This document shows, piece after piece, positions 1 to 64,000 of a stretch of 64,000 bases of DNA. The notes beneath the pieces are model-generated. The model did no database searches and was not told where the DNA came from. It saw nothing but the letters and a program-made list of their open reading frames with translations. Position 1 is the stretch's first letter. Each line of letters opens with the position of its first letter. Position numbers and translations under genes: made by a program. The stretch is taken from the IMG/VR virus record IMGVR_UViG_2875459517_000006, positions 1 to 64,000 of that record. One strand, 5' to 3'. The DNA comes from an uncultured virus (IMG/VR IMGVR_UViG_2875459517_000006). Taxonomy: Duplodnaviria > Heunggongvirae > Uroviricota > Caudoviricetes.

Positions 1-336
1 ATGACTAGCGATAACAAACTGTGGGCTTCGAGTTTTATCTTGCCGGAATTACGCGAAGGCTTTCAGAGACTGGCCGAGGCGAAGCTTAAAGTAGAGAAGC
101 CGCAACTGGACGCGCAGCAGATCGAGGATATGGAAGTGACGGTCGCGCAATCGATGGAAGTAGGCGTAGATTTGTCGTTTGAGCTTTACGACGACGGATA
201 CATACGCGAAGTAATCGGTGCAGTTCATTACGTGGATCATATACGGAAGGAATTTCGCGTGAAGGACGCACGAGGCGATACTAATTTCGTGAGGTTTTCG
301 GATATCATAAACGTAAAAAATGCCCCATCCGGTTAA
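1..336 (+). CDS. YolD-like protein
   Basis: N-terminal KW..F.LPE followed by 'EKPQLD..QIE' and a C-terminal 'G.V..VD...K...V.F.DII.V' pattern typical of the YolD family. Confidence 0.75.
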   Translation: MTSDNKLWASSFILPELREGFQRLAEAKLKVEKPQLDAQQIEDMEVTVAQSMEVGVDLSFELYDDGYIREVIGAVHYVDHIRKEFRVKDARGDTNFVRFSDIINVKNAPSG

Positions 337-345
337 GGACGGGGC
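322..345. terminator. Probable bidirectional terminator between convergent genes
   Basis: GCCCCATCC..GGACGGGGC hairpin with an A-run on the left, at the convergence point. Confidence 0.5.
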
Positions 346-351
346 TTATCG

Positions 352-912
352 TTATTGTTTTAGTGTGTAATTTCGCGTGAAGGTAGCTGAGTTTACGGCG
401 TCATCTCCAAGCGTTTTGTAGATATTCCAAGATAGGTTTATGCTTGTCACTTCGTTCGGAGTTGTATTGGACATAGGCCAAGCGTAGAAGAAATCGAGAC
501 GATCGCCCTTCTTCTTTAATTTATTCGTGCCGTCATCAACTACTTTTATCACTTCTTCCGGACCTAATTCCTCTCCGGTGTTAAGCTTGATTGTTTCCGC
601 TGCCGGATACGCTTCAAAGGAAGAATGCCCGATGTTTTCTATCGATCCTTTTATCGCAATGTGGGCGCTTGATGGCGATATCAAAATCCGATCGATTTTA
701 ATATCTAGCCCATCGTAATTTGCCTTATCATTCATTTCTGCTGAATAAGCCCAAATAGCACTATCTTCACCTAGATTTTCATTTGTGCTCACTTCCTCAG
801 CTTTTGCCGTACTGTCTTTGTTATGAGGCTGCGAATCAGATGAACACCCACCGATTAAAAACGCAGCTATTAACGCAGAAAAAAGTAGCCCAACCCGCTT
901 CAATACGATCAC
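352..912 (-). CDS. Lipoprotein, probably a lysogeny-expressed accessory gene
   Basis: Basic N-terminus, hydrophobic stretch, lipobox LIGG-C, then a low-complexity linker and a beta-rich domain. Confidence 0.75.
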   Translation of the reverse strand: MIVLKRVGLLFSALIAAFLIGGCSSDSQPHNKDSTAKAEEVSTNENLGEDSAIWAYSAEMNDKANYDGLDIKIDRILISPSSAHIAIKGSIENIGHSSFEAYPAAETIKLNTGEELGPEEVIKVVDDGTNKLKKKGDRLDFFYAWPMSNTTPNEVTSINLSWNIYKTLGDDAVNSATFTRNYTLKQ

Positions 913-1004
913 GACCTTTTTCTTCTAATGATAACTTATTTTTCAGTTATGTAAACGGACACCCACGTATTCATACGCAAGCGCCCGCAAAAAGTTCCGT
1001 TATT

Positions 1005-1262
1005 TTATTTCGTAGTTCCCTCGCGTTTTGTTCCGATTTCGAAAAGACCTGTCGCTGCCAGACCCGCAAAGCCGCCGGCCCACAAACGCAGCACCAAGTC
1101 GAGGTCAGTAAACGGATAGGCAATCGCGCCCAATCCGATACCGATGACGAAACTGAGAGCCGGTACAATATTCGTCGGCAGCTTAACCGTTTTCTTAACG
1201 AGCTGAACGAGCGCCGTTAGGATGGGCGCGAGGATAGTCGCGAAAATTAATACTTCTTCCAT
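1005..1262 (-). CDS. Holin
   Basis: 85 aa, three hydrophobic segments, charged C-terminus, directly after the endolysin. Confidence 0.85.
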   Translation of the reverse strand: MEEVLIFATILAPILTALVQLVKKTVKLPTNIVPALSFVIGIGLGAIAYPFTDLDLVLRLWAGGFAGLAATGLFEIGTKREGTTK

Positions 1263-1283
1263 AATTATCGTCTCCCTTTTCGT

Positions 1284-2195
1284 TTATTTTACTGTTGCGC
1301 CTGTTGTTTTTCCGGCATAGATGTTTACCTTTCCGAACTGGTCCGTCTTGATCGTGTACACGTCCGTTTGCGGATTCGCAAGAATTTCGTATTTAAGGCC
1401 GCCGAATTTTTTCGGACGCAAATAGTTTAACTCGTTCCCTTTGACGGGTGCTTTGTTGGTCGGATAGATGCGCCATGAGGCGGCAGACGCCGGAAGGTAA
1501 ACGTATTTCTTACCGCTGGATGACGGTTTAGAAGAGCCGGCCGCCCCCGTCAGTTTTAACACTTGGCCGACCGTAATCTTATTCGCGTTCTTAATGCCAT
1601 TGTATGCTTGTAACTTCGCCATACTGACGCCAGTTTTCACCGCAATTTCGGACAAAGTGTCGCCTTTCTTAACGGTGTATGTCGATCCGGACGTCTTGGT
1701 TTCTGTCTTCGCTGGTGAAGATGGCGCGCCGCTTATACCGGCCTTAAAAGAGTCCCACCGATCAAGCAATTTGCGCGGACAATACTTACCCGACCAGTGT
1801 TGATGTGGAACGACATTTGCAAGGGAAATGCCCTGCTCCTTCATGAGCTTTTTGATCAGCCATTGAGCATTCGCCACGGCTTTCTCAAAATCCCCATCGC
1901 TATTCTCACAAATTTCAATGCCGATAGATTTCCGGTTGCCGGTTCCGCTGTTTCCGTCTCCCGCGTGCCAGCCGTTCTCATTCAATGGCAGGTGTTGGTA
2001 AATCTCTTTTTCGTCTACTGTAAAGTGCCAGCTGGTAGGTGTCTCCGGATTTTTCTCATATCGGGCGTGCATGGCTGCGCTTGCCCCTTTTGCCGTGTTC
2101 GCCGTGTTGTGAACGGTGATGTACGCTGGGTTCATTGCGTATCCCGGTCTGTTATTGTGTCCTACTGGAATAAAGTCCTTTGTGATTTTCACCAT
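1284..2195 (-). CDS. Endolysin: N-acetylmuramoyl-L-alanine amidase (XlyA-like) with LysM
   Basis: Amidase_2 motifs (ITVHNT, SWHFTVD, WHAGDG, HQHWSGKYCP) plus LysM (YTVKKGDTLSEIA). Confidence 0.93.
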   Translation of the reverse strand: MVKITKDFIPVGHNNRPGYAMNPAYITVHNTANTAKGASAAMHARYEKNPETPTSWHFTVDEKEIYQHLPLNENGWHAGDGNSGTGNRKSIGIEICENSDGDFEKAVANAQWLIKKLMKEQGISLANVVPHQHWSGKYCPRKLLDRWDSFKAGISGAPSSPAKTETKTSGSTYTVKKGDTLSEIAVKTGVSMAKLQAYNGIKNANKITVGQVLKLTGAAGSSKPSSSGKKYVYLPASAASWRIYPTNKAPVKGNELNYLRPKKFGGLKYEILANPQTDVYTIKTDQFGKVNIYAGKTTGATVK

Positions 2196-2271
2196 GTCTC
2201 ATCGTCTCCTTTTTCATAATTTAAAAAGCCCGCCGGGACTCTCACCTGACGGGCGTGTTACGTTTAATCGG

Positions 2272-2481
2272 TTATTCTCTTCCGCGGAATTTCTCTTCGA
2301 GTCTATCGATCTTGTCGATGATGACGTCGTACTTATCGCTAAACTTATCGAGTAGATCTTGTAGCCGCGATTCACGCTCACGGTTCGATTTCATTACGTA
2401 AATCAGCAGCCACGTAAAAAGGACCGCGAACGGCCCCTGCGTTAAAAAATATTTGAGTACGTCTAATTCGCCGCCGTTCAA
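2272..2481 (-). CDS. BhlA/UviB-family holin-like protein
   Basis: 'LTQGPFAVLFTWLLIYVMK..RERE.RLQ' signature, in the lysis cassette. Confidence 0.85.
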   Translation of the reverse strand: MNGGELDVLKYFLTQGPFAVLFTWLLIYVMKSNRERESRLQDLLDKFSDKYDVIIDKIDRLEEKFRGRE

Positions 2482-2504
2482 TAACTACGCCTCCTTTTCG
2501 TTAT

Positions 2505-2690
2505 TTACTGAGTTACGATAGAACCGTCAGTCTTCTCAGAAGGCTCATCCCCGGGAGTCGGATAGACCTCTCCGGTAATTTCCTTGTATTGTTCCGACGT
2601 AATCTTTCCATACCGAACAGCATCTGCAACCATTTCTTTCGTCCAAAACCCTCGCTCATACCAACCTTTGATACTGTTATACCAATCCAT
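2505..2690 (-). CDS. XkdX-family protein
   Basis: 'WY..IK.WY..G.W....V..AV..G.IT.EQYKEITG..Y' signature. Confidence 0.85.
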   Translation of the reverse strand: MDWYNSIKGWYERGFWTKEMVADAVRYGKITSEQYKEITGEVYPTPGDEPSEKTDGSIVTQ

Positions 2691-2846
2691 TCAAGCACCT
2701 CCCGTTGTTGTAGTCATCATTTCGTAAGCTAACTGTGCGTTCTCTTTTTTGAGTTCTTCATATTTTGCCTGCATAAGCAATAACTCGTAAGCGAGCCCCG
2801 AATCCTGAACCAGAAGATCTTCCAGAAAAATAGTGGTGTCTTCCAC
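2691..2846 (-). CDS. Small coiled-coil protein (51 aa), possible tail-fibre chaperone; not in ORF track
   Basis: GTG start with AGGAGG RBS; MEDTTIFLEDLLVQDSGLAYELLLMQAKYEELKKENAQLAYEMMTTTTGGA; stop abuts the xkdX-like start. Confidence 0.6.
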   Translation of the reverse strand: MEDTTIFLEDLLVQDSGLAYELLLMQAKYEELKKENAQLAYEMMTTTTGGA

Positions 2847-2859
2847 GTGTCGCCCTCCT

Positions 2860-4281
2860 TTAAGCTAATGGAATCGTTATATTTACAGAGATTTTACTAA
2901 TTCCTGTCTCACTATTTACGGTTCCGCCAGCCAGATACAAGTCGCCGTTGACTCGGTAATCCATTCGCAAGTATCCGTATGTTCCGACAGTTGCAACAAG
3001 GAATTCGATCGGATTTTTTATCTTCGGCAATCCTGATGCGATGATCGTATTAAACGTAGACTTAAATCCTCCATTAAGCTGAATTTCATCTCCTCCATTT
3101 TTAGTTCGGAACCGCAACGGGGATGCAGCGTCAGTGATTGCACCGTTTATTAAAGGAATGACCGTCCACACACCCGTGAGCTGCCCCACTTTTGTGTCTG
3201 CATAGGCTTTAGCGTCTGTCAGTGCTTTATCTGCCTTTGATTGCGCTCCTTCTACCGATTCGAGTTCGCGCCAAGACGTCCATGAATCTGAACTCGCGAC
3301 CTTATTACGCATAAATTTCCGCCGGCCGGACGACGTCGAATCATTGCTACTATAGGACGTGTATTCCTGATACGCGTATGTGCTGTAGTTATGAACGAGA
3401 AGATATCCGTTGTTATTTACCGGTGCATTCAATGTCGTCGTTGCGCCGCTCATATAATAGAAGCCGGTATCTGTCACCGTATTAAAATCGGTGTCCGTCA
3501 TGTACTTTGCCGCGCCGGTATCCTGCGTCAATTTAAACAACTGCGATCCGTTCCACTTGTCCTTCTCAACTTTTGATGTGTGGCGTTCTCCGTTGTTGTC
3601 GTGTTGGCGAAACGCATAATAGTCGGCCTGTCTAACATTTTCAACGTTACTAAGCCCGATCTGATCTTTCGTTACTGAGTGTGGGTTGTCCGTCCTTTTC
3701 GTATGAGTGTCCGTATACGATTTCGCATTCTTTTCCGCAGCATCCGCTTTTGCTTGCGCCCCTTCTTTCGTTTCAATATTTTCAAGGTCTTCGAATTTCT
3801 TGCGCAGCTCTTCGACTGTTTCGACCACTTCGCCGTATAAGTCGTTGATTTGTTGGCGCAACGCTTCGAAGTCATCCACGTAGTATTCCGCCAACGGTAC
3901 GATATCCGTATCAATCAGCGCCTTGTCGATGGTAAACGAAAACTTATGGATGGAAAGCGCCTGCTTATTCGCGTAATACAGGTAAAGTTCCGCCTGCACA
4001 TCGCCACTGTGTCGGATCTCTTCGGCAGACAGAACGTACTGCGCAACCCCTTCGACTTTATCCGTAATATCTACACTTCTTATGAACCGGCTGCCGTCCG
4101 CCATAAACATGACGAGCTTTCCGGTAACGGCAGACAACGGCAATGGGACGCCATCCTTTGTTAACGAGAAGATTAAACGCGCCGTATCGATGTCTTGCGT
4201 GCTGAACTGTATTGCGGTTTTTATGTTCGTTTTCGTCCTGCTCGTCACCTCGAACGCAAGTGGTGCGTTATTGTGTATCAC
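2860..4281 (-). CDS. BppU-type baseplate upper protein / tail fibre
   Basis: BppU-like N-terminus, 'ET..GAQ.KAD.A' repeats, NPH motif, knob-like domain ending 'W..W'. Confidence 0.8.
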   Translation of the reverse strand: MIHNNAPLAFEVTSRTKTNIKTAIQFSTQDIDTARLIFSLTKDGVPLPLSAVTGKLVMFMADGSRFIRSVDITDKVEGVAQYVLSAEEIRHSGDVQAELYLYYANKQALSIHKFSFTIDKALIDTDIVPLAEYYVDDFEALRQQINDLYGEVVETVEELRKKFEDLENIETKEGAQAKADAAEKNAKSYTDTHTKRTDNPHSVTKDQIGLSNVENVRQADYYAFRQHDNNGERHTSKVEKDKWNGSQLFKLTQDTGAAKYMTDTDFNTVTDTGFYYMSGATTTLNAPVNNNGYLLVHNYSTYAYQEYTSYSSNDSTSSGRRKFMRNKVASSDSWTSWRELESVEGAQSKADKALTDAKAYADTKVGQLTGVWTVIPLINGAITDAASPLRFRTKNGGDEIQLNGGFKSTFNTIIASGLPKIKNPIEFLVATVGTYGYLRMDYRVNGDLYLAGGTVNSETGISKISVNITIPLA

Positions 4282-4293
4282 TGCAAAACCTCC

Positions 4294-6858
4294 TTAGTGC
4301 TGTGGCGTAACGATCATTTGCGCTACACCGTAGCCTTTTTCCGCATCATACGGAGATTTGATTTTCATAACGGTCCCATAGCCGCCGCTTTCTGCTTTAG
4401 TCGCGATGCCGCCAATTGCTGATACGCTATCCCCTACGTTCACTGTTTCGTCAATCCTGACAAAGACTTGGCCGATCAGACCGATGACATGCCATTCGTC
4501 CCGAGAGTCACGCGGCACATATTCAAGAGTCGGATCATAGTCGGGGTTTAATTTTGGAACGCTTAACTCTTCGCCGCCATCGATAACCGTTTCGTAAACC
4601 AAGCCGCCGAATTCGTTTCTCTCGTACTGCTCGTTCCAATAGAACGCAGCACCGCCGAGCACCACGCCCGCAGTTTCCGAAACCACTCCGAGAATCTTAT
4701 CTCCCTCGCCTGCTTTTCGTATCTTTTCGCCTTCTAGCGCGACGAGACAGCTTGAATCAATCTTCTTACCGTCAGCAGATTCGAAATACTCCGCGAAGTC
4801 TTTGAAATCTGAGACGCTCTCCACTCGCCCTGTGCCGCGAATATGGCCGCCAGTCGAATCGAGTTCCCATCTCGTATTTCCGACCGAGGCGCTTCCGCTT
4901 CCGTAGCCCCCTCTGACGCTGTATCCGTTATCGTTGATAACCCCGTTGGCAGCGAGTACGACCCTCGACGGCCCGTCACCTTTTGTATGTGAATTGTTTG
5001 ACGCTATAACCGCTTGACGAGAAGCTGTTGTGGATGAGCCACCGCTGGCGCCTAAAACGACGTTTCTAGGTCCTTTCGTTGTACATCCGCCTGTGGTCGC
5101 AATGACTGCGCTTGTTTTGTCTACCGGATGTCCTGATGTCGAAGCTGCCCGAAACCCGCCTTTAATGTTATTGGGAACGAATGAATACTTTTGCCCTCCG
5201 AGAATTGCCGCATCCTTATAACCATACGACCGGACCATTGAAATATTTGTTTGTGTATTCGGAGACGTAACACCAGCCGTACCTCCCGACGTGTGCAGAA
5301 TTCCGTTATCCAGATTGACGTTGTACACACCGCCTCCGATCTCGATGCCATTATGAGCCGAATCGTGAATAACGAAGTCCGAGATGAAGACGTCATCCGT
5401 CCGTTGATCGCCGCCAGTCACCTTAACATCGCACCCTGCATTTTTAAAGCCCGACACTTGGAGGTTCGTGACGCTTATTTTCCGACTTTTATACTGAAAC
5501 GCGATTACTGAGTTACCTCTGTAGTCGTATGTTGGGTCGCCTATAGCCGTAAACCCGATTATCTTAACGCGTTGGTAAGCCGATACGACTAGCGCCCTCG
5601 GGCCTATTCCTTCGTATAGAGAATTAAATACGGGTTCTCTGGCTGTACAATCGACCAACGTCACGTCCCTTGCCGTCTCGCTCCACGGATCTGATACGAG
5701 GTGGTGCCCGATGTGACGCAAATCAAATGATCGAACATCACGAAAAGATTCGTGACCACGGATATGGACGTTACATGGAGCCGGCCACTTAGCGTGTGCT
5801 TTGACTTCTACGCCCCGAACATTTCCCTCTGTATAATTATCTACAACCCATACATGCTTGGAGCCGTCATCCACTTCAATTCCGTTTGAATTTGAGGCCC
5901 CTTTATCGTGGGCTTTTCCGCTTGGGTATGTCATTACGTTGTGAGTAATGAAAATATATTCGCTATAATGCGTGGTGATTCCGTCATCCCCATATCCAGA
6001 CCCGATGCAGCGATCAACCCATACGTATTTACTACCTTTTGCGGTGTAATCTTTCGTTGAAATATTGTAGGTAGGTGCCGTTATGTCAAAACAATGAAGA
6101 CCCGGATTAATCCCCTCTACTTCCCGGACGATACCGAATTTCACTTGCGCAAAAGTTAAGCAGCTTGAATGAATGCCCCCGGTTGAACTCACGCCGCCTT
6201 GCCGCTCCGGATTCCAGTCGAGGGACATTCCTTGGACTACGATGTTCCGGTTGCCGGACTCCGGGTCCGCGTTAATAATGACCCACTCACTGGCCGGCGT
6301 ATCCTCGTGCAGCTTCAGCGTAGTAACGCCCATACCTTGGCCGATCAAATACGTCCATGACGGCAGTTTGACGCCTTTAACGATATACGTCCCGGCCGAT
6401 AGATTTAGCCGCACCTTACCGTTCCCGATCGCCTTTTTAAACGCTTCTGTACTATCGTTAACACCAGTCGGATCGGCTCCGTAGTCATCAACGTTTACAT
6501 CGCGCTCAATTTTGCGTAAAAGCTTGTTATACTCTTTGTCGAGTCGCTCTTTCAATAAAGGCGCGATGTTTCCTTCCGCGTCTACACGAGCGTCAACGAC
6601 CTCTTTTACGTTTGTACCATCCGCGTTAAGGATCAGATTTCTGATACGGTTATACAGGCCGTCGATATATGTGCGCAAAGAAAAACCGCCATGGTCGATT
6701 TGCTCCGACGTGTGGGCGGTTTTCGCGTTCTTATGTGCGGCCAATTCCGTGTATGATCCTTTAATATCGTCCGCAATATCATCGAGGTTTTGGTTGTGGT
6801 CGTTACGAAAAACACGGTCCCACGCCGCCCCGGCCTTTCTGTACGGAAATTTCGGCAT
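4294..6858 (-). CDS. Tailspike / pre-neck-appendage-like protein (beta-helix plus C-terminal peptidase G2 autoproteolytic chaperone)
   Basis: 'VNVDDYGADPTG..DST.AF..A' pectate-lyase-like start; C-terminal 'DFAEYFE...WH.IGLIGQV' resembling phi29 gp12. Confidence 0.85.
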   Translation of the reverse strand: MPKFPYRKAGAAWDRVFRNDHNQNLDDIADDIKGSYTELAAHKNAKTAHTSEQIDHGGFSLRTYIDGLYNRIRNLILNADGTNVKEVVDARVDAEGNIAPLLKERLDKEYNKLLRKIERDVNVDDYGADPTGVNDSTEAFKKAIGNGKVRLNLSAGTYIVKGVKLPSWTYLIGQGMGVTTLKLHEDTPASEWVIINADPESGNRNIVVQGMSLDWNPERQGGVSSTGGIHSSCLTFAQVKFGIVREVEGINPGLHCFDITAPTYNISTKDYTAKGSKYVWVDRCIGSGYGDDGITTHYSEYIFITHNVMTYPSGKAHDKGASNSNGIEVDDGSKHVWVVDNYTEGNVRGVEVKAHAKWPAPCNVHIRGHESFRDVRSFDLRHIGHHLVSDPWSETARDVTLVDCTAREPVFNSLYEGIGPRALVVSAYQRVKIIGFTAIGDPTYDYRGNSVIAFQYKSRKISVTNLQVSGFKNAGCDVKVTGGDQRTDDVFISDFVIHDSAHNGIEIGGGVYNVNLDNGILHTSGGTAGVTSPNTQTNISMVRSYGYKDAAILGGQKYSFVPNNIKGGFRAASTSGHPVDKTSAVIATTGGCTTKGPRNVVLGASGGSSTTASRQAVIASNNSHTKGDGPSRVVLAANGVINDNGYSVRGGYGSGSASVGNTRWELDSTGGHIRGTGRVESVSDFKDFAEYFESADGKKIDSSCLVALEGEKIRKAGEGDKILGVVSETAGVVLGGAAFYWNEQYERNEFGGLVYETVIDGGEELSVPKLNPDYDPTLEYVPRDSRDEWHVIGLIGQVFVRIDETVNVGDSVSAIGGIATKAESGGYGTVMKIKSPYDAEKGYGVAQMIVTPQH

Positions 6859-6872
6859 TGTATTCCTCCTCG

Positions 6873-8273
6873 TTATTTATTCTCTAGCGCGGTCAGGCGC
6901 TTGTTTATAGATTCGAGCTGTTGCGAAAGTGTCGATATATCCACCGCAGCCGTACCGACCTTGATGCGCTTCAGCTTTGCGAAGTCGGCTGCGCTCATTA
7001 AGCCGTCAGTCGTTTCGGTAGCCAGCGAGACAGAAACTTGACCGTCGGGCCCTAATACGATACTCGCCAGCTTCACGTAGTCCGACGAACTCATAAGACC
7101 GTCAGTGGTTGCGTTTGCCCGGCCGTACGTAGGAATCGTCAGCTTTGTCGGATCGTATCCGTCTTCGTAAATCGCGTCTTTTCCGATGGTTATGTTTCCG
7201 CTTATGGCGCTGCCTTTCACTTTCCCAGTTGACGTATCGATAAGCTTGGAGAGCGTACTCTGCGTACGACCTAGTTTTGCGACAGTTTTACTGATGTTCG
7301 GCCGCAATTTTCCGAAAGTAAAAACAGACGGTTTATTCGGATCAGAATAAGACTCGACACTGACAACGCGTAGCTTGGTGCGAAGATCAAATGGTTCTAA
7401 TATGCACCACACGTAATCGCCTTTTCGGATGTCCTGCATTTTCAAAGCTTCGACTTCTACATATGTCAAACTGATAGATATTTCAATCTTATCGGTCAGT
7501 TCTTTCTCTAGCCGCTGCTCAAGTTTCCCCTCGTCCTTTGCCGTGTAAGAGTCGTCGAATATTGGATTTGCGTGTTTAATTCCGTAGATTGCAGCCAAAG
7601 GGCTTTTGTATTCAGCTTCGACCGCATATTTCCCTGTCTTGTCGTCTTTCTTTCCGAAGCCCTTGATAAACGTTTTTATAGAAGAGGTGTCGATTTCCTG
7701 TGTCGGATCTTTTACATTTACTCGATCGCGAATAACATAGTCTGTATCTCTCGCTATCTCCTTCGCGAAGTACACTTTCTTTCCAATACATTCATATTCC
7801 GCCGAGTATTTTTCTTTTATATCGTTTAACAGTCCGAGCGAGTATCCATTCCCAAAATCCTCTACTTCAAATGAATCACCAAGACCATCCGGTACAACTT
7901 CGTAAGAATACCCGGAGCCTTTTAATGCGATATCCAGCATATCTTCGAGGTAAAGTTTTTTCTTTTTCCCCGAAGTCTCGTACACGTAATTTTCTCCGAG
8001 ATCTGAAAATGATCGGTGCAGGGCCGTAATGTCGACCTTTAGTCTCTTGCTCCCGATCGGTACGTACCGTGTCTTTCTGATAACAAATTCCTCATCTTCA
8101 TAAAATAGAGAACCCTCATTTTGTATCAGTGGAAAGGAGTGCACGTTCCGTTCCGTCTGTATAACTGATACATCTAAAGATCTACCGTTATCGATTTCAT
8201 CTTTCTTTGTCACGCTGAAGTCCGTTAATGCTTCGACTTGATTAGCGAGATTTTTCACAAACAGACTCGACAT
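6873..8273 (-). CDS. Baseplate hub / Tal-like tail protein
   Basis: Follows Dit; prophage-tail-like 'DTSSIKT.IKGFG...YGI' motif; two 'A..TTDGLMS' repeats near the C-terminus. Confidence 0.75.
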   Translation of the reverse strand: MSSLFVKNLANQVEALTDFSVTKKDEIDNGRSLDVSVIQTERNVHSFPLIQNEGSLFYEDEEFVIRKTRYVPIGSKRLKVDITALHRSFSDLGENYVYETSGKKKKLYLEDMLDIALKGSGYSYEVVPDGLGDSFEVEDFGNGYSLGLLNDIKEKYSAEYECIGKKVYFAKEIARDTDYVIRDRVNVKDPTQEIDTSSIKTFIKGFGKKDDKTGKYAVEAEYKSPLAAIYGIKHANPIFDDSYTAKDEGKLEQRLEKELTDKIEISISLTYVEVEALKMQDIRKGDYVWCILEPFDLRTKLRVVSVESYSDPNKPSVFTFGKLRPNISKTVAKLGRTQSTLSKLIDTSTGKVKGSAISGNITIGKDAIYEDGYDPTKLTIPTYGRANATTDGLMSSSDYVKLASIVLGPDGQVSVSLATETTDGLMSAADFAKLKRIKVGTAAVDISTLSQQLESINKRLTALENK

Positions 8274-8284
8274 GGCACACCTCC

Positions 8285-9709
8285 CTACGCGTAATAGTGG
8301 AATCTGAAATCAAACGCAATCTCAAAATCCCCGTTCGACCCGCTTAATTCGAATTCATTCCATCCGGGCTCTAGCGTGATAAGCCCGAAATTTGTCTGAC
8401 CGAAGATGCTAACGTTCCCCTTTTTCGCAGTAACCCCGGAAATTTGAATCGCTTCCTTCGCGGTAGATTTGCCCGAAAACGTCCATAGATCGCCCGTCGT
8501 TCTATTTTTGATCGACAATTTATCAGACGCGCCCTTATACGTAATTTTCAAAGGCATGTATCTCGGATCTAGCCGGACGGCTCCCGCGTTGAAAATACGA
8601 AAAGTCTTCGTCTTGTGTTTGTACGAAGGGATATCGTCCGTCAGCCCTTCGCCTATCTGCCATTTGTTCACATCAAACGTAAACGCATCCAGTGTGGTGC
8701 CGACTGATTCGCAATAAGTCGCGGCGCTTTGGAAAGTCAGCGTAAAGTCTCCGAAGCTGCCGATTCTGTCAGGCGTGAATGATGCGCTCAGCTCGACTCG
8801 CCATCGCTTTTTCGGCGTCGCTTCCGAAACTAAAAAGAACTCCTCCTCGCGATGAAGCGCGTGAAAGAGTTCCGCTTGTAATAAATGAAAATCAACGTCA
8901 TCCGCTCCGAGCAAGAGACATTCGGCAGTCAACGTTCGGGCCCCGAAGTTTTTTCCTACTCGAACTAAGCCGTCTCTCCCCGGAATCGTTTCGTAATCGA
9001 TATCGGGAGTGGGCGAAGCAATCTTGAAACTCCGTACAAGGACCGATAAATCGCGAGCCATATCGATTATGCGTCCATCCTTGTAAAGTATCCGGAAGTT
9101 GCTATCCGTAATAGGGACACCGGATGGAGGCGTTGTATAAACGCTTGAAAAAACATCGATAGATACCTCAGGCTCCTCAACGACAACCGGAGCCGGGTTG
9201 TTTGTCTCCGGCGCAGAAGGAGTAGATGGATTCGACGGTGATGGGGCGGTGTCATACTTCGTCAGGTTGTACGTTTCAATAATTCTGTTAAGCTTTGACG
9301 CGTAAGATGGGTCCGTTGCATAACCGGCATCTACTAGCGCAGCAGTCGCTTTCTTGTAGTTTTTCTCACCTACGACCGCCTTATAGTGATTCGGGTCCCA
9401 ACTGACGCCGTTTACGTAAAGCTTCGCAAGGTCTTGCATCGACTCATACCACGTCGGGTACTTCCGGAACTTGGCGTCCACTTGAACGTTCCTTCCGTTT
9501 ATTACTTCCCACGTTTTCATGATGACGTATTTTCCGTTATATTCGCCCTTCACTCCGAAAAGATTCTTTCCGTTAACGGCAAGACCACTGGTACCGTAGG
9601 CGCTTTCTAAGCACCCTTGCGCGATTACAAGACTGGCGAGAATTTTATAATTCACGTATATTTTCTGCGCATCCGGGGCGATTTTCTTTATGAAGTCCGT
9701 ATTTCCCAT
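8285..9709 (-). CDS. GH73 glucosaminidase fused to distal tail protein (Dit)
   Basis: N-terminal 'IAQGCLES.YG.S.LA...NLFGVKG...YATDP.YA.KL'; Pro-rich linker; C-terminal siphovirus Dit-like region ('IPGRDG', 'L.PGWNEF'). Confidence 0.8.
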   Translation of the reverse strand: MGNTDFIKKIAPDAQKIYVNYKILASLVIAQGCLESAYGTSGLAVNGKNLFGVKGEYNGKYVIMKTWEVINGRNVQVDAKFRKYPTWYESMQDLAKLYVNGVSWDPNHYKAVVGEKNYKKATAALVDAGYATDPSYASKLNRIIETYNLTKYDTAPSPSNPSTPSAPETNNPAPVVVEEPEVSIDVFSSVYTTPPSGVPITDSNFRILYKDGRIIDMARDLSVLVRSFKIASPTPDIDYETIPGRDGLVRVGKNFGARTLTAECLLLGADDVDFHLLQAELFHALHREEEFFLVSEATPKKRWRVELSASFTPDRIGSFGDFTLTFQSAATYCESVGTTLDAFTFDVNKWQIGEGLTDDIPSYKHKTKTFRIFNAGAVRLDPRYMPLKITYKGASDKLSIKNRTTGDLWTFSGKSTAKEAIQISGVTAKKGNVSIFGQTNFGLITLEPGWNEFELSGSNGDFEIAFDFRFHYYA

Positions 9710-9715
9710 TCATAA

Positions 9716-12514
9716 TCACCTCCCGCTCCTTAGACTTTCTATATCGAGGCCATCTTGCTGGATCGCGCTTATATGCGGCTCAATGACGTGGCCTAGTTCG
9801 TATCCATCTACGATTATGGAAGCGCCACCCTTCGTCTTAATCGCCTGCTCAATCGAACTGAGCGCGCGTAGCATATCCGACGATAAGCCGGAATCTCCTC
9901 CGAGGCCCGTCGTGTGGCCTGCGTCAATCATTCGCATAAGATTCGCTTGCTGCGCTTCAGTAAGCACCATTTCGTTACGCAGGGCCCGGATATCGACTTC
10001 GTGACTCATCGGATTAGCGAATTGAGACGCTAGGCCGCCGATGTGAAGTTTATTGATCTGTCCGAGGCCGATGACGCCGCCAGTGTGGTAAGTACCTTCG
10101 TTCCCTTTTCCACGACTTACGGCACGCTCCGTCTTCATAGAAACATCCGAAGTAATTGTCGTGATTCGTTTCGTGATGTCCTTACTTAGAGTAGCGTTCA
10201 TTCTTTGGGCTTCAGACGTAATATCCGCGACCCGACCTCTTGCGGTACGAAGGTTTGCTATCTCGTCGTCAATTGCTTTAACAGACTTCCGATACTCATC
10301 CGTTTTACGATCAGCAACATTCGTGACATTTTTAAGGTTCGCCTTCGCATCTTGTAAGCGTCCAATCTCCTTATCGATCACTCTCACGCCTTCGCCCTTT
10401 TTGGCGTTTAATCCAACTTGACGGAGCTCAAGGTCGATCATTTTCTGATTAACGACATCTAGCTGATTGATATTCTCACGGGTCTTTTGGAGCTCTTGAT
10501 TCTTAGAGCTCAGGTTTTCCATATTTGTAGAAAACTGTTCTCGTAATCTCTGCAACTTTGTTTGCTCTAAGTTGAGCTCATTTTCAGCTATTGCCACCCG
10601 TGCGGTATCTTTAGCCTCTTTAGCTGCCGCCAATTCGCTCTCTTTAGCTGCCACAACTTGTAATTGATCAGATACCTGCTGCTCTAAATCGGATCGCTCT
10701 CTCGTCAACGCATTAACTTTTTCTTTTAATCGCGCTTCTTCGGCTATATATTTAGACATATTGGCCTCAGCTTTAGCCCTTTGGGTTTCCAGTTCTAGCC
10801 GGAGTTCCTCGGCTTTTTCTTTGTTAAGACGCTTTAATGCGTCCGTGTTCTTTGCTGCGGCATTGCCTTGCTCGCTGATTGCGGCCGCAGTGTCCGGAGC
10901 TTTTGCGATAACCTTATCGTTTAAATCTAAGTAGCGATTAAATTCCTCATTTGTAAGACCTGATTTTTTTCGCAGTTCTTCCTGTTCTTCCTTCATCCGT
11001 TTAATGGAATTGGCATCCGTCTCCGTTTTAATTCGATCATTCAAATCGAGATAGTAAACGAATTCATCGGCAGTCAGCTTCGTTTTATTTTGAAGTTTAT
11101 CGAACTCTTTCGTTAAGCTGTTGATAGAATCTATTTCCTTCTGCTTCGACTCGGCCGCCTCTAAACTAACGGTGTTCATCTGATCGTATCCCGCTTTCAC
11201 CCCGACAAGCGCTCCCGCTAATAAAGAGAGCCCGGTGATCACCCATCCGGCCGGACCCATCGCAACGAACAAACCGCGTACTGCGATTCCGAGTTTCATC
11301 ATGGAAGACGCAACCAGCGCTACCGCTGCCGCCGCTCCCGCCATTTCGATGCCCGTCGTAATGATCCCCGGATTCAGTTCGCTAAGGAACTCGACCACTT
11401 TCGTACCGGTTTCGACAATTTTTCGGAAAGTAGGTAAAAACTCGTTACCGATCGCGATTCCGAGGCCGTCGAGCGCAGACGTAAACTGTTCGAATGACCC
11501 TTTGAGGTTATCCATCTGCGTTTTCGCTACTTTGTCCGCTGTCCCGCCGGCTTCCTTCAGCGTCTTCGAGTAGTTGCGCAGTCCCTTTTCCCCCACGCCC
11601 AAGAGCGTAACGAATCCGGAAGCCGCTTCAACTCCGACGAGCTGTGCCGCCGCTGCCGTTTTCTGCGCCGACGTCATCCCTTCGAACTGCTTCGAAATAT
11701 GGCCGACGAGTTCCGGTATCGGCTTTAAGTTTCCGTGCGCGTCCTTTACTTCGATTCCGTACTTTTTCATCGCCTTGGCCGACTGACCGACCGGATTCGT
11801 AAGGTGTAAGAGTGACGCACGAAGCGCCGTACCCGCCATCGATCCCTGAATACCGGCATCTGACATTTTCGCAACGGCTGTCGCAGTATCTTCGATGGAG
11901 TATCCGAGAGAGTGCGCGACAGGGGCCACGAACTTCATCGCATCGCCTAATTGCGGCAGATCCGTATTGGCCGTCGTCATCGCTTTTACGAGTACGTCAA
12001 CGGCGTGTCCGGAGTCTTCTGCTTTAATGCCGAAGCCGGTCATGATGTTCGAAACGATATCCGCTGAACGGCCGAGTCCTTCGCCTGAAGCCGCAGCCAA
12101 GTTAAGCACGGCCGGCAACGATCCGACTTGCGCTTTTACGCTGAAGCCCGCCATCGCGAGGTATTGAAGACCTTCGGCCGCCTCGACTGCGGTGTATTTT
12201 GTTTCGGCGCCCATCTTAGCCGCGATGTTCTTCAGATCTTCGAAGTCCTGACCGGTCGCGCCGCTGATCGCTTTAACTCGCGACATGGCCTCCTCGAAGT
12301 CAGCCGCTTTCTTGACGGAGACACCGATGCCGGCTACGACTGCGCCTCCGACCGCAAGCGAAGCCTTTTGGACGAGGGCCATTTGCTTCGAGAGATTCGC
12401 AGATGAACGGCCCATTTGCGCCATATCATTTCGAATCTGTGCCTGCCTACGCGTCCAGTTTGACATGTCTAATTCAATACGCGCCCGGATTTCTCCGACT
12501 GTTGTTCCGGCCAT
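9716..12514 (-). CDS. Tape measure protein
   Basis: TP901-type TMP core ('FE.AMS.V.A', 'G..GS.AGTALR') and long coiled coil, after the tail chaperones. Confidence 0.93.
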   Translation of the reverse strand: MAGTTVGEIRARIELDMSNWTRRQAQIRNDMAQMGRSSANLSKQMALVQKASLAVGGAVVAGIGVSVKKAADFEEAMSRVKAISGATGQDFEDLKNIAAKMGAETKYTAVEAAEGLQYLAMAGFSVKAQVGSLPAVLNLAAASGEGLGRSADIVSNIMTGFGIKAEDSGHAVDVLVKAMTTANTDLPQLGDAMKFVAPVAHSLGYSIEDTATAVAKMSDAGIQGSMAGTALRASLLHLTNPVGQSAKAMKKYGIEVKDAHGNLKPIPELVGHISKQFEGMTSAQKTAAAAQLVGVEAASGFVTLLGVGEKGLRNYSKTLKEAGGTADKVAKTQMDNLKGSFEQFTSALDGLGIAIGNEFLPTFRKIVETGTKVVEFLSELNPGIITTGIEMAGAAAAVALVASSMMKLGIAVRGLFVAMGPAGWVITGLSLLAGALVGVKAGYDQMNTVSLEAAESKQKEIDSINSLTKEFDKLQNKTKLTADEFVYYLDLNDRIKTETDANSIKRMKEEQEELRKKSGLTNEEFNRYLDLNDKVIAKAPDTAAAISEQGNAAAKNTDALKRLNKEKAEELRLELETQRAKAEANMSKYIAEEARLKEKVNALTRERSDLEQQVSDQLQVVAAKESELAAAKEAKDTARVAIAENELNLEQTKLQRLREQFSTNMENLSSKNQELQKTRENINQLDVVNQKMIDLELRQVGLNAKKGEGVRVIDKEIGRLQDAKANLKNVTNVADRKTDEYRKSVKAIDDEIANLRTARGRVADITSEAQRMNATLSKDITKRITTITSDVSMKTERAVSRGKGNEGTYHTGGVIGLGQINKLHIGGLASQFANPMSHEVDIRALRNEMVLTEAQQANLMRMIDAGHTTGLGGDSGLSSDMLRALSSIEQAIKTKGGASIIVDGYELGHVIEPHISAIQQDGLDIESLRSGR

Positions 12515-13218
12515 CTATTTACCTCCTTTCCGAAAATTCCCCTGTAAAGCCCGTAGTTGTTCGAATTTATCACGGTCGAATTTCACTTCAGGGCGAAGTC
12601 CTGCCGCCCGAATCAACGTATTCATGAGCTGTTTATACTCGTCGTCCTCACTTGCCCGGCTATTCGTTGCAAGAAGTACGCGAATGTCTTCTATCCGCCT
12701 TACCGCGCCTCGCTTCGTCTTGGCGCGCACAAATTTCGGGATATCTACCATATAAAACTCGTTTTCTATCTGATACTGAGTGGCGCCTAAACTGATAGCC
12801 GCTTCGATTAGATAGTCGTCAATCGTATACGGATCGCCCTCTTCGTCTACTTTTCGAGTTTCGGAAGAAGGCTCTTCACGTTTTTTGCTTGTGAATCAAG
12901 GCGGTTCTTTTTAACGGTGAGCCTGATGTACTCGATAATTTCGTCTGTACCAACTTCTTCATGGATGTACTCAGCATCTACGCCGCTCAATAATGCCGTA
13001 ATCTCGACGATCTCATCCATGCCGACCTCAATTGCGTTCACTAAGTACGAGTAGAACTCCACTTTAGGTGCGCTAAAGACTTCCAGAACGAGAAACGGAA
13101 TTTTATCGAGTGCCGCGAAAAGCTGTTTCCATTTGGCCGGAGTAAGTTTCGCAACCTCGGCCGGATACTTTCCGAGCTGGACCGAATCAGTCTCCTGTTT
13201 CTTTTTGAAAATGTTCAT
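12515..13218 (-). CDS. Tail assembly chaperones gpG (12847-13218) and gpGT, linked by a -1 frameshift
   Basis: Slippery A_AAA_AAC at 12886-12880; the -1 frame stays open (REEPSSETRKVDEEGDPYTIDDYLIEAA...) into the 12515-12751 ORF. Confidence 0.85.
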
Positions 13219-13275
13219 GCGACTCTCCTTTCGTTAATTAAAAAGACACCGCCTCTCGACGATGCCTTTCGTTTG

Positions 13276-13830
13276 TTATTCGCTGCCGGTTCCGGAAGAG
13301 GTCCCGGCCGTTTCGTCGCCCATAATAAAAAGATCGCCGTCTCCCATCGTGTCCGGATAACCGGTAAACGTTAGGTTAGCGATCCTCTCATTATCGGAAT
13401 CATACGTATATTCGATGTCAGTCGACGCACCAGCTAACGGAATCGTGAGCCAGTCGTTGGCCGTCGCTTCCGGATCTGTCGGCTTAATTCGTAAAGGCTT
13501 CGCATCCTTCAGTAAGTCATATCCGGCTTTTCCGCTGACCACCAGCTTCTTTTTGTCTCCGTCAGACACGTACTTACTGTTCGGCACCGCCTTATGAATC
13601 TTTTCTAAATCATAGATCGCAAACGGTACGGTACATTCGCAGGTTCCGCCCTTTGTCCGTGAACCTACGATCGAGTCACCGTATTGGTCGACCGTTGTAT
13701 CCTGCTTAGACATCTGCGCCTTAAAAACGATGCCGCCCTTCGTGATGTCAAACGTCACCATATCCTTACCCTCGCCGTATTCGACGATTGCGGGGCCGAT
13801 AGGAACTTGAATCGTTTTAATTCCAGCCAT
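13276..13830 (-). CDS. Major tail protein
   Basis: Position and beta-rich tail-tube-like sequence ('DITKGG', 'DQYG'). Confidence 0.75.
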   Translation of the reverse strand: MAGIKTIQVPIGPAIVEYGEGKDMVTFDITKGGIVFKAQMSKQDTTVDQYGDSIVGSRTKGGTCECTVPFAIYDLEKIHKAVPNSKYVSDGDKKKLVVSGKAGYDLLKDAKPLRIKPTDPEATANDWLTIPLAGASTDIEYTYDSDNERIANLTFTGYPDTMGDGDLFIMGDETAGTSSGTGSE

Positions 13831-13854
13831 CCGTTTTCCTCCTTTATTTTTGCA

Positions 13855-14244
13855 TTAAAAAAGCGCCCGGTTAGGGCGCACTACACAATCGAAATTTAAC
13901 GAGTATTGGGGACGATCATTGTCGTCGTATCCGATAAATAACGGCACCGAATTGGCCGCACGGATAACAACGATGGAGCTATTACCGATAAACACTTCGC
14001 GAAGGTTCTTTAACGCTTCCTGAAGCTGGTACGCTTTCTCTTCGCAGTCAGCGTCACCCCTTGCCTTTCCTCGTACGATTATTTGAAACGACGGCTGACT
14101 CTTTCCGGTCCATTGAGACGGAGGAAATCCGCCTGTAAATCGCACATAAGTACATTCGTCCGCCGCATTCCGCGGGAATCCGTTTGCGTAATAAACGCCG
14201 TCAACCCGCGACTGTATAAACGAGATTAATTCGGTTATCTTCAA
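13855..14244 (-). CDS. Tail terminator / tail completion protein
   Basis: 'PSFQIIVRG...P..IG.D.N.R..YSLNF', upstream of the major tail protein. Confidence 0.7.
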   Translation of the reverse strand: MKITELISFIQSRVDGVYYANGFPRNAADECTYVRFTGGFPPSQWTGKSQPSFQIIVRGKARGDADCEEKAYQLQEALKNLREVFIGNSSIVVIRAANSVPLFIGYDDNDRPQYSLNFDCVVRPNRALF

Positions 14245-14250
14245 CGAGTA

Positions 14251-14658
14251 TCACAACTCCCTTCTTACCGCGTCTGCTACGTGATTAATGTATTTCTGCG
14301 ATTCACCTTTCAGCGGACGTTCCAGATATTTGTTGCCGACTGGATAACCGTTGATTCCGCCTGCACTTGCCGAAACTGGTCCGAGGTTGTAATCCGCTTC
14401 GTGAGTCCATAGCGCATAGTTAAAGCCTTTATCAACGGCTCGGAACGATACCTCACCGATCAGGCTATCGCGTTTTAGCGTAACCTTCTTTTTCATGCCG
14501 CGACGGAGCGTAGCTTTATCGATCGGGGCGATATTTTGCGCAAGTCTAGCGAGGTCATCCGTGTTATCATGCATCGCTGTCTTCGCTGCCTGCTCAACGG
14601 CTGCCTCTCGGCTATCCAACAACGATAGAAAATCGCCAGCATCCAACGTAAAACTCAT
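14251..14658 (-). CDS. HK97 gp10-like neck protein
   Basis: 'AP.D...LR', 'YA...HE', 'KYLERP' motifs. Confidence 0.75.
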   Translation of the reverse strand: MSFTLDAGDFLSLLDSREAAVEQAAKTAMHDNTDDLARLAQNIAPIDKATLRRGMKKKVTLKRDSLIGEVSFRAVDKGFNYALWTHEADYNLGPVSASAGGINGYPVGNKYLERPLKGESQKYINHVADAVRREL

Positions 14659-14990
14659 ACGATTACCTCGGTCAGAATCGGCTTACCGCTGACATGCCGT
14701 TTCACATTTATTTCCTTCGGTTTACGTTCAATAGTTTCGCCCAGCTCGTTCGTGAACGCGAGTGTATCCGTATACCTGATGTCGGCTAATGTATCGACCA
14801 ATATACGCGCCGTGGCTACGACTTCCTCGCTCTTCACAACGCCGGAAGAACGTGAATTCGCAATAGTAGATCCTTCGTCGATTCGGCACTTAATTTCGAA
14901 CGGCTCGACGTTCACAGGGTTTCCCCATACGTCTATTTCGTCTGAAGCACGAGTAACGGTCACGACCTGACGCATTGGTATGATCGCCAA
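14655..14990 (-). CDS. Head-closure / head-tail joining protein
   Basis: Synteny; 'D.WGNP' motif. Confidence 0.6.
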   Translation of the reverse strand: MAIIPMRQVVTVTRASDEIDVWGNPVNVEPFEIKCRIDEGSTIANSRSSGVVKSEEVVATARILVDTLADIRYTDTLAFTNELGETIERKPKEINVKRHVSGKPILTEVIV

Positions 14991-15383
14991 CTACATCACC
15001 GTCGCTTTTACGGTCCGGCCGCTAAGTTTTACGTCGTTCTCTTCTTCGATCAGGTCGATTGTCTTTTTGGGTATGAGAGACTCATCGTCAGCTCGAAGCG
15101 TTTCCTTATACGTAAACGACCCGACGCCGGTGAGTGAGAAAGACGCGATGCCGTGCTTATTCAGACGGTTCGTATCGTTATAAGCAGTCGCAAGCACATT
15201 CGTAAACTCGTAAACTGCGTCGTCAGGAATGACGTACTTACGAAACTTTCGAGCCAAGACGTCCTCGGCTACGTTTAGTACACGCTGCTGCTTTGCGAAG
15301 TCATAGTCGTTCCAATCCTCGTTATCGATTGTCATTCGGTTGATATATTCGTTTGCAGCTTCTACGCTTAAAGCCATACGCAC
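14991..15383 (-). CDS. Head-tail adaptor
   Basis: Synteny; 'A.EY...W......Q..L..A', 'GI.SFS..G' pattern. Confidence 0.6.
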   Translation of the reverse strand: MRMALSVEAANEYINRMTIDNEDWNDYDFAKQQRVLNVAEDVLARKFRKYVIPDDAVYEFTNVLATAYNDTNRLNKHGIASFSLTGVGSFTYKETLRADDESLIPKKTIDLIEEENDVKLSGRTVKATVM

Positions 15384-15391
15384 AGCCCTCC

Positions 15392-15610
15392 TTATTTTCC
15401 GGAGGACTTACGTGCAGGCTTTTTCGGCGCCTTTGCCTCCGCCTTTTCCGTCTCACCGTCTGACACAACACAGCTAATCCATCGCGGACATAATGCATTC
15501 AACTGCTTAATTTCGGCCGGAACATCGGTTTCGTAAACGCCTTTATGGTCGAAAACGATCGTCTGGTCGGTGCCTACGGAATAAAACGGAGAAGCCTTAT
15601 AGACGGCCAT
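15392..15610 (-). CDS. Small hypothetical head-module protein
   Basis: Tightly packed ORF in the head operon. Confidence 0.55.
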   Translation of the reverse strand: MAVYKASPFYSVGTDQTIVFDHKGVYETDVPAEIKQLNALCPRWISCVVSDGETEKAEAKAPKKPARKSSGK

Positions 15611-15612
15611 TA

Positions 15613-15867
15613 TTACGAGCCAGCTCCCTCTAACGCTTTAAGCCGCGCGATGATGTCGTCATACTGCGCTTTGGTTCCGAACCCGTCCGCTCCTTTTGGT
15701 CCGGTATCGCCTTTCGGTCCTTGAGGTCCGGTGTCCCCTTTATCGCCTTTCGGACCGGCCGTGCCTCCGCCTTCCTGTAATTCCTGAATGATGTCACCGA
15801 GCTTTAGATCGTGGGCGACTGGCATAGATTCATTTAATCTCCGTTTCTGATCATCTGTAATTGCCAT
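15613..15867 (-). CDS. Collagen-repeat small virion protein (possible head fibre or decoration)
   Basis: Gly-X-Y run (GPKGDKGDTGPQGPKGDTGPKG) immediately after the capsid gene. Confidence 0.65.
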   Translation of the reverse strand: MAITDDQKRRLNESMPVAHDLKLGDIIQELQEGGGTAGPKGDKGDTGPQGPKGDTGPKGADGFGTKAQYDDIIARLKALEGAGS

Positions 15868-15887
15868 TGTTGGCCTCCTTTCAAATT

Positions 15888-15910
15888 AAAAAGACGGGCC
15901 GAAGCCCGTC
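15888..15910 (-). terminator. Intrinsic terminator after the major capsid gene
   Basis: GACGGGC-TTCG-GCCCGTC stem followed by a T-run on the minus strand. Confidence 0.8.
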
Positions 15911-15918
15911 GATTGTCA

Positions 15919-17022
15919 TTAAGATACAGTTGTCGAGATATTTTCGAGAATAGCGATTTTTTCGTTCGCGTTTTTGATCTTGATTCCGTATTCACCACGG
16001 ATCTGACGCGCAACAAAGTCAGCTCCCGGAACTGTAGCATCCTCGTCATATACAGAACGCCCGCTCAATGGGTGAAGAGAGAGAATGTTACGGTCGAACA
16101 AAGCGATTTTGTTCTTAGGGAAGTTCGGATCTACAACTACAGTCGCAACTCCGCCACCTACCATATCAGAAACGAATGTGCTTACGCGATGCCCTGTAGC
16201 CGCGTCCGTTCTCTCTGTGCGGATAGTATCTTTCGCCAATTTCGAAATTTGACGAGCGCCCGCAGTATTGGTGAGAATCGTGTTAGCAGATCCGCCTCTT
16301 AAATACACTTGCTCCATAACATCGTTAATTGCCTTAGCCCCAACCTCTTCTCCTTTTAGGTTAGCTTTAGCAGCGCCTTTCAAGTTCGCAAAGGTCAGTA
16401 AACCGCCAGTTGTACGAGGCCTACCGTCAATTCTGCGGCCGTAGATCAACCAATCGTTAAATTCACGCGCCATCTCTTTAAGGCGTAGTTGTACTTGATA
16501 GTCAAGTTCGTTCGATACGTTATGTGTACGGACTGCTTGTTGAGTGTTCGATACGGCAGCGTATCTCTCAATGATTTGCGTGAAATTGTAATCTACATAA
16601 CGGTCGTGACCTTCATCGATACCGACACCCGCGCCTTCATTTTGCGGACGGGAAACAATACGCAGCTCAGAACCGGCTTTGATTTCCTCTTGAACTGTTC
16701 CGTCAAATCCGCGAACAACCGTTAGCACATCGCCGGACACGTTAGTAACCTTCAGATACTCTTCGCCAAAAACGACGATGGCATCTTTACGAAACTTCTC
16801 TCCGTCATCTTCCGCCACAGTAATTTTTCCATCTTCCGCTACCGATTTAACAGTTGCGAGGTTTGAGTTCAATCGATCAGACATCCACTCGAATTTAGTC
16901 TGGTAGAGCGCCTCTCCGTTTAAGCCGATCAGACCGAGTAATGTCGGCTCATCCTGAATAATAAGGTCAATCCCGGCGTCAAGCTGACGTACCTGATCTT
17001 TAAAATCGTAACTAGTTAACAT
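15919..17022 (-). CDS. Major capsid protein
   Basis: 367 aa after the scaffold; 'N.TQI....VS.T', 'R.TGGL', 'GEYG' typical of SU10/DUF5309-like capsids. Confidence 0.85.
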   Translation of the reverse strand: MLTSYDFKDQVRQLDAGIDLIIQDEPTLLGLIGLNGEALYQTKFEWMSDRLNSNLATVKSVAEDGKITVAEDDGEKFRKDAIVVFGEEYLKVTNVSGDVLTVVRGFDGTVQEEIKAGSELRIVSRPQNEGAGVGIDEGHDRYVDYNFTQIIERYAAVSNTQQAVRTHNVSNELDYQVQLRLKEMAREFNDWLIYGRRIDGRPRTTGGLLTFANLKGAAKANLKGEEVGAKAINDVMEQVYLRGGSANTILTNTAGARQISKLAKDTIRTERTDAATGHRVSTFVSDMVGGGVATVVVDPNFPKNKIALFDRNILSLHPLSGRSVYDEDATVPGADFVARQIRGEYGIKIKNANEKIAILENISTTVS

Positions 17023-17033
17023 TTATTTTCCCC

Positions 17034-17705
17034 CTACTTCTTCAAAAGTGATTTCAATTTGTTTGAAAGCTCGATTACCTTCGAAAAATTCTTTTCTTTC
17101 CTTGCTTCGCTTAGCTGCGCTTCTAACGTCTTGATTTCACCGCCGTCTCCGTCTCCTCCACTATTAGAGGGCTGGCCGATCGGTTTGAGCGTTTGTTGTT
17201 TCGCAACCAAGTACGGTTTATTGTCAACGAGCCCCTTTACAACGTCCTCCATGCCGATTACTTTTCCGTCCTCAACCTTTACCGCGGATAGGTCAGCCAG
17301 ACGTAAAGCGTCGTCAATGTAGGCGATGCCGTTGCTCGTAGCAACCTTGATAAATTCGTTCGCCACTTTTTCCTGTTCAGCAGCCGCTTTTAAATCTTCA
17401 ATCTGCTTTACGTAGGTGGCTTCAGCTTCGGCCTTTTCGTCGAGCTGTTTCGTAAGCTTTTCCAGCTCGGTCATTTCCGCCTCTTCGCGTTCTTTCTGGG
17501 CTTTTTCGTAATCGCTAAGTTTCGCCTTCACTTCGTCATAGTCAGCGTACTTGTTCTTAACGCGCCCCTTTTCGCGAGCAATTACAGCGTTAAATTCCTC
17601 TTGCGTCATAGTCACCGTCTGTACTTCAGGTTTATTTTCCGGCACCTCAGCCGTAGTTTGATCGGTAACCTCGCTTGTTTGCGTTTCTTTAAGTTCTTCG
17701 CTCAT
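17034..17705 (-). CDS. Capsid scaffolding protein
   Basis: Acidic coiled coil 'TQEE.NA.IA....R...KYADY', 'KPYL'. Confidence 0.85.
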   Translation of the reverse strand: MSEELKETQTSEVTDQTTAEVPENKPEVQTVTMTQEEFNAVIAREKGRVKNKYADYDEVKAKLSDYEKAQKEREEAEMTELEKLTKQLDEKAEAEATYVKQIEDLKAAAEQEKVANEFIKVATSNGIAYIDDALRLADLSAVKVEDGKVIGMEDVVKGLVDNKPYLVAKQQTLKPIGQPSNSGGDGDGGEIKTLEAQLSEARKEKNFSKVIELSNKLKSLLKK

Positions 17706-17797
17706 ACAGTCCCTCCACCGCTTAAAGCCCGTCGGCTATTGAGTGATGCAGCCGTTTCTTTTAACGTCATAACGTTCGGACAAAATAAAAAAAAGCG

Positions 17798-18622
17798 CTA
17801 CACGGCGCTTGATGGGTTTCTTATTGTAGAAATTACGTGCTTACAACGCGGGTGAAATATCTCCCCGGTCGCTTTGAGTTCGTCATATGTCGGATAATTG
17901 CCGGGAGCATCGTCGGTCAGCTTAATGATTTGTCCCTCGTGGAGACGGCATAGATCCTTCGCTCCGTGCGACGAAATTTGCGCATAATATGCGCCACGAC
18001 TTACCGCCTCATTCGTATGGGCTTCCCGGTAGGTTTCCATCATTTTTGTACGGACGACCATGTCCGCATACACTTCCGGCTTCCATCGATTTCCCCTCGC
18101 GTCAATAATGCCAGTACTCACCGAAGCTCGAAGAGACTTGCGTACCAAATCCGTTATGCTGCGCCGTCCGTTCGTCCCTTTGGTCATATTAAGACGCATC
18201 GAATCCGAAACGGCTTTCCTCACGGCGGCACGCGTCTTCCTATCGACGTTTTGCGTAATCGCTAACAAATCCGACTGCGTATCCGCTACAGCAGCCGCAA
18301 CCATGTACTCGTTTACCTCGTTAAAAGCAACGACCTTTTCCGCGTCCGCCACCGTCTTTGCTACGTCCAGAGCGACCAGTGCCCGCGCAATACCATCGGT
18401 GGCCGCCTTCGGAACATTCTTTTTGACCCATGCGGAAGATTTTTCGTCTAAATCGCTGAGGATCTCGCTAATAGATTTCAAGGTCGCCAACGCGTTAGCC
18501 CTTCGAAAGTTATCGAGGTCAATTCGTTCAAGCTCCGCCAAAATGTCTCGTACTGCTTCCTGATAATATCCGGCAAGCCGATTCGTCTGATAATCGTATT
18601 GAGGTTCAGGAGAACGAGGCAT
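17798..18622 (-). CDS. Minor capsid / head morphogenesis protein
   Basis: 'G.RW...Y..MV.RT', 'S.HGA.D.C...EG', 'FHPRCKH'. Confidence 0.8.
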   Translation of the reverse strand: MPRSPEPQYDYQTNRLAGYYQEAVRDILAELERIDLDNFRRANALATLKSISEILSDLDEKSSAWVKKNVPKAATDGIARALVALDVAKTVADAEKVVAFNEVNEYMVAAAVADTQSDLLAITQNVDRKTRAAVRKAVSDSMRLNMTKGTNGRRSITDLVRKSLRASVSTGIIDARGNRWKPEVYADMVVRTKMMETYREAHTNEAVSRGAYYAQISSHGAKDLCRLHEGQIIKLTDDAPGNYPTYDELKATGEIFHPRCKHVISTIRNPSSAV

Positions 18623-20253
18623 TAACTATCGTCCTCCTCTGCGATTTCCTCTTTATCCTCGTCCGAAGGGTTCTTTTCCGGTTCTTCCTTGTTGAAAATC
18701 GATCCGTCAACAAAGCCGCTCGTCGTTTTTTCGTCTTCTTCAATGCGGCGAATGATTTCGTCAGCTTTTTCGTCGTCCACATCGTCCTGCTGTTTAATGG
18801 CTCCGCGAACATCAATCGTAGGCTTGCCGCCTGTACGGATTTGCATAATCTCAGCGAGCTCTTTTTCATTCTTCGGAAGTCCGTCGCTCCAAATAGCCCG
18901 CGGATAAACCGCATTTTCAACATCAATGACCCCGACTGCTTTTTCGAGCAGCATACACGTCCAAAGCGCATCGCGTATTGCTTTATCGTAATGGGCGCGA
19001 ATACGTTTTATTTTCGAAAGTATAGGCATGAATCGAGCTTTTATCGCCGCGCCGTCTGTATGCGAAGTCCCGGTCCCACCAGAATTATCTCCAGACATTG
19101 TGGTTCCGAAAAGCCATTGTGGAGTCTCAGACATCTGAAAGATAATACTCAATAGCATGTCGAGCTGTTTGAACGCGGCATCTAGCTGAGCCTGCCACAC
19201 CATATATCCGGGCGTTGGGTCGTCTTTATTTACCGGAATGTATTTGCCGCCAAACTGAACGGCTCCGTTAGTCGCTTCTAAATCTGGACCATACGCTGTA
19301 GGGTCACTGTGTTTCCAAAGAATATAATCGATCTGAACAAGCCGGTCGTTGATCGCTGCGAATACCGTTTCGATCTTCTCCAACCCGCCAATACCGAAAT
19401 AACTGTCATCGATAGACTTGTACGGAATGTGAAAGACCGGGATGTGCGGGAGGAACGTTTCTTCGTGATCTTCTTCGCGACCCGTTGGCACCTCTTCGCC
19501 TACATTGAAAACGCTGATTGGGGCGCCACCGGAAACATCGACGCCGTTCTGGTATAGTCTGTATCGCGCATAGAAGATATGGCCCGGTATATGGCGCTCT
19601 ACGTTTAGGAAAGGAATTTCCGTCTGTTCCGTCTCTACCCATTCGACTTGGGCTATATTGACCGCTTTGATCTGCTTAACGTTTCCTGCTGAAAACTCAG
19701 GGAAAACACAATTTGCATTAACGTGCTCAACAACGGCCTCCATTTTCGCATCTTCCGGAACCTCTAAGCCCATCGCGACGAGCTCGGAATAGTCTTGTCG
19801 ATAACCAAACCGCACTTTAATCCACGCGTCACCGCGATATCCGTTCGACATGGCGCTCTCGTGCAGCAGTTGGTTGAGGTCGTTTTCTTCTACGTATCTG
19901 TTGAGCGCTGTTTGCTCTTTGCTAGTGTCATCCAGCCCGCTCTCAAAATGAACAGGCTCTCCGACGAGCATATCCGCGGGCTTGGTGACGAGTATGTCCG
20001 CCAAATTAACCGCGATATAGAGCTTTTCGAGCTGTTTCGATTGTGGCGAATCTTTTAAAATATCCGTAGCTCTTTCGTACACGTCTCGGTGCTTCCCTTC
20101 GAAGAGCTTACGCATACGCTTATATTTCGCCAATCTCTCGATTGAGTCATCCGGAGGAAATTGCGCGCCTTCACGAATGATGCTGTATGTCTTTTTGACT
20201 GTGTACTCATCCGAAGGCCGGTCGTGTTTCTTTAGTAAGTTGAAAAACCCCAA
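18622..20253 (-). CDS. Portal protein (SPP1 gp6-like)
   Basis: 543 aa, 'AD.L.GEP', 'W.DGLP', acidic tail, packaging context. Confidence 0.88.
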   Translation of the reverse strand: MGFFNLLKKHDRPSDEYTVKKTYSIIREGAQFPPDDSIERLAKYKRMRKLFEGKHRDVYERATDILKDSPQSKQLEKLYIAVNLADILVTKPADMLVGEPVHFESGLDDTSKEQTALNRYVEENDLNQLLHESAMSNGYRGDAWIKVRFGYRQDYSELVAMGLEVPEDAKMEAVVEHVNANCVFPEFSAGNVKQIKAVNIAQVEWVETEQTEIPFLNVERHIPGHIFYARYRLYQNGVDVSGGAPISVFNVGEEVPTGREEDHEETFLPHIPVFHIPYKSIDDSYFGIGGLEKIETVFAAINDRLVQIDYILWKHSDPTAYGPDLEATNGAVQFGGKYIPVNKDDPTPGYMVWQAQLDAAFKQLDMLLSIIFQMSETPQWLFGTTMSGDNSGGTGTSHTDGAAIKARFMPILSKIKRIRAHYDKAIRDALWTCMLLEKAVGVIDVENAVYPRAIWSDGLPKNEKELAEIMQIRTGGKPTIDVRGAIKQQDDVDDEKADEIIRRIEEDEKTTSGFVDGSIFNKEEPEKNPSDEDKEEIAEEDDS

Positions 20254-20255
20254 CG

Positions 20256-20687
20256 CTATTCCTCCTCTCCGATAATGTCAGCCAGTTCTTCGAGCTCCTT
20301 CTCGATATCTTCGTTGCTTCGGGCGCCTCCGTCTGCTTCAGCGGTCGTTATCTGACGATCGGTCAGCAAGCCGTGGCGACGCATGAACAAGTCGATAGCT
20401 TTAACTGAAGGCTGCGGTCCTTTTATCAGCTTTAGGAGCTGCCCGTATACTTCGGACCGGTGCCCGGAAAGCATGTCGTCCGCTAATAGGTTCATGTATT
20501 CGATGAATACCGGATTTTGAAACCGCCATCGATAGAGCGTCATGCGACTTACACCGATTTCTTCGGCCAACGCGTCCTGACTTCGTTTGTTCCCGTCTTC
20601 GGGCGTGACTTCATTACTCGCAACGACTTGCGCTGCCTTACGTTGCTGAAGCGTTAGTTTTGCTTCAAGCTCTTTCATACGCGACAT
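20256..20687 (-). CDS. HTH protein (phBC6A51-like), probable small terminase subunit
   Basis: HTH 'LAEEIGVSRMTLYRW', 'PSVKAIDLF'; lies between TerL and portal. Confidence 0.65.
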   Translation of the reverse strand: MSRMKELEAKLTLQQRKAAQVVASNEVTPEDGNKRSQDALAEEIGVSRMTLYRWRFQNPVFIEYMNLLADDMLSGHRSEVYGQLLKLIKGPQPSVKAIDLFMRRHGLLTDRQITTAEADGGARSNEDIEKELEELADIIGEEE

Positions 20688-20703
20688 TTTATCGCCTCCT
20701 TTC

Positions 20704-22458
20704 TTATAGCCATCCCGGCTTCTTCACCAGCCTTGTTTTCGGCCTGAATACGGATTCGAGCGCTTGCTGAAGCGCATCGAGTGAGTCAACGTAATCGCCG
20801 AAAGGATACTGTGCCATCTGATCGAGAAGCATCGTGTGCCTATCGTTCAGAATCAACGTTTTGTTATGCAACATCGGCTCCATCGACTGAATACGCTCGT
20901 CTTTCGAAGATTTATGCGATTTCACATCGTTCACGCGGCACGTATAAAGACCTTCCTGCCGGACCCGCTCCTGAAGCTGACGGTAGTATTCGTGTTGCGC
21001 GTTAATCGTTTCAACGTTGAAGGAACGGTGCCGGTATTGTTTGATCTTCCGAATAATGACGTCAATGTATACGTGCGCCGGCTCCTTCGACGCGTATTCA
21101 TCAAGTACGAAAATGTATCCCGTCGGCTCGTGTTTGCCGAGCGTAATAACCGAGTTATAGCAAGACCGCGCATTCTTACCCTGCGCGATATCCCACGCGC
21201 CAACAATTAGAAGATCACTGACCGGTATTTTCAATTCGTTGTACACGACGTATGCTGTTCCGTTCTCGTAATAATAGTGATAATAAGCGTAGTTATCCGG
21301 GAAGAAGAACTGCTCGTCTTCACTGAAAGCCAAGTTTCGGAATTCCGAGTTATATGCACGCGTTCCCATGTTTACTTTCTCGTGCATGAGCTCGCGATAG
21401 GTCCAGCGCCAAGGCCACGCCAGTTCGACGCCGTCCTCCAACGCCTCTTTATGCGCTTCGTAGAATTCGTCAGCCTCTTCGATCGTTTCCGCTCTCGCAT
21501 AGACCTCGCAGTATTTGTCCCATAATTCCGGGTGTGTTGGCTCGCTTATGATCGCTCCGTGAAAGCTCGCCTTGAAATCCTTACGCTTCAGAACGTGGTT
21601 AAGAAGCCCGGTCGCCGAAACCATTGTCCCGACTAACACGATCGCAGTCGCCTTGGACCCGATCGGAACAACGACCGAGTTAAACCAATGAACGAGCTTT
21701 TCCCGCGCTTCCTTGGTTCCTTCGTTGTTTGTCGATGACGGGTCGTCAATTATTACGAGATCCGGCCGGACAGCTCCGTGACGCTTACCGCGAAGCTGCT
21801 TACCGGAGGATGACGACTCGATAAGGATATTCGTCGTTGTAATGAACGCCTCTTCGTTATCCTTTTCGTTGCGGCTTGCCGACTCGTGCATCATAGGCCC
21901 GAAGTCTTCCCGCAGCTTGGCATTAAATTTCATTTGCTTGTTAACCCATCCGATGAGCTTTTTCGATAGCGAATCCGTCTCTGATATCACGAGAATGTAT
22001 TTGCGCTTTCTATAAGCCGCCTGATGTAACGGCAAAGCGTTCGAAAACATTCCGGATTTTGAGTGGCCCCGGGCTGCCGCGATTGCAAGACGCGCGTTCC
22101 TTTTTTCTTCGTTGACGTAATCGCAAAGCTCAAAAAACTCTTCATGGATCTTCGCGATGTCTTCAATGCCGTCGTGGGGCGTCCCGTCATCCGAATTCCT
22201 TACGACATTATCCTCGTTTTCCGGGTTTAGGCCGTCGCTCAAATACTCGTAGGTAAAATATGCGATATCCACCTCGGCACGATGAACACGCTTCAGCTTA
22301 ATTAATTCTGCCTTGTTCTTCCGGAACATATCGATATGGTAATCGGTGGCTTTTTTCGCTTTAATGAGGGCTGCTAATCGGCGCACACTCTCGATCAATA
22401 AGTCGATACGTTCTTGCCGCTCTTCACGATCCAACCATTTCCCGTTAATATACGCCAA
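20704..22458 (-). CDS. terL: Terminase large subunit
   Basis: Walker A-like ARGHSKS, 'RG.RH...RPDLVIIDD', C-terminal nuclease 'D.LDAL'; TTG start at 22458 with AAGGAGG RBS (the track's start is over-extended). Confidence 0.9.
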   Translation of the reverse strand: MAYINGKWLDREERQERIDLLIESVRRLAALIKAKKATDYHIDMFRKNKAELIKLKRVHRAEVDIAYFTYEYLSDGLNPENEDNVVRNSDDGTPHDGIEDIAKIHEEFFELCDYVNEEKRNARLAIAAARGHSKSGMFSNALPLHQAAYRKRKYILVISETDSLSKKLIGWVNKQMKFNAKLREDFGPMMHESASRNEKDNEEAFITTTNILIESSSSGKQLRGKRHGAVRPDLVIIDDPSSTNNEGTKEAREKLVHWFNSVVVPIGSKATAIVLVGTMVSATGLLNHVLKRKDFKASFHGAIISEPTHPELWDKYCEVYARAETIEEADEFYEAHKEALEDGVELAWPWRWTYRELMHEKVNMGTRAYNSEFRNLAFSEDEQFFFPDNYAYYHYYYENGTAYVVYNELKIPVSDLLIVGAWDIAQGKNARSCYNSVITLGKHEPTGYIFVLDEYASKEPAHVYIDVIIRKIKQYRHRSFNVETINAQHEYYRQLQERVRQEGLYTCRVNDVKSHKSSKDERIQSMEPMLHNKTLILNDRHTMLLDQMAQYPFGDYVDSLDALQQALESVFRPKTRLVKKPGWL

Positions 22459-22540
22459 ATTATCGCCCTCCTTTCGCTTGACTTTCGTTTTTAATTTCGT
22501 TAATATGAATTTAACATATTGAGAACGGAGTGAAATTCGA

Positions 22541-23089
22541 ATGAACGAAGTCCAACCGATTAGAGAAAAACGCCAAATAAACGCAATAAAAAAAGCCCTT
22601 CGCGGGCGAGATCTGCTTTTATTTACGATCGGCATTAATTCCGGCCTACGCATTTCCGATATACTTGCGCTCAAAGTCGGTGATGTGCGCGGAAAGGCCT
22701 TCGTTGCGATTACGGAAGGGAAAACGAAGAAGTCAAAACGTTTCTTCTTCAATGCCGCAATCAAGAAAGCCGTTGCCGACCTGATTCCGGCTGAAGCAAA
22801 CGATGACGACTGGCTTTTCCCTTCTCGGAAAGGTTCGAAAGCTATTACCCGCGTCCGTGCCTATGGCATCCTTAACGAAGCTGTTGAGCGCGCCGGCCTC
22901 TCAGAGAAGCTCGGCACAATCGGCTGCCACTCGTTGCGTAAGACTTTCGGCTACCACGCGTACAAGAACGGCACGGATCTTACGCTACTTCAATCGATTT
23001 TCAACCACTCGAAGCAGTCGGTCACGTTGAGATATATCGGAATCAATCAGGACCGGATCGACGAAGTATACGCGAATGTTAATCTATAA
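22541..23089 (+). CDS. Short tyrosine recombinase (catalytic domain only)
   Basis: GLRISD, HSLRK, NHS and RYIG catalytic motifs; 182 aa. Confidence 0.9.
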   Translation: MNEVQPIREKRQINAIKKALRGRDLLLFTIGINSGLRISDILALKVGDVRGKAFVAITEGKTKKSKRFFFNAAIKKAVADLIPAEANDDDWLFPSRKGSKAITRVRAYGILNEAVERAGLSEKLGTIGCHSLRKTFGYHAYKNGTDLTLLQSIFNHSKQSVTLRYIGINQDRIDEVYANVNL

Positions 23090-23286
23090 GACGACGGGCG
23101 CCCCAACGTTTGAGCCGCAGCCAACGTAGGTGTGCTCGTCTTTTTTCGTATATGCCGATTGCAGATCCGACTTCTTCCTGCCGCTTCCGTATTTCTGCTC
23201 CATACCGCAGCAGACACATCGACTTGCAATCGCATACTTCGAAATGGCGCGAACAATTAGACGGGGCGCAGTGGGATTCCGTTTGC

Positions 23287-23538
23287 TTATTCGTCATAGC
23301 TTCGTCCACCACCGTGTTTCGCCTGCTCCTCCCGCAATTCAGCCAGCGCCTGCGTCGCAGCCTTTGCTTCGCGCTGAAGCGCTTTGAGACCGGTTATAGC
23401 TTCTGATACCTCTACGGCTACTTTTACGCTAACGTCGCCTGTTGCGTAAATATTTCCGGTTTGAGATTCTAGGCTGAATTTTGTAGTATTTACCTTCGCC
23501 ATTTCTGAATTTACTGTTGATTCGCGTTTATCCGCCAT
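23287..23538 (-). CDS. Hypothetical protein
   Basis: AAAGGAG RBS; C-terminal coiled coil. Confidence 0.55.
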   Translation of the reverse strand: MADKRESTVNSEMAKVNTTKFSLESQTGNIYATGDVSVKVAVEVSEAITGLKALQREAKAATQALAELREEQAKHGGGRSYDE

Positions 23539-23595
23539 TCACATCGTCTCCTTTTCGTTTCTTAAAGCGCGCTCCAACATGAAACCCGCTTTTAC

Positions 23596-23653
23596 AGGGG
23601 CGACAGGGATCGAACCTGCCCAAATAATCCGCCACCGAGGAACATGCGCCCCT
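23596..23653 (-). pseudogene. tRNA-like element lacking an anticodon arm
   Basis: 7-bp acceptor-like stem AGGGGCG/CGCCCCT and T-arm GCAGG-TTCGATC-CCTGT; only 27 nt between them; no CCA. Confidence 0.55.
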
Positions 23654-23868
23654 ATTTGCCACACCGACCGGGGTCCGCATTGTTAAGAGGCGTGTCGGTG
23701 GGTGCGCTAGCGTCACCGGAAGGCTCGGAAGCACATTCCGACTGATCAGTAAAACGCAAGCACAAAAAGACCTCCGCCGTAGGGTGCGGAAGCCTCGTTC
23801 TGATTGCGTTGGACTCACGTAGGCTATGTCGACCATGTCGAACGCAAGTCTAAGCCGCTGTCCGTATA

Positions 23869-24030
23869 TTATTGGACGTAGTAAATTTCCTCCCCAGACT
23901 CATCCTCAACCCCCGCCAATTCCGCAAGCTTTTGAAAAGCTATGTTATTCTCTAGCGGACCTGCCTCGCATTCATATCTACAAACCTTAAGCTGCTCGAC
24001 GATTTCTTTTAACGTTTTAAATTCCGCCAT
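23869..24030 (-). CDS. Small hypothetical protein (53 aa); not in ORF track
   Basis: MAEFKTLKEIVEQLKVCRYECEAGPLENN...; starts 1 nt after the upstream stop. Confidence 0.5.
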   Translation of the reverse strand: MAEFKTLKEIVEQLKVCRYECEAGPLENNIAFQKLAELAGVEDESGEEIYYVQ

Positions 24031-24031
24031 C

Positions 24032-24298
24032 TTATTCGATCACCCTTTCGTAAGTCTTTTCGAAAATGCCCGGCTTGCACGGGTAAAGTTCGCCCTCAAT
24101 TCCGCGAATAATGTAATCGCCAACTTGCGCAGCCATTACGCCTTCTAACGTCGGTATATACATTACGACCGGCTTTTGTCGATAGTCTACCCGAATTAAC
24201 TTATCGTGGGATAACTCCGCTATAGCCGATATAGATTCCGTCGTATCCTCGAATTTTACCGCTTCTATTTCAACCGGCTTTTTACGATATTTCGCCAC
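24032..24298 (-). CDS. Conserved phage hypothetical protein
   Basis: Widespread 'KYRKKPV.IEA...PTLEG...A..GDYII.G..GE.YPCKP.IF.KTYE' family; GGGAGGA RBS. Confidence 0.8.
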   Translation of the reverse strand: MAKYRKKPVEIEAVKFEDTTESISAIAELSHDKLIRVDYRQKPVVMYIPTLEGVMAAQVGDYIIRGIEGELYPCKPGIFEKTYERVIE

Positions 24299-24413
24299 CC
24301 TTTCGTCCTCCCTTCGAAATTACACGAAATTAGCGTTTCGCAACGTTCACCCTACCGAATACCCTCCGGATGGATTTAAACGGATGTGGCGTGCTTATTT
24401 CGTGGCAGAATCG

Positions 24414-24869
24414 TTATTGATTGATTTCATAAGCAAACTCGCCGTGTTTGTCCGGCACTAACGGAATCTTTTCCGGCCAAATTTCCGGAGAATTCGCGAC
24501 CAATAGTACTGAACGAGATGCAAACATATCGTAAAATAACTGCGCGGATCTGAAGGATACGTCCTCGTACACGAGTCGGTAGCCGTTAATTTTCCGTATC
24601 TTATCGACGTCTTCTATACTCGTGTAGGTCCGTATCCATTTGCGCAATTCGTCGCTGGTCCCGCGCGTCAAATACGTACCGTTGCCAATTCCAATCTCGC
24701 CTTTTTCGGCTGCACCTTCGTTTAGCGTCGAATATCCAACGTAAATCAGCGTCGAGCTGATCGGCTGATTCGGGACATTTACTATTGGTCCGACAATTTC
24801 GTCTTGCAAAATAGCGTATAGAACGCCTTCGCCTGTAAGAGCGGTTTTCTTCTCCATTTCCGCGATCAC
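24414..24869 (-). CDS. Hypothetical protein
   Basis: ORF with GGAGGTG RBS (true start probably the MEKK ATG). Confidence 0.55.
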   Translation of the reverse strand: MIAEMEKKTALTGEGVLYAILQDEIVGPIVNVPNQPISSTLIYVGYSTLNEGAAEKGEIGIGNGTYLTRGTSDELRKWIRTYTSIEDVDKIRKINGYRLVYEDVSFRSAQLFYDMFASRSVLLVANSPEIWPEKIPLVPDKHGEFAYEINQ

Positions 24870-25722
24870 CTCCGTTTAGTTGACGCCCCGAGTTCGAAAA
24901 ATTGTGCGCAAGTTCCGGACAGCAGTTGCGCCGGTATTTTTGGGGGCGGTTGGGGGCCCGGCGTTTCCGCAATTCTTCGTTTGGGTCATCGTATATTAAA
25001 TACACATTTATGAATAACGAATTTAACAGAAGTAAATTGAGTTACATTCGAATCAATAGACAAACGTTGATATGATAACATTCGTCATCGTTTACTCATC
25101 GCAATTAATCGTATGTTGTTTATGCATTCGCTAACCCGCGCCACGCCTGCACCCTGCCGTATGCCATGTGCCGCATGCTATGTATAGGATCGTGCATATT
25201 GCGTTGGCCATTCGGTTTGACCCCGTGAGTTTCGGAAGGGCTCACCCTCCGTCAGTGGCTCGTTACTGTTCGCCTCATCACGCATCGCAACCGGACGCCT
25301 CACCGACGCCTTCCTCCCTATATAACTATACGTATGCCTATACGGTGTTACATATAGCGTATGTGTGCCGGCTGTACCCCGCCTGCCTATCGCTAGGTTA
25401 TACGGTATGTTACGTCCTTCTATTACGTATAGACAGCTAAGCCGGTAAATTATACGGTATTATCGTTGTCCTTCCGTTATTTATTTCGTTAGATTAACGC
25501 TATATTAACGAATGTCTTCCGCTTGTACTTAAACATAGCGCTAATTCCGGTCACTTCGTTCCCTACATACGCGCAGATATTAATAGATATATTGATTGCG
25601 TTAACCCCGGACGAAGGCGGAGCCGTAGTTCCGGAGGCTTGTGACTCACAAGACTAAGAAGTGATTGGCGGACTAAAACGGCTGTATCCCTTGCGGCTCT
25701 AAGCGCGAACCCACTTTTCGGG

Positions 25723-25773
25723 TGTACGAATAAAGTCGTGTTTTTGCCCGATTTGTACGAATAAAGTCGTGTT
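25723..25773. repeat. 20-bp perfect direct repeat, two copies (iteron-like)
   Basis: TGTACGAATAAAGTCGTGTT at 25723-25742 and 25754-25773, period 31 bp. Confidence 0.85.
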
Positions 25774-25839
25774 CATTATCATTTAGATTATCGTAATTGA
25801 GAATCGCAGACTAAACGAACCCACGAAAAAAGACGCCAA

Positions 25840-26079
25840 CTATTCGTCAGCGCCTCCGTTTTCTTCGTCTACAAGATCGATCAGTTCACGTATGTCTTTT
25901 ATATTCAACGCCGCCGCAATCCGGCTGAGATGGTCGAGCTGGATACGTTCTCTATGTCCGCGGACTAATTCACTTATTGTATTCGGACGGATTCCGGTTA
26001 GTTCAGCGAGTTCTCCCTGCGTCTTGCCCGAGCGCTTTAACGCCTCGCCTACCTTTATCTTTGCGATCATTTCCGCCAC
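25840..26079 (-). CDS. XRE-family HTH regulator
   Basis: 'TQGELAELTGIRPNTISEL...L.RIA.AL'; AGGAGG RBS. Confidence 0.88.
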   Translation of the reverse strand: MAEMIAKIKVGEALKRSGKTQGELAELTGIRPNTISELVRGHRERIQLDHLSRIAAALNIKDIRELIDLVDEENGGADE

Positions 26080-26090
26080 CTCCTACGCTT

Positions 26091-26156
26091 ATTATAACGT
26101 AAAAACGATATTTTTATCAATAACGTATTGACGTTATAACGTTTATGCGATATAAT
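26091..26156. promoter_or_regulatory. Back-to-back sigmaA promoters with a candidate operator
   Basis: Plus strand TTGACG-N17-TATAAT (26128-26156); minus strand TTGATA-N18-TATAAT (26120-26091); palindrome ACGTTATAACGT at 26131-26142 and repeated ATAACGT half-sites. Confidence 0.8.
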
Positions 26157-26185
26157 TAAAGTAACGAAAGGAGGTGAACGGTAAA

Positions 26186-26332
26186 TTGATTGACATCATC
26201 GTAAAGCTTTCAGCGCTCCTAGGCACTTGGTTAGCGATTTTCAAACTATCGCTAGAACTTCGCAAGATGCGCAAAGAGGCGAAAGCAAAAGAGCGACGGA
26301 TTCCGACCAAGAAACACCGTCGCCGCACATAA
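26186..26332 (+). CDS. 48-aa single-TM peptide with a basic tail (type I toxin-like); not in ORF track
   Basis: AAGGAGGTG RBS, TTG start; MIDIIVKLSALLGTWLAIFKLSLELRKMRKEAKAKERRIPTKKHRRRT. Confidence 0.7.
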   Translation: MIDIIVKLSALLGTWLAIFKLSLELRKMRKEAKAKERRIPTKKHRRRT

Positions 26333-26374
26333 TCCAACGGGGGCGAAAGCCCCTGTCAATCAATTATACCACGT

Positions 26375-26548
26375 ATGAAACGGATTAATACCACGGAAAT
26401 TTTGCTAATTGTCGTCCTTGTCTCATGGATCGCGAGCATGAATTTCGCCAAGCTTTCCGCGCTCGATTATATCGGAATCGGATCGGCGATCGTGTTTTTT
26501 GTCCTTCTGCTCTTACGGCGGAAAGGCGGTGTGGAAAATGACGCTTGA
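26375..26548 (+). CDS. 57-aa two-TM membrane peptide; not in ORF track
   Basis: MKRINTTEILLIVVLVSWIASMNFAKLSALDYIGIGSAIVFFVLLLLRRKGGVENDA; no clear RBS. Confidence 0.55.
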   Translation: MKRINTTEILLIVVLVSWIASMNFAKLSALDYIGIGSAIVFFVLLLLRRKGGVENDA

Positions 26549-26738
26549 TATAAGACGCCTGTGGTCGGATACGCCGCCATTAACGGCGCAACAAAAAGCG
26601 CAGATCCTCGACCTATACCAACGACCGATGACGCTATTTCAGGACAGCGGTCGCGCGTATCAGATCGGATTTAATACGGCGCTTACCTACTTCGGGTACT
26701 TAATCGAAAAGGAAACGGAGAGCCAGAACGATGATTGA
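26538..26738 (+). CDS. Hypothetical protein (66 aa)
   Basis: AAAGGCGGTG RBS-like sequence before MTLDIRR. Confidence 0.55.
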   Translation: MTLDIRRLWSDTPPLTAQQKAQILDLYQRPMTLFQDSGRAYQIGFNTALTYFGYLIEKETESQNDD

Positions 26739-26847
26739 ATACACTTGCCACGATTGCAATTACGCAAAGTTAGATATCGAAATCAAGCCGGACGCGTGCT
26801 GCCCTACGTGTGGTACGCGGCTGGAAGTCGAGGAGGAAATCGTATGA
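26731..26847 (+). CDS. 38-aa zinc-ribbon peptide; not in ORF track
   Basis: MIEYTCHDC...CCPTCG; overlaps both neighbours, with ATGA coupling to the next gene. Confidence 0.55.
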   Translation: MIEYTCHDCNYAKLDIEIKPDACCPTCGTRLEVEEEIV

Positions 26848-27281
26848 AACGTTTAGTTAAATCGCTCGTAATCACCGCTACCTTATTAACCGGCACTATT
26901 GCGCTGGCTCCGCAAGCTGATGCGGCATGGTCAGGCTGGCAGACGGAGAAGTTCGGACATAAAGCGCGGGTATATACGGACGCAACCACGTACAGCAGTA
27001 GCGCAAGCACGGTCGATTGGAAAGCCGAGAAGAAAGGTGGCGCCACGCTGTACTACACGGCCGGCGTTTATAAAAAGCGGAGCAGCGGCGGACTGACTGA
27101 CACCGGCTTAGTACAGCGCGGAAGCTTCAAGACATCAACGCCGCTGAAATCGTTTAGTGCGAAGTCGATCCGCAGCAAGACCGGCAAAGGCACATACGTT
27201 ATCCAGATCGACTGCTATTCGGATTCAGGCAAGCGCAAATACGTCGGTACGTTTGAGTCAGCGAAATTCAACGTTAAATAA
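26844..27281 (+). CDS. Secreted basic beta-rich protein
   Basis: GAGGAGG RBS; Sec signal MKRLVKSLVITATLLTGTIALAPQADA|A. Confidence 0.8.
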   Translation: MKRLVKSLVITATLLTGTIALAPQADAAWSGWQTEKFGHKARVYTDATTYSSSASTVDWKAEKKGGATLYYTAGVYKKRSSGGLTDTGLVQRGSFKTSTPLKSFSAKSIRSKTGKGTYVIQIDCYSDSGKRKYVGTFESAKFNVK

Positions 27282-27411
27282 TAAACGAAATGAGCCGTTT
27301 CGAGCTTTCGGATACCTATCGTACCTGAACGCGTCTGAAGCGGCTCTCTCGTTGTAATTTCGTGGTATAATCGTTCTATACAACGATGTAGGACACGGAG
27401 GTACAACGAAA

Positions 27412-27591
27412 ATGGAGGAAAAATACGAGACTAACGGTATTGATACGTCGATCACTTACGAATACAAGGAATTTCCGGACAAGCGCGCAGGACGATGCGA
27501 TAACTGCGATTATACGCTTTTCAAAAGCTCGGTGAAGAGCGGGAAGTTTCTTCGGGAGTGCCGGCGGTGTGGGATGAAAAAGAATATTTAA
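27412..27591 (+). CDS. 59-aa zinc-finger protein; not in ORF track
   Basis: GGAGG RBS; CDNC...CRRC; TG-n-TATAAT extended -10 at 27363-27371. Confidence 0.65.
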   Translation: MEEKYETNGIDTSITYEYKEFPDKRAGRCDNCDYTLFKSSVKSGKFLRECRRCGMKKNI

Positions 27592-27606
27592 TAGGAGGCT
27601 ATTTCT

Positions 27607-27981
27607 TTGGAAAAGAAAAATTTTGATAAACTCGTTCAGAAACTACATTTAAAACACAGCAAACAAGTAGAAACACTCGAATTATTTGAGGCTATTGGTA
27701 CTAGCTTTCGAGCGCTTGAGCAAAAACTGAAATACATTCTTATATCAGATGAAGGTTCTTATATAGCCGTATCCTCTCACAAAATTTCAGCGCAACTAGT
27801 AGGGGTTAAGGCTGAGCTTCATGTGACTGAGGGAGAAAAACCCAAAATAGAAGTATTCAAAAACGGATCACATTTGACTTCAATTGAAACGTTCGGCCTT
27901 CAGCAAGCTTCTTTCGAAGACGGCCGCCCAAAAGACAAGAACGAAATAGCTGACCAGCTGCTAGGGCTGCTTTTCCTCTAA
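27607..27981 (+). CDS. Hypothetical AT-rich accessory protein
   Basis: AGGAGG RBS, TTG start. Confidence 0.65.
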   Translation: MEKKNFDKLVQKLHLKHSKQVETLELFEAIGTSFRALEQKLKYILISDEGSYIAVSSHKISAQLVGVKAELHVTEGEKPKIEVFKNGSHLTSIETFGLQQASFEDGRPKDKNEIADQLLGLLFL

Positions 27982-28079
27982 GATGTCTGATGGATAAATT
28001 TAACGACACCTAATCACTTCGCTCCAGCCGACTCTTACTATATCATTATAGTATTACGAAGCTGAAACGAGGTGATTTT

Positions 28080-28889
28080 TTGTTTATTTCGCCAATGCTA
28101 TTAGAGTCCGCAAAAGACCCGTTCGATTCTGACGACTACATTACGGAAATCAAATTCGACGGTATCCGCCTGCTCGCGTCCAAAGATGACGGCCGTATGT
28201 ACCTCTACACGCGCCACAATAACGAAGTCACCGCTAAATTCCCCGAACTTCACACGCTACAGATACCGGAAGGCACCGTACTCGATGGCGAGCTTATCGT
28301 GCCCGGACCGACAGGCGCCGGAGACTTCGAGGCTATGATGGAGCGGTTTCAATCGCGAAGAAGCTGTCATCCGATAGTATTCTGCGTGTTCGATATATTG
28401 CGACTCGACGGTGTATCAGTTACGTCGAAGCCGTTATATGAGCGGAAGGAATTATTAAACGGACTCGCTCTCGATCATCCTAACGTTAAGATCGTCGATA
28501 GTGTTGCCGGCAATGGCCACGCTGTTTTCGAATTAGCGAAAAGCTCCGGCATTGAAGGTGTCGTTATGAAGCGCGCAGATTCATCCTACGCGGAAAATAA
28601 GCGGTCAGATCGTTGGCTGAAGATCGTTAATTACGAATACACTGACGTTTGGATTACGGGATATCGGAAAGAGGATAATGCGCTCGTTTTAGCGTATGAA
28701 GACGGTGCTTATGCGGGCCTGATGGAGTTTATGCCGCACGCTGATCGGCGGAGATTTCATTCGGAGCGGGCAGACGTAGGAGAAACGGATAAATACGTGA
28801 ATATAGAGCCGATAAAATGCCGCGTGAAGCATCGATTTAAGACGCGCAAAGGACTGCTGCGGATACCTTCGTTTGATTCGTGGCTATAA
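28080..28889 (+). CDS. Minimal ATP-dependent DNA ligase (SPbeta LigB-like)
   Basis: E.KFDG.R, LDGEL, VFDIL, EGVVMK, W.K motifs. Confidence 0.88.
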   Translation: MFISPMLLESAKDPFDSDDYITEIKFDGIRLLASKDDGRMYLYTRHNNEVTAKFPELHTLQIPEGTVLDGELIVPGPTGAGDFEAMMERFQSRRSCHPIVFCVFDILRLDGVSVTSKPLYERKELLNGLALDHPNVKIVDSVAGNGHAVFELAKSSGIEGVVMKRADSSYAENKRSDRWLKIVNYEYTDVWITGYRKEDNALVLAYEDGAYAGLMEFMPHADRRRFHSERADVGETDKYVNIEPIKCRVKHRFKTRKGLLRIPSFDSWL

Positions 28890-28892
28890 ACG

Positions 28893-28927
28893 CAAAAATA
28901 AAGACGCCCGTATAAGGCGTCCTTTTT
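28893..28927. terminator. Bidirectional terminator
   Basis: A-run, GACGCC-loop-GGCGTC, T-run, between the convergent ligase and peptide ORF. Confidence 0.75.
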
Positions 28928-28931
28928 CGTT

Positions 28932-29051
28932 TTATGCTCCGCGAGATGCGCTTTCCGCTGGACCTGCGCCTCTGATAATGCTTTCTAGCGGACTAGCTCC
29001 TCGCGGCATTCCGTATAATTGCGGCCCTGCGCCCGGATTTAATTCTCCCAT
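28932..29051 (-). CDS. 39-aa concatemer of arbitrium-type hexapeptides with no signal peptide; not in ORF track
   Basis: GGAGGTG RBS at 29064-29058; MG-ELNPGA-GPQLY-GMPRGA-SPLE-SIIRGA-GPAE-SASRGA-stop; terminator immediately downstream. Confidence 0.88.
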   Translation of the reverse strand: MGELNPGAGPQLYGMPRGASPLESIIRGAGPAESASRGA

Positions 29052-29076
29052 TCGTCTCACCTCCGATATAGTAAAA

Positions 29077-29898
29077 TTATACCTTCTTGACGTTGAACAG
29101 CGCAATTAACGTTTTGTCCGGCGTCTTTGATTGTCGATAGAATACGTTAGGATTAAACGTGTAGCGCTCCGGCTCGCTTCCGACTTTTATTCGCGCAACA
29201 ACATATTCGCCGTCGAATTTCATCTGCTTCAGGCGCCGGCCAAGCGTATCCGAAGTAACGCCGATCGCTGCCGCAAGCTCCTTCTTATTGAACCAGCGAA
29301 TGCGCTTCGGATTCTTTTCGAAAGGATTTTCGCATAGAGCGTTTGTTTCGTAATGAATGAACGGTAGCATCCGGTAGATCAGTCCGATATCCGTCGCCTT
29401 CACTTCGCTGTACACACGCTTGATCTTCGCGCTGTATAGCTTAACGACTTGCTGACTACCGAAATTACCTTTGAAGTGGTAGCGGTCATTTACGCTGTAG
29501 CAGCCGCCCTCTTCTCGGATAATGTCGTGCTCGGTACAGGCGGAAAGGAAGTCGTAAAAGGTCATCCGTTTTTTACCGAGCTGCAAAACGTCCATCATGT
29601 CCGCAGTGGTCATCGGCGTTTTATTACGGCTGGATTTTATTAGAACACCGTTGTAGTCGACGTAGCACTGAAGCAGCATCAGATAGCCGCACTGTGCCGT
29701 CGTAAGAGCGTCATAGACTTCGTGAATATTAGACATATTGGCGTTTGAGAAATCGCGCCGATCGGCTGTTTTTTCTTGCTGCTGACGAAAGGCCGCGTTT
29801 TGATTGCGGTGCCGTAGCGTGTACCTTTCCGACCAGTCTTCGCCTGTCTCCGTATTAATAACTCGTAATCTCTTCATTATACCGTCTCCTTTTCGCAA
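29077..29898 (-). CDS. RepL-like winged-helix DNA-binding protein (two tandem domains)
   Basis: 'VIN.ETGE' N-terminus, two HTH-like halves ending 'Y.VN..Y' and 'Y.FNPNVFY'; true start probably MKRLR. Confidence 0.55.
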   Translation of the reverse strand: MRKGDGIMKRLRVINTETGEDWSERYTLRHRNQNAAFRQQQEKTADRRDFSNANMSNIHEVYDALTTAQCGYLMLLQCYVDYNGVLIKSSRNKTPMTTADMMDVLQLGKKRMTFYDFLSACTEHDIIREEGGCYSVNDRYHFKGNFGSQQVVKLYSAKIKRVYSEVKATDIGLIYRMLPFIHYETNALCENPFEKNPKRIRWFNKKELAAAIGVTSDTLGRRLKQMKFDGEYVVARIKVGSEPERYTFNPNVFYRQSKTPDKTLIALFNVKKV

Positions 29899-29964
29899 AA
29901 ATAAAAGAGCGCTGAACGGGCGCCCTCACAACGTATAGACAACTAACGCAGTAAAATACGGGTA

Positions 29965-30453
29965 TTAGTGATAAACTTTTTCTCCGGTTGCGATATTTAC
30001 GGTGAACTGGCCGTCTGATCTTCCGTTAACGAATGCTGAATATCGTTTCCTACGCTCTTCATTCCGGGCCTTGGCGCGCTTATCCAGTAATTTATTTTCG
30101 TAGGCAGAGCGTGGTCTGCGTATCGGCCGGCCTTTATAGGAGCCGGTTTGGTCGTATTCCTCCGCCAATTTATCCGAAGCTTCACGTTTGTATCGCTCGT
30201 CGAATTGGGTTTCGCTCATGATCGGGTACTCTTCGCGCGTGACCTTATCCGGATGTGGATCGGAAAGCTCTTCGTAGAGTACGAGATTAGCCATTCGCTC
30301 AAGCGCTGAGGGCTCCGGTTGCTCTCCGGTAGAGTCGTAGTAAGCGTCTGCTAAGGCCGTGATTGCCTCAATACGTTCACGCCGTGTCATCTTGCCGGCC
30401 TTGGTAACTGTGTACATTTCCGTAATCGTTTCGTGCAAAATCGTTTTATCCAT
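29965..30453 (-). CDS. Hypothetical phage protein
   Basis: GGGGGA RBS before MDKTIL; overlaps the upstream stop. Confidence 0.65.
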   Translation of the reverse strand: MDKTILHETITEMYTVTKAGKMTRRERIEAITALADAYYDSTGEQPEPSALERMANLVLYEELSDPHPDKVTREEYPIMSETQFDERYKREASDKLAEEYDQTGSYKGRPIRRPRSAYENKLLDKRAKARNEERRKRYSAFVNGRSDGQFTVNIATGEKVYH

Positions 30454-30835
30454 CAATCCGTCCCCCTGTCGTGTATCCTTCGCCGTGACCGGCCCAATAG
30501 TAATAAATGTCCGCAAGCTTTTCGGAGGCTCTGTCGAGTGCTTCATTTACGTTCTTTTGCGCAATGCCCACCCGTTCGCCCGCCTCGGTTTGCGTTAATT
30601 CTCCGAAGTAAACGAGCTCGATCGCCTGTCGTTGCCGATCCGTTAAGCCGGCGAGCTCAATCGCTTTATGAATGTCGATCAGCACTTCCACGGCCGCATA
30701 GTCGCCGCAGCGCTTCCGGCTGACGAACTTTTGGTAATCGGCGAGTAGCGACTTGACGCCCTCTGCGTTATCTAGCGCATAGGCTGCGTTAAATTCGCGA
30801 TCCTTTCGGTGGAGATCGACTTTTACCGTTCCCAT
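30446..30835 (-). CDS. Sigma-70 region 4-type HTH regulator (possible late activator)
   Basis: 'LTDRQRQAIELVYF..LTQ.E.G..VGI.Q..V'. Confidence 0.75.
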   Translation of the reverse strand: MGTVKVDLHRKDREFNAAYALDNAEGVKSLLADYQKFVSRKRCGDYAAVEVLIDIHKAIELAGLTDRQRQAIELVYFGELTQTEAGERVGIAQKNVNEALDRASEKLADIYYYWAGHGEGYTTGGRIDG

Positions 30836-30882
30836 ACGTAAAACCTCCCGTTTCTTTTTCGTCCTACAACCTAGTAATCGCG

Positions 30883-32061
30883 CTAGCTATCGAAATAATT
30901 GCGAACAATTTCGTCCTGCCAATCGAAATCAAACGAGCTCACCATACGTCCATTCCATTCGATCTCATCCCCGGCGCCCAACGTTAGTTCATTCCAGCGA
31001 TAAGGACCTTCCAGAAAAGTGGCCGCTGCATCCCTTAAGCCGTCACACTGACCATTGCCATGTGAGAAGAAGAATGCTTCGTTTCCTTTATTGATTCCGT
31101 ACCAACTCGGTAAATGCGGGTATAGATTTTCGCGCATAAGATTATCGTCAGTAAAATCGTCAATAAGTTCGTCAAGTTGCGTCAGACCATCGCCCGACGC
31201 ATCTGTTGACTTTCCTTTCGCATCCCATCCAATGTCTGTTACTTTCGCGAAATAAGCAGGCGGCTGACCTTCGAGAAATTTTGCGTTATTTTCCGATATG
31301 TCGGTGTCACCGCCTCTTCTGAAATTTGAGCGCCATTTCGTAGTTGCCGGCGGTATTAACTCCGTTATAGGCGGTGCTTTCCGCAGTATTAATATCTGCG
31401 TAGGAATCGTAGTACCTACGTGTTGGAACGTTTCTCCCGGAAGTAAAATAGTCGCGACCTGCCAGCACGTTTCGTGCATGAGCATCCGAAGCTTAGATGC
31501 ATAGTTAGCGAAGGATATGCCTAATGGAAGTACAAACGCAATATAACCGCCGGGCTTAACCGCTTTGATAGCGAGTTCGATAAAAGCAACCTCCGACTTG
31601 CCTCCGTATTCTCCCTTCTTTTTAGTAATTGACCGCCATTCCTCGCCTTCTTGCGGCTCGAACTTAACGTTTACTCCGTATGGCGGGTTGCCGATTACTA
31701 GGTCGTAATAACCTCGGCGTCCGTGTACTAGCGCATTCCCTTCGATAATCTCAGCGTCTGGATATAGCAGCGAGGTTACTTTTGCGCTCGTACTATCAAG
31801 TTCTAATGCTGTAATTTCGGCATCCTTCGGCGCATGTTCAAGAAATACGCCGGCACCAACGGAAGGTTCCAGAACCTTCGGAGTCTCAGGCAGCCGCGGC
31901 TTTAACATATCCCATACGAACTTTGCAACGTGAGTGGGTGTGAAAAAGGCCCCACCGCTAAACGCATTCGGCAGTAACCCGCCTGCCGACGTATAATTTT
32001 GCCGTAAGAATTCGATATCTTCTTCGGTTATTTGGTCGAGGGCTTTCGCGATGATTTCCAT
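30883..32061 (-). CDS. Orphan amino (probably N6-adenine) DNA methyltransferase
   Basis: 'FFTP', motif I VLEPSVGAGVF, motif IV GNPPY; no adjacent restriction enzyme. Confidence 0.88.
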   Translation of the reverse strand: MEIIAKALDQITEEDIEFLRQNYTSAGGLLPNAFSGGAFFTPTHVAKFVWDMLKPRLPETPKVLEPSVGAGVFLEHAPKDAEITALELDSTSAKVTSLLYPDAEIIEGNALVHGRRGYYDLVIGNPPYGVNVKFEPQEGEEWRSITKKKGEYGGKSEVAFIELAIKAVKPGGYIAFVLPLGISFANYASKLRMLMHETCWQVATILLPGETFQHVGTTIPTQILILRKAPPITELIPPATTKWRSNFRRGGDTDISENNAKFLEGQPPAYFAKVTDIGWDAKGKSTDASGDGLTQLDELIDDFTDDNLMRENLYPHLPSWYGINKGNEAFFFSHGNGQCDGLRDAAATFLEGPYRWNELTLGAGDEIEWNGRMVSSFDFDWQDEIVRNYFDS

Positions 32062-32185
32062 CGACTTAACGTTTCCTTCCCAGCGTTTACGATCGGCTTT
32101 CCCTATATCAATCGCCCCCTTTCGTTTGACTTTCGCCTCAAAAGCGAATATAATTTCCGTATACTGTATAATCGAGGTGAATTGC

Positions 32186-32569
32186 GTGGTTATTAATTGG
32201 ATTTCAGCGCAAAGTAATGACGCTTACATAACGCTTGATAAACAGCGAAGAATATACGTTTCGTCCGGCGCACGTAAAATCATCGGCCTGCCCGACAAAG
32301 CACCGTTTTACCTGACGATCGGCTACGACGACGAAGCGAATCGCCTTGTTTGCGCAAAGCCTGAAAGCGTAAAGGCCGATGCGACTCCGTTCAAATTCGA
32401 TAAGCGTTCGTATAATAAAGCCGCAAGCAAAGTAATTAAGGCGGCCGGCTTCAAGGACGAGGACCTTCCGCTACGTTTTCAGATGATTGGCGAAGAGGAA
32501 GCCGCGAAGCAGCCGTATATGGCGTACCCTTCCGGCGTTTATGCTTTCGATCTAAGCTCGGCCAAGTAA
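32186..32569 (+). CDS. Hypothetical protein on the opposite strand
   Basis: GAGGTG RBS plus GTG start; TATAAT just upstream. Confidence 0.6.
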   Translation: MVINWISAQSNDAYITLDKQRRIYVSSGARKIIGLPDKAPFYLTIGYDDEANRLVCAKPESVKADATPFKFDKRSYNKAASKVIKAAGFKDEDLPLRFQMIGEEEAAKQPYMAYPSGVYAFDLSSAK

Positions 32570-33127
32570 CTCGGCAGCCAGCGCATCTAATTTCGCGTAA
32601 AGCTGCTCATACGTCCCATCGTTAACAATTTCGTAATCAACTTCGAAGGTTTGCAGCGCTTTTTCAGTCGGATGATCGAGTGCTGCTAAATCGAAATCGT
32701 CGCCGGCCTTCCGTGCGCGTTCGATCCGTAATTCCTCCGGCGCTGTGATGCGGACGATCGTAAACCCTTCGGCGCGCAGCCGGTCATATTCGTTCTGCTG
32801 CCGAACGTCTTCGATCAGTACGCGATTCTTCAGGGACGGTGCTAAGCCGCAATCACATTTGCGAGAGAAGAGCGCCGTGTATGCGTCGACCTTCGCCATG
32901 CATGCGTCTATCCAGACGTTCTCTCCGAGCATCTTCCGCGCCGCCTGACCGAATTCTTGATAAAACGCGCGTGGCTTCGGCTTTTCTGGTACGGAAGGGA
33001 AAGCGCGATGGAAAGCCGCCTTTAATTCGTCACTGAAGGCGAACTTTTGGAAATCGTAATACATCGATAGATAGCCGGCGGCTTGCGACTTGCCTGCGCG
33101 TAACGGTGCGGTTAGGGCGAGCTTCAT
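32552..33127 (-). CDS. Deoxynucleoside monophosphate kinase
   Basis: P-loop-like A...AGKS, 'F.D.LK', 'Q.FG...R...G.NVW', 'IEDVRQ.NE'. Confidence 0.8.
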   Translation of the reverse strand: MKLALTAPLRAGKSQAAGYLSMYYDFQKFAFSDELKAAFHRAFPSVPEKPKPRAFYQEFGQAARKMLGENVWIDACMAKVDAYTALFSRKCDCGLAPSLKNRVLIEDVRQQNEYDRLRAEGFTIVRITAPEELRIERARKAGDDFDLAALDHPTEKALQTFEVDYEIVNDGTYEQLYAKLDALAAELLGRA

Positions 33128-34167
33128 GGGCGCTCCTCCTCGGTTGCTCCGGAAACAAATTCGATATCGTGCGTGGTGAATTCACCCTCCGCGGCGTCAA
33201 TACGAATATGCCTTATCCCGCGCAATTTCTTACCGTCTTGATACACATCAAACGCATCGCCAATTTTCCGTTCAATAAAAACTAGCGGCGCATCAATCGG
33301 AGCGCACTCTGCGGTCTTCGTCGGCTCCTTCAACCGCGCTAACTCTTCGCCAAGCGTCCGTTTGTCTTTAAACAGCGTGTCGATTTCGTCTTGTAATTTC
33401 GCAATTTTCTTCCGCAGATCTTTAGCTTCGGTTTCTTGAATGTCCGCCAAAGCTCTCGTCTGACCTTTCGAATGAACCGCCGCCTTTTTTAACTCCGCTA
33501 CCTCTTGCGCTAAACTGGCGATAACGTCGATTGGGTCGGCTGGCTTCGGTTCGTCTTCGGTGGATTCGACCGGGACGAGGACGCGATAATACCCGTGAGA
33601 GATTCCGCAAACATATTCCCCGTCTGAATCTTCGTAACCAGCCCCGTCAACCATACTGATGCCTACCGAGGTAACTTCGGTGACAATTCCGTCTGATACT
33701 CCCGATTCATTATTAAATATAACCTCCTCGCCCACTTCCGCCTTGCGATCGGTCAATACGCAACGCCGCATACCGTCAAGACTATAAATGTGAACGATGT
33801 CGGTCGGTTCGAGTACGTGATATTCTTCGCGAAGGATACATCCGCTGGGATTTGCAACCGCTCTAGCATCGTTACTTTCTACGTGATCCTCTCCCGAATG
33901 GAAAACACGATCAACTGTAAAAATGTCGCCATTATCGTACCATTCATCCGGATCATTTTTCTCAACAATTACGATCTTATCGCCAACCTCCGCCTTCCGA
34001 TCGACCTCTACGTATTCGCGCTTGATGCCTCCAAGTGTTTCGTCAGCCAGTACGTGGATTTTAGCGTTTGCGTTTACGATATCCTTCGCCATATTATCGA
34101 TATTCCTCCTTAATATTCGATCATATTCTGATTTAGCTCTTTCCGCCTCAGCGCTGAACCAACCCAT
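33124..34167 (-). CDS. Hypothetical protein with repeated 'RKAEVG' modules and a coiled coil
   Basis: GAGGTG RBS before MGWF; internal repeats. Confidence 0.65.
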   Translation of the reverse strand: MGWFSAEAERAKSEYDRILRRNIDNMAKDIVNANAKIHVLADETLGGIKREYVEVDRKAEVGDKIVIVEKNDPDEWYDNGDIFTVDRVFHSGEDHVESNDARAVANPSGCILREEYHVLEPTDIVHIYSLDGMRRCVLTDRKAEVGEEVIFNNESGVSDGIVTEVTSVGISMVDGAGYEDSDGEYVCGISHGYYRVLVPVESTEDEPKPADPIDVIASLAQEVAELKKAAVHSKGQTRALADIQETEAKDLRKKIAKLQDEIDTLFKDKRTLGEELARLKEPTKTAECAPIDAPLVFIERKIGDAFDVYQDGKKLRGIRHIRIDAAEGEFTTHDIEFVSGATEEERP

Positions 34168-34585
34168 CCGATCACCTCTTCCGCACATATTTCGCAAAGA
34201 CTTGGCGTGATGATTTCGTCGAGAAGTTGGGCATCGTAAGTTCAGCTCTCGCAAGGTCGTCAAGTTCTCGTTTTTCTCGCTTGGTCGGGCATTCGTCTAA
34301 GAAGCGTTCTGTAAGCGCGATTAAATCCTTTCGTGTTATATCCGCCAATACACGGACCCCCCCCCTCCCGTTAATTTATTCCGCCTCCCCAATTGAACTC
34401 AATTTTTTCGAGTTTTTTACCGATCCGAACGACTTCCGAACGTCTCTTTGCAATCTCCTGATCGATAATCCCCGCAGCAGGAGCATGGTCTATAAACCTA
34501 CGCACTTCCTCGAGCAGTTTCCACTCCCGTTTTAAAACCACGTACAAGTGTGCGACTGTTCTCGCATCCATACACAACCCTCCCG

Positions 34586-35152
34586 TTAATTTATTACGCG
34601 AACCTGCACCGACTGACGTCCGAACTGAACCGCGTCGGCTTCATCCGCAACTAATACGTCAATCTTGGCGCCCTTAATCGCGCCTCCAGTATCCTGCGAC
34701 ACTGCTTCGAACGTCGTACCGTCTGCCTGCCGCACCTCAACCGTTGAGCCTAGCGCAATCACTGACGGATCGACCGCTATAATACGCTTGCCTGCGTGAT
34801 AGATCGTATGGCTGACGTCGAGGCCGGTCGCTGTGGTTCCGGTACATCCTTCCGCGCAATATGCCGTATACGCGGTCGCTTCGAACGTTTGCCAGCCGGA
34901 AGTTTGTGCGCGCTTATGCGAAGGCTTCACGTGCTTTTCATTAACTCGCGCCTTAACTTCGTCCTTTACGGAAGCAAGTTCGGTTTCAAGCGCTTTTATC
35001 TTCGTATCCTTGGTCGCCAGTTCAGCGTCCTTACCTTCGATAACGGCTTCCGCCTTCTGGAGCGCGGCTTCCTCTTCGGTGATGCGAGGCGGGTCAGGCG
35101 GTGGTGGCTCCGGTGGCTTGGCGGTTGGATTCGTAAGTAATTGCGTTGACAT
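34586..35152 (-). CDS. 3D-domain (peptidoglycan lytic transglycosylase-like) protein
   Basis: 'ATAY...G.TATG...IAVDP.VI.LGS...DTGGAIKG.KID'. Confidence 0.85.
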   Translation of the reverse strand: MSTQLLTNPTAKPPEPPPPDPPRITEEEAALQKAEAVIEGKDAELATKDTKIKALETELASVKDEVKARVNEKHVKPSHKRAQTSGWQTFEATAYTAYCAEGCTGTTATGLDVSHTIYHAGKRIIAVDPSVIALGSTVEVRQADGTTFEAVSQDTGGAIKGAKIDVLVADEADAVQFGRQSVQVRVIN

Positions 35153-35357
35153 CGCTAGATTCGTTAGTATACCGATAAAATCAGTCCTTTCTTAGGCGGT
35201 CTTTCTGAATATAAAAGAACTCACCTTCGCGATATTGTTTTCGTTTCTCGTTTAGCGCTGATGCTTCCGTATCGTGAACGGAGTGTAGCCTCGCTTTTCT
35301 GTTACTTCCGAAATTATCGGCATCGTCCCACAGTAGATAGACGTATTCGCCCACGAC

Positions 35358-36140
35358 TCACACCTCCTCGAAAAACTGCGCAGTCCAAGGCTCCACGTCG
35401 ACCACTTCGCGTCTTAACGCTTCGGCTAATTCGGTGATTTCCGCCTGTGCGCCGCGTCCTTTTTTACGTTTGGAATAGAACGACAACAACGCGGTCAGAT
35501 TCGCAGTCATTACGAGATTCGTTGCGGCTGCGTTCGGCAGGACGGCGCGGGCATCTTCTGCGGGCACTCCGGCTTCTCGCAATTTATCGTAGAATAGTTG
35601 CGATAGTTCCATAGCCTCCGCGAATATATCCGTAGCCGGACGGTCCTCTACGGGCATACCGTACTCAAAATCGTACATGCCCGCCGTTTTATCGCTCGTA
35701 ACTTTCTCCGGAACCACGTAATCAAATCCGCCCGATCTATCGCCGCTACCCATCCGCACATACCGCTGTGACTGTACGCTAAAGCTAAATCCGGCTCTGT
35801 GTCGCGTAAGTTGCGCCAGTAACGCCCGGCTGACGCCTTCGATCGCAAAGGTGAACGAGATATGCTCCAACGTCGACGTGTGTTTGGACGCGAAGATATG
35901 TCGGAATAACCGGTCGGCGTCCGTGCCTGCACCGCCATCTGACGCTTTGGAGCCGAAATACTTGGCGCCTTCCTTTGCGACGATTTCGGTCGGCTTATTG
36001 GCGCTATAGCACGTTCTGATTGCGGTTAGGGCGACCGCTTGGCCGTCCGTTTCATCACCGCACGGAACAAACGTATCTAAGAAGCTACGAGAGACTTGCG
36101 TATGTGCGATTAGCTGTACGTTCATTTTGGTTTCCGCCAT
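35358..36140 (-). CDS. thyX: Flavin-dependent thymidylate synthase
   Basis: H.STLEH, RHR...FSVQSQRY, EDARAVLP, AQ.EI motifs. Confidence 0.95.
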   Translation of the reverse strand: MAETKMNVQLIAHTQVSRSFLDTFVPCGDETDGQAVALTAIRTCYSANKPTEIVAKEGAKYFGSKASDGGAGTDADRLFRHIFASKHTSTLEHISFTFAIEGVSRALLAQLTRHRAGFSFSVQSQRYVRMGSGDRSGGFDYVVPEKVTSDKTAGMYDFEYGMPVEDRPATDIFAEAMELSQLFYDKLREAGVPAEDARAVLPNAAATNLVMTANLTALLSFYSKRKKGRGAQAEITELAEALRREVVDVEPWTAQFFEEV

Positions 36141-36629
36141 TTATTCGTCCTCCCTATTAACAACTCTTATGAATCTGCCAGTCTCGCTATCTCTTGGTAT
36201 TGTCTTATTCCTATTGTGCAACGAAGAGTGTTCTGATCTAGTAACTAACTCAAGATTACTGACGTCGTTGTTAAGTTTATTTTCGTCTTTATGATGAACG
36301 TGTTCATCCTCTTTCAAAGGTCTTTTTAAGTACTCGGACATTACATACCGGTGCTCGAGAATATATCCATCCTTTTGGGAATTTGGATGATGAGGTTTGT
36401 AGATTAGTTTGTACCCATAACGAGAAATCCTCACTCCTGACTTAAATAAAGGATTTTTAGGACCCCTATTTCCGTAGTTAGGATTACTCGCCCCTCTTTG
36501 GATAAGGCTCTTCCTCTTCGCAGCACATTCTCGGCTACAGGTTTTCCTTCTCGAGTAATGACTAGCCTTTACATACATCTCAGCTCTACATATCTCACAT
36601 GTTTTTACGCGCTTATTACTTAGAGGCAT
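36141..36629 (-). CDS. Free-standing HNH (homing-type) endonuclease
   Basis: Zn knuckle CEIC..CS.EC; 'EHR.VM...L.R.L..DEHVHHKD.NK.NN...NLEL...EH'. Confidence 0.85.
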   Translation of the reverse strand: MPLSNKRVKTCEICRAEMYVKASHYSRRKTCSRECAAKRKSLIQRGASNPNYGNRGPKNPLFKSGVRISRYGYKLIYKPHHPNSQKDGYILEHRYVMSEYLKRPLKEDEHVHHKDENKLNNDVSNLELVTRSEHSSLHNRNKTIPRDSETGRFIRVVNREDE

Positions 36630-36978
36630 CGTAGCCTTCCTTATTCGTCTTTCCTTCTTGTCTATCATGGTTCTCTGCATTTTTCTTCTTATAAATTTCA
36701 TAAATACTCTCAGGATTTAACCCAACTACCCGCGACAGCGATAGTAAGAAATGCCACATATCAATAACCTCATCTTGCAACGCTGCTTGGTTTACTTCTT
36801 TCGGGTTCTTCCACCACTTCCAATTAATCTCGCGTCTGATTTCATCGATCTCTGATTCCATCGCTAAAGTTATTCCAATTACCCACTCATCGTGGGTTTT
36901 ATCGACAGTCCTTTCCGAAATCACTCGTTCATCTAGTGTAGTCTGCATGATAAACATCTCATTCAATCTATCGTTCAT
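36616..36978 (-). CDS. Dimeric dUTPase-like protein
   Basis: 'E.DE...WKWWK', 'E.ID.WHF.LS', 'KN.EN..RQ'. Confidence 0.85.
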   Translation of the reverse strand: MNDRLNEMFIMQTTLDERVISERTVDKTHDEWVIGITLAMESEIDEIRREINWKWWKNPKEVNQAALQDEVIDMWHFLLSLSRVVGLNPESIYEIYKKKNAENHDRQEGKTNKEGYDASK

Positions 36979-37231
36979 CTCGTTTCCTCCTTCGTTAATA
37001 TCGCAATCAAGGCGAACACGGCCACTATCGAAAACCACCGGAATCCTATCGTGTGGATGTACGGTAGAACGAAAAGCAGTCCGGCGATGATCGTTGCCGT
37101 GGCGCTGATAAATCGTTTCATAGGCGATGACCTCCTCACTTATATAACGGGTAGGTAATCGCTACTTTTGCGACATCGCCGGATAATTTCCTTTCGTATA
37201 TAACTGCGAAGCTACTACGGATAATGGACGC

Positions 37232-38215
37232 TTATTCGCCGAAATAAAAATCCGAATCCTTTAGCGCCTCAACCGTTGCCTTCTTGTAGCCGTTACCCTT
37301 CTGCGAGAAGAAGTCGTGCGATTTCGTCTTCGTATTCAGGCCGTTCATGACGATAGGATTCGGCCTTTCCTCTTCGAAATACGGATCGAAGCCGAGGTTT
37401 TGCAGCGCCTTATTCGCGTTGTAACGAAGGAATCGTTTTACATCGTGCGTTAAGCCGACCGCATCGTATAGATCCTCGGTATATGCGACCTCATTATCGT
37501 ACAGTTCCGTCAGCAGTTCGACGGCAAAGTCGCGCATCTCAAGCTGGACGTCCGGCTCTTGCTTTCCGTAGACCTCTTGCGCCAATAAGCCGACGTACAC
37601 GCCGTGGATCGCCTCATCGCGAATGATAAGGTTAATAATCTCGCCGCTGCTCGTTAGCTTGCCTTGGCCAGCGAAATATAACGGATAATAAAATCCGGAA
37701 TAAAACAGGAAGCTTTCGAGGTAAACCGAAGCCACAAGCGCCTTATACAGCGAAAGGGTATCGCCTTCTTTTATGTCGCGATATAGGCCGGTTATCAGCG
37801 CCGCCTTCCGCTGCAAATACGGATTGGTCTTAACCCATTCGAATACTTCGTTGATCGTCTCCGTCGGCGCCAGCGTCATGAATATATTCGAATAGGACTT
37901 CGCATGGACTGCGTTCTCCATCATCGCCATAAAATTCAGGACGGCTTTACGTTGGTGGCCGTCGATATGTTGCGCGATGGTAGGCATTCCGGTATTTCCC
38001 TGCTCCGTGTCTAATAACGTCAGACCCGCAAGGCCTCGCATGTATGTCATCTGCTCGGCAGGGCCCAACGCCTTCCACGAAAGGAGATCGCCATTAAGCG
38101 AAATCTCTTCCGGAAGCCAGAATTGCTTAACGTTCTGCGCGTAGAACATTTGCGTAAAGTCGTCTTCGTGCCGCGACCAATTGGCCGCCGTATGGATTTC
38201 GTTTGCGTTCGTCAA
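37232..38215 (-). CDS. nrdF: Class Ib ribonucleotide reductase beta subunit
   Basis: [36 protein letters not shown]. Confidence 0.95.
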
Positions 38216-38472
38216 TTATTCGTCCTCCTTTCCCCGCCCCGTTTGCCTTTATGCTTAACTACACCCAACACTTCCGATGTCTTGATCTCGTCCCGGTATC
38301 CTAATAAGCAATTCAGTATCGGGGAGTCTTTATGGCGAACTTCGAGGTACCCACCTTCATACGCTTGAATAACTTTCGCACTAATTAATGTACCCCCGAA
38401 GTAGTAGATAATTATGTCTCCACGTCGTATACTCTTCTGTCTCTCCTCACTTAAACCGCGCATGACAAACAC
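38212..38472 (-). CDS. Small hypothetical gene between nrdE and nrdF
   Basis: ORF filling the nrdE-nrdF gap; start uncertain. Confidence 0.4.
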
Positions 38473-41400
38473 CCCTCCTGTGTCGTATCTTTAGTCCGTG
38501 CATAATAAAGCGTCTTGATTCCCTTATGATGAGCGTATAAGTCAATCCGGTTCAGATCGCGCGTCGTCATCGTATCTTTCAAGAACAGCGTAAATGAAAT
38601 ACCTTGATCGACGTGCTGCTGAATCGTTGCGATCATATCGACGACTTTGAACATATCCATGTCGTACGCTTCCTTGTAGAAGAACCAATTCTGCGGCGAT
38701 AATCCCGGCATTGGATAATACGTCTTCGAATTGCCGTACGTACGCTCCTCGATGCGCTCCATAATCGGCATGACCGACGCCGTTGCCGACTGCACATACG
38801 AAATAGACCCCGTTGGCGCGATCGCAAGTCTGTACGAATGATAGAGTCCGTGGAGCATAACGTTAGCCTCCAAGCGAACCCAATCGATGCGCTTTGGAAT
38901 TTCAACGCCTTCAAACAGCTTCGCGACCTTCTCCGTTTTAGGACGGAAATCTTCTACGACGTACTTATCGAAATAGCTACCGTCCGCATACGTCGACCCC
39001 TCGAATCCTTCGTACGTGCTGCCGGTTTCTTTCGCTAATTCATTCGAACGCACAAGCGACCAATAATTCACGAGCGCGAAGAATACGTTAGCGAAATCGC
39101 GCGCTTCCTCCGATTCATAAGCGATACCATTCTGCGCTAAATAGCCGTGCAAGTTCATCGCTCCGAGCCCGATCGAACGCATCTCCCGGTTAGCTCGCGC
39201 AACAGCCGGCGCGTTCTTGATATTCGATGTTTCCGAGACTCGCGTGAGGGCATCGACAGACAGCTTAACGATCGTTTCGAAGTCACCGTTTTTCATAACG
39301 TTTGCAACGTTGAGCGATCCGAGGTTGCACGAAATATCGAGGCCGATTTCGTCCGGTTCGCCGTAGTCGGTGTACTCCGATACTTGTGACGCCTGAAGCA
39401 CCTCCGAGCACAGATTCGAAAATTTAACCTTCGATACGTGACCGTTCGCGTGCTCTGCGTTTACGTTACCTTCGAACATGATGTACGGATAGCCCGATTC
39501 AGAACGCAACACGGCGAGCTTTTCGAGAAGCTTGCGCGCATCGATTTTGTCTTTACGGACGGCCGGATTATCGAGGAGCTGATCGTACATCTCTCCGATA
39601 TCCATTTCGTCTAAGTGTTGGCCATACGCTTTGTAAACGGTGTGCGGATAGAAAACGTAAGCCGGCCGATTCTCTCGCGCCAGTTCGATGAATTTATCCG
39701 GGATAACAACGCCGATGGACAACGTTTTGACACGGACGTCTTCATCTGCCGAGATTTTCTTCGTATCAAGGAAATCGTTAATGTCCGCATGGAATACGTT
39801 GAGATAAGCCGCGCCCGATCCTTGTCTTTGCAGACCATTCGGACGTGTTCGCTAGGCACGCCCCGCCTTCCGGCTGCTCCGTGTTACCACGAAGATTAGA
39901 CTATATCTTCGCCCGCTTGGGGCGCCTCCCGTTTCGACCGCCTATCGCTTGCGGCCTACGCCTTTCGGCTAGTCGTTGCACGTTCAAGACGTTTGGTCCA
40001 GATGATTCCACCGTTGCCTACAACAGATTTTATCTACGATAGACTTACTCGCGTATGAGTGCTTAATCCGAACCTCGTTGAGTGAGAGGCCGCTGCGATA
40101 ATCCGAAAGTATTTCCCGCGCTTGTTCCTCAGTGATTTTTGATGCTGGATGACGCGCTCCTTTCCGCAAAAGACCCGTTCTTGATGCATGTTGCGCATTC
40201 TCTTTCGGAGTTACCCATTCTAGGTTTTTGATATCGGCGTTTGCTTTGTTTCCGTCAATATGATTAACCATCGGTAAGTTCTTAGGATTAGGAATAAAAT
40301 GCAGCGCAACCAATCGATGTACCTTCCTCTCGAATCGAACCTTGTTTCGAAAGAGGACTACCTTTAAATAGCCTGATCCGTCAATCTTAGGTTTTACTTC
40401 GGTCATTGTTCTCAAGTTAACCACGCGGCTTAGGCTGGTAATTCCGTATTCAGGTATCCCGTTTATTGGTTTTAGTTCTTCACCATTTTGTAATTCGAAA
40501 GGTATCTTTGTCTTCCTAAGCCCCATACGTATAACTCGATGATTAATCGCTTCCCTAGATACTCCTAATATCTCACCGATTTCTCTAGCACTCATCTTGT
40601 GGTAATTTTCGCGAATAAAATCTTCATCTATCTCCAATTTGTTGTGAGGTTTCCGTCTTGCTTCGCTCATGATTGTCCTCCTTTAGTAGTTTGTGGCCCT
40701 ACCGCTTCGAGGAGTTCCCATGAATTAAAGAGGTTTTCGATCGCCATTACTGACGAAAGGGGCCAATTTAACCCATCTGATCCGCATATCTGAACGCATG
40801 GTCCAGCAACTTCATTACGCCGACTACGCCCTTCGTCGCGTTCTCTACGTCTTTGATCGCCTCGCCTTTCGCCCGCAGCTTCGATAAATTAAGCGACACG
40901 CCGCCGCCGAGCTTCGAAAGCTGCATCGAAATATCAATTGCGCGACTAATATCGTTAAGGGAATCGTTAACCTCGAGCAGGAAGCAGGAAACGAGCTCGC
41001 CCCGACGCTTCCGGCCCGCATTCAAGAACGTCGGCGTTGACGGTTGGTATTCTTGTCGCATCATCAAATCTACGTACTCGATCGCCTTGGCTGCGTCTCC
41101 TCCCGCAAAGAACAATGCGACAATAGAAGCGCGATCTTCGTAGCGTTCGAGAATCTTTTTGCCGTCGTTCGTCTTCAGCGCATAGTCGTTATAGAATTTG
41201 AACGCGCTCATGAACGAAGGGAATCGGAACTTGTGCGCATAGGCCGCCTGATAGACCGCCTTGATTTCGTCGAACGTATAGGCGTCAAGGAATTCGGTTT
41301 CGTAGTAATCGTTCTCGCGCAGATAGTCGAGCTTTTCGCGAAGGTCGTGGAAAAATACGGTGTTTTGATTTACGTAGTCGATAAAATAAGCGCGGACGGC

Positions 41401-41490
41401 TTCGAGATCCTTTTCGAATTGGAACCGGCCGTCCTTCTGTATCATGATTTCGTTATTAAGTTCGATATAACTTGCGTGTTTATTCGTCAA
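38451..41490 (-). CDS. nrdE: Class Ib ribonucleotide reductase alpha subunit, split by an intron: exon 1 41490-40771, exon 2 39830-38451 (699 aa spliced)
   Basis: Exon 1 ends YADQMG and exon 2 resumes QRQGSGAAYLNVFH in frame; SNLCSE, CNLGS, KTLYY and C-terminal CLSC present. Confidence 0.95.
39831..40770 (-). mobile_element. Group I intron (940 nt) in nrdE
   Basis: 5' exon ends in U, intron ends in G; R-like GCAACGACUA and S element AAGAUAUAGUC near the 3' end; contains an HNH ORF. Confidence 0.93.
39984..40670 (-). CDS. Intron-encoded HNH homing endonuclease
   Basis: 'VHRLVA..FIPNP.NLP.VNHIDGNK.N....NLEW.T..EN..H', flanked by HTH-like domains; AGGAGG RBS. Confidence 0.9.
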   Translation of the reverse strand: MSEARRKPHNKLEIDEDFIRENYHKMSAREIGEILGVSREAINHRVIRMGLRKTKIPFELQNGEELKPINGIPEYGITSLSRVVNLRTMTEVKPKIDGSGYLKVVLFRNKVRFERKVHRLVALHFIPNPKNLPMVNHIDGNKANADIKNLEWVTPKENAQHASRTGLLRKGARHPASKITEEQAREILSDYRSGLSLNEVRIKHSYASKSIVDKICCRQRWNHLDQTS

Positions 41491-41836
41491 GCGCGTTCAC
41501 CCTTTCGATAAATTGTCGTACATCTTCGTCCGTTCCCGCCAATTCAAAGCGCCCGAATATCGGCACGCCGTATTGTGCCGCTATCACATCGGCAGCCTTT
41601 GCGAAGTTATCGCCCCAGTTACGGTTCCCCGACGCAGCCACGCCCGCAAGATAGTCGCTGTTATCCGCAAGGAAATCTGAAACCGTGCCGGCGACCTGAC
41701 CGAAGCCATACGTACCGGTCACGCAAACGAACGGCTCGGCGATCATCAGCCCCGGCTTAATTTCGACGGCTGCTAGGCCGGTTTTAGCGACGAATCGGCG
41801 GACGTTGCCGGTCAGCGAATAGTAAGCGATCAGCAT
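41480..41836 (-). CDS. nrdI: Flavodoxin NrdI
   Basis: YSLTGNVRRFV, SGNRNWG, FELAGT. Confidence 0.93.
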   Translation of the reverse strand: MLIAYYSLTGNVRRFVAKTGLAAVEIKPGLMIAEPFVCVTGTYGFGQVAGTVSDFLADNSDYLAGVAASGNRNWGDNFAKAADVIAAQYGVPIFGRFELAGTDEDVRQFIERVNALDE

Positions 41837-41840
41837 ACGA

Positions 41841-42857
41841 TCACCCCTTCCGTCTCTCAATTTCCGCCACTACTTCGTCCAGCCGCGCCTGTGTCCGTTC
41901 GCGCTCGATACGCTCTTCGATCAGTTTCCGGTCGTGGAAGCTGATGGCGGTTTCGCTTTCGATCAGTTTTTCGTTAAGCCAGCGTCTCATGTTCCGCAAA
42001 CCTTCGTCGGTCGCTCCGTAAATCATTCGGCCGACCTCGCCTTCTCGCGTTTATATGCGCGGTAGGGTTCGACGATCAGCCATAAGATAAAACGGACGAT
42101 TCCGTAAAGCCCGACGAGAAGCAGGCCGAATACGGCCGCTACTGTAAGGATCGCTTTTGCTACGGGAAACTCCGCGGACCAAATCATTAAGCTAACGAAC
42201 ACCAAATACGCCGCACCTGAACATATCCACGAAAGTGTTTCGAATAATCTCCGCTTAAACATTCGCATCACTCTCCTAATTCGTCTTTGTACCGTTCATG
42301 TAAAGTGTCTGCTAATACCTTAGCGTATACAAGAAATGCATTGACAAAATCGGCCTCTTCTTGTGTTATAATTTCATTTTCTCTGCCCTGTTTCGCTTGA
42401 ATTTGTTTAGTTAAAGCAACTGACGAATTAATAAGAGCGTCGAATACCTCTTGCGCAACAGTCATATCCGGAGTATCCTCCATTCGCATCATTCCGCCTC
42501 CTTTACCGTCATTATGTTTTCGTAGCTCGACATGAATGGAATACGGAAGCCGACCGTCTTGAATTCGTATGTTTTACCGACTTCAATCTCCGCGTACAGG
42601 TCGCTGGAATTAAACTTCCGCGCAAATATTGCATCGGTATTTTCGAACACTTTTGCGTTACCTTTCTCGTCATCTCCGAAAATCAGATACTTCGAGGAAT
42701 CTTTGGAGGTTTTCGTTTCTTTATCCGTTACCTTTATTACGTAAGTGTTTGCGTTATGGTAAGACGCAATTGTATATGCCGGCGCCGCTACCACGAAAGC
42801 AAACACAGCCAGCGCAATCCCTGCGATCGTTCCCCATTTAATTAAGCGCTCCATCAT
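41841..42857 (-). other. Four small hypothetical genes (41841-42026, 42023-42271, 42268-42492, 42489-42857), two with TM segments
   Basis: Overlapping start/stop chain; the last has an N-terminal anchor and resembles DUF1523-type proteins. Confidence 0.6.
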
Positions 42858-43387
42858 TCCGCCTCCCCCGGTTTTATAATCTTCTCGCGGACAAGATACG
42901 AAAGCCCAATCGCAACCGCATCCGATTCGTCATCTGTCCGAAACGTAAAGTCGGCTGGAAGCGAAAGTATCCGCCGTACTCCCGCCTCAACTTCGTCTTT
43001 TGATGCGCTGCCTTTTCCGGTTACGTCCTTCTTAACTGTTGTCGGCGTGATCTCGACATCCGCCTTATAGCCGTATTTACCGAGCGCCAAGTCGATGACA
43101 GCCCACGCACCAAACACCGTTTGTGTCGATCGCTTATTACGCCCTTTCGTGTAATGTTCGCGGACGACAACGTCGAATGGTCCGTGTTCGTGCAGAACCA
43201 TTGTCGCTGCGGCCTCGATATAGGAATAACGGTGACTATCCGGCGACTGGCTCGTCGTGCTGACAGACGTTACGTGTACGAGATTCACGCGCGGACCTGA
43301 CTTCAGCCGTTTGACTTCGAGGACCGCGAAGCCGGGATTAGTCGATATGTCTAACGCGAGAATGCGGATAGGCTTGGCGCTAGTCAT
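42854..43387 (-). CDS. RuvC-like Holliday junction resolvase
   Basis: ILALDIS..PGFA, VVRE, 'P..VKK..TG.G.A.K', DESDAVAI. Confidence 0.88.
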   Translation of the reverse strand: MTSAKPIRILALDISTNPGFAVLEVKRLKSGPRVNLVHVTSVSTTSQSPDSHRYSYIEAAATMVLHEHGPFDVVVREHYTKGRNKRSTQTVFGAWAVIDLALGKYGYKADVEITPTTVKKDVTGKGSASKDEVEAGVRRILSLPADFTFRTDDESDAVAIGLSYLVREKIIKPGEAE

Positions 43388-43540
43388 CTAATACCGCCTT
43401 CCACCCTGCGATGAGCCCTAGAAGAATAGAGATAGGAAACGATAGTGTGTCGCCAGCTTCCGGATTCATCAGCGAAATCGAACCGTTAATGATAATCGAA
43501 AGCAATACCGCAATTAACGTGTAAAGAATAAACCGCGCCA

Positions 43541-44602
43541 TCAGACCGCCTCCCCTTTGCGTACTTTTTCGATAAACTCAAGCGCCCCGGCGTACTGCCT
43601 TTTCGTAGAATCAAAGACGTTCGACCGTTTGACTCGCGAAACCTTATCGCGGATGGCTTCCAGCTCGGCCGCCGTAAGTGACTGCGCAATAGCCGTTTTG
43701 TATCCGTTGAATGTCCAGCCGTTAAGGTCGACCGCCATTGGCTTGCCGTCGTCAATCGAATTCTGAATTTCTACGAATCTATCGAGTAGCACATCGATGT
43801 CTTCGCGTCCGATTTCGAGGCCGAACGCCCGGATGTCCGGCGACTTTTCGAATTCCCCCTCATCGTACTCCCACGCTTTCTTCGATGCGTTTACGTAGAG
43901 GATCACGTATAAGTCGACGCCATACATCTCCGCATAAGCGACACACTGCTTAACGTGTTTTTCATCCGGCTTCTTCAGCGAATAGAAAGACGTACGGGCC
44001 GCGCTCGTTTGCTTCGACTTGATTTCGAGGCCTACGCGCAATACTTCGCCATCTACGGTGACATAGCGCATAATACCGTCGCACGTTCCGAAGAGATGAA
44101 ACGTCTTGCCGGCGCGCTCGATCTTATGGTTCCGCTTGGCGAAGTCCTCGAACATCGGCGTACCGTCCGGATTGCGTTCGAAGCGGAACGGGCAGGGGCG
44201 GCCGACTTTCTTTTCGAAATGTTTTTCCATGAAGAGCAAATCGCGCTGAATCACATCGCCTATTGCCGTTCCGATGCGAGTCCAGCGCCCCTGATACGGA
44301 GGCTTTCGCGTTATGTCTCGCGAATCGCCCAACGCCTTATGGTAAAGTTCACGCGGGCAGGCATTCGCAGAGGACGGCGAAAAATACGGTTTCTTCGGAA
44401 ATACTTTCGGAGCTTCTGCGTACCATCGGTGGATCTGCGCGTCCAATGCGTTATCCCACGTTTCCGGCAGCGAGTGCCATTCGTTTAGATATTCGATGAG
44501 CTCATCCGCAATCTGCTGTGCATAGCCGGTTGGTTCGGGCGGCGACGGCGCTAATTGGGCGCGCAGTGAGTTTGCGGCTGATCGTGCGTTTGCGTTCGTC
44601 AA
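43541..44602 (-). CDS. Cas4-like PD-(D/E)XK exonuclease
   Basis: 'FSPS.A..CPR', 'G.CDG', 'LEIKS', 'Q...Y'. Confidence 0.75.
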   Translation of the reverse strand: MTNANARSAANSLRAQLAPSPPEPTGYAQQIADELIEYLNEWHSLPETWDNALDAQIHRWYAEAPKVFPKKPYFSPSSANACPRELYHKALGDSRDITRKPPYQGRWTRIGTAIGDVIQRDLLFMEKHFEKKVGRPCPFRFERNPDGTPMFEDFAKRNHKIERAGKTFHLFGTCDGIMRYVTVDGEVLRVGLEIKSKQTSAARTSFYSLKKPDEKHVKQCVAYAEMYGVDLYVILYVNASKKAWEYDEGEFEKSPDIRAFGLEIGREDIDVLLDRFVEIQNSIDDGKPMAVDLNGWTFNGYKTAIAQSLTAAELEAIRDKVSRVKRSNVFDSTKRQYAGALEFIEKVRKGEAV

Positions 44603-45517
44603 TTAAACCGCCTCCCGTTTCGTTTCTTCCTCGATAATTTCGCGCACAAGCACCGGAACATATTTTCCGATTGCCTTACGTACAGCTTTTTCTTCGAAGT
44701 CTTGCGGCAAACTGTCGGATTCTTCTTTAATAAGGTCGTCGTGTACTCGGCCTCCTAAATGCGAGAGGATTACGCCCATGTCCGATAGATCGAACTTCTC
44801 TTCGATAACCCCTTCGTCCACCATCTTTCGTAGGAGTTTATCGACACGTCCTTTCGTTGCGAACGTTCTTACAAATGTTTGCTCGGCGTTTAATTTCGCA
44901 GGATCACGCGGAGCTTTCTGTGGCTGCATCTCTCTGAACGAATCACTGACGACTTTTACGAAAAGTTGCTTGCCGAAATTATCGCGATAGCTTACGTTTT
45001 TCACAACAACACCCTCGCCCCCGGCCGACTCATTCGCTAGTGCACTGCGCCCAACAAAGTTTTGTAAATGATCGAAGCCGCGATATTTACCTGCGTAAAG
45101 AATAGGGGCCAAAGTAAGACCAAGCCGGAAAGCCTCTGCAACAACGGCAACATGTGAGAGATAAAGTCCCTCTTTCTTGTCGTAAATATCGAAGAGGTAA
45201 AATTCATTCTTATTAACACCGTAATCAACCTTGTGCTTAACGAGCCATTCTCCGAAGTAGATGTAATCGCTGTTGAGGTCCTCCGGGTCGATTTTCTGCG
45301 TATATTCATAGAACCCCCGTAAGTTGTTCTCGCTGTCTAGCTTCCTATTACGCGAAAAAGCTTCCATCTCATATGTGTCAGGATTGAGCGTGAACGATGC
45401 ATTCGCTCCGTCCAGTTTTTCGTAAACAACTACGTAATCATTCTCAGTCAGAACGCCCTCAGTAGTATGATGACCAAGGCGCACGATATCCGTATACTTT
45501 TTCATTTCGCTCATCAA
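44603..45517 (-). CDS. RNA ligase (Rnl2-like nucleotidyltransferase)
   Basis: EKLDGAN, FGEW, FDI, EGVVVK, 'K.V...F.E'. Confidence 0.8.
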   Translation of the reverse strand: MMSEMKKYTDIVRLGHHTTEGVLTENDYVVVYEKLDGANASFTLNPDTYEMEAFSRNRKLDSENNLRGFYEYTQKIDPEDLNSDYIYFGEWLVKHKVDYGVNKNEFYLFDIYDKKEGLYLSHVAVVAEAFRLGLTLAPILYAGKYRGFDHLQNFVGRSALANESAGGEGVVVKNVSYRDNFGKQLFVKVVSDSFREMQPQKAPRDPAKLNAEQTFVRTFATKGRVDKLLRKMVDEGVIEEKFDLSDMGVILSHLGGRVHDDLIKEESDSLPQDFEEKAVRKAIGKYVPVLVREIIEEETKREAV

Positions 45518-47670
45518 ACCGCCTCCTTGTTTTTAAACCATTCGTCCACCGGAAATCCTTCGCCCCATCTTCGGCTGATTTCAATATCCGTCTTATTCGG
45601 CACATCTAGCCGCAATGTATTTAGCATCACCGCCTCGAAATCCGCTACATCATCACGCGTTAAAGTTTCCGGAGCATAAACGGCAACTTCGTCGTGTACC
45701 GAGAAAGCCATCGTCCATCCCTTGTGGCGGCATAGCTTCTGTAATTCGATCATCGTTAGCTTCGTCTGTATGGCCGCGCTGCCTTGGATAATCGCGTTTG
45801 TAGCTTGGCGCATTGCTCGGAACTGTGTAAATCGGTCGCGCGACTTAGCTTCCGGGAGCCTACGCTTTCGTCCGTGAAACATTTGAACGTATCCGTAACG
45901 CTTTGCAAATTGCTCGTTGCCGTCAATCCACGCCTTAACTTTCGGGTATTTCTCGTAGAACTGAGCGATAAAGTCCTTCGCTTCCTTCTCCGTTATGCCC
46001 AGCTGATCGGCAAGTGTTTTCGGGCCAGTTCCGTACATAACCGCGAGTATGCCTGTTTTCATCATCTTCCGATACTTAGAACCGTCACCGCATTCCTCAA
46101 TCGGCAAGCCGAATAATTCGCTGGCAGCCGTTGAATAAAGATCGCGTCCTTCACGGTAAGCATTTACGAGGACTTCTTCGCCAGTAAAATGTGATAGAAA
46201 TCTCGGTTCCTGCTGCGAGAAGTCACCGGATAAAATAACCTGACCCGGAGGAGCGACGAATAACTTACGCGCAAAGTACGGCTGGTTTTGTAGGTTCGGA
46301 TTGTTCGAAGAAAAGCGTCCGGTCACGGTGCCCGTTTGATTGAAATTACCGTGAATGCGCCCGTCTGCCTTTACCTGTTGCGGCAAAGCTTCGATATACG
46401 TTCCGAGCAGCTTCGTCTTCTCGCGATAAGATAACAAGAGCTTAATTCCTTCGTGATGTGGCGCCAGTAATTTCAACGTCTTAACGTCAGTCGATTTCTT
46501 GAAACCCTTCGGCAAGTAACGGTCGAGCTTTAATTCATCGAAAAACTTTTCCGATAGCTGTGCCGGCGAATTGAAGTTAATCTCGCCGAAATGCTTACGC
46601 AAACCCTCTTCGATGTCGATCAGTTCCGCTTTCAGCTCGGCGCCTAACGTTTTAGCCTTCTCGATATCCAGTACGAAGCCAGCTGCCTCCATCTCGACCG
46701 ACACACTGATCGTTGGATTCTCGACTTGTTCGTAGTATTCGAGCAGTCCAATCTTTCGTAAGTGTTCGCGTTGGAAATTACGTAATTTGAGCGTAACGTC
46801 ACCGTCCTTTGCGGCATATGCCAGCGCAACTCTTAAATCGGCGACTTCGTGAAAGCCGGCCTTACCGAATAACTCATCGTATGTCTGCGAAGGAATGCCG
46901 AGATATTTAGTAACGAGATCCTTTAGTCGATAAGATCCGCCAGTCACGCGCTCATTTTCGTTAAGAATATGCATAGCGAACTGCGTATCCCACGCTAAGC
47001 CACGCAGCGTAACGCCTTCATGTGATAACATGTGAATATCGAATTTGCCGTTATGCGCGATCTTTTTAACGGAAGCATCTTCGTAAATCGGCTTCAGCTT
47101 CTCCATGACGTAAGCGTGCGGTAGCTGTGGCGCCTCTGTAACGTGCTTAGTCGGAATGTAAGCGTGTATGTTCGACTTGACTGCACTTATCACGTTACCT
47201 ACAATCCGGTCTTCCCACGTATCAGCGCCCGTCGTCTCTACGTCGAATACGATCTCTTCTTCGTCAGCCAGCAGCGCCAGAAATTCGTTGAAACGTTCGA
47301 CATCCGTAATCAGCCAGTAATTATCCGGCGTATTCTCGACCATCTGCCGCAAGGTTTCTTCGCGCTGGGCTTCTTGTAACGTCTTCCATAGCCGGAGTGC
47401 CTCCGCCTTGCTGAACGCCTTAGGATTGCCGGCCTTGTTCACGCAGTCAGCCGGATCGCGCGCTAGTTTGCCCGCATCCATGGCCGCCTTGACTTCCGTT
47501 ACCCTTTTGCGATCGGCATCCGATAGTTTCATCGCGAATATCTTCCGCCAGCTTTCCTCGATCGGCTCGGCGGTCTTGGCTTTCGCCTTCCGCTTGGCCG
47601 TCGCCTCTACTGCGTCCGATTTCGGAGCCGCCGGCTTCAGCGCGTTCATATTTAACCGTAAGCCTTCCAT
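45514..47670 (-). CDS. Family A DNA polymerase with 3'-5' exonuclease
   Basis: FDVETTG, HNGKFD, TGRFSS..PNLQN, DFSQQEPR, K...LA.MYG, VHDE. Confidence 0.95.
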   Translation of the reverse strand: MEGLRLNMNALKPAAPKSDAVEATAKRKAKAKTAEPIEESWRKIFAMKLSDADRKRVTEVKAAMDAGKLARDPADCVNKAGNPKAFSKAEALRLWKTLQEAQREETLRQMVENTPDNYWLITDVERFNEFLALLADEEEIVFDVETTGADTWEDRIVGNVISAVKSNIHAYIPTKHVTEAPQLPHAYVMEKLKPIYEDASVKKIAHNGKFDIHMLSHEGVTLRGLAWDTQFAMHILNENERVTGGSYRLKDLVTKYLGIPSQTYDELFGKAGFHEVADLRVALAYAAKDGDVTLKLRNFQREHLRKIGLLEYYEQVENPTISVSVEMEAAGFVLDIEKAKTLGAELKAELIDIEEGLRKHFGEINFNSPAQLSEKFFDELKLDRYLPKGFKKSTDVKTLKLLAPHHEGIKLLLSYREKTKLLGTYIEALPQQVKADGRIHGNFNQTGTVTGRFSSNNPNLQNQPYFARKLFVAPPGQVILSGDFSQQEPRFLSHFTGEEVLVNAYREGRDLYSTAASELFGLPIEECGDGSKYRKMMKTGILAVMYGTGPKTLADQLGITEKEAKDFIAQFYEKYPKVKAWIDGNEQFAKRYGYVQMFHGRKRRLPEAKSRDRFTQFRAMRQATNAIIQGSAAIQTKLTMIELQKLCRHKGWTMAFSVHDEVAVYAPETLTRDDVADFEAVMLNTLRLDVPNKTDIEISRRWGEGFPVDEWFKNKEAV

Positions 47671-48025
47671 TCGTCGTCCTCCTTCCTCGCGTAATATATA
47701 CCGCTTATTCGCTCATTATTACGTTAAGGCATCCGAATACAAAAACGCCTAGAACGCACGTTACAGTAGCAAACACATCCATGTTCAATACGCACTGTCC
47801 GGCAATGAATGCCATTAATACACCGAACACAAACGCAATCGCTCTCGGTAATCTCTTCATAAATCGACCGCCTCCGTCCATCTTCGTTTATAGTCCGCTT
47901 CGTTATCCGCATACCATTCCGACCAGCAAGACGGATCGCACGCATAAACCTCGAAGAGCGAATCGTAAATTGCGGATCGCCCTTCGTAAAGGTTAGCGTT
48001 ACATGCGGCGCAGACGGTGGCCGGC

Positions 48026-49306
48026 TTAGCGGTCAAAGCGCGCCTCGACTGGCGTAATGAGTTCGACTTTAAGAAAATATCCATGCACTGTATCCACGAC
48101 GGACCCACCAGAGGCTTGTTTGAGGACTTCGATAATATCCCCGTTTGCTACACGTCCAGCACACTTGTTGTCTACTACTCGCGCGATATCTCCTCTCTTA
48201 TACTCGCCAACCTTACGTCCAATCTTCGCCCACTTCGCTTCTTCGGCTTGCTTGCGCTCGATCTCGGCGACTTCCTCTTCGGTTAAAATTTCGAGCTGAT
48301 CTGGCGTTGCGCATCCGGACCCTCTAAAACAGTCGCCGCCTTCGATTCGAATACGTTTGCCCCTCCTCGGATGGTCGAAATTGTTATCGGAAACCTCGTA
48401 AATCTTACCGTTCTTGAATCCGATAAGAGGGAGCTTTCCGCCGCCTGAAAGCAACCGCACTTTAGCGCCTTTTTTAAATTTAGCGCGTGCTGCTTCGTCT
48501 TTAGCTTCGGCAACTTCTTCGTCAGTGGCGCGGACGAGTGATGCTTCTGAACGCCATTCCGTGTATTTACCGTCCATAGTTTCGACCTTAAAAGGAATGA
48601 TCGCACCCGTATCTTGAATTACTTTAACGATTTCTCCTTTTTCGGTGACAATAGCCTGACCGACCACCTTCGCATAATCACCGACCTTCAGGCGCTCAGG
48701 CTTCGGCTCAACTTCTACGCTTGCGGCGCTTACTTTTCGATAGACTTCGAATTCGCAATGGTCCAGAGAGTACGTATCAAATTCGTCTCCGTCATCGTCA
48801 GTGATCTGAGGATCTCCGTGCGAATCAACGTAATCAATTTCGTAATACTCGCCCGCGGTTAGATAAGTTCTAGGAGCCTCATCGAACTTAATATAATCGC
48901 CTTCCTGCGCTTCGCTTTTGTCAATCCGTACGTACCCCGCTTCACCCTTCAACGTAGCCATGTCGGATTTTAGCGCTTCGATTTCGCCTTCCGCGGAGCT
49001 GACGCGTTCTTCTAAGGACGGATCGGTGCAGGCGGCGACTTTGCGGAAGAGTTCGTAATCGTCGCCAAATCTAACCCGCCCAAAATCTACGTCGTCCAAG
49101 AATCTAACGTCGTCCGCATGGTCGGCATCATCCGTAATTTTGTAGAAAGCGCCGTAGGTAATATCGTAACCACCTTCCTCGGCCCGTACCAAATCGCCTT
49201 TCTTCGGCAAACCTTCCGCCTTCACATATTCCGCGCCACCATACGCAACCTTCGTAATTTCACCGTTCACCATATCGAGTGTCTTAACGCCGTTTAATTT
49301 CGCCAT
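48026..49306 (-). CDS. Hypothetical multi-repeat protein ('K.GD' SH3/KOW-like modules)
   Basis: AGGAGG RBS before MAKLNG; repeated modules. Confidence 0.65.
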   Translation of the reverse strand: MAKLNGVKTLDMVNGEITKVAYGGAEYVKAEGLPKKGDLVRAEEGGYDITYGAFYKITDDADHADDVRFLDDVDFGRVRFGDDYELFRKVAACTDPSLEERVSSAEGEIEALKSDMATLKGEAGYVRIDKSEAQEGDYIKFDEAPRTYLTAGEYYEIDYVDSHGDPQITDDDGDEFDTYSLDHCEFEVYRKVSAASVEVEPKPERLKVGDYAKVVGQAIVTEKGEIVKVIQDTGAIIPFKVETMDGKYTEWRSEASLVRATDEEVAEAKDEAARAKFKKGAKVRLLSGGGKLPLIGFKNGKIYEVSDNNFDHPRRGKRIRIEGGDCFRGSGCATPDQLEILTEEEVAEIERKQAEEAKWAKIGRKVGEYKRGDIARVVDNKCAGRVANGDIIEVLKQASGGSVVDTVHGYFLKVELITPVEARFDR

Positions 49307-49319
49307 CTGTTCGTCCTCC

Positions 49320-49592
49320 TTATTCGAACCAGCAAACAATTTCTGGCTCACCGTATTTAAAATCCGCCAAGTATTCCGCATATGTCATGTATTCAAATCT
49401 GCCCGTTTCCGTCTCGAATTTCTCCACCGTATCTGTATCAATCTCGGAAACTTCCGGCACTTCACCCACCGAATAGTGATTCGGCTCGATCAAACTTAGT
49501 TGATGCGCCAATGCTTGCTCCGCTGTTTCTGCCGCAATAATGTCGTAACAACCGTCTAGGCCGACTTTGAAGAGTTTATATTTCGCCATCAT
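49320..49592 (-). CDS. Hypothetical protein
   Basis: GGAGG RBS; coupled to the upstream gene. Confidence 0.6.
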   Translation of the reverse strand: MMAKYKLFKVGLDGCYDIIAAETAEQALAHQLSLIEPNHYSVGEVPEVSEIDTDTVEKFETETGRFEYMTYAEYLADFKYGEPEIVCWFE

Positions 49593-50026
49593 ACAGCCTC
49601 CGATTCGTTAATTTTCGTAAGCTCTACGTCTTCACGTCGAAAGTTCAAATCCATCCGTACCCACCGCTTGCCGTCCTTCGACTGCGGCCCCCAATACTCC
49701 TTTAGCTCGCGATTCTCGAACATCCAAACGGTGGGCGCCACTCCTGTACCGATTTCGACGCCGATAAAGTAATCGACTTCGTCAAGCATATAAGGCGTGC
49801 CGTCGTGCTTCCGCGCCTGAACGATCCGCTTTCCGCCGCGCTTTTTACGTACGATAATCGTCTTCACCTGAAACGTTTTCCACTCGCCACTCAACGGATC
49901 TTTTGCGCTAATATCGAATGCCTCTTCCGTTTCGGACGTACTGACCGCCTGCCAGCCGCTAGCCAGCAGCGCAGCACGAGCGATCAGTTCCGAATACTTG
50001 CCGGTATCTTCTGCTTTATGCGCCAT
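49589..50026 (-). CDS. PD-(D/E)XK endonuclease (homing-type)
   Basis: 'G..SE..A', 'FD', 'FQVKT', 'Y...EVDYF'; AAGGAGG RBS. Confidence 0.7.
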   Translation of the reverse strand: MAHKAEDTGKYSELIARAALLASGWQAVSTSETEEAFDISAKDPLSGEWKTFQVKTIIVRKKRGGKRIVQARKHDGTPYMLDEVDYFIGVEIGTGVAPTVWMFENRELKEYWGPQSKDGKRWVRMDLNFRREDVELTKINESEAV

Positions 50027-50060
50027 ATAAGCGCCTCCTTTTCGTTTGGTTGGTACGTGA

Positions 50061-50816
50061 TTAGAACGGTAATTCTTCGGAAGTAGGTTCGTTAGAGTCT
50101 GTCGCACTGCCGCCCTCTAACGGAGGCAATACAGATTTCTTAACACCGTCTTTCGCTTCGTGTAGCAGCTTAACAATGTCGCTTTCTTCACGAAAGTTTG
50201 CGAGCTCTTCGTACTTGTAATCGATGCCGATAAATGCTTTTGCTTCTTCAATGACTTCGTCAGGGAGATCACCCGTTTCCAACGAGTACGTTTTATCTGC
50301 CTGTTTAAAGTGAACCGCCTGACCTACGAGTGTGTAATCCGGAAGGATCTTCTTCGCAGGTTTCTCGGCCTTGTCATAGTCGTCGATTAAATTGTTCGCG
50401 TGGAACTCAGCGATATCAATTACGCGATAGGTTTTATATTTCGGATCGTAGACCGGAATCATAAAAAACATCTTACGTTGCGCACCGGCTTTGCACGAAA
50501 TGCATTCAGCCTTACCTGGACGGAAATACTGCTGTAATTCTTCCGTACCTACTTTATCGTGTGGAGAGTGCAGGCATGTGTGTTTGCGGAATTTGTGATC
50601 ATAACCTTTCCCCGTGTATTCTTTATTTTCGTGAACAAAGTAGATGTACCAATCGTCAGGCTGCGCGAGAATGACTAAGTTGCGTCCGTCTTTGTTGATT
50701 TCTCCATAGCTTCCAACGCGAACATATCGCGTAACACCTTCCGGGAATTCACTTTCGCCACTTGACGCTTTATCCCGTTCCTCTTCACGTTTCTTTAAGA
50801 TATCTCGAATGCTCAT
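50061..50816 (-). CDS. Single-stranded DNA-binding protein (gp32-like, with probable Zn ligands)
   Basis: H..HTC...C.SC, acidic tail ending 'ELPF'; start MSIRD after AGGGGG RBS. Confidence 0.7.
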   Translation of the reverse strand: MSIRDILKKREEERDKASSGESEFPEGVTRYVRVGSYGEINKDGRNLVILAQPDDWYIYFVHENKEYTGKGYDHKFRKHTCLHSPHDKVGTEELQQYFRPGKAECISCKAGAQRKMFFMIPVYDPKYKTYRVIDIAEFHANNLIDDYDKAEKPAKKILPDYTLVGQAVHFKQADKTYSLETGDLPDEVIEEAKAFIGIDYKYEELANFREESDIVKLLHEAKDGVKKSVLPPLEGGSATDSNEPTSEELPF

Positions 50817-50962
50817 TCGTTTTCCCCCTACGTTTTTATTAAGGCTTTTCGCCCTCGCAAAATGCCGGTGTCTGCGCCCGAAACGCCGCCAGCGCTTGGC
50901 AGTAGCGACGCGACACGGATTACCTAACGGCCGCCCCGACATTCTCCGAGGGCGCGACGCGC

Positions 50963-51620
50963 CTATGATGCGTCGTCTTCGCCACTTTGCGTCCACATAC
51001 CGAAAAGTATTAATCCGATGATGACGGCGGCAATCGGTCCCACCCACGAAAGATCAGACATACGCCGCCACGCCTTTCTCAATCGATTCAATTTCGGATT
51101 TAATCGCGTTAGCTTTTTCGTTAATTGACGCGTATTCAGAACGAGCAACGGCGATCTTTGCGTCAATGACTGCGATAATCTTATGTGCGCGAGCTTTTGC
51201 GCGGTTTAATTCGAGCTGCGCAATTTCGAGGTTCTTTTCCGCAAGCTGAATCGTTAAGCTTCGTAATTCGCGTTTATGGCGGACGATAATAGCGCCTGAT
51301 TTACGTTTGATTACCGTCTTCAGTTCGTCAGGCAACTCGGTAATCAGCTGTGTACCTGCGGTCGGGTTATCTTCGACTGGCGCCAAAGGATCGGCCATCT
51401 TGTAGACGGTCACTACTCGAATACCATCGACGATCAATCGTGTTCTTGATTTAATATGATCGAACGCTTTTGTTCGATGGCCATGTTCGTTGCTGAGATC
51501 GCCTACATAGAAAGCCGTTTGCATTAAATTCCGAATATGCCCGGCGGCTTGTGGGCGACTTATCCCTAATCGTTCTACCGCACGATCAACGGCGTGTCTT
51601 GTGACCTCGTAATGTTTCAT
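50963..51620 (-). other. Hypothetical coiled-coil gene (51054-51620) and a small TM peptide ending at 50963
   Basis: 'VTRHAVDRAVERLG' N-terminus; hydrophobic small ORF. Confidence 0.6.
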
Positions 51621-51778
51621 CCGACGCGCACCGCCTTAATCGGAGTAGCCGGGAGATAGTCGGCCGGATCTTCATCGTGCGGCCATGCGCCTTGGTAAAT
51701 GAAATCGGTGAGTTTGCGCTCATCTAGCGCTAAAAGCGTTTGAGATTCGTTAAATGTGGGTAAATTCGATGTATGCAT
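51617..51778 (-). CDS. 53-aa hypothetical protein; not in ORF track
   Basis: GGAGG RBS; MHTSNLPTFNESQTLLALDERKLTDFIYQGAWPHDEDPADY...; ATGA overlap with the next gene. Confidence 0.65.
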   Translation of the reverse strand: MHTSNLPTFNESQTLLALDERKLTDFIYQGAWPHDEDPADYLPATPIKAVRVG

Positions 51779-51914
51779 AGTACGTTAGCCTCCGTTATTT
51801 TAAGGATAATCGCACTAGGCCGAGGACATGTTCGCATAATTGTTCTCTTGAATTCGTTGACAATATGCAATACAATGAGGACGTAGCGAAAGTCCTTCGG
51901 GCCTAGCTGCGTAG

Positions 51915-52523
51915 TTATTGCGCGATCAAGTAGTCTCGGTAATCGCCGAACTGTTTGGTATCGAAATTGCGTGAGAGCTTTTCGAGTTTGCGTATGACTG
52001 TTGAGTGATGTAGACCCAACTTTTTCCCGATTGCCGTCGGAGTTGGCTTCTCACTCGAAAGATATGCTTCGGCGATTTGTATTGTCGTTGCGTCAGATGT
52101 AGTACCTAATAGGAAGTTGATCAGTTGCCGCTGGTCAACTTCTTTTTTTGTTGTCAAAAGTTCTTCCGGGGTTATCGTGCAGGGGACCTCGAATGTTGCC
52201 GCATCCTTATGGTCTCCTTTTGGTATAATTTCTCTTTTGTTTCTGTTTACCCGCCCCCTTAAAAAATAACGCCTCTGTAACGGAACACTTGCATTAAATA
52301 ACCTTTCAAAATCATGCTCTCCGTTGTACGACTCAATGCAAGAAAGTAAGGTATCTTCATAAATCGCTCTTGCCTCATAATAATCTGCACCAATTGATTT
52401 ACCGATCGTTTTGAACTTTCGGTCATTTCTTGTTATGAAGTAATCGTAAACCATCCTAAAAGCAGATTCACTTCTACTTTCTTGGTACTTTAATACTTCG
52501 CTATTCAATTGTTCTTTTCTCAA
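51915..52523 (-). CDS. Phage sigma-factor-like transcription regulator
   Basis: Region-2-like N-terminus ('YQE...E.AF..VY'), C-terminal HTH 'PTAIGKKLGLHHSTVIRKL'; GGGAGGA RBS. Confidence 0.65.
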   Translation of the reverse strand: MRKEQLNSEVLKYQESRSESAFRMVYDYFITRNDRKFKTIGKSIGADYYEARAIYEDTLLSCIESYNGEHDFERLFNASVPLQRRYFLRGRVNRNKREIIPKGDHKDAATFEVPCTITPEELLTTKKEVDQRQLINFLLGTTSDATTIQIAEAYLSSEKPTPTAIGKKLGLHHSTVIRKLEKLSRNFDTKQFGDYRDYLIAQ

Positions 52524-52722
52524 TTTTACGTCCTCCCTTTTGCTTACATACGACTATATGCACCTACTTACACAACCGCGCATTTTTTTGTTTGTTTTTT
52601 CTCTATGTGTAAATAATACCAAGTATTTTCTGCAATTATCTGAAAACGACACCCTATTTATATAAAAATAAGTAGCGCGGATACGACCTGAGTATCGTGT
52701 TTCGTAGAAGCTTTAGAAAATT

Positions 52723-52753
52723 AAAAAACCCCACAACGTAATGTTGTGGGGTT
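52723..52753 (-). terminator. Intrinsic terminator after aimP
   Basis: AACCCCACAAC / GTTGTGGGGTT perfect stem followed by a T-run on the minus strand. Confidence 0.88.
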
Positions 52754-52762
52754 AATAAAGAA

Positions 52763-52894
52763 TTAAGCGCCAACCCGAATGTCGGCTACCTTATATCCTC
52801 CTTCGGTGCTAGCTTGATTCTGTGTATCATATTTAAATGCAAATCCTGCTGCCGCCATCACTACGATTAAAGTGGCTAATAATATCTTTTTCAA
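52763..52894 (-). CDS. aimP: Arbitrium pro-peptide AimP (43 aa), predicted mature peptide DIRVGA; not in ORF track
   Basis: AAAGGAGAGG RBS, TTG start; MKKILLATLIVVMAAAGFAFKYDTQNQASTEGGYKVA-DIRVGA; signal peptide plus VA|hexapeptide as in phi3T AimP (VA|SAIRGA). Confidence 0.9.
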   Translation of the reverse strand: MKKILLATLIVVMAAAGFAFKYDTQNQASTEGGYKVADIRVGA

Positions 52895-52912
52895 TTAAAA
52901 CCTCTCCTTTAA

Positions 52913-54058
52913 TTAATTTTTGAATTTTAGGAATGGTCTAAGCGCTCGTGAGTCAGCTCCTGCTTTCTCAAGCTCTTTCGCTACTAACCTTGCAAAAAAG
53001 AAGTTTTCTTGACAGAAAAAAGACTCTAGGCAATTATACATTACATCTATTGACTTTTCCGCTGTGTTTTCGAAAAATATTATAAAATTGTCTTTATCGC
53101 CCCTCTCTAATATCGTATGTAACTTCGCTAAAGAAATTTTCCCATTTCTCGCTTTCTGATATGCTCTCAGCCTGAAGTTAGAATCTTCATCAAGCTCAAC
53201 GCCGTGAAAGACTTTAGCGAAATCTAAATTGAACTTTGCCTCTTGGATATACTGCAAATCGCCCACTTCACGCATTAACTCGTAACTTTTCCGGAGGTTA
53301 TACAAACAGACATTTTTATCATCCGGTAAGTACGACATCCCTATAACATAATATGCATCAGATTTCTTTTTCGCGGATATATTTGCATTAATAATGGATT
53401 CAGCAAAATCCCGAGCAGATTTTACATCATTAAGTTGCAAACTAATAGGCGCTAATAATTCACAGACCCTGAACGTTAAGCATTCTTTATAAAAGGTTTC
53501 TCGCGGCCCTAGGTTTGTTATATCCTTCTGGATTTCCGAGACTTCATTTATTATTTTTTGTATGTCACCTTCAAAATAGTTGTTATACTGTCGAATGATA
53601 TTCATTAAGATCAAAAGTGGTTTACTTGTTATATTGTGGAGTCTTTCTATTGCATCCTTCAGTTCAAAGCCGCTCAACGTTCCTACCATATAGTTATAAA
53701 CAATGCGGTACACTTCCACCGTCTGTTTAAGAACTCCGTCAGTATTTTGGTGAAGTAGTAATAATCTTTTTAAAAGGGGAGCGTTTGTAGTAATTGCGGA
53801 GTATTCAAATGCATTTTTTATTGTTTCTGTCCGCGTGATATGCAAACACCATTCTGACAAAATTTCATGACTTCCCTTTCCTGTTTCTCTTGAAATCAGT
53901 TGAGCGAATTTAATAAGTTTCTTGAAACTTATTTTGCCTTTCTTGAAAAAATCCCTATATGCACTTTCACTCATTCCAACAAACTCCATAACATCCGTCT
54001 TTTTTATGTCATCGTGGTCTTCAATAAAATCATGCACCATTTTTGTGATGTATTCCAA
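52913..54058 (-). CDS. aimR: Arbitrium receptor AimR (RRNPP family, HTH plus TPR)
   Basis: 381 aa helical protein with N-terminal HTH, 'AFEYS', C-terminal 'NFFFA.L...EL...G'; directly upstream of a secreted pro-peptide. Confidence 0.88.
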   Translation of the reverse strand: MEYITKMVHDFIEDHDDIKKTDVMEFVGMSESAYRDFFKKGKISFKKLIKFAQLISRETGKGSHEILSEWCLHITRTETIKNAFEYSAITTNAPLLKRLLLLHQNTDGVLKQTVEVYRIVYNYMVGTLSGFELKDAIERLHNITSKPLLILMNIIRQYNNYFEGDIQKIINEVSEIQKDITNLGPRETFYKECLTFRVCELLAPISLQLNDVKSARDFAESIINANISAKKKSDAYYVIGMSYLPDDKNVCLYNLRKSYELMREVGDLQYIQEAKFNLDFAKVFHGVELDEDSNFRLRAYQKARNGKISLAKLHTILERGDKDNFIIFFENTAEKSIDVMYNCLESFFCQENFFFARLVAKELEKAGADSRALRPFLKFKN

Positions 54059-54207
54059 GTGAGCCTACCTCCTTGATTATCTATTTAAATTCGATCAGCA
54101 ACTTTTAACTAACTCAATTATAATTATTGCATTATCGATATGTCAATAATAATTTTCGGTAGTTTTTGTTAAAGCGATAATATAAAATATACTGGACACC
54201 TTTACGA

Positions 54208-54453
54208 ATGGAGGTGTTTATTACGTTTAAGGTCGGCAAATGTCGGATACCCGAACTACGCAAGAAACGCGGAATTAGTTCCACTCAACTCGCAGCAATG
54301 GTCGGAGTATCAAAAACGCAAATGTCCGATTACGTCAGCCTTCGGAATCTGCCGAGCATCGAACGAACCTACAATATCGCGATGATGCTCGGCTGTGCGC
54401 CCGAAGATCTGTACGATTGGATTGAGGTATCCGACAGCAACACGGAGGGTTAA
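54208..54453 (+). CDS. XRE-family HTH repressor divergent from aimR
   Basis: 'LRKKRGIS..QLA..VGVSK..MSDY....LPSI...IA..LGC..EDLY'. Confidence 0.8.
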   Translation: MEVFITFKVGKCRIPELRKKRGISSTQLAAMVGVSKTQMSDYVSLRNLPSIERTYNIAMMLGCAPEDLYDWIEVSDSNTEG

Positions 54454-54469
54454 TACAACCTCCGCCGAC

Positions 54470-55465
54470 CTAAAGTACGGGAATTCCCGAACCTAAACGT
54501 AAAGAATGCTTCACGACCTCCGCACGATCATACACGTCTCGCAACGCTTCTGTACCGCGCTTTATAAGTAGTTCATCAGCGTCTTTCACCTCCGTAATAT
54601 AACCGTGCGCAAGCCGCACCTTTCCGATCAAATAACGCTCAATCTCCCGCCGTAACTTTTCGCCAGCTTTGTCGTTATCTGTAACCACCGTTAAATATTC
54701 GATAGGTGACTGCGCAATTATGTCCGCCTTTTGTAAATTAAATGTGCTGCCACCGGTTCCGATCGCCGGTATGCCCGCAGACCGCCACGCCATGGCATCG
54801 ATCTCGGCCTCGCATATCACTGCGCTTTTAATCCGCTGCGCATACACGAGATCCATTCCGTAAACTAAATACCGGATAGGCATGCCGCCTTTTACGTACC
54901 AGAACGCCTTCCCCTTCGTCCCCCTATACTTAACGTTAGCCAGCCGCCCGTTAGGAAGCCGCCAAGGGATCGCGACTGCGTTACCGGCAAGTGATACGCC
55001 GGCCTCTTCTTGTACTGCGGCCGCAATGCCCCGGCCCGTTAGATAAGCGTTAGGTCCCGGCGTTGTGTCAGCGAGGACCGATTCCGCTAAAGGTTCCGGC
55101 TTCGTGACGGCCTTTAATTTCGGAAGCCGCAGCGCCATACGCCCGCCTTCAGCCGCCGGTGCATACGTTTCCAATAAGTAATCGATTGCGTCGTCTTCGG
55201 TTTCGCCGCGCAGGAAAGCGAGCAGTTTAACGAACCCACCCCGCGCAAACTCTTCGTCATAGGCGCCTGAGTCGCCCCAATAGCCGGCTTTTGCCGACGC
55301 TGTGTCTTCGAGGTATACGTAAAAGCTCGGAGTCCGATCGTATCTGAATGGACTGGCGGCCAGCAGGCGTTCATCGCCCCAAGTCGGCCGGGTCCAGTCG
55401 AATTGTTCGAGCTCATACCGAATGTCGACGTCTACAAAACGTCCATTCAAAGTTAATATCGGCAA
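54470..55465 (-). CDS. DNA primase (Toprim)
   Basis: 'SPFR.D.TPSF', 'YL..RGI', 'ICEAEIDA', 'DNDKAG', 'KDADE'. Confidence 0.88.
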   Translation of the reverse strand: MPILTLNGRFVDVDIRYELEQFDWTRPTWGDERLLAASPFRYDRTPSFYVYLEDTASAKAGYWGDSGAYDEEFARGGFVKLLAFLRGETEDDAIDYLLETYAPAAEGGRMALRLPKLKAVTKPEPLAESVLADTTPGPNAYLTGRGIAAAVQEEAGVSLAGNAVAIPWRLPNGRLANVKYRGTKGKAFWYVKGGMPIRYLVYGMDLVYAQRIKSAVICEAEIDAMAWRSAGIPAIGTGGSTFNLQKADIIAQSPIEYLTVVTDNDKAGEKLRREIERYLIGKVRLAHGYITEVKDADELLIKRGTEALRDVYDRAEVVKHSLRLGSGIPVL

Positions 55466-55599
55466 TTCGAGACACTTCCTTTCGAGACTTGTAAATTATA
55501 TTACGACATTGTTACGAGAATTACAGTCGCAATTTGTCGAAAATATTCAAAAATTTAGATGTAATTGTTGACAATATCATCCGTTAAATTCCAATCGCT

Positions 55600-57018
55600 C
55601 TAAAACTCGAACACGTCCGCAGCTCCGGCGCCTGTTTCCGGCTGTTTCACCACGCCGATTTGCGGCAGATAGATAATTTCTGCGACTTCCCCTTCGCCGC
55701 CATCGCGCCCTTTATTCAATCCGATTAAGCCGCGTCCTTCTTTCGCGTTCGTGTCAACCGCAATCAATAACGCAGCATCTTCGAGCAGGGCTTTCGTTTT
55801 CTTGACGCCTTTACGTTGCGGTAAACTCAGTTCTCGCTCTCCGTCGTCGCCCGCCTTTTCGTCATCCTCATCCGCCTGTGTGAGCGCAAAGATAGTCGCT
55901 TTCGTATGCCCGGCAAGACGTCGCAATTTTTGCGAAGTATTAGCCGCATCCCCACCCGCAGTCTTTGACGTGTTGGCTTCGTAATCGAGGTAATAAAACG
56001 GATCTACGAGCACGACGTCGGCCTTCGTTTCGATAATGTCCGATTTTAGATCGCGCAATGTACGAGAGACGAAATCTTCATCGTCGACGGCTCGCACCGT
56101 AATATTACCCGGAAGGATTTCGTTGAGCCGATCGAGGAATTCCATAAAACCCGCCTCAAACTCGTCGGATAGTTTGCCCTGCCGGACATCGCGAGAATTG
56201 AATCCGCCCGGTCCTAAGTAACCGATATCACGTTCCATATTGACGCCTTCTAACGGATTATTGTCGATGCCGAATTCTCCTGAAATTGATACGTATAAGC
56301 GCACAAGCACTTCGTACCAGCCCATTTCCATCGACCATATTAGAACGTTCGCCCCCTGCATCGCGCAGTTAATGACTTCCTCTAACGCTATGGCCGATTT
56401 ACCCCGGCCCGACTTTCCGTAGATCACGTATACGTTCGACGAAACATAGCCGCCCATCGCCTTATTGACAAAGTCGAATTTGCTGCGCCAGATCCGGAAG
56501 GATTCGCCGGCCTTACGGTTTTCATATTCCGTTTTAAATTTGTCGATGTCTCGTTTGATATCCGTACCAACCGAATTTCGAACGTTTGTTCTCATTTTAA
56601 GACTTTCGGCCTGCCCCGTCAACCACTCGAAGAATTTTCCCATATCACCGCTTTTTTGCGCTTCAATAAATCGTTTTTCGAGTTGCGGCTCCTGCACTTG
56701 GCGATTGGTTTCCGGATCAATACGCCCGTTCATCAGCTCGATAAATTCGCGCTCGGCCGCCCGGTCCTTGAGATTTTTCGCAAGGTAATCGTAACTGGCT
56801 TCGATATTAAAATCCGGTTGGAAGTCCGGCACCTCATTCGCAACCATCTCGGCCGTCGGCGCTTGGCCTCGGTATTTCTCCGCGTAATCCATAACGTACC
56901 GGAAGGCCTTGCGTTCGCCCTGCGTTTGGAAGTCGGCTTCGGAAACATTAAAGCGCAACAGGGCGTTCGGATCGTTCGCCTCTATGGCCTTCGATATTAA
57001 TAAAGTTCCGTAGTTCAT
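55600..57018 (-). CDS. DnaB-like replicative helicase
   Basis: Walker A GKSGRGKS, SMEM, VLVDP, K.RDG. Confidence 0.9.
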   Translation of the reverse strand: MNYGTLLISKAIEANDPNALLRFNVSEADFQTQGERKAFRYVMDYAEKYRGQAPTAEMVANEVPDFQPDFNIEASYDYLAKNLKDRAAEREFIELMNGRIDPETNRQVQEPQLEKRFIEAQKSGDMGKFFEWLTGQAESLKMRTNVRNSVGTDIKRDIDKFKTEYENRKAGESFRIWRSKFDFVNKAMGGYVSSNVYVIYGKSGRGKSAIALEEVINCAMQGANVLIWSMEMGWYEVLVRLYVSISGEFGIDNNPLEGVNMERDIGYLGPGGFNSRDVRQGKLSDEFEAGFMEFLDRLNEILPGNITVRAVDDEDFVSRTLRDLKSDIIETKADVVLVDPFYYLDYEANTSKTAGGDAANTSQKLRRLAGHTKATIFALTQADEDDEKAGDDGERELSLPQRKGVKKTKALLEDAALLIAVDTNAKEGRGLIGLNKGRDGGEGEVAEIIYLPQIGVVKQPETGAGAADVFEF

Positions 57019-57032
57019 GGGCGTTCAGCTCC

Positions 57033-58486
57033 TTACGTAAAATGTGTGATAACGATAAGCTTCGGTTCCGCTTCAATCCCGAATTCATTGCGGATATGCG
57101 CTCGCACTCTTTCGCAAGCATTTTCGTAAATATCTCCGACTTCTATTTCTGAAAGCCTGAATCCCGTATATTCAGATGCTTTGGTCACGACCTCACCGAC
57201 GACAAAATACCCGCCACTCATCCCGTCTATTAAATACGTAATCTCACCCGAGCTATCCACGCCCTCAAATTTTTCGTATTCTTCGTACTTGTATTCATCG
57301 AATTGATCGTATCCTATATCCGCGCCAATCAAAACCCAATCCGATCTCCATACGCCCATTACTTCTGTTCTCCTTTCGTGGCAATTACGAACCCAGCTAT
57401 ACTTGCGCTAACAAAAAATATAAACCCTATAACTAATTCCTGCATCTATTCGCCCACCTCCCGTCTCAATTTCGCCAGCACAACGTCAGCCTTCGTTTTA
57501 TACTCCGCATCCCCGAACGTCTCGTACAAGCGCATGTTATCGTTGTATTCGTCCAGCAACCCGTCGATTTCCTTCGAAACCTCCTGCGCTTTCTTTTTCG
57601 ACATATCACTCGCCACCTTTTTGAGTCCTTTTCCTAACTCCGCGACGCTTTCTACGCTTGGTAATGTCGGAAAAATGTCCGCAATATGAAAAGCCCCGCC
57701 CGACGGCTCCGGATAATTCGTCTCGTCGTACTCTAGAAGGTAATCTTCCGCGAACTGTTTCCGGCATACCAACCGCAGATCCGTTTCGTACGCGTCGAGG
57801 AATTCACCGTTAATCGCGTCGGTCAGTTCGAACTCGACGTATTCACTTACGCCCCACTCATCGGTTGCCTTTACTTCTCGCCAAGCATCGACGTAGAATA
57901 TCCGATTTTCGTACCCGGCAACCGAGACGATATCCCCGAAGGTGAATTCCGTTTTCATCTACGCATCCCTCGCAATCATTCCAGCGTTACACATCCGTAA
58001 ATATTCATAACGATCTACCTTTCGAATCTTTCCGCAGTTAACGCAGCCGGTTTCATAGTAATCAACAGAATCTTCTGCTACTCCGTTATACTCATATTCA
58101 ACCATTACATCGGCGACTTTCCATTCGTGAAAACATAGCGGACGCTCCTCTTTAGATTTTCGTCCGAATAGCCTCATCTACGCACCTCCTTCCTCTAGAC
58201 GTTTTATATCGTTTTCAACAACTGTTAATATGACCTCGACTTTTTCCAACTCTCTATTTGCGATCAGACATCTTGCGGTCGCCTTATTAATTTCGATCAC
58301 CTGTCCTGTAGGCATAGGGTATGCGGAAGGCCTGAAGTGAGGCAAAGCTTCATATACATTACGCGCCGCGGCTAAAGCCTTAGTCAGTGCTTCGGCTCTT
58401 TTCTCATTAAAATGTTCAAGTCTTTGCTGAAGCCGTACGTACTCGTCGGTCTTACCGGCTTCAACGATACTTAACGGAATATTCAT
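57033..58486 (-). other. Small hypothetical genes (57033-57359, 57446-57958, 57959-58177, 58178-58486)
   Basis: Abutting ORFs with RBSs; 57446-57958 has an IDEAL-like C-terminus. Confidence 0.6.
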
Positions 58487-59265
58487 CTGCGCATCCCCCT
58501 TTTCGATTCGCCTACGAATTCAATCTCGCGGCATAGGTCGCCCACCCGATCGGCCAGACGTCGCTCACCGAATACTTGCCAAAGTTGATCGAGCGCAATG
58601 TTGCTCGTGTAGATCGTCGGCAGCTGATTCGTTACCCTTGCGTTAATAACGGTGTGCAAATCGCCGCGGAAGCCGTCCGTTGCATCGCGAACCCCTATAT
58701 CGTCCAGCACCGCAAACGGCGCCTTCTTTGCGGCCTCAAGCGCACGATAATAACGGGCGGCCGCCGGCTCTGCGACTGAATCCGGAACACGTGGACGGTT
58801 GAATTCGTTATAGTCGTTCTGCCACGCGTTCACATCGAGGAAATACGCTGGCCGCTGCAATGGTTCGAGACCACGCCGCAGGGAGCCGCTGTAATGAACG
58901 CGCAGCCATTCGTTAAGAAGTGCGGCTGCCGTCGTCGTCTTACCGGTGCCGGGCGATTCACTTACGAGGTATAGCGACTTTATGCGGTCCGCTGCCGCTA
59001 CCGAACCAGATTGCTGATCGAATTGACGATTAAATGTAGACGCGTAAGCATAAGCCGCTTTATAAGCCTCCGCTTGATCACCACGCGCCGGCGAATTCTG
59101 TAGCGTCACGAGCCGGTACTCACGCGGAAGCCCTGCCGCCGCCGAACGTCCTCCGTTTCCGCTTACGCCGTGCATCTGAATGAAAGCCGTACAGTGTTTC
59201 GTACAAGCCGCCGTACCTGCCCCCATGCATCCGTTAGCAAGTACGCAATTGTTTTCGTTAGTCAT
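58483..59265 (-). CDS. DnaC/IstB-like helicase loader ATPase
   Basis: N-terminal Cys cluster, PGTGKT, VLDDIG, TIYTSN, 'RL.DR', 'G.S.R'. Confidence 0.88.
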   Translation of the reverse strand: MTNENNCVLANGCMGAGTAACTKHCTAFIQMHGVSGNGGRSAAAGLPREYRLVTLQNSPARGDQAEAYKAAYAYASTFNRQFDQQSGSVAAADRIKSLYLVSESPGTGKTTTAAALLNEWLRVHYSGSLRRGLEPLQRPAYFLDVNAWQNDYNEFNRPRVPDSVAEPAAARYYRALEAAKKAPFAVLDDIGVRDATDGFRGDLHTVINARVTNQLPTIYTSNIALDQLWQVFGERRLADRVGDLCREIEFVGESKRGMRR

Positions 59266-59421
59266 ATTCGCGGACCTCCTTTCGTTATTGCTTTCGTTCA
59301 ACGTCGCCCGTCACGTGATTATCACGCAAACTAAATGTTTTAAGAACGTAACCTCGTCTATCTAAATACTCGATGCACGCCTGCATAATCTCGTGTTTAT
59401 CCAGTTTCACATATACTTCCA

Positions 59422-60574
59422 TTAATCAACCACCCCTTCGCGTGAGTCGTCGATGATTCTAAATTCGTATTGACGCGCATATTTCAGCGGTACCCACACG
59501 CCGGATATAGGCGGCCACGCATCGTCTGAAATAACTAGCGCGGTGTCCTTAACTGCATGACCTTCAACAACGTCGCCCACACGAACCTCAGTCGGCTGCG
59601 GAGCGTTTAAGTATTCGTCTGGCACCGCCAAGCCTAACGCACGTCTTAGCGCGATTGCTTTACCGATATGGACGTTGAAGCAGTCGTCAGGGGCGGCTTT
59701 GGCGATTCCTTTTGCGTAAACCTTCCCGGTGCGGAGGCCTTTTAATAGCGCAACAACTGCTCGTTTATCGCTATTCACTACGAACTCCACTTTACAGGTT
59801 GCGACACTCCCCGTACCCGTTACATATCGTACGCCATCACCGTAATTAGACAGCTTCTCAACGTCCGCCTTCGACTGCTCAACGATTTCATCACGGCGGG
59901 CTTGTGCTCGATCTTTAATCGCCTCCTGTCCGCTCTTAGCGACTTTCTTCATTTCCTCGTTGTGGAGAAACGCAGTATATTCAATTGTCTGCGGAATAAC
60001 GAGGACATCTTTTCGTTCGTTTGCGTAGGCTTTTACGAATGCTTCTGAATATGGTGCCCCGATTAGAATATCGCCGAACCTCGACTTGCTTCCGATATAA
60101 TCCTCGCCTACCTTTTCGAATACTGTGCTCGCACTATCAATAGCCGTTTTATTTACGCTTTCCATTCCGTCAGCCTCCTCGTTTTTAACTTCGTTATTCA
60201 CTTACCCGCAACCACTTTTCCGCTGTTTTGATCGCGATCTCTGCGTGCTCAATCGTCAAGGGTTCCGTTCTCTCATCCGTCATAAATACTGCGTTACCGA
60301 CTCTTCCGCGCTCTTTATACCACATCATTACGACATAGCCGCCAAACCCTTCGTAAGTATCAGGCGCATAATTATCGTTTAAAGGTACGTATCCTATTGA
60401 TCCGCAAGAATCATCGTCTCGATCGGAATGTCCTAGTTCCTCCGATAACCTGCGCAGTTTACCCATCGTTGCACACGCCCAGTTATCCGGCGAAAACACG
60501 CCATTTTCGAAAGCGCAAACCGGATCAGATCCGTGCCAAGTCTTGCCGCGTTCTCTACATAATCGACATACCAT
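59422..60574 (-). other. Two hypothetical genes (59422-60201, 60194-60574)
   Basis: Overlapping ORFs; the first has the common phage motif 'GIAK..PDD.FN..IG.AIAL.RA'. Confidence 0.6.
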
Positions 60575-60592
60575 TCCGCAATCCCTCCTCGT

Positions 60593-60961
60593 TTAAAACC
60601 ATGTATTATCTACGCCTTCATTGCGATCGGCTCTTTGCTGTTCGGCTGCCAGACCGCTCACCGCCCGCTGTAAATTTCGTCCCATGTACGTCTGCATAAA
60701 TCCGAAGCTCAAGCCCGGATATTCAAGCGACGGTTTATATTCCGCGAAGCACAGATCGATGAATCGCTTCGTTATCTCCGGCCCATATGCGCCCGGCTTT
60801 TGTTTCGTACCGACCCAACGTCCGAGCATGCCAGCTTCGGCTTGGTAGCCGCGAAAAGGTGCGTAAGGGACGTCGTAGAGCCTTTCGTGCTCCGCTTTGA
60901 GGTACGCTTGGAAGTCGCGCGTATTCCAATTGGCGACCGGCTTTGATTCATACGTTGTCAT
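60593..60961 (-). CDS. Hypothetical protein, possible replication-initiator partner
   Basis: Helical domain with an aromatic C-terminal tip (TWF), between initiator and loader. Confidence 0.5.
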   Translation of the reverse strand: MTTYESKPVANWNTRDFQAYLKAEHERLYDVPYAPFRGYQAEAGMLGRWVGTKQKPGAYGPEITKRFIDLCFAEYKPSLEYPGLSFGFMQTYMGRNLQRAVSGLAAEQQRADRNEGVDNTWF

Positions 60962-62457
60962 CTTCTGACCTCCTCACGTAAGGCTTCGATTTCGTAGAGA
61001 AGGCGCCAAACGTGATGATTAAGGTGTTCGGGTACGCCGAGCTGTAGCGCTGATATTGCTTCGTTTAATTCGTACGGTGTCGGTCGTTTCATCGCGCGTT
61101 CACTCCTTCGATTTTGATTCCGAGAAGATTGAGCGTATTGATAACGCCATCCCTTTCGCATTCAAGGCTGAACGTAACGCCCCGGGATTGCGAAGTCCGT
61201 TGCTTTTCCTGAAGTTCGGCGAAATACTCGCGTACCCGGTCTTCCGGCGTCGCTTCGACTTCGTATTCGTTGACTAGTGCGGCTGCAAGCGTCAAGATGT
61301 CGAGGTCATTTAGCGAATAACAGTGATCCAACCATTCGCCTGTTGCGTGATGCTCAAGTACGTCTGATTTCGACCATCCCGTAGAATAAAGATGTAGTAA
61401 GGCATCCGCCTGTTCCTTCGTGATTGTCGGTGTCATTTTAACGCCTCCTTTGCGATATAGTTGAGATACAACGTCACTCATTTGGCGCGTATGTCATATC
61501 TTCATCGTACCTTTGGTTTGCGATATCCCAAGCTTCGTCGTAATCTAAGTTGTTAGTTTGAATAAATAAGTTCAGCAATTGAAGAATATAACTGTAATCA
61601 TCCGTCAGTTTTTCAAATTCTGCTTGTTTTTCCGCGCTCAACTCATTCACCAGGATAGTTCCCTTCATTTTAGCGCCTCCTTTGCGATTCTATTGATTTC
61701 CCTAAGAACGATATCTCCCTTAGAAATACTCGATACGGTCGCGATTGTACTAAGCGCAGGAACACAGCGCCGGAGTTCCTTATTCCGCAGTTCAAGCCGG
61801 TCATTCTTCGCCTTTAACCGCTCGTTCTCGCCAATCAAATCCGCCACAGCACAGCGTAATCGTTTAACTTCTTCGGTCACTTTAACGCCTCCTTTAGATC
61901 ATCTAACAGTTCAGCTTCCGCATATAATTCGCTCATATTATCTACATGCTTGTAAACCAATCCGACGACACTCTCGATGCCTTCCTCTAACCAATTAATT
62001 TTTTCCTTCAATCGCTCGTTCTCGCGCTTAAGTGTTCGTAATTCATCCGCAATGTCCTCCGCTCTTCTTAAATAACCATCAGCCATATTTTATTCGACCC
62101 CATTCCGTGTATTTTCGCGTTTTACCGCTGACCCTACCGATTGCCCTCGACCGCCAGTAAAGCCGCTATTTCCTCGCGAAACTCCCGTATTAATCGTGCT
62201 AATTCCGCCAGAGATGTCGCATCCGAGTCGCGCAACCGCCGATTCATTACGTCGAGTACTGCGCGTTCGACCGTTGAGTGGTACGCTACTTCGCGCCACT
62301 TTTCCTTCGGCGTCGGGTCAGCGTCCGGTTTTTCCGCAAGCTTCTTCGGCCAGTTCGGCGCTTTTGTCGGGTCGGTGAAATATCGTTCATTTACGATGAT
62401 GTTAAGCGAGTCGGACGTTAGTTTGTAATCCGGTGAGATCGGGATTTCAATCGCCAT
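60958..62457 (-). other. Cluster of small early hypothetical genes
   Basis: Chained ORFs with GGAGG RBSs (60958-, 61089-, 61474-, 61665-, 61877-, 62134-62457). Confidence 0.55.
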
Positions 62458-62639
62458 GGTTGGCGTCGCCTCCTTCGTTTATTAGTCGCAATACCTTGGC
62501 GCGCAAATCGGATGGAGTGCCGGTATATTCTCCGTCGTGATAATACTGCATTTCCGGATCTAGCTTTTTTAATCCGTCAAGAATAACGTGGAGTTCATTT
62601 TCGCTAAACATATCGCACACCCTTCCGTTTATTAATAAG

Positions 62640-62844
62640 ACCTAGCAATCGTTCGCTTACGCTCACTCTTGCGGATGTTCCTAATCGCGATAGAATTATT
62701 ATTTAATAAGTATCTGCGCGAAAAGGTTTTAATTGAGCGCTATTATTTATCTAGTTATTAATGGCTCTAGTTAAAAGATGGTTCTAGTTAGTGTAAAGTC
62801 GAGCCGTGTATGGGTCCGCCGTGTATGGCTCGGCGTCACACGGC
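62640..62844. other. Candidate replication origin
   Basis: GCCGTGTATGG x2 (62803, 62818) plus an inverted partial copy (62837); TCTAGTTA x3 (62750, 62766, 62783); AT-rich tract; directly downstream of the initiator gene. Confidence 0.7.
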
Positions 62845-63263
62845 TACGTAAGCTCCTCCGTATCTCCATCGAATATCGCAAGCTGACTGATCGGCATGAT
62901 CGTATACCTTGCGTTATCCCATCGCTGCGTCTTCGGGTCCCGCGCCTTCTGCTTTACGACTAACGGCCGCTCTTGCCATCGGTATTCGCACAGCGCTTTG
63001 ATCCGCCTGTTCGCCGCAGCTCGGCTGAGATTTAGCGCGCCGGCTATCTGATCCTGCGTCGGATAACATTCACCATTAGCGTTCATGAACGAAGACAGTA
63101 CGCAGAGAGTCTGCCAACGCTCCGCCCCGATGTCCGCGATAAGCCCTTTCTTGACGGCGTCGACGTACATCTTAACGAAGATGCGCGTTTCGGCCTTGCC
63201 GGACGTGACGTTGTATTCCGATTGAGATTCGACGGATACGAGTCGCTGATGTTCGTCGGTCAT
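62844..63263 (-). CDS. HTH replication initiator (N-terminal-domain type)
   Basis: 'G.CYPTQ.QIA..L.LSR..ANRRIK.L' (HTH_36-like); iteron-like repeats follow. Confidence 0.75.
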   Translation of the reverse strand: MTDEHQRLVSVESQSEYNVTSGKAETRIFVKMYVDAVKKGLIADIGAERWQTLCVLSSFMNANGECYPTQDQIAGALNLSRAAANRRIKALCEYRWQERPLVVKQKARDPKTQRWDNARYTIMPISQLAIFDGDTEELT

Positions 63264-63269
63264 TCGTTA

Positions 63270-63722
63270 TCACCCCGCCTCCATTTTCGATCCCATTACC
63301 GGGAACTCTGAGTAGTCTGAAAAATATAACGGCTGCTTCCCTCGTCCGTATCCGTTCATATCGACAACTTCGCGGAGCATGATCGAGATTTGTGAGCGCC
63401 CCTGCCATACCTCGAAAGGCAGATACGCAACTCTTCGATTTTCTAAATCTACAATCGCGAGAACATCGTAATCACTTTCCGTGTATGGTCGGTTAGCCCC
63501 GTTCGATTTTCGGTTATCGATGATCATACGGTACCCATCGTGGCTCATCTTCGTCTTAACCTGTATCTTTACGAACGAGCCGCCAATGTCTGCGACCAGA
63601 TCGTAATGCGTCCACGGAATATCTGGACTAAGACTAACAATTTCCCTTTTCGCTAAATCAGCCCGAACAATTTCCTCCGCTGCGTAACCGTAGAAATTCC
63701 GCTTACTTATTGCGCTACCCAT
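63270..63722 (-). CDS. PD-(D/E)XK endonuclease (homing-type)
   Basis: 'G..AE', 'YDLV.D', 'KIQVKT', 'Y...D.D.LA'. Confidence 0.75.
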   Translation of the reverse strand: MGSAISKRNFYGYAAEEIVRADLAKREIVSLSPDIPWTHYDLVADIGGSFVKIQVKTKMSHDGYRMIIDNRKSNGANRPYTESDYDVLAIVDLENRRVAYLPFEVWQGRSQISIMLREVVDMNGYGRGKQPLYFSDYSEFPVMGSKMEAG

Positions 63723-64000
63723 CCGACCACCTCCTCGTTTATAACTGCGTATTCAATCTCCAAAACGGACACTTTCTGATAAACTTTTTACAACCGATAA
63801 TATGCACGTCAAATTAATACCGCGCAAAAATGGTCAAAAAAAATAACCCGGCCGTATGGCCGAGTCATCGTCTCCGAGTTTTTCGTTTCTTATTTTTATT
63901 TTCTTGTATCTGAAGTAACGGCGAGTGCTTGCTATGCTCCTCTGTCAGTGCCTTTTTGGATAGGTGGGTGTAGCGCATTACCATACGGAGATCGCTATGG

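Follow-up and report, generated by a model that had tools for sequence, protein, structure and literature searches.

Arbitrium is the model case of virus-virus communication, and the binding of free hexapeptides to their cognate AimR receptors has already been published. Two other kinds of gene offer partial parallels to the locus described here. Multi-copy precursors, such as yeast alpha-factor, neuropeptide polyproteins, and Phr precursors, contain several mature peptides separated by short processing-like spacers; they carry secretion signals, repeat the producer's own signal, and are cut by known processing enzymes. Enterococcal pheromone plasmids encode inhibitor peptides that are secreted, single, and antagonists of the element's own receptor. 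With respect to the arbitrium receptor itself, the AimR of SPbeta is reported to grip both free ends of the hexapeptide, requiring that both the amine and the carboxylate be free (PMC6458997). Arbitrium peptides have further been reported to inactivate the cognate and some non-cognate AimRs and to lower induction, and non-cognate peptides to favor lysogeny of the receiver and to raise the fitness of the emitter (bioRxiv 10.1101/2025.10.13.681967; PMC13220667). The leaderless communication peptides of RopB/Rgg-type receptors, as described in PMC10518010, are short single peptides that signal between cells and have their own adjacent receptor.

The locus studied here lies in a window of 64,000 nucleotides, positions 1 to 64,000 of IMG/VR virus record IMGVR_UViG_2875459517_000006. 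The signal-array gene is a leaderless ORF of 39 aa on the minus strand (28932..29051, stop included). Read from the sequence along that strand, the order is an RBS, GGAGGTG (29064-29058), 6 nt, the ATG (29051), MGELNPGAGPQLYGMPRGASPLESIIRGAGPAESASRGA, and the TAA stop (28934-28932). The RBS is retained in all array variants, including the divergent type that carries GFTVGA and GFPRGA. A perfect -10 box, TATAAT (29076..29081, minus strand), shares bases with the TAA that ends the upstream gene; it was not called in a consensus promoter scan because the -35 element is weak (TTGCGC, 18-nt spacer). In the alignment of loci this TATAAT was present wherever the cassette was present and missing where the cassette was missing. 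An intrinsic terminator was found by the terminator scan at 28893..28924 (minus strand), its 10-pair hairpin and T-run on that strand spanning 28924-28900; since the hairpin was called on the plus strand too, it is common to the array and the convergent gene. It is kept across loci and lies directly 3' of the upstream gene in relatives that do not have the cassette. The short ORF with a strong RBS and a terminator that had been picked out by an earlier reading of the letters alone (the sequence-only reading) was thus recovered both by reading the sequence and by the hairpin scan.

The convergent gene encodes an ATP-dependent DNA ligase (28080..28889, plus strand; PF01068, E 1.6e-29). The upstream gene (29077..29898, minus strand; 273 aa) matched phrog_9501 (E 2e-122), a family of unknown function; it had zero Pfam matches and is not a TPR receptor, and it is annotated in phi18-2 as 'AsnC family protein'. 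Read-through from this gene was considered as the source of the array and rejected, as the array ATG is out of frame and 25 nt past the upstream stop, and the upstream gene varies between cassette contexts.

The sequence-only reading had divided the 39 aa into four hexapeptide units, and three of these proved to be catalogued signals, all on the minus strand: GMPRGA (28995..29012), the signal of SPbeta, in 32 of 281 catalogued systems; SIIRGA (28965..28982), in 17 of 281 and in 6 natural AimPs; and SASRGA (28935..28952), in 42 of 281 and in 7 natural AimPs. The stop codon directly follows the last of these, which leaves its C terminus free without cleavage. The head unit, ELNPGA (29028..29045, minus strand, after M-G), was absent from the catalogue, so that three of the four units are verified as known signals. 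The catalogue, Table S2 of PMC13220667, is given there as 281 clade-2 arbitrium systems with 26 peptides, and units were matched to it by eye rather than automatically. That SIIRGA and SASRGA are natural signals, as the sequence-only reading had it, is verified by bioRxiv 10.1101/2025.10.13.681967, by the same Table S2, and by 26 natural AimPs that were read from SPbeta-like proviruses as the comparison set. In a six-frame scan of the 64-kb window, GMPRGA, SIIRGA, and SASRGA occurred once each, only in the array ORF. RGA tripeptides numbered 39 in that scan, versus ~52 expected from composition, and the array ORF was the sole cluster of three RGA within 40 aa.

The same correspondence was found among the relatives. 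In 16 distinct array DNAs, 35 of the 37 units were catalogued clade-2 signals, namely GMPRGA (10), SASRGA (8), SPSRGA (5), SAIRGA (4), SIIRGA (4), GIVRGA (2), GFPRGA (1), and GFTVGA (1), and the two uncatalogued units were SIVRGA and GPVRGA (one each). Together the eight signals cover 151 of the 281 catalogued clade-2 systems. Catalogued xxxRGA peptides make up 13 of the 8000 possible, and 7 of the 10 xxxRGA types in the arrays fall among these 13, for which a rough binomial gave ~4e-18; this value is an order of magnitude only, because the arrays share descent. The commonest catalogued signal, GFGRGA (56/281), was found in 0 of 20 arrays. Catalogued units number three in the window array and between one and three in its variants.

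The codons of the units point to selection on the peptide. A tandem repeat search of the array DNA was empty and the three RGA triplets of the window array are differently coded, in agreement with the earlier claim that this is no simple tandem repeat. Across the arrays, RGA ends were kept in 36 of 36 units, with Arg spelled by 5 codons that include both of its families, Gly by 2, and Ala by 4. GMPRGA alone had 6 synonymous spellings among its 10 occurrences in distinct DNAs, and internal and terminal copies of SASRGA differ in the codon family used for Ser as well as for Arg, which amounts to two unrelated encodings. Over GMPRGASPLES, the window and the L014 copy differ by 5 synonymous and 0 non-synonymous changes. 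In the aimP genes of SPbeta-like proviruses, SASRGA, SPSRGA, SAIRGA, and SIIRGA are spelled with other codons and always follow Val-Ala. Since the codons differ between the arrays and natural aimP, the match is convergent at the peptide level; since the arrays lack the Val-Ala context, simple copying of DNA does not account for the units.

The carrier phage has an arbitrium system of its own, ~24 kb from the array. Its AimR receptor (52913..54058, minus strand; PF22871, E 1.3e-26; phrog_1728) adjoins an AimP (52763..52894, minus strand) that has a signal peptide and ends in DIRVGA, a signal that lies outside the array, as the sequence-only reading had noted. The carrier's own signal was likewise missing from the array in every array-bearing phage with an AimR (0/14), these own signals being DIRVGA (six phages), ..NAIGG (two), ..NQLGG (three), EIKVGG, ELRPGG, and, in a phi3T-like phage, SAIRGA. 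Two further array carriers had no AimR match at all. No second AimR-like receptor was found in the window among 34 ORFs searched against Pfam and 15 against PHROGs; a 379-aa ORF at 33124-34263 was considered for this role and is unlike AimR. No RRNPP-type receptor adjoins the array, whose neighbors are the phrog_9501 gene and the ligase. A hydrophobic leader, judged by eye, was absent from the 39 aa and from a 57-aa TTG-extended frame, and a Sec-type hydrophobic stretch, judged in the same way, was present in all natural AimPs read for comparison. The previously claimed lack of a signal peptide and of an adjacent receptor thus agrees with these data, and without a secretion leader the ordinary export route is closed to the array.

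Set against AimP, the array would yield the same hexapeptides as end products, and its last unit ends at the stop as AimP does. It differs in having no Sec leader and no place beside aimR, in carrying several unlike units per ORF where AimP has one C-terminal hexapeptide, in holding units that belong to other phages while omitting the carrier's signal, and in junctions that are not Val-Ala and codons unrelated to natural aimP. The cross-talk described in 10.1101/2025.10.13.681967 and PMC13220667 resembles the effect proposed here in that an emitter's peptide drives another phage to lysogeny to the emitter's benefit; there it is a by-product of a similar secreted AimP of the emitter's own, whereas here a separate receptorless gene would make exact copies of several rivals' signals. 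Like the multi-copy precursors, the array repeats units between conserved spacers; in contrast to them, its units are unlike each other, belong to others, and have no leader. With the leaderless peptides of RopB/Rgg-type receptors (PMC10518010) it shares the short leaderless form and would share a role in signaling between cells and the receptor superfamily, but those are single peptides beside their receptor and the array has several units and no cognate receptor. The likeness to the pheromone-plasmid inhibitors would be that a small peptide of a mobile element interferes with a peptide-signal receptor, and the difference is that the array peptides would be agonist copies directed at the receptors of other elements. 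Full-text searches of open-access papers and bioRxiv turned up no account of a gene of this kind, as the sequence-only reading had supposed, and the available text of Manley et al. 2025 and Gallego-del-Sol et al. 2026 contains no forgery-type gene.

The cassette, comprising -10 box, RBS, ORF, and terminator, was found on 22 IMG/VR prophage contigs, that is, in 22 of 54 loci matched by a general RBS-start pattern. Starting from the upstream gene, 49 related loci were collected, of which 4 were too short; the cassette was present in 17 of the 45 assessed and missing in 28. The 22 loci whose array DNA was compared, window included, gave the 16 distinct array DNA versions, and protein-database matches raised the number of distinct array peptides to 20. 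The window peptide itself (P0001) recurs unchanged in the protein collection, where 6 contigs carry it. The signals GMPRGA, SAIRGA, SIIRGA, SASRGA, SPSRGA, GIVRGA, GFTVGA, and GFPRGA are shuffled between arrays, and the reading frame, RBS, and terminator stay constant while the units change. A divergent branch reads M-GFTVGA-KELPKPKY-GFPRGA, two other catalogued signals and an unlike spacer in the same cassette frame. The proposal that unit number and identity should vary among relatives, with the frame, RBS, terminator, and xxxRGA ends kept, was therefore borne out.

The carriers are temperate Bacillus phages of 65-72 kb and, besides these, one phi3T-like phage. The cassette was found with two different contexts on its upstream side and three or more on its downstream side, and a 1.4-kb block containing it was 98.5% identical between a 72-kb phage and the phi3T-like phage; from these comparisons, the cassette is mobile between phages. 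As a candidate moron, an accessory cassette with a promoter and terminator of its own, it has a called terminator, is present or absent between conserved flanks, and has moved to the phi3T-like phage; for the promoter there is only the conserved TATAAT with its weak -35, uncalled by the scan. Beyond these contigs, a tblastn search with the 39-aa peptide as query had no match among 50,697 phage records, even at E values as high as 10. With blastn, the upstream gene was the sole part of the region to be matched, in phi18-2, 268TH007, and 268TH002, all without the array ORF, and the cassette pattern had no match in a metagenome collection. Back-translated GMPRGA-xP...RGA patterns were also rejected as sources of further arrays: one viral match fell within a long ORF on a contig of high GC content, and 10 matches in non-Bacillus, mostly high-GC genomes were taken as chance by their titles.

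Since the array consists of exact copies of rival signals, with no leader and no receptor, it probably fakes competitors' signals. We consider it reasonably likely that the units are forged rival signals that switch off rival AimRs and push rivals into dormancy, and the spoofing interpretation of the sequence-only reading is supported by the sequence comparisons. We infer that the array ORF is translated and that its units are released by proteolysis. A freed hexapeptide would be chemically the same molecule as the rival phage's own signal and therefore would bind the rival AimR; the bound AimR would stop activating aimX, and the rival would enter lysogeny or be held as a prophage. The array peptides would leave untouched the AimR-AimP pair of the carrier, which is unrelated. 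Because AimR needs free hexapeptide ends, internal units would be inert until cut on both sides.

As to the site of action, the balance is about even for a route in which the array leaves the cell at lysis or by leaderless export, is matured by extracellular proteases of the host, and is then re-imported. At a lower probability, the peptides may mature and act within the cell that makes them and so privately shield that lysogen from incoming rivals, and other routes take the remainder. A more specific form of the private reading, which we hold only tentatively, is that these are dedicated forgery genes whose cytoplasmic, cell-private products would force the listed SPbeta-type phages, incoming or co-resident, into dormancy. 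Here loss of the initiator Met would expose the first unit, the stop the last, and host peptidases the rest, and the list of units would track locally circulating rival signals by point mutation and unit shuffling. Three cases of co-residence in the same provirus record or genome bear on this: G004, whose own signal is SAIRGA; G018, with a neighboring GFGRGA system; and genome 2860856459, with a SIIRGA prophage. The co-resident clade-2 signal was present in the array in 0 of the three, an outcome that a rough estimate puts at about one in four by chance with arrays of 2-3 units. As the co-resident signals are missing from the arrays, these few cases lend no support to the silencing of co-resident prophages.

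Two recent papers report that look-alike signals can pass from one phage to another, to the advantage of the emitter. If the forgery reading is true, a separate, mobile, and fast-evolving gene carrying only the signals of other phages would represent deliberate virus-virus deception and would supply a concrete selective force diversifying arbitrium signals and AimP-AimR pairs. For the host, the gene would amount to a new type of prophage-borne protection, in which superinfection is resisted by a faked quorum signal and not by a DNA block. The 20 natural array constructs could be used to test which signals matter in which community, and the cutting of a leaderless hexapeptide string into exact ligands is a biochemical question in its own right. 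Compact tools for keeping SPbeta-type prophages silent in industrial Bacillus strains are a possible use, and this class of gene may extend beyond the present set.

The constant omission of the carrier's own signal and the tracking of eight rival signals, including GFTVGA and GFPRGA of the other branch, are what a real small peptide aimed at the host would leave unexplained. Such a peptide would act on sporulation, colony development, or Opp/Rap-type sensing rather than on rival phages, and the SAIRGA of phi3T has been reported to be sensed by Bacillus subtilis and to promote sporulation (10.64898/2026.08.23.746533). The cassette structure and its conservation would suit any peptide function. 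On balance a host target was considered unlikely.

The head units bear on a different proposal, that the array is a second, leaderless signal to the carrier's own kind, read by the AimRs of the same 65-72 kb family or by an unrecognised receptor in the genome. Besides ELNPGA, the head variants are EIKPGA, EIRPGA, EIKLGA, and ELKPGG, and they resemble the family's own signals ELRPGG and EIKVGG; in G008, the head EIKPGA resembles that phage's own ELRPGG. Leaderless communication peptides are known in other Firmicutes, according to PMC10518010. A natural signal like the head unit was sought with the AimP of G008, giving 1 near-identical protein, and with its AimR, giving 4 near-identical loci. 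The head is missing from 9 of 20 array types, the RGA units equal signals of SPbeta type rather than those of the family, the searches for a second receptor found none, and two carriers have no AimR match, so that a signal to the same family was deemed quite unlikely.

The junctions between units were examined with regard to processing. The spacers SPLE, NPLE, SSLE, SPLQ, GPAE, GPTE, GPQLY, and KELPKPKY are for the most part short and proline-containing with Glu or Tyr at the end, and in some variants two units adjoin without a spacer. Units are preceded by Glu, Gln, Tyr, the initiator Met, or the prior unit, never by Val-Ala, and are followed at Ala-Ser/Gly/Asn-Pro junctions unlike the natural Val-Ala site. 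No protease gene was found in the neighborhood of the array by Pfam and PHROG scans. A processing route is thus not evident, and this would fit an uncut peptide that blocks, either by soaking up the proteases that mature rival signals or the Opp permease that imports them, or by occupying AimR without activating it, leaving rivals deaf and lytic; a polyvalent substrate could indeed compete in processing or import. A sponge, however, has no need of exact whole signals with free ends at both array termini, and competition for shared proteases or Opp would deafen the carrier's own arbitrium too. The exact identity of the units and their synonymous-only change point instead to release of the authentic ligand, and blocking by the uncut peptide was accordingly thought rather improbable.

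That the array arose by chance as an ORF, or is the remnant of a decaying gene at a variable intergenic site, as its absence from 28 of the 45 relatives assessed, its absence from phi18-2, 268TH007, and 268TH002, and the degenerate look of the L014 copy might suggest, is already very unlikely given the comparative data, with the frame, RBS, and terminator retained on 22 contigs, 35 of 37 units equal to catalogued signals, 36 RGA ends varying only synonymously, and natural genes spelling the units in different codons. The degeneration in L014 consists of ELKPGG and GPVRGV, and some copies of the cassette may be decaying. RNA-library contigs of relatives from two studies include the cassette region; these contigs, in which DNA carry-over is possible and strand and ends are not given, do not show transcription and are for that reason weak support. 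Those of runs X16 and X17 from one study (3.9 and 2.6 kb) include the cassette, and that of run X18 from the other (523 nt) ends at 29071, 5 nt past the -10 box, which is no more than a weak hint. At 39 aa, the array gene is below the length seen by gene callers.

At 28932 to 29051, the minus strand carries a 39-codon ORF stringing together arbitrium-type hexapeptides (the array), read from the sequence as MGELNPGAGPQLYGMPRGASPLESIIRGAGPAESASRGA. It is preceded by the RBS GGAGGTG (29064 to 29058, minus strand), 6 nt ahead of the ATG, and by a perfect −10 box, TATAAT (29081 to 29076, minus strand), which partly coincides with the upstream gene's stop codon, and it is followed by a hairpin of 10 pairs plus a T-run (28924 to 28900, minus strand) found by the terminator scan. 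The promoter of this cassette was not called by a consensus promoter scan since its −35 element is weak. A repeat search found no DNA tandem repeat in the ORF, the codons of its three RGA ends differ from one another, and the peptide lacks a hydrophobic leader. When all six frames of the window were scanned, GMPRGA, SIIRGA and SASRGA each turned up once, all inside the array ORF, and nowhere else did three RGA fall within a 40-residue stretch. The window covers 64,000 of the 64,923 bases of the virus record, and its sole AimR (52913 to 54058; PF22871, E = 1.3e-26) and a leader-bearing AimP with the C terminus DIRVGA (52763 to 52894, minus strand) lie ~24 kb from the array; no second receptor was found among 34 ORFs compared with Pfam and 15 compared with PHROGs. 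The sequence-only reading had claimed a minus-strand ORF with a strong RBS and a terminator, differing codons rather than a simple DNA tandem repeat, no signal peptide, no adjacent receptor, and an own signal that is not in the array, and all of this was confirmed. The own AimPs of this 65-kb phage family start with TTG in 13 of the 14 seen (loci L034 to L045 and the window, the window's included), and in 5/6 of one subset of the family; such AimPs may be overlooked by annotation pipelines.

In the window ORF, GMPRGA, SIIRGA and SASRGA, three of its four units, are authentic signals of rivals, i.e., of phages using SPbeta-type (clade-2) systems. This is supported by the following data. SAIRGA, SIIRGA, SASRGA, SPSRGA, GIVRGA, GVVRGA and GMPRGA are described as natural clade-2 signals (Manley et al., bioRxiv 10.1101/2025.10.13.681967; Gallego-del-Sol et al., PMC13220667), and Table S2 of PMC13220667 lists 281 clade-2 systems with 26 proposed mature peptides, among them SASRGA (42), GMPRGA (32), GFTVGA (23), SAIRGA (19) and SIIRGA (17) and the rarer SPSRGA (8), GFPRGA (5) and GIVRGA (5). 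Natural AimPs adjoining phi3T-like AimRs in IMG/VR proviruses of 120 to 130 kb were read at 26 of 27 loci, one being a fragment, and gave SAIRGA (8), SASRGA (7), SIIRGA (6) and SPSRGA (5); all 26 have a signal peptide, with the hexapeptide directly after Val-Ala. The assignment was deduced from the naming of the units in both papers and in Table S2 and, for SIIRGA and SASRGA, from these AimPs, which also bears out the sequence-only reading of SIIRGA and SASRGA as natural signals. The fourth proposed hexapeptide, ELNPGA, has no entry in the Table S2 catalogue.

Searching proteins with the TTG-extended form (57 aa) of the array ORF matched 3 clusters (8 sequences), and an IMG/VR search with one of these database proteins returned 6 loci, 4 with the ORF and 2 without it. 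The exact promoter-RBS pattern returned 12 loci, all with the ORF, and relatives of the upstream 273-aa gene (29077 to 29898, minus strand) returned 49, with the array directly downstream in 17, the terminator alone in 28, and 4 too short. A looser RBS-start pattern matched 54 loci, of which 22 have arrays and 32 are unrelated; it added no array type. In total, the cassette was found in 22 IMG/VR contigs, with 16 distinct array DNA versions (window counted) and 20 distinct peptides (database proteins counted). Variants included M-GMPRGA-SPLE-GIVRGA, M-GMPRGA-SPLE-SIVRGA, M-GMPRGA-NPLE-SAIRGA-GPAE-SASRGA, M-GMPRGA-NPLE-SAIRGA-SPSRGA, MGEIRPGA-SPLE-SASRGA-SPSRGA, MGEIKPGA-NPLE-SIIRGA-GPAE-SASRGA and, on a more distant branch, M-GFTVGA-KELPKPKY-GFPRGA; in the last branch, whose upstream protein is ~87% identical, the −10 box, RBS and M-G start are unchanged, and so is the ...RGA-TAA-terminator end. 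By-eye comparison with Table S2 of PMC13220667 placed 35 of the 37 units of the 16 distinct DNAs in the catalogue, and the remaining two, SIVRGA and GPVRGA, are each one residue off catalogued signals; one database variant has a GMARGA unit. Arrays draw on eight catalogued signals, which together account for 151 of the 281 catalogued systems, and the commonest catalogued signal, GFGRGA (56/281), is used in no array. Two host genomes have two family prophages each (L068 and L072 in IMG genome 2811995041; L063 and L078 in IMG genome 2811995017), one genome with the same GFTVGA/GFPRGA array in both prophages and the other in one only. The loose RBS pattern also matched a recurrent 18-codon ORF, MGLPC[SP]ARTSRLTVSF[SN]L, in 14 unrelated viral contigs of 39 to 49% GC (L131, L133, L134 and 11 more), which probably lies within conserved sequence of another phage group.

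It is almost certain that the array ORF is genuine and that selection acts on its peptide. RGA is kept in 36/36 xxxRGA units with five Arg codons from both families, two Gly codons and four Ala codons, and the ten occurrences of GMPRGA have six synonymous spellings. Array-terminal SASRGA is spelled AGC GCA TCT/TCA CGC GGA GCA and array-internal SASRGA AGC GCG/GCA AGT AGA/AGG GGC GCx, and therefore Ser3 and Arg4 both come from different codon families. Over GMPRGASPLES, the locus L014 differs from the window by five synonymous changes and no replacement; its head unit, the N-terminal hexapeptide after M-G, is decayed. Natural aimP genes spell SASRGA as TCA GCT AGC AGA GGA GCA and SPSRGA as TCx CCA AGy CGx, and have a Val-Ala site that is absent from the arrays. 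Since the spellings differ and the arrays lack this site, the match is deduced to be at the peptide level rather than in the DNA. Such peptide-level identity is a prediction of mimicry; neither chance nor gene-fragment capture predicts it.

Synteny with the window was observed for 13 of 14 loci compared, of which eleven have the cassette and are 64- to 73-kb proviruses or fragments thereof, and two are without it. The cassette is absent from phi18-2 and from 268TH007 and 268TH002, temperate Bacillus subtilis phages that are the nearest named relatives of the window phage (PMC9476937). The fourteenth locus, L016 in record G004, has the cassette, and only the cassette region is common with the window. 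L016 is a phi3T-like prophage, 96 to 97% identical to phi3T and BUCT083 across 60% of 16 kb; a 1.4-kb block including the cassette is 98.5% identical to a 72-kb phage (L013), phi3T sequence being replaced there. From this shared block, the cassette is deduced to move between phage families. It has two upstream and at least three downstream contexts, and in cassette-less loci (L017 and many relatives of the upstream gene) the upstream gene abuts the same terminator. In L085, around 2319, the −10 box is fused to sequence normally found after the array stop codon, which looks like a clean ORF loss between two short identical stretches. A 59-aa Cys-rich ORF (phrog_8829) beside the cassette region is common to the 65-kb family and SPbeta-type phages (window 27412 to 27591, plus strand; L016 8200 to 8379, minus strand; phi3T_82 in L050) and may be a homology anchor for exchange of the block. 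The RNA evidence is weak: relatives' cassettes are present in RNA-library contigs from two studies, and one contig stops 5 nt past the −10 box, but such contigs cannot show transcription or ends.

As own signals, the carriers have DIRVGA (window, G003, G007, G009, G018, G019), ..NAIGG (G001, G005), ..NQLGG (G002, G006, G016), EIKVGG (G010), ELRPGG (G008) and SAIRGA (the AimP C terminus of G004), and none of these 14 carriers with an AimR has its own signal in its array; the AimR search gave no match in G015 and G017. The phi3T-type aimR of G004 (L033, 278 to 2547) is split by a 372-aa ORF, taken from its position only to be a putative transposase, beyond which lie the final 236 aa of AimR and an intact AimP. 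Since its aimR is interrupted, G004 would emit a SAIRGA that it cannot hear, while carrying a GMPRGA/GIVRGA array.

The array probably works by forging the signals of rivals, with SPbeta-type AimRs as the target. This spoofing had been proposed together with a comparative test in relatives, and the outcome supports it: unit number and identity vary while the frame, RBS, terminator and xxxRGA ends are kept. AimR binds the hexapeptide extended, with the free amine held by Q299/E300 and the free carboxylate by R228 (PMC6458997). Binding halts aimX activation and favors lysogeny, noncognate peptides, added or naturally made, raise receiver lysogeny and lower induction, and a signal-emitting prophage benefits when a superinfecting phage lysogenizes rather than lyses (bioRxiv 10.1101/2025.10.13.681967; PMC13220667). 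Once released, an array unit would be chemically identical to the ligand that the rival itself makes, and the same effect on that rival would therefore be expected; the carrier's own, unrelated AimR-AimP pair would be spared.

The C terminus of the last unit would be free at the stop codon without a protease. The array begins with GMPRGA or GFTVGA right after the initiator Met in 9/20 types, and removal of Met, as expected before Gly, would expose the amine of this first unit. Freeing the units at all other junctions would take cleavage on the C-terminal side of Glu, Gln or Tyr and of the RGA Ala; the conserved x-Pro-x-Glu spacers resemble processing sites. Extracellular action, given an even chance, would involve release at lysis or by leaderless export, maturation by host proteases and re-import; it would fit the glutamyl endopeptidase that Bacillus secretes and its secreted subtilisin-type proteases, the latter maturing Phr-type peptides after Ala. 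A leaderless release route is used by leaderless communication peptides (PMC10518010). Action inside the producing cell, which would require cytoplasmic peptidases, is considered somewhat less likely; it fits the missing leader, the presence of a −10 box and a terminator in the cassette itself, and a benefit kept private to the lysogen.

Silencing of co-resident prophages in particular found no support, as the co-resident clade-2 signal (same record or genome) was in the array in 0/3 cases, too few to weigh: G004, with its own SAIRGA; G018, with a neighboring GFGRGA system and a GMPRGA/SAIRGA/SASRGA array; and genome 2860856459, with a SIIRGA prophage and a GMPRGA/SASRGA/SPSRGA array. In G018, a 95.5-kb provirus record, the second clade-2-like AimR (L100, 66633 to 70511; E = 2.8e-72), with an AimP ending in GFGRGA, lies ~35 kb from the cassette; its ORF is only 320 aa, possibly truncated, and the pair may be a separate element beside the phage. 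The head unit is missing in 9/20 array types and has no catalogued match (Table S2). Because it is similar to the family own signals ELRPGG and EIKVGG, it may target kin phages, or it may be a remnant.

The array fails every defining feature of AimP examined. AimP adjoins aimR, has a leader, carries a single unit after Val-Ala and pairs with a cognate AimR, whereas the array is remote from aimR, is leaderless, and has several units, none after Val-Ala and none matching the carrier's own signal. It is organized like multicopy peptide precursors yet lacks their leader, and it is leaderless like the leaderless communication peptides but has no receptor. Published cross-talk is leakage between cognate systems (bioRxiv 10.1101/2025.10.13.681967; PMC13220667), whereas the array would be a dedicated gene, and no gene of this kind appears in the available text of those two papers. 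Full-text search of about 8.1 million open-access papers and 0.36 million preprints found no description of such a gene, and the array is rated a new kind of phage gene. The only literature matches to junction strings were an artifact, GMPRGA followed by the superscript "Spb."

Elsewhere in the window, the large subunit of ribonucleotide reductase (38451 to 41490) occupies two minus-strand ORFs, with the N-terminal domains and the start of the barrel at 40768 to 41490 and the rest of the barrel at 38451 to 39722. An HNH endonuclease ORF (39984 to 40670) lies between them, and the arrangement resembles a homing-endonuclease insertion of the intron or intein type. A second HNH ORF at 36141 to 36701 adjoins thyX.
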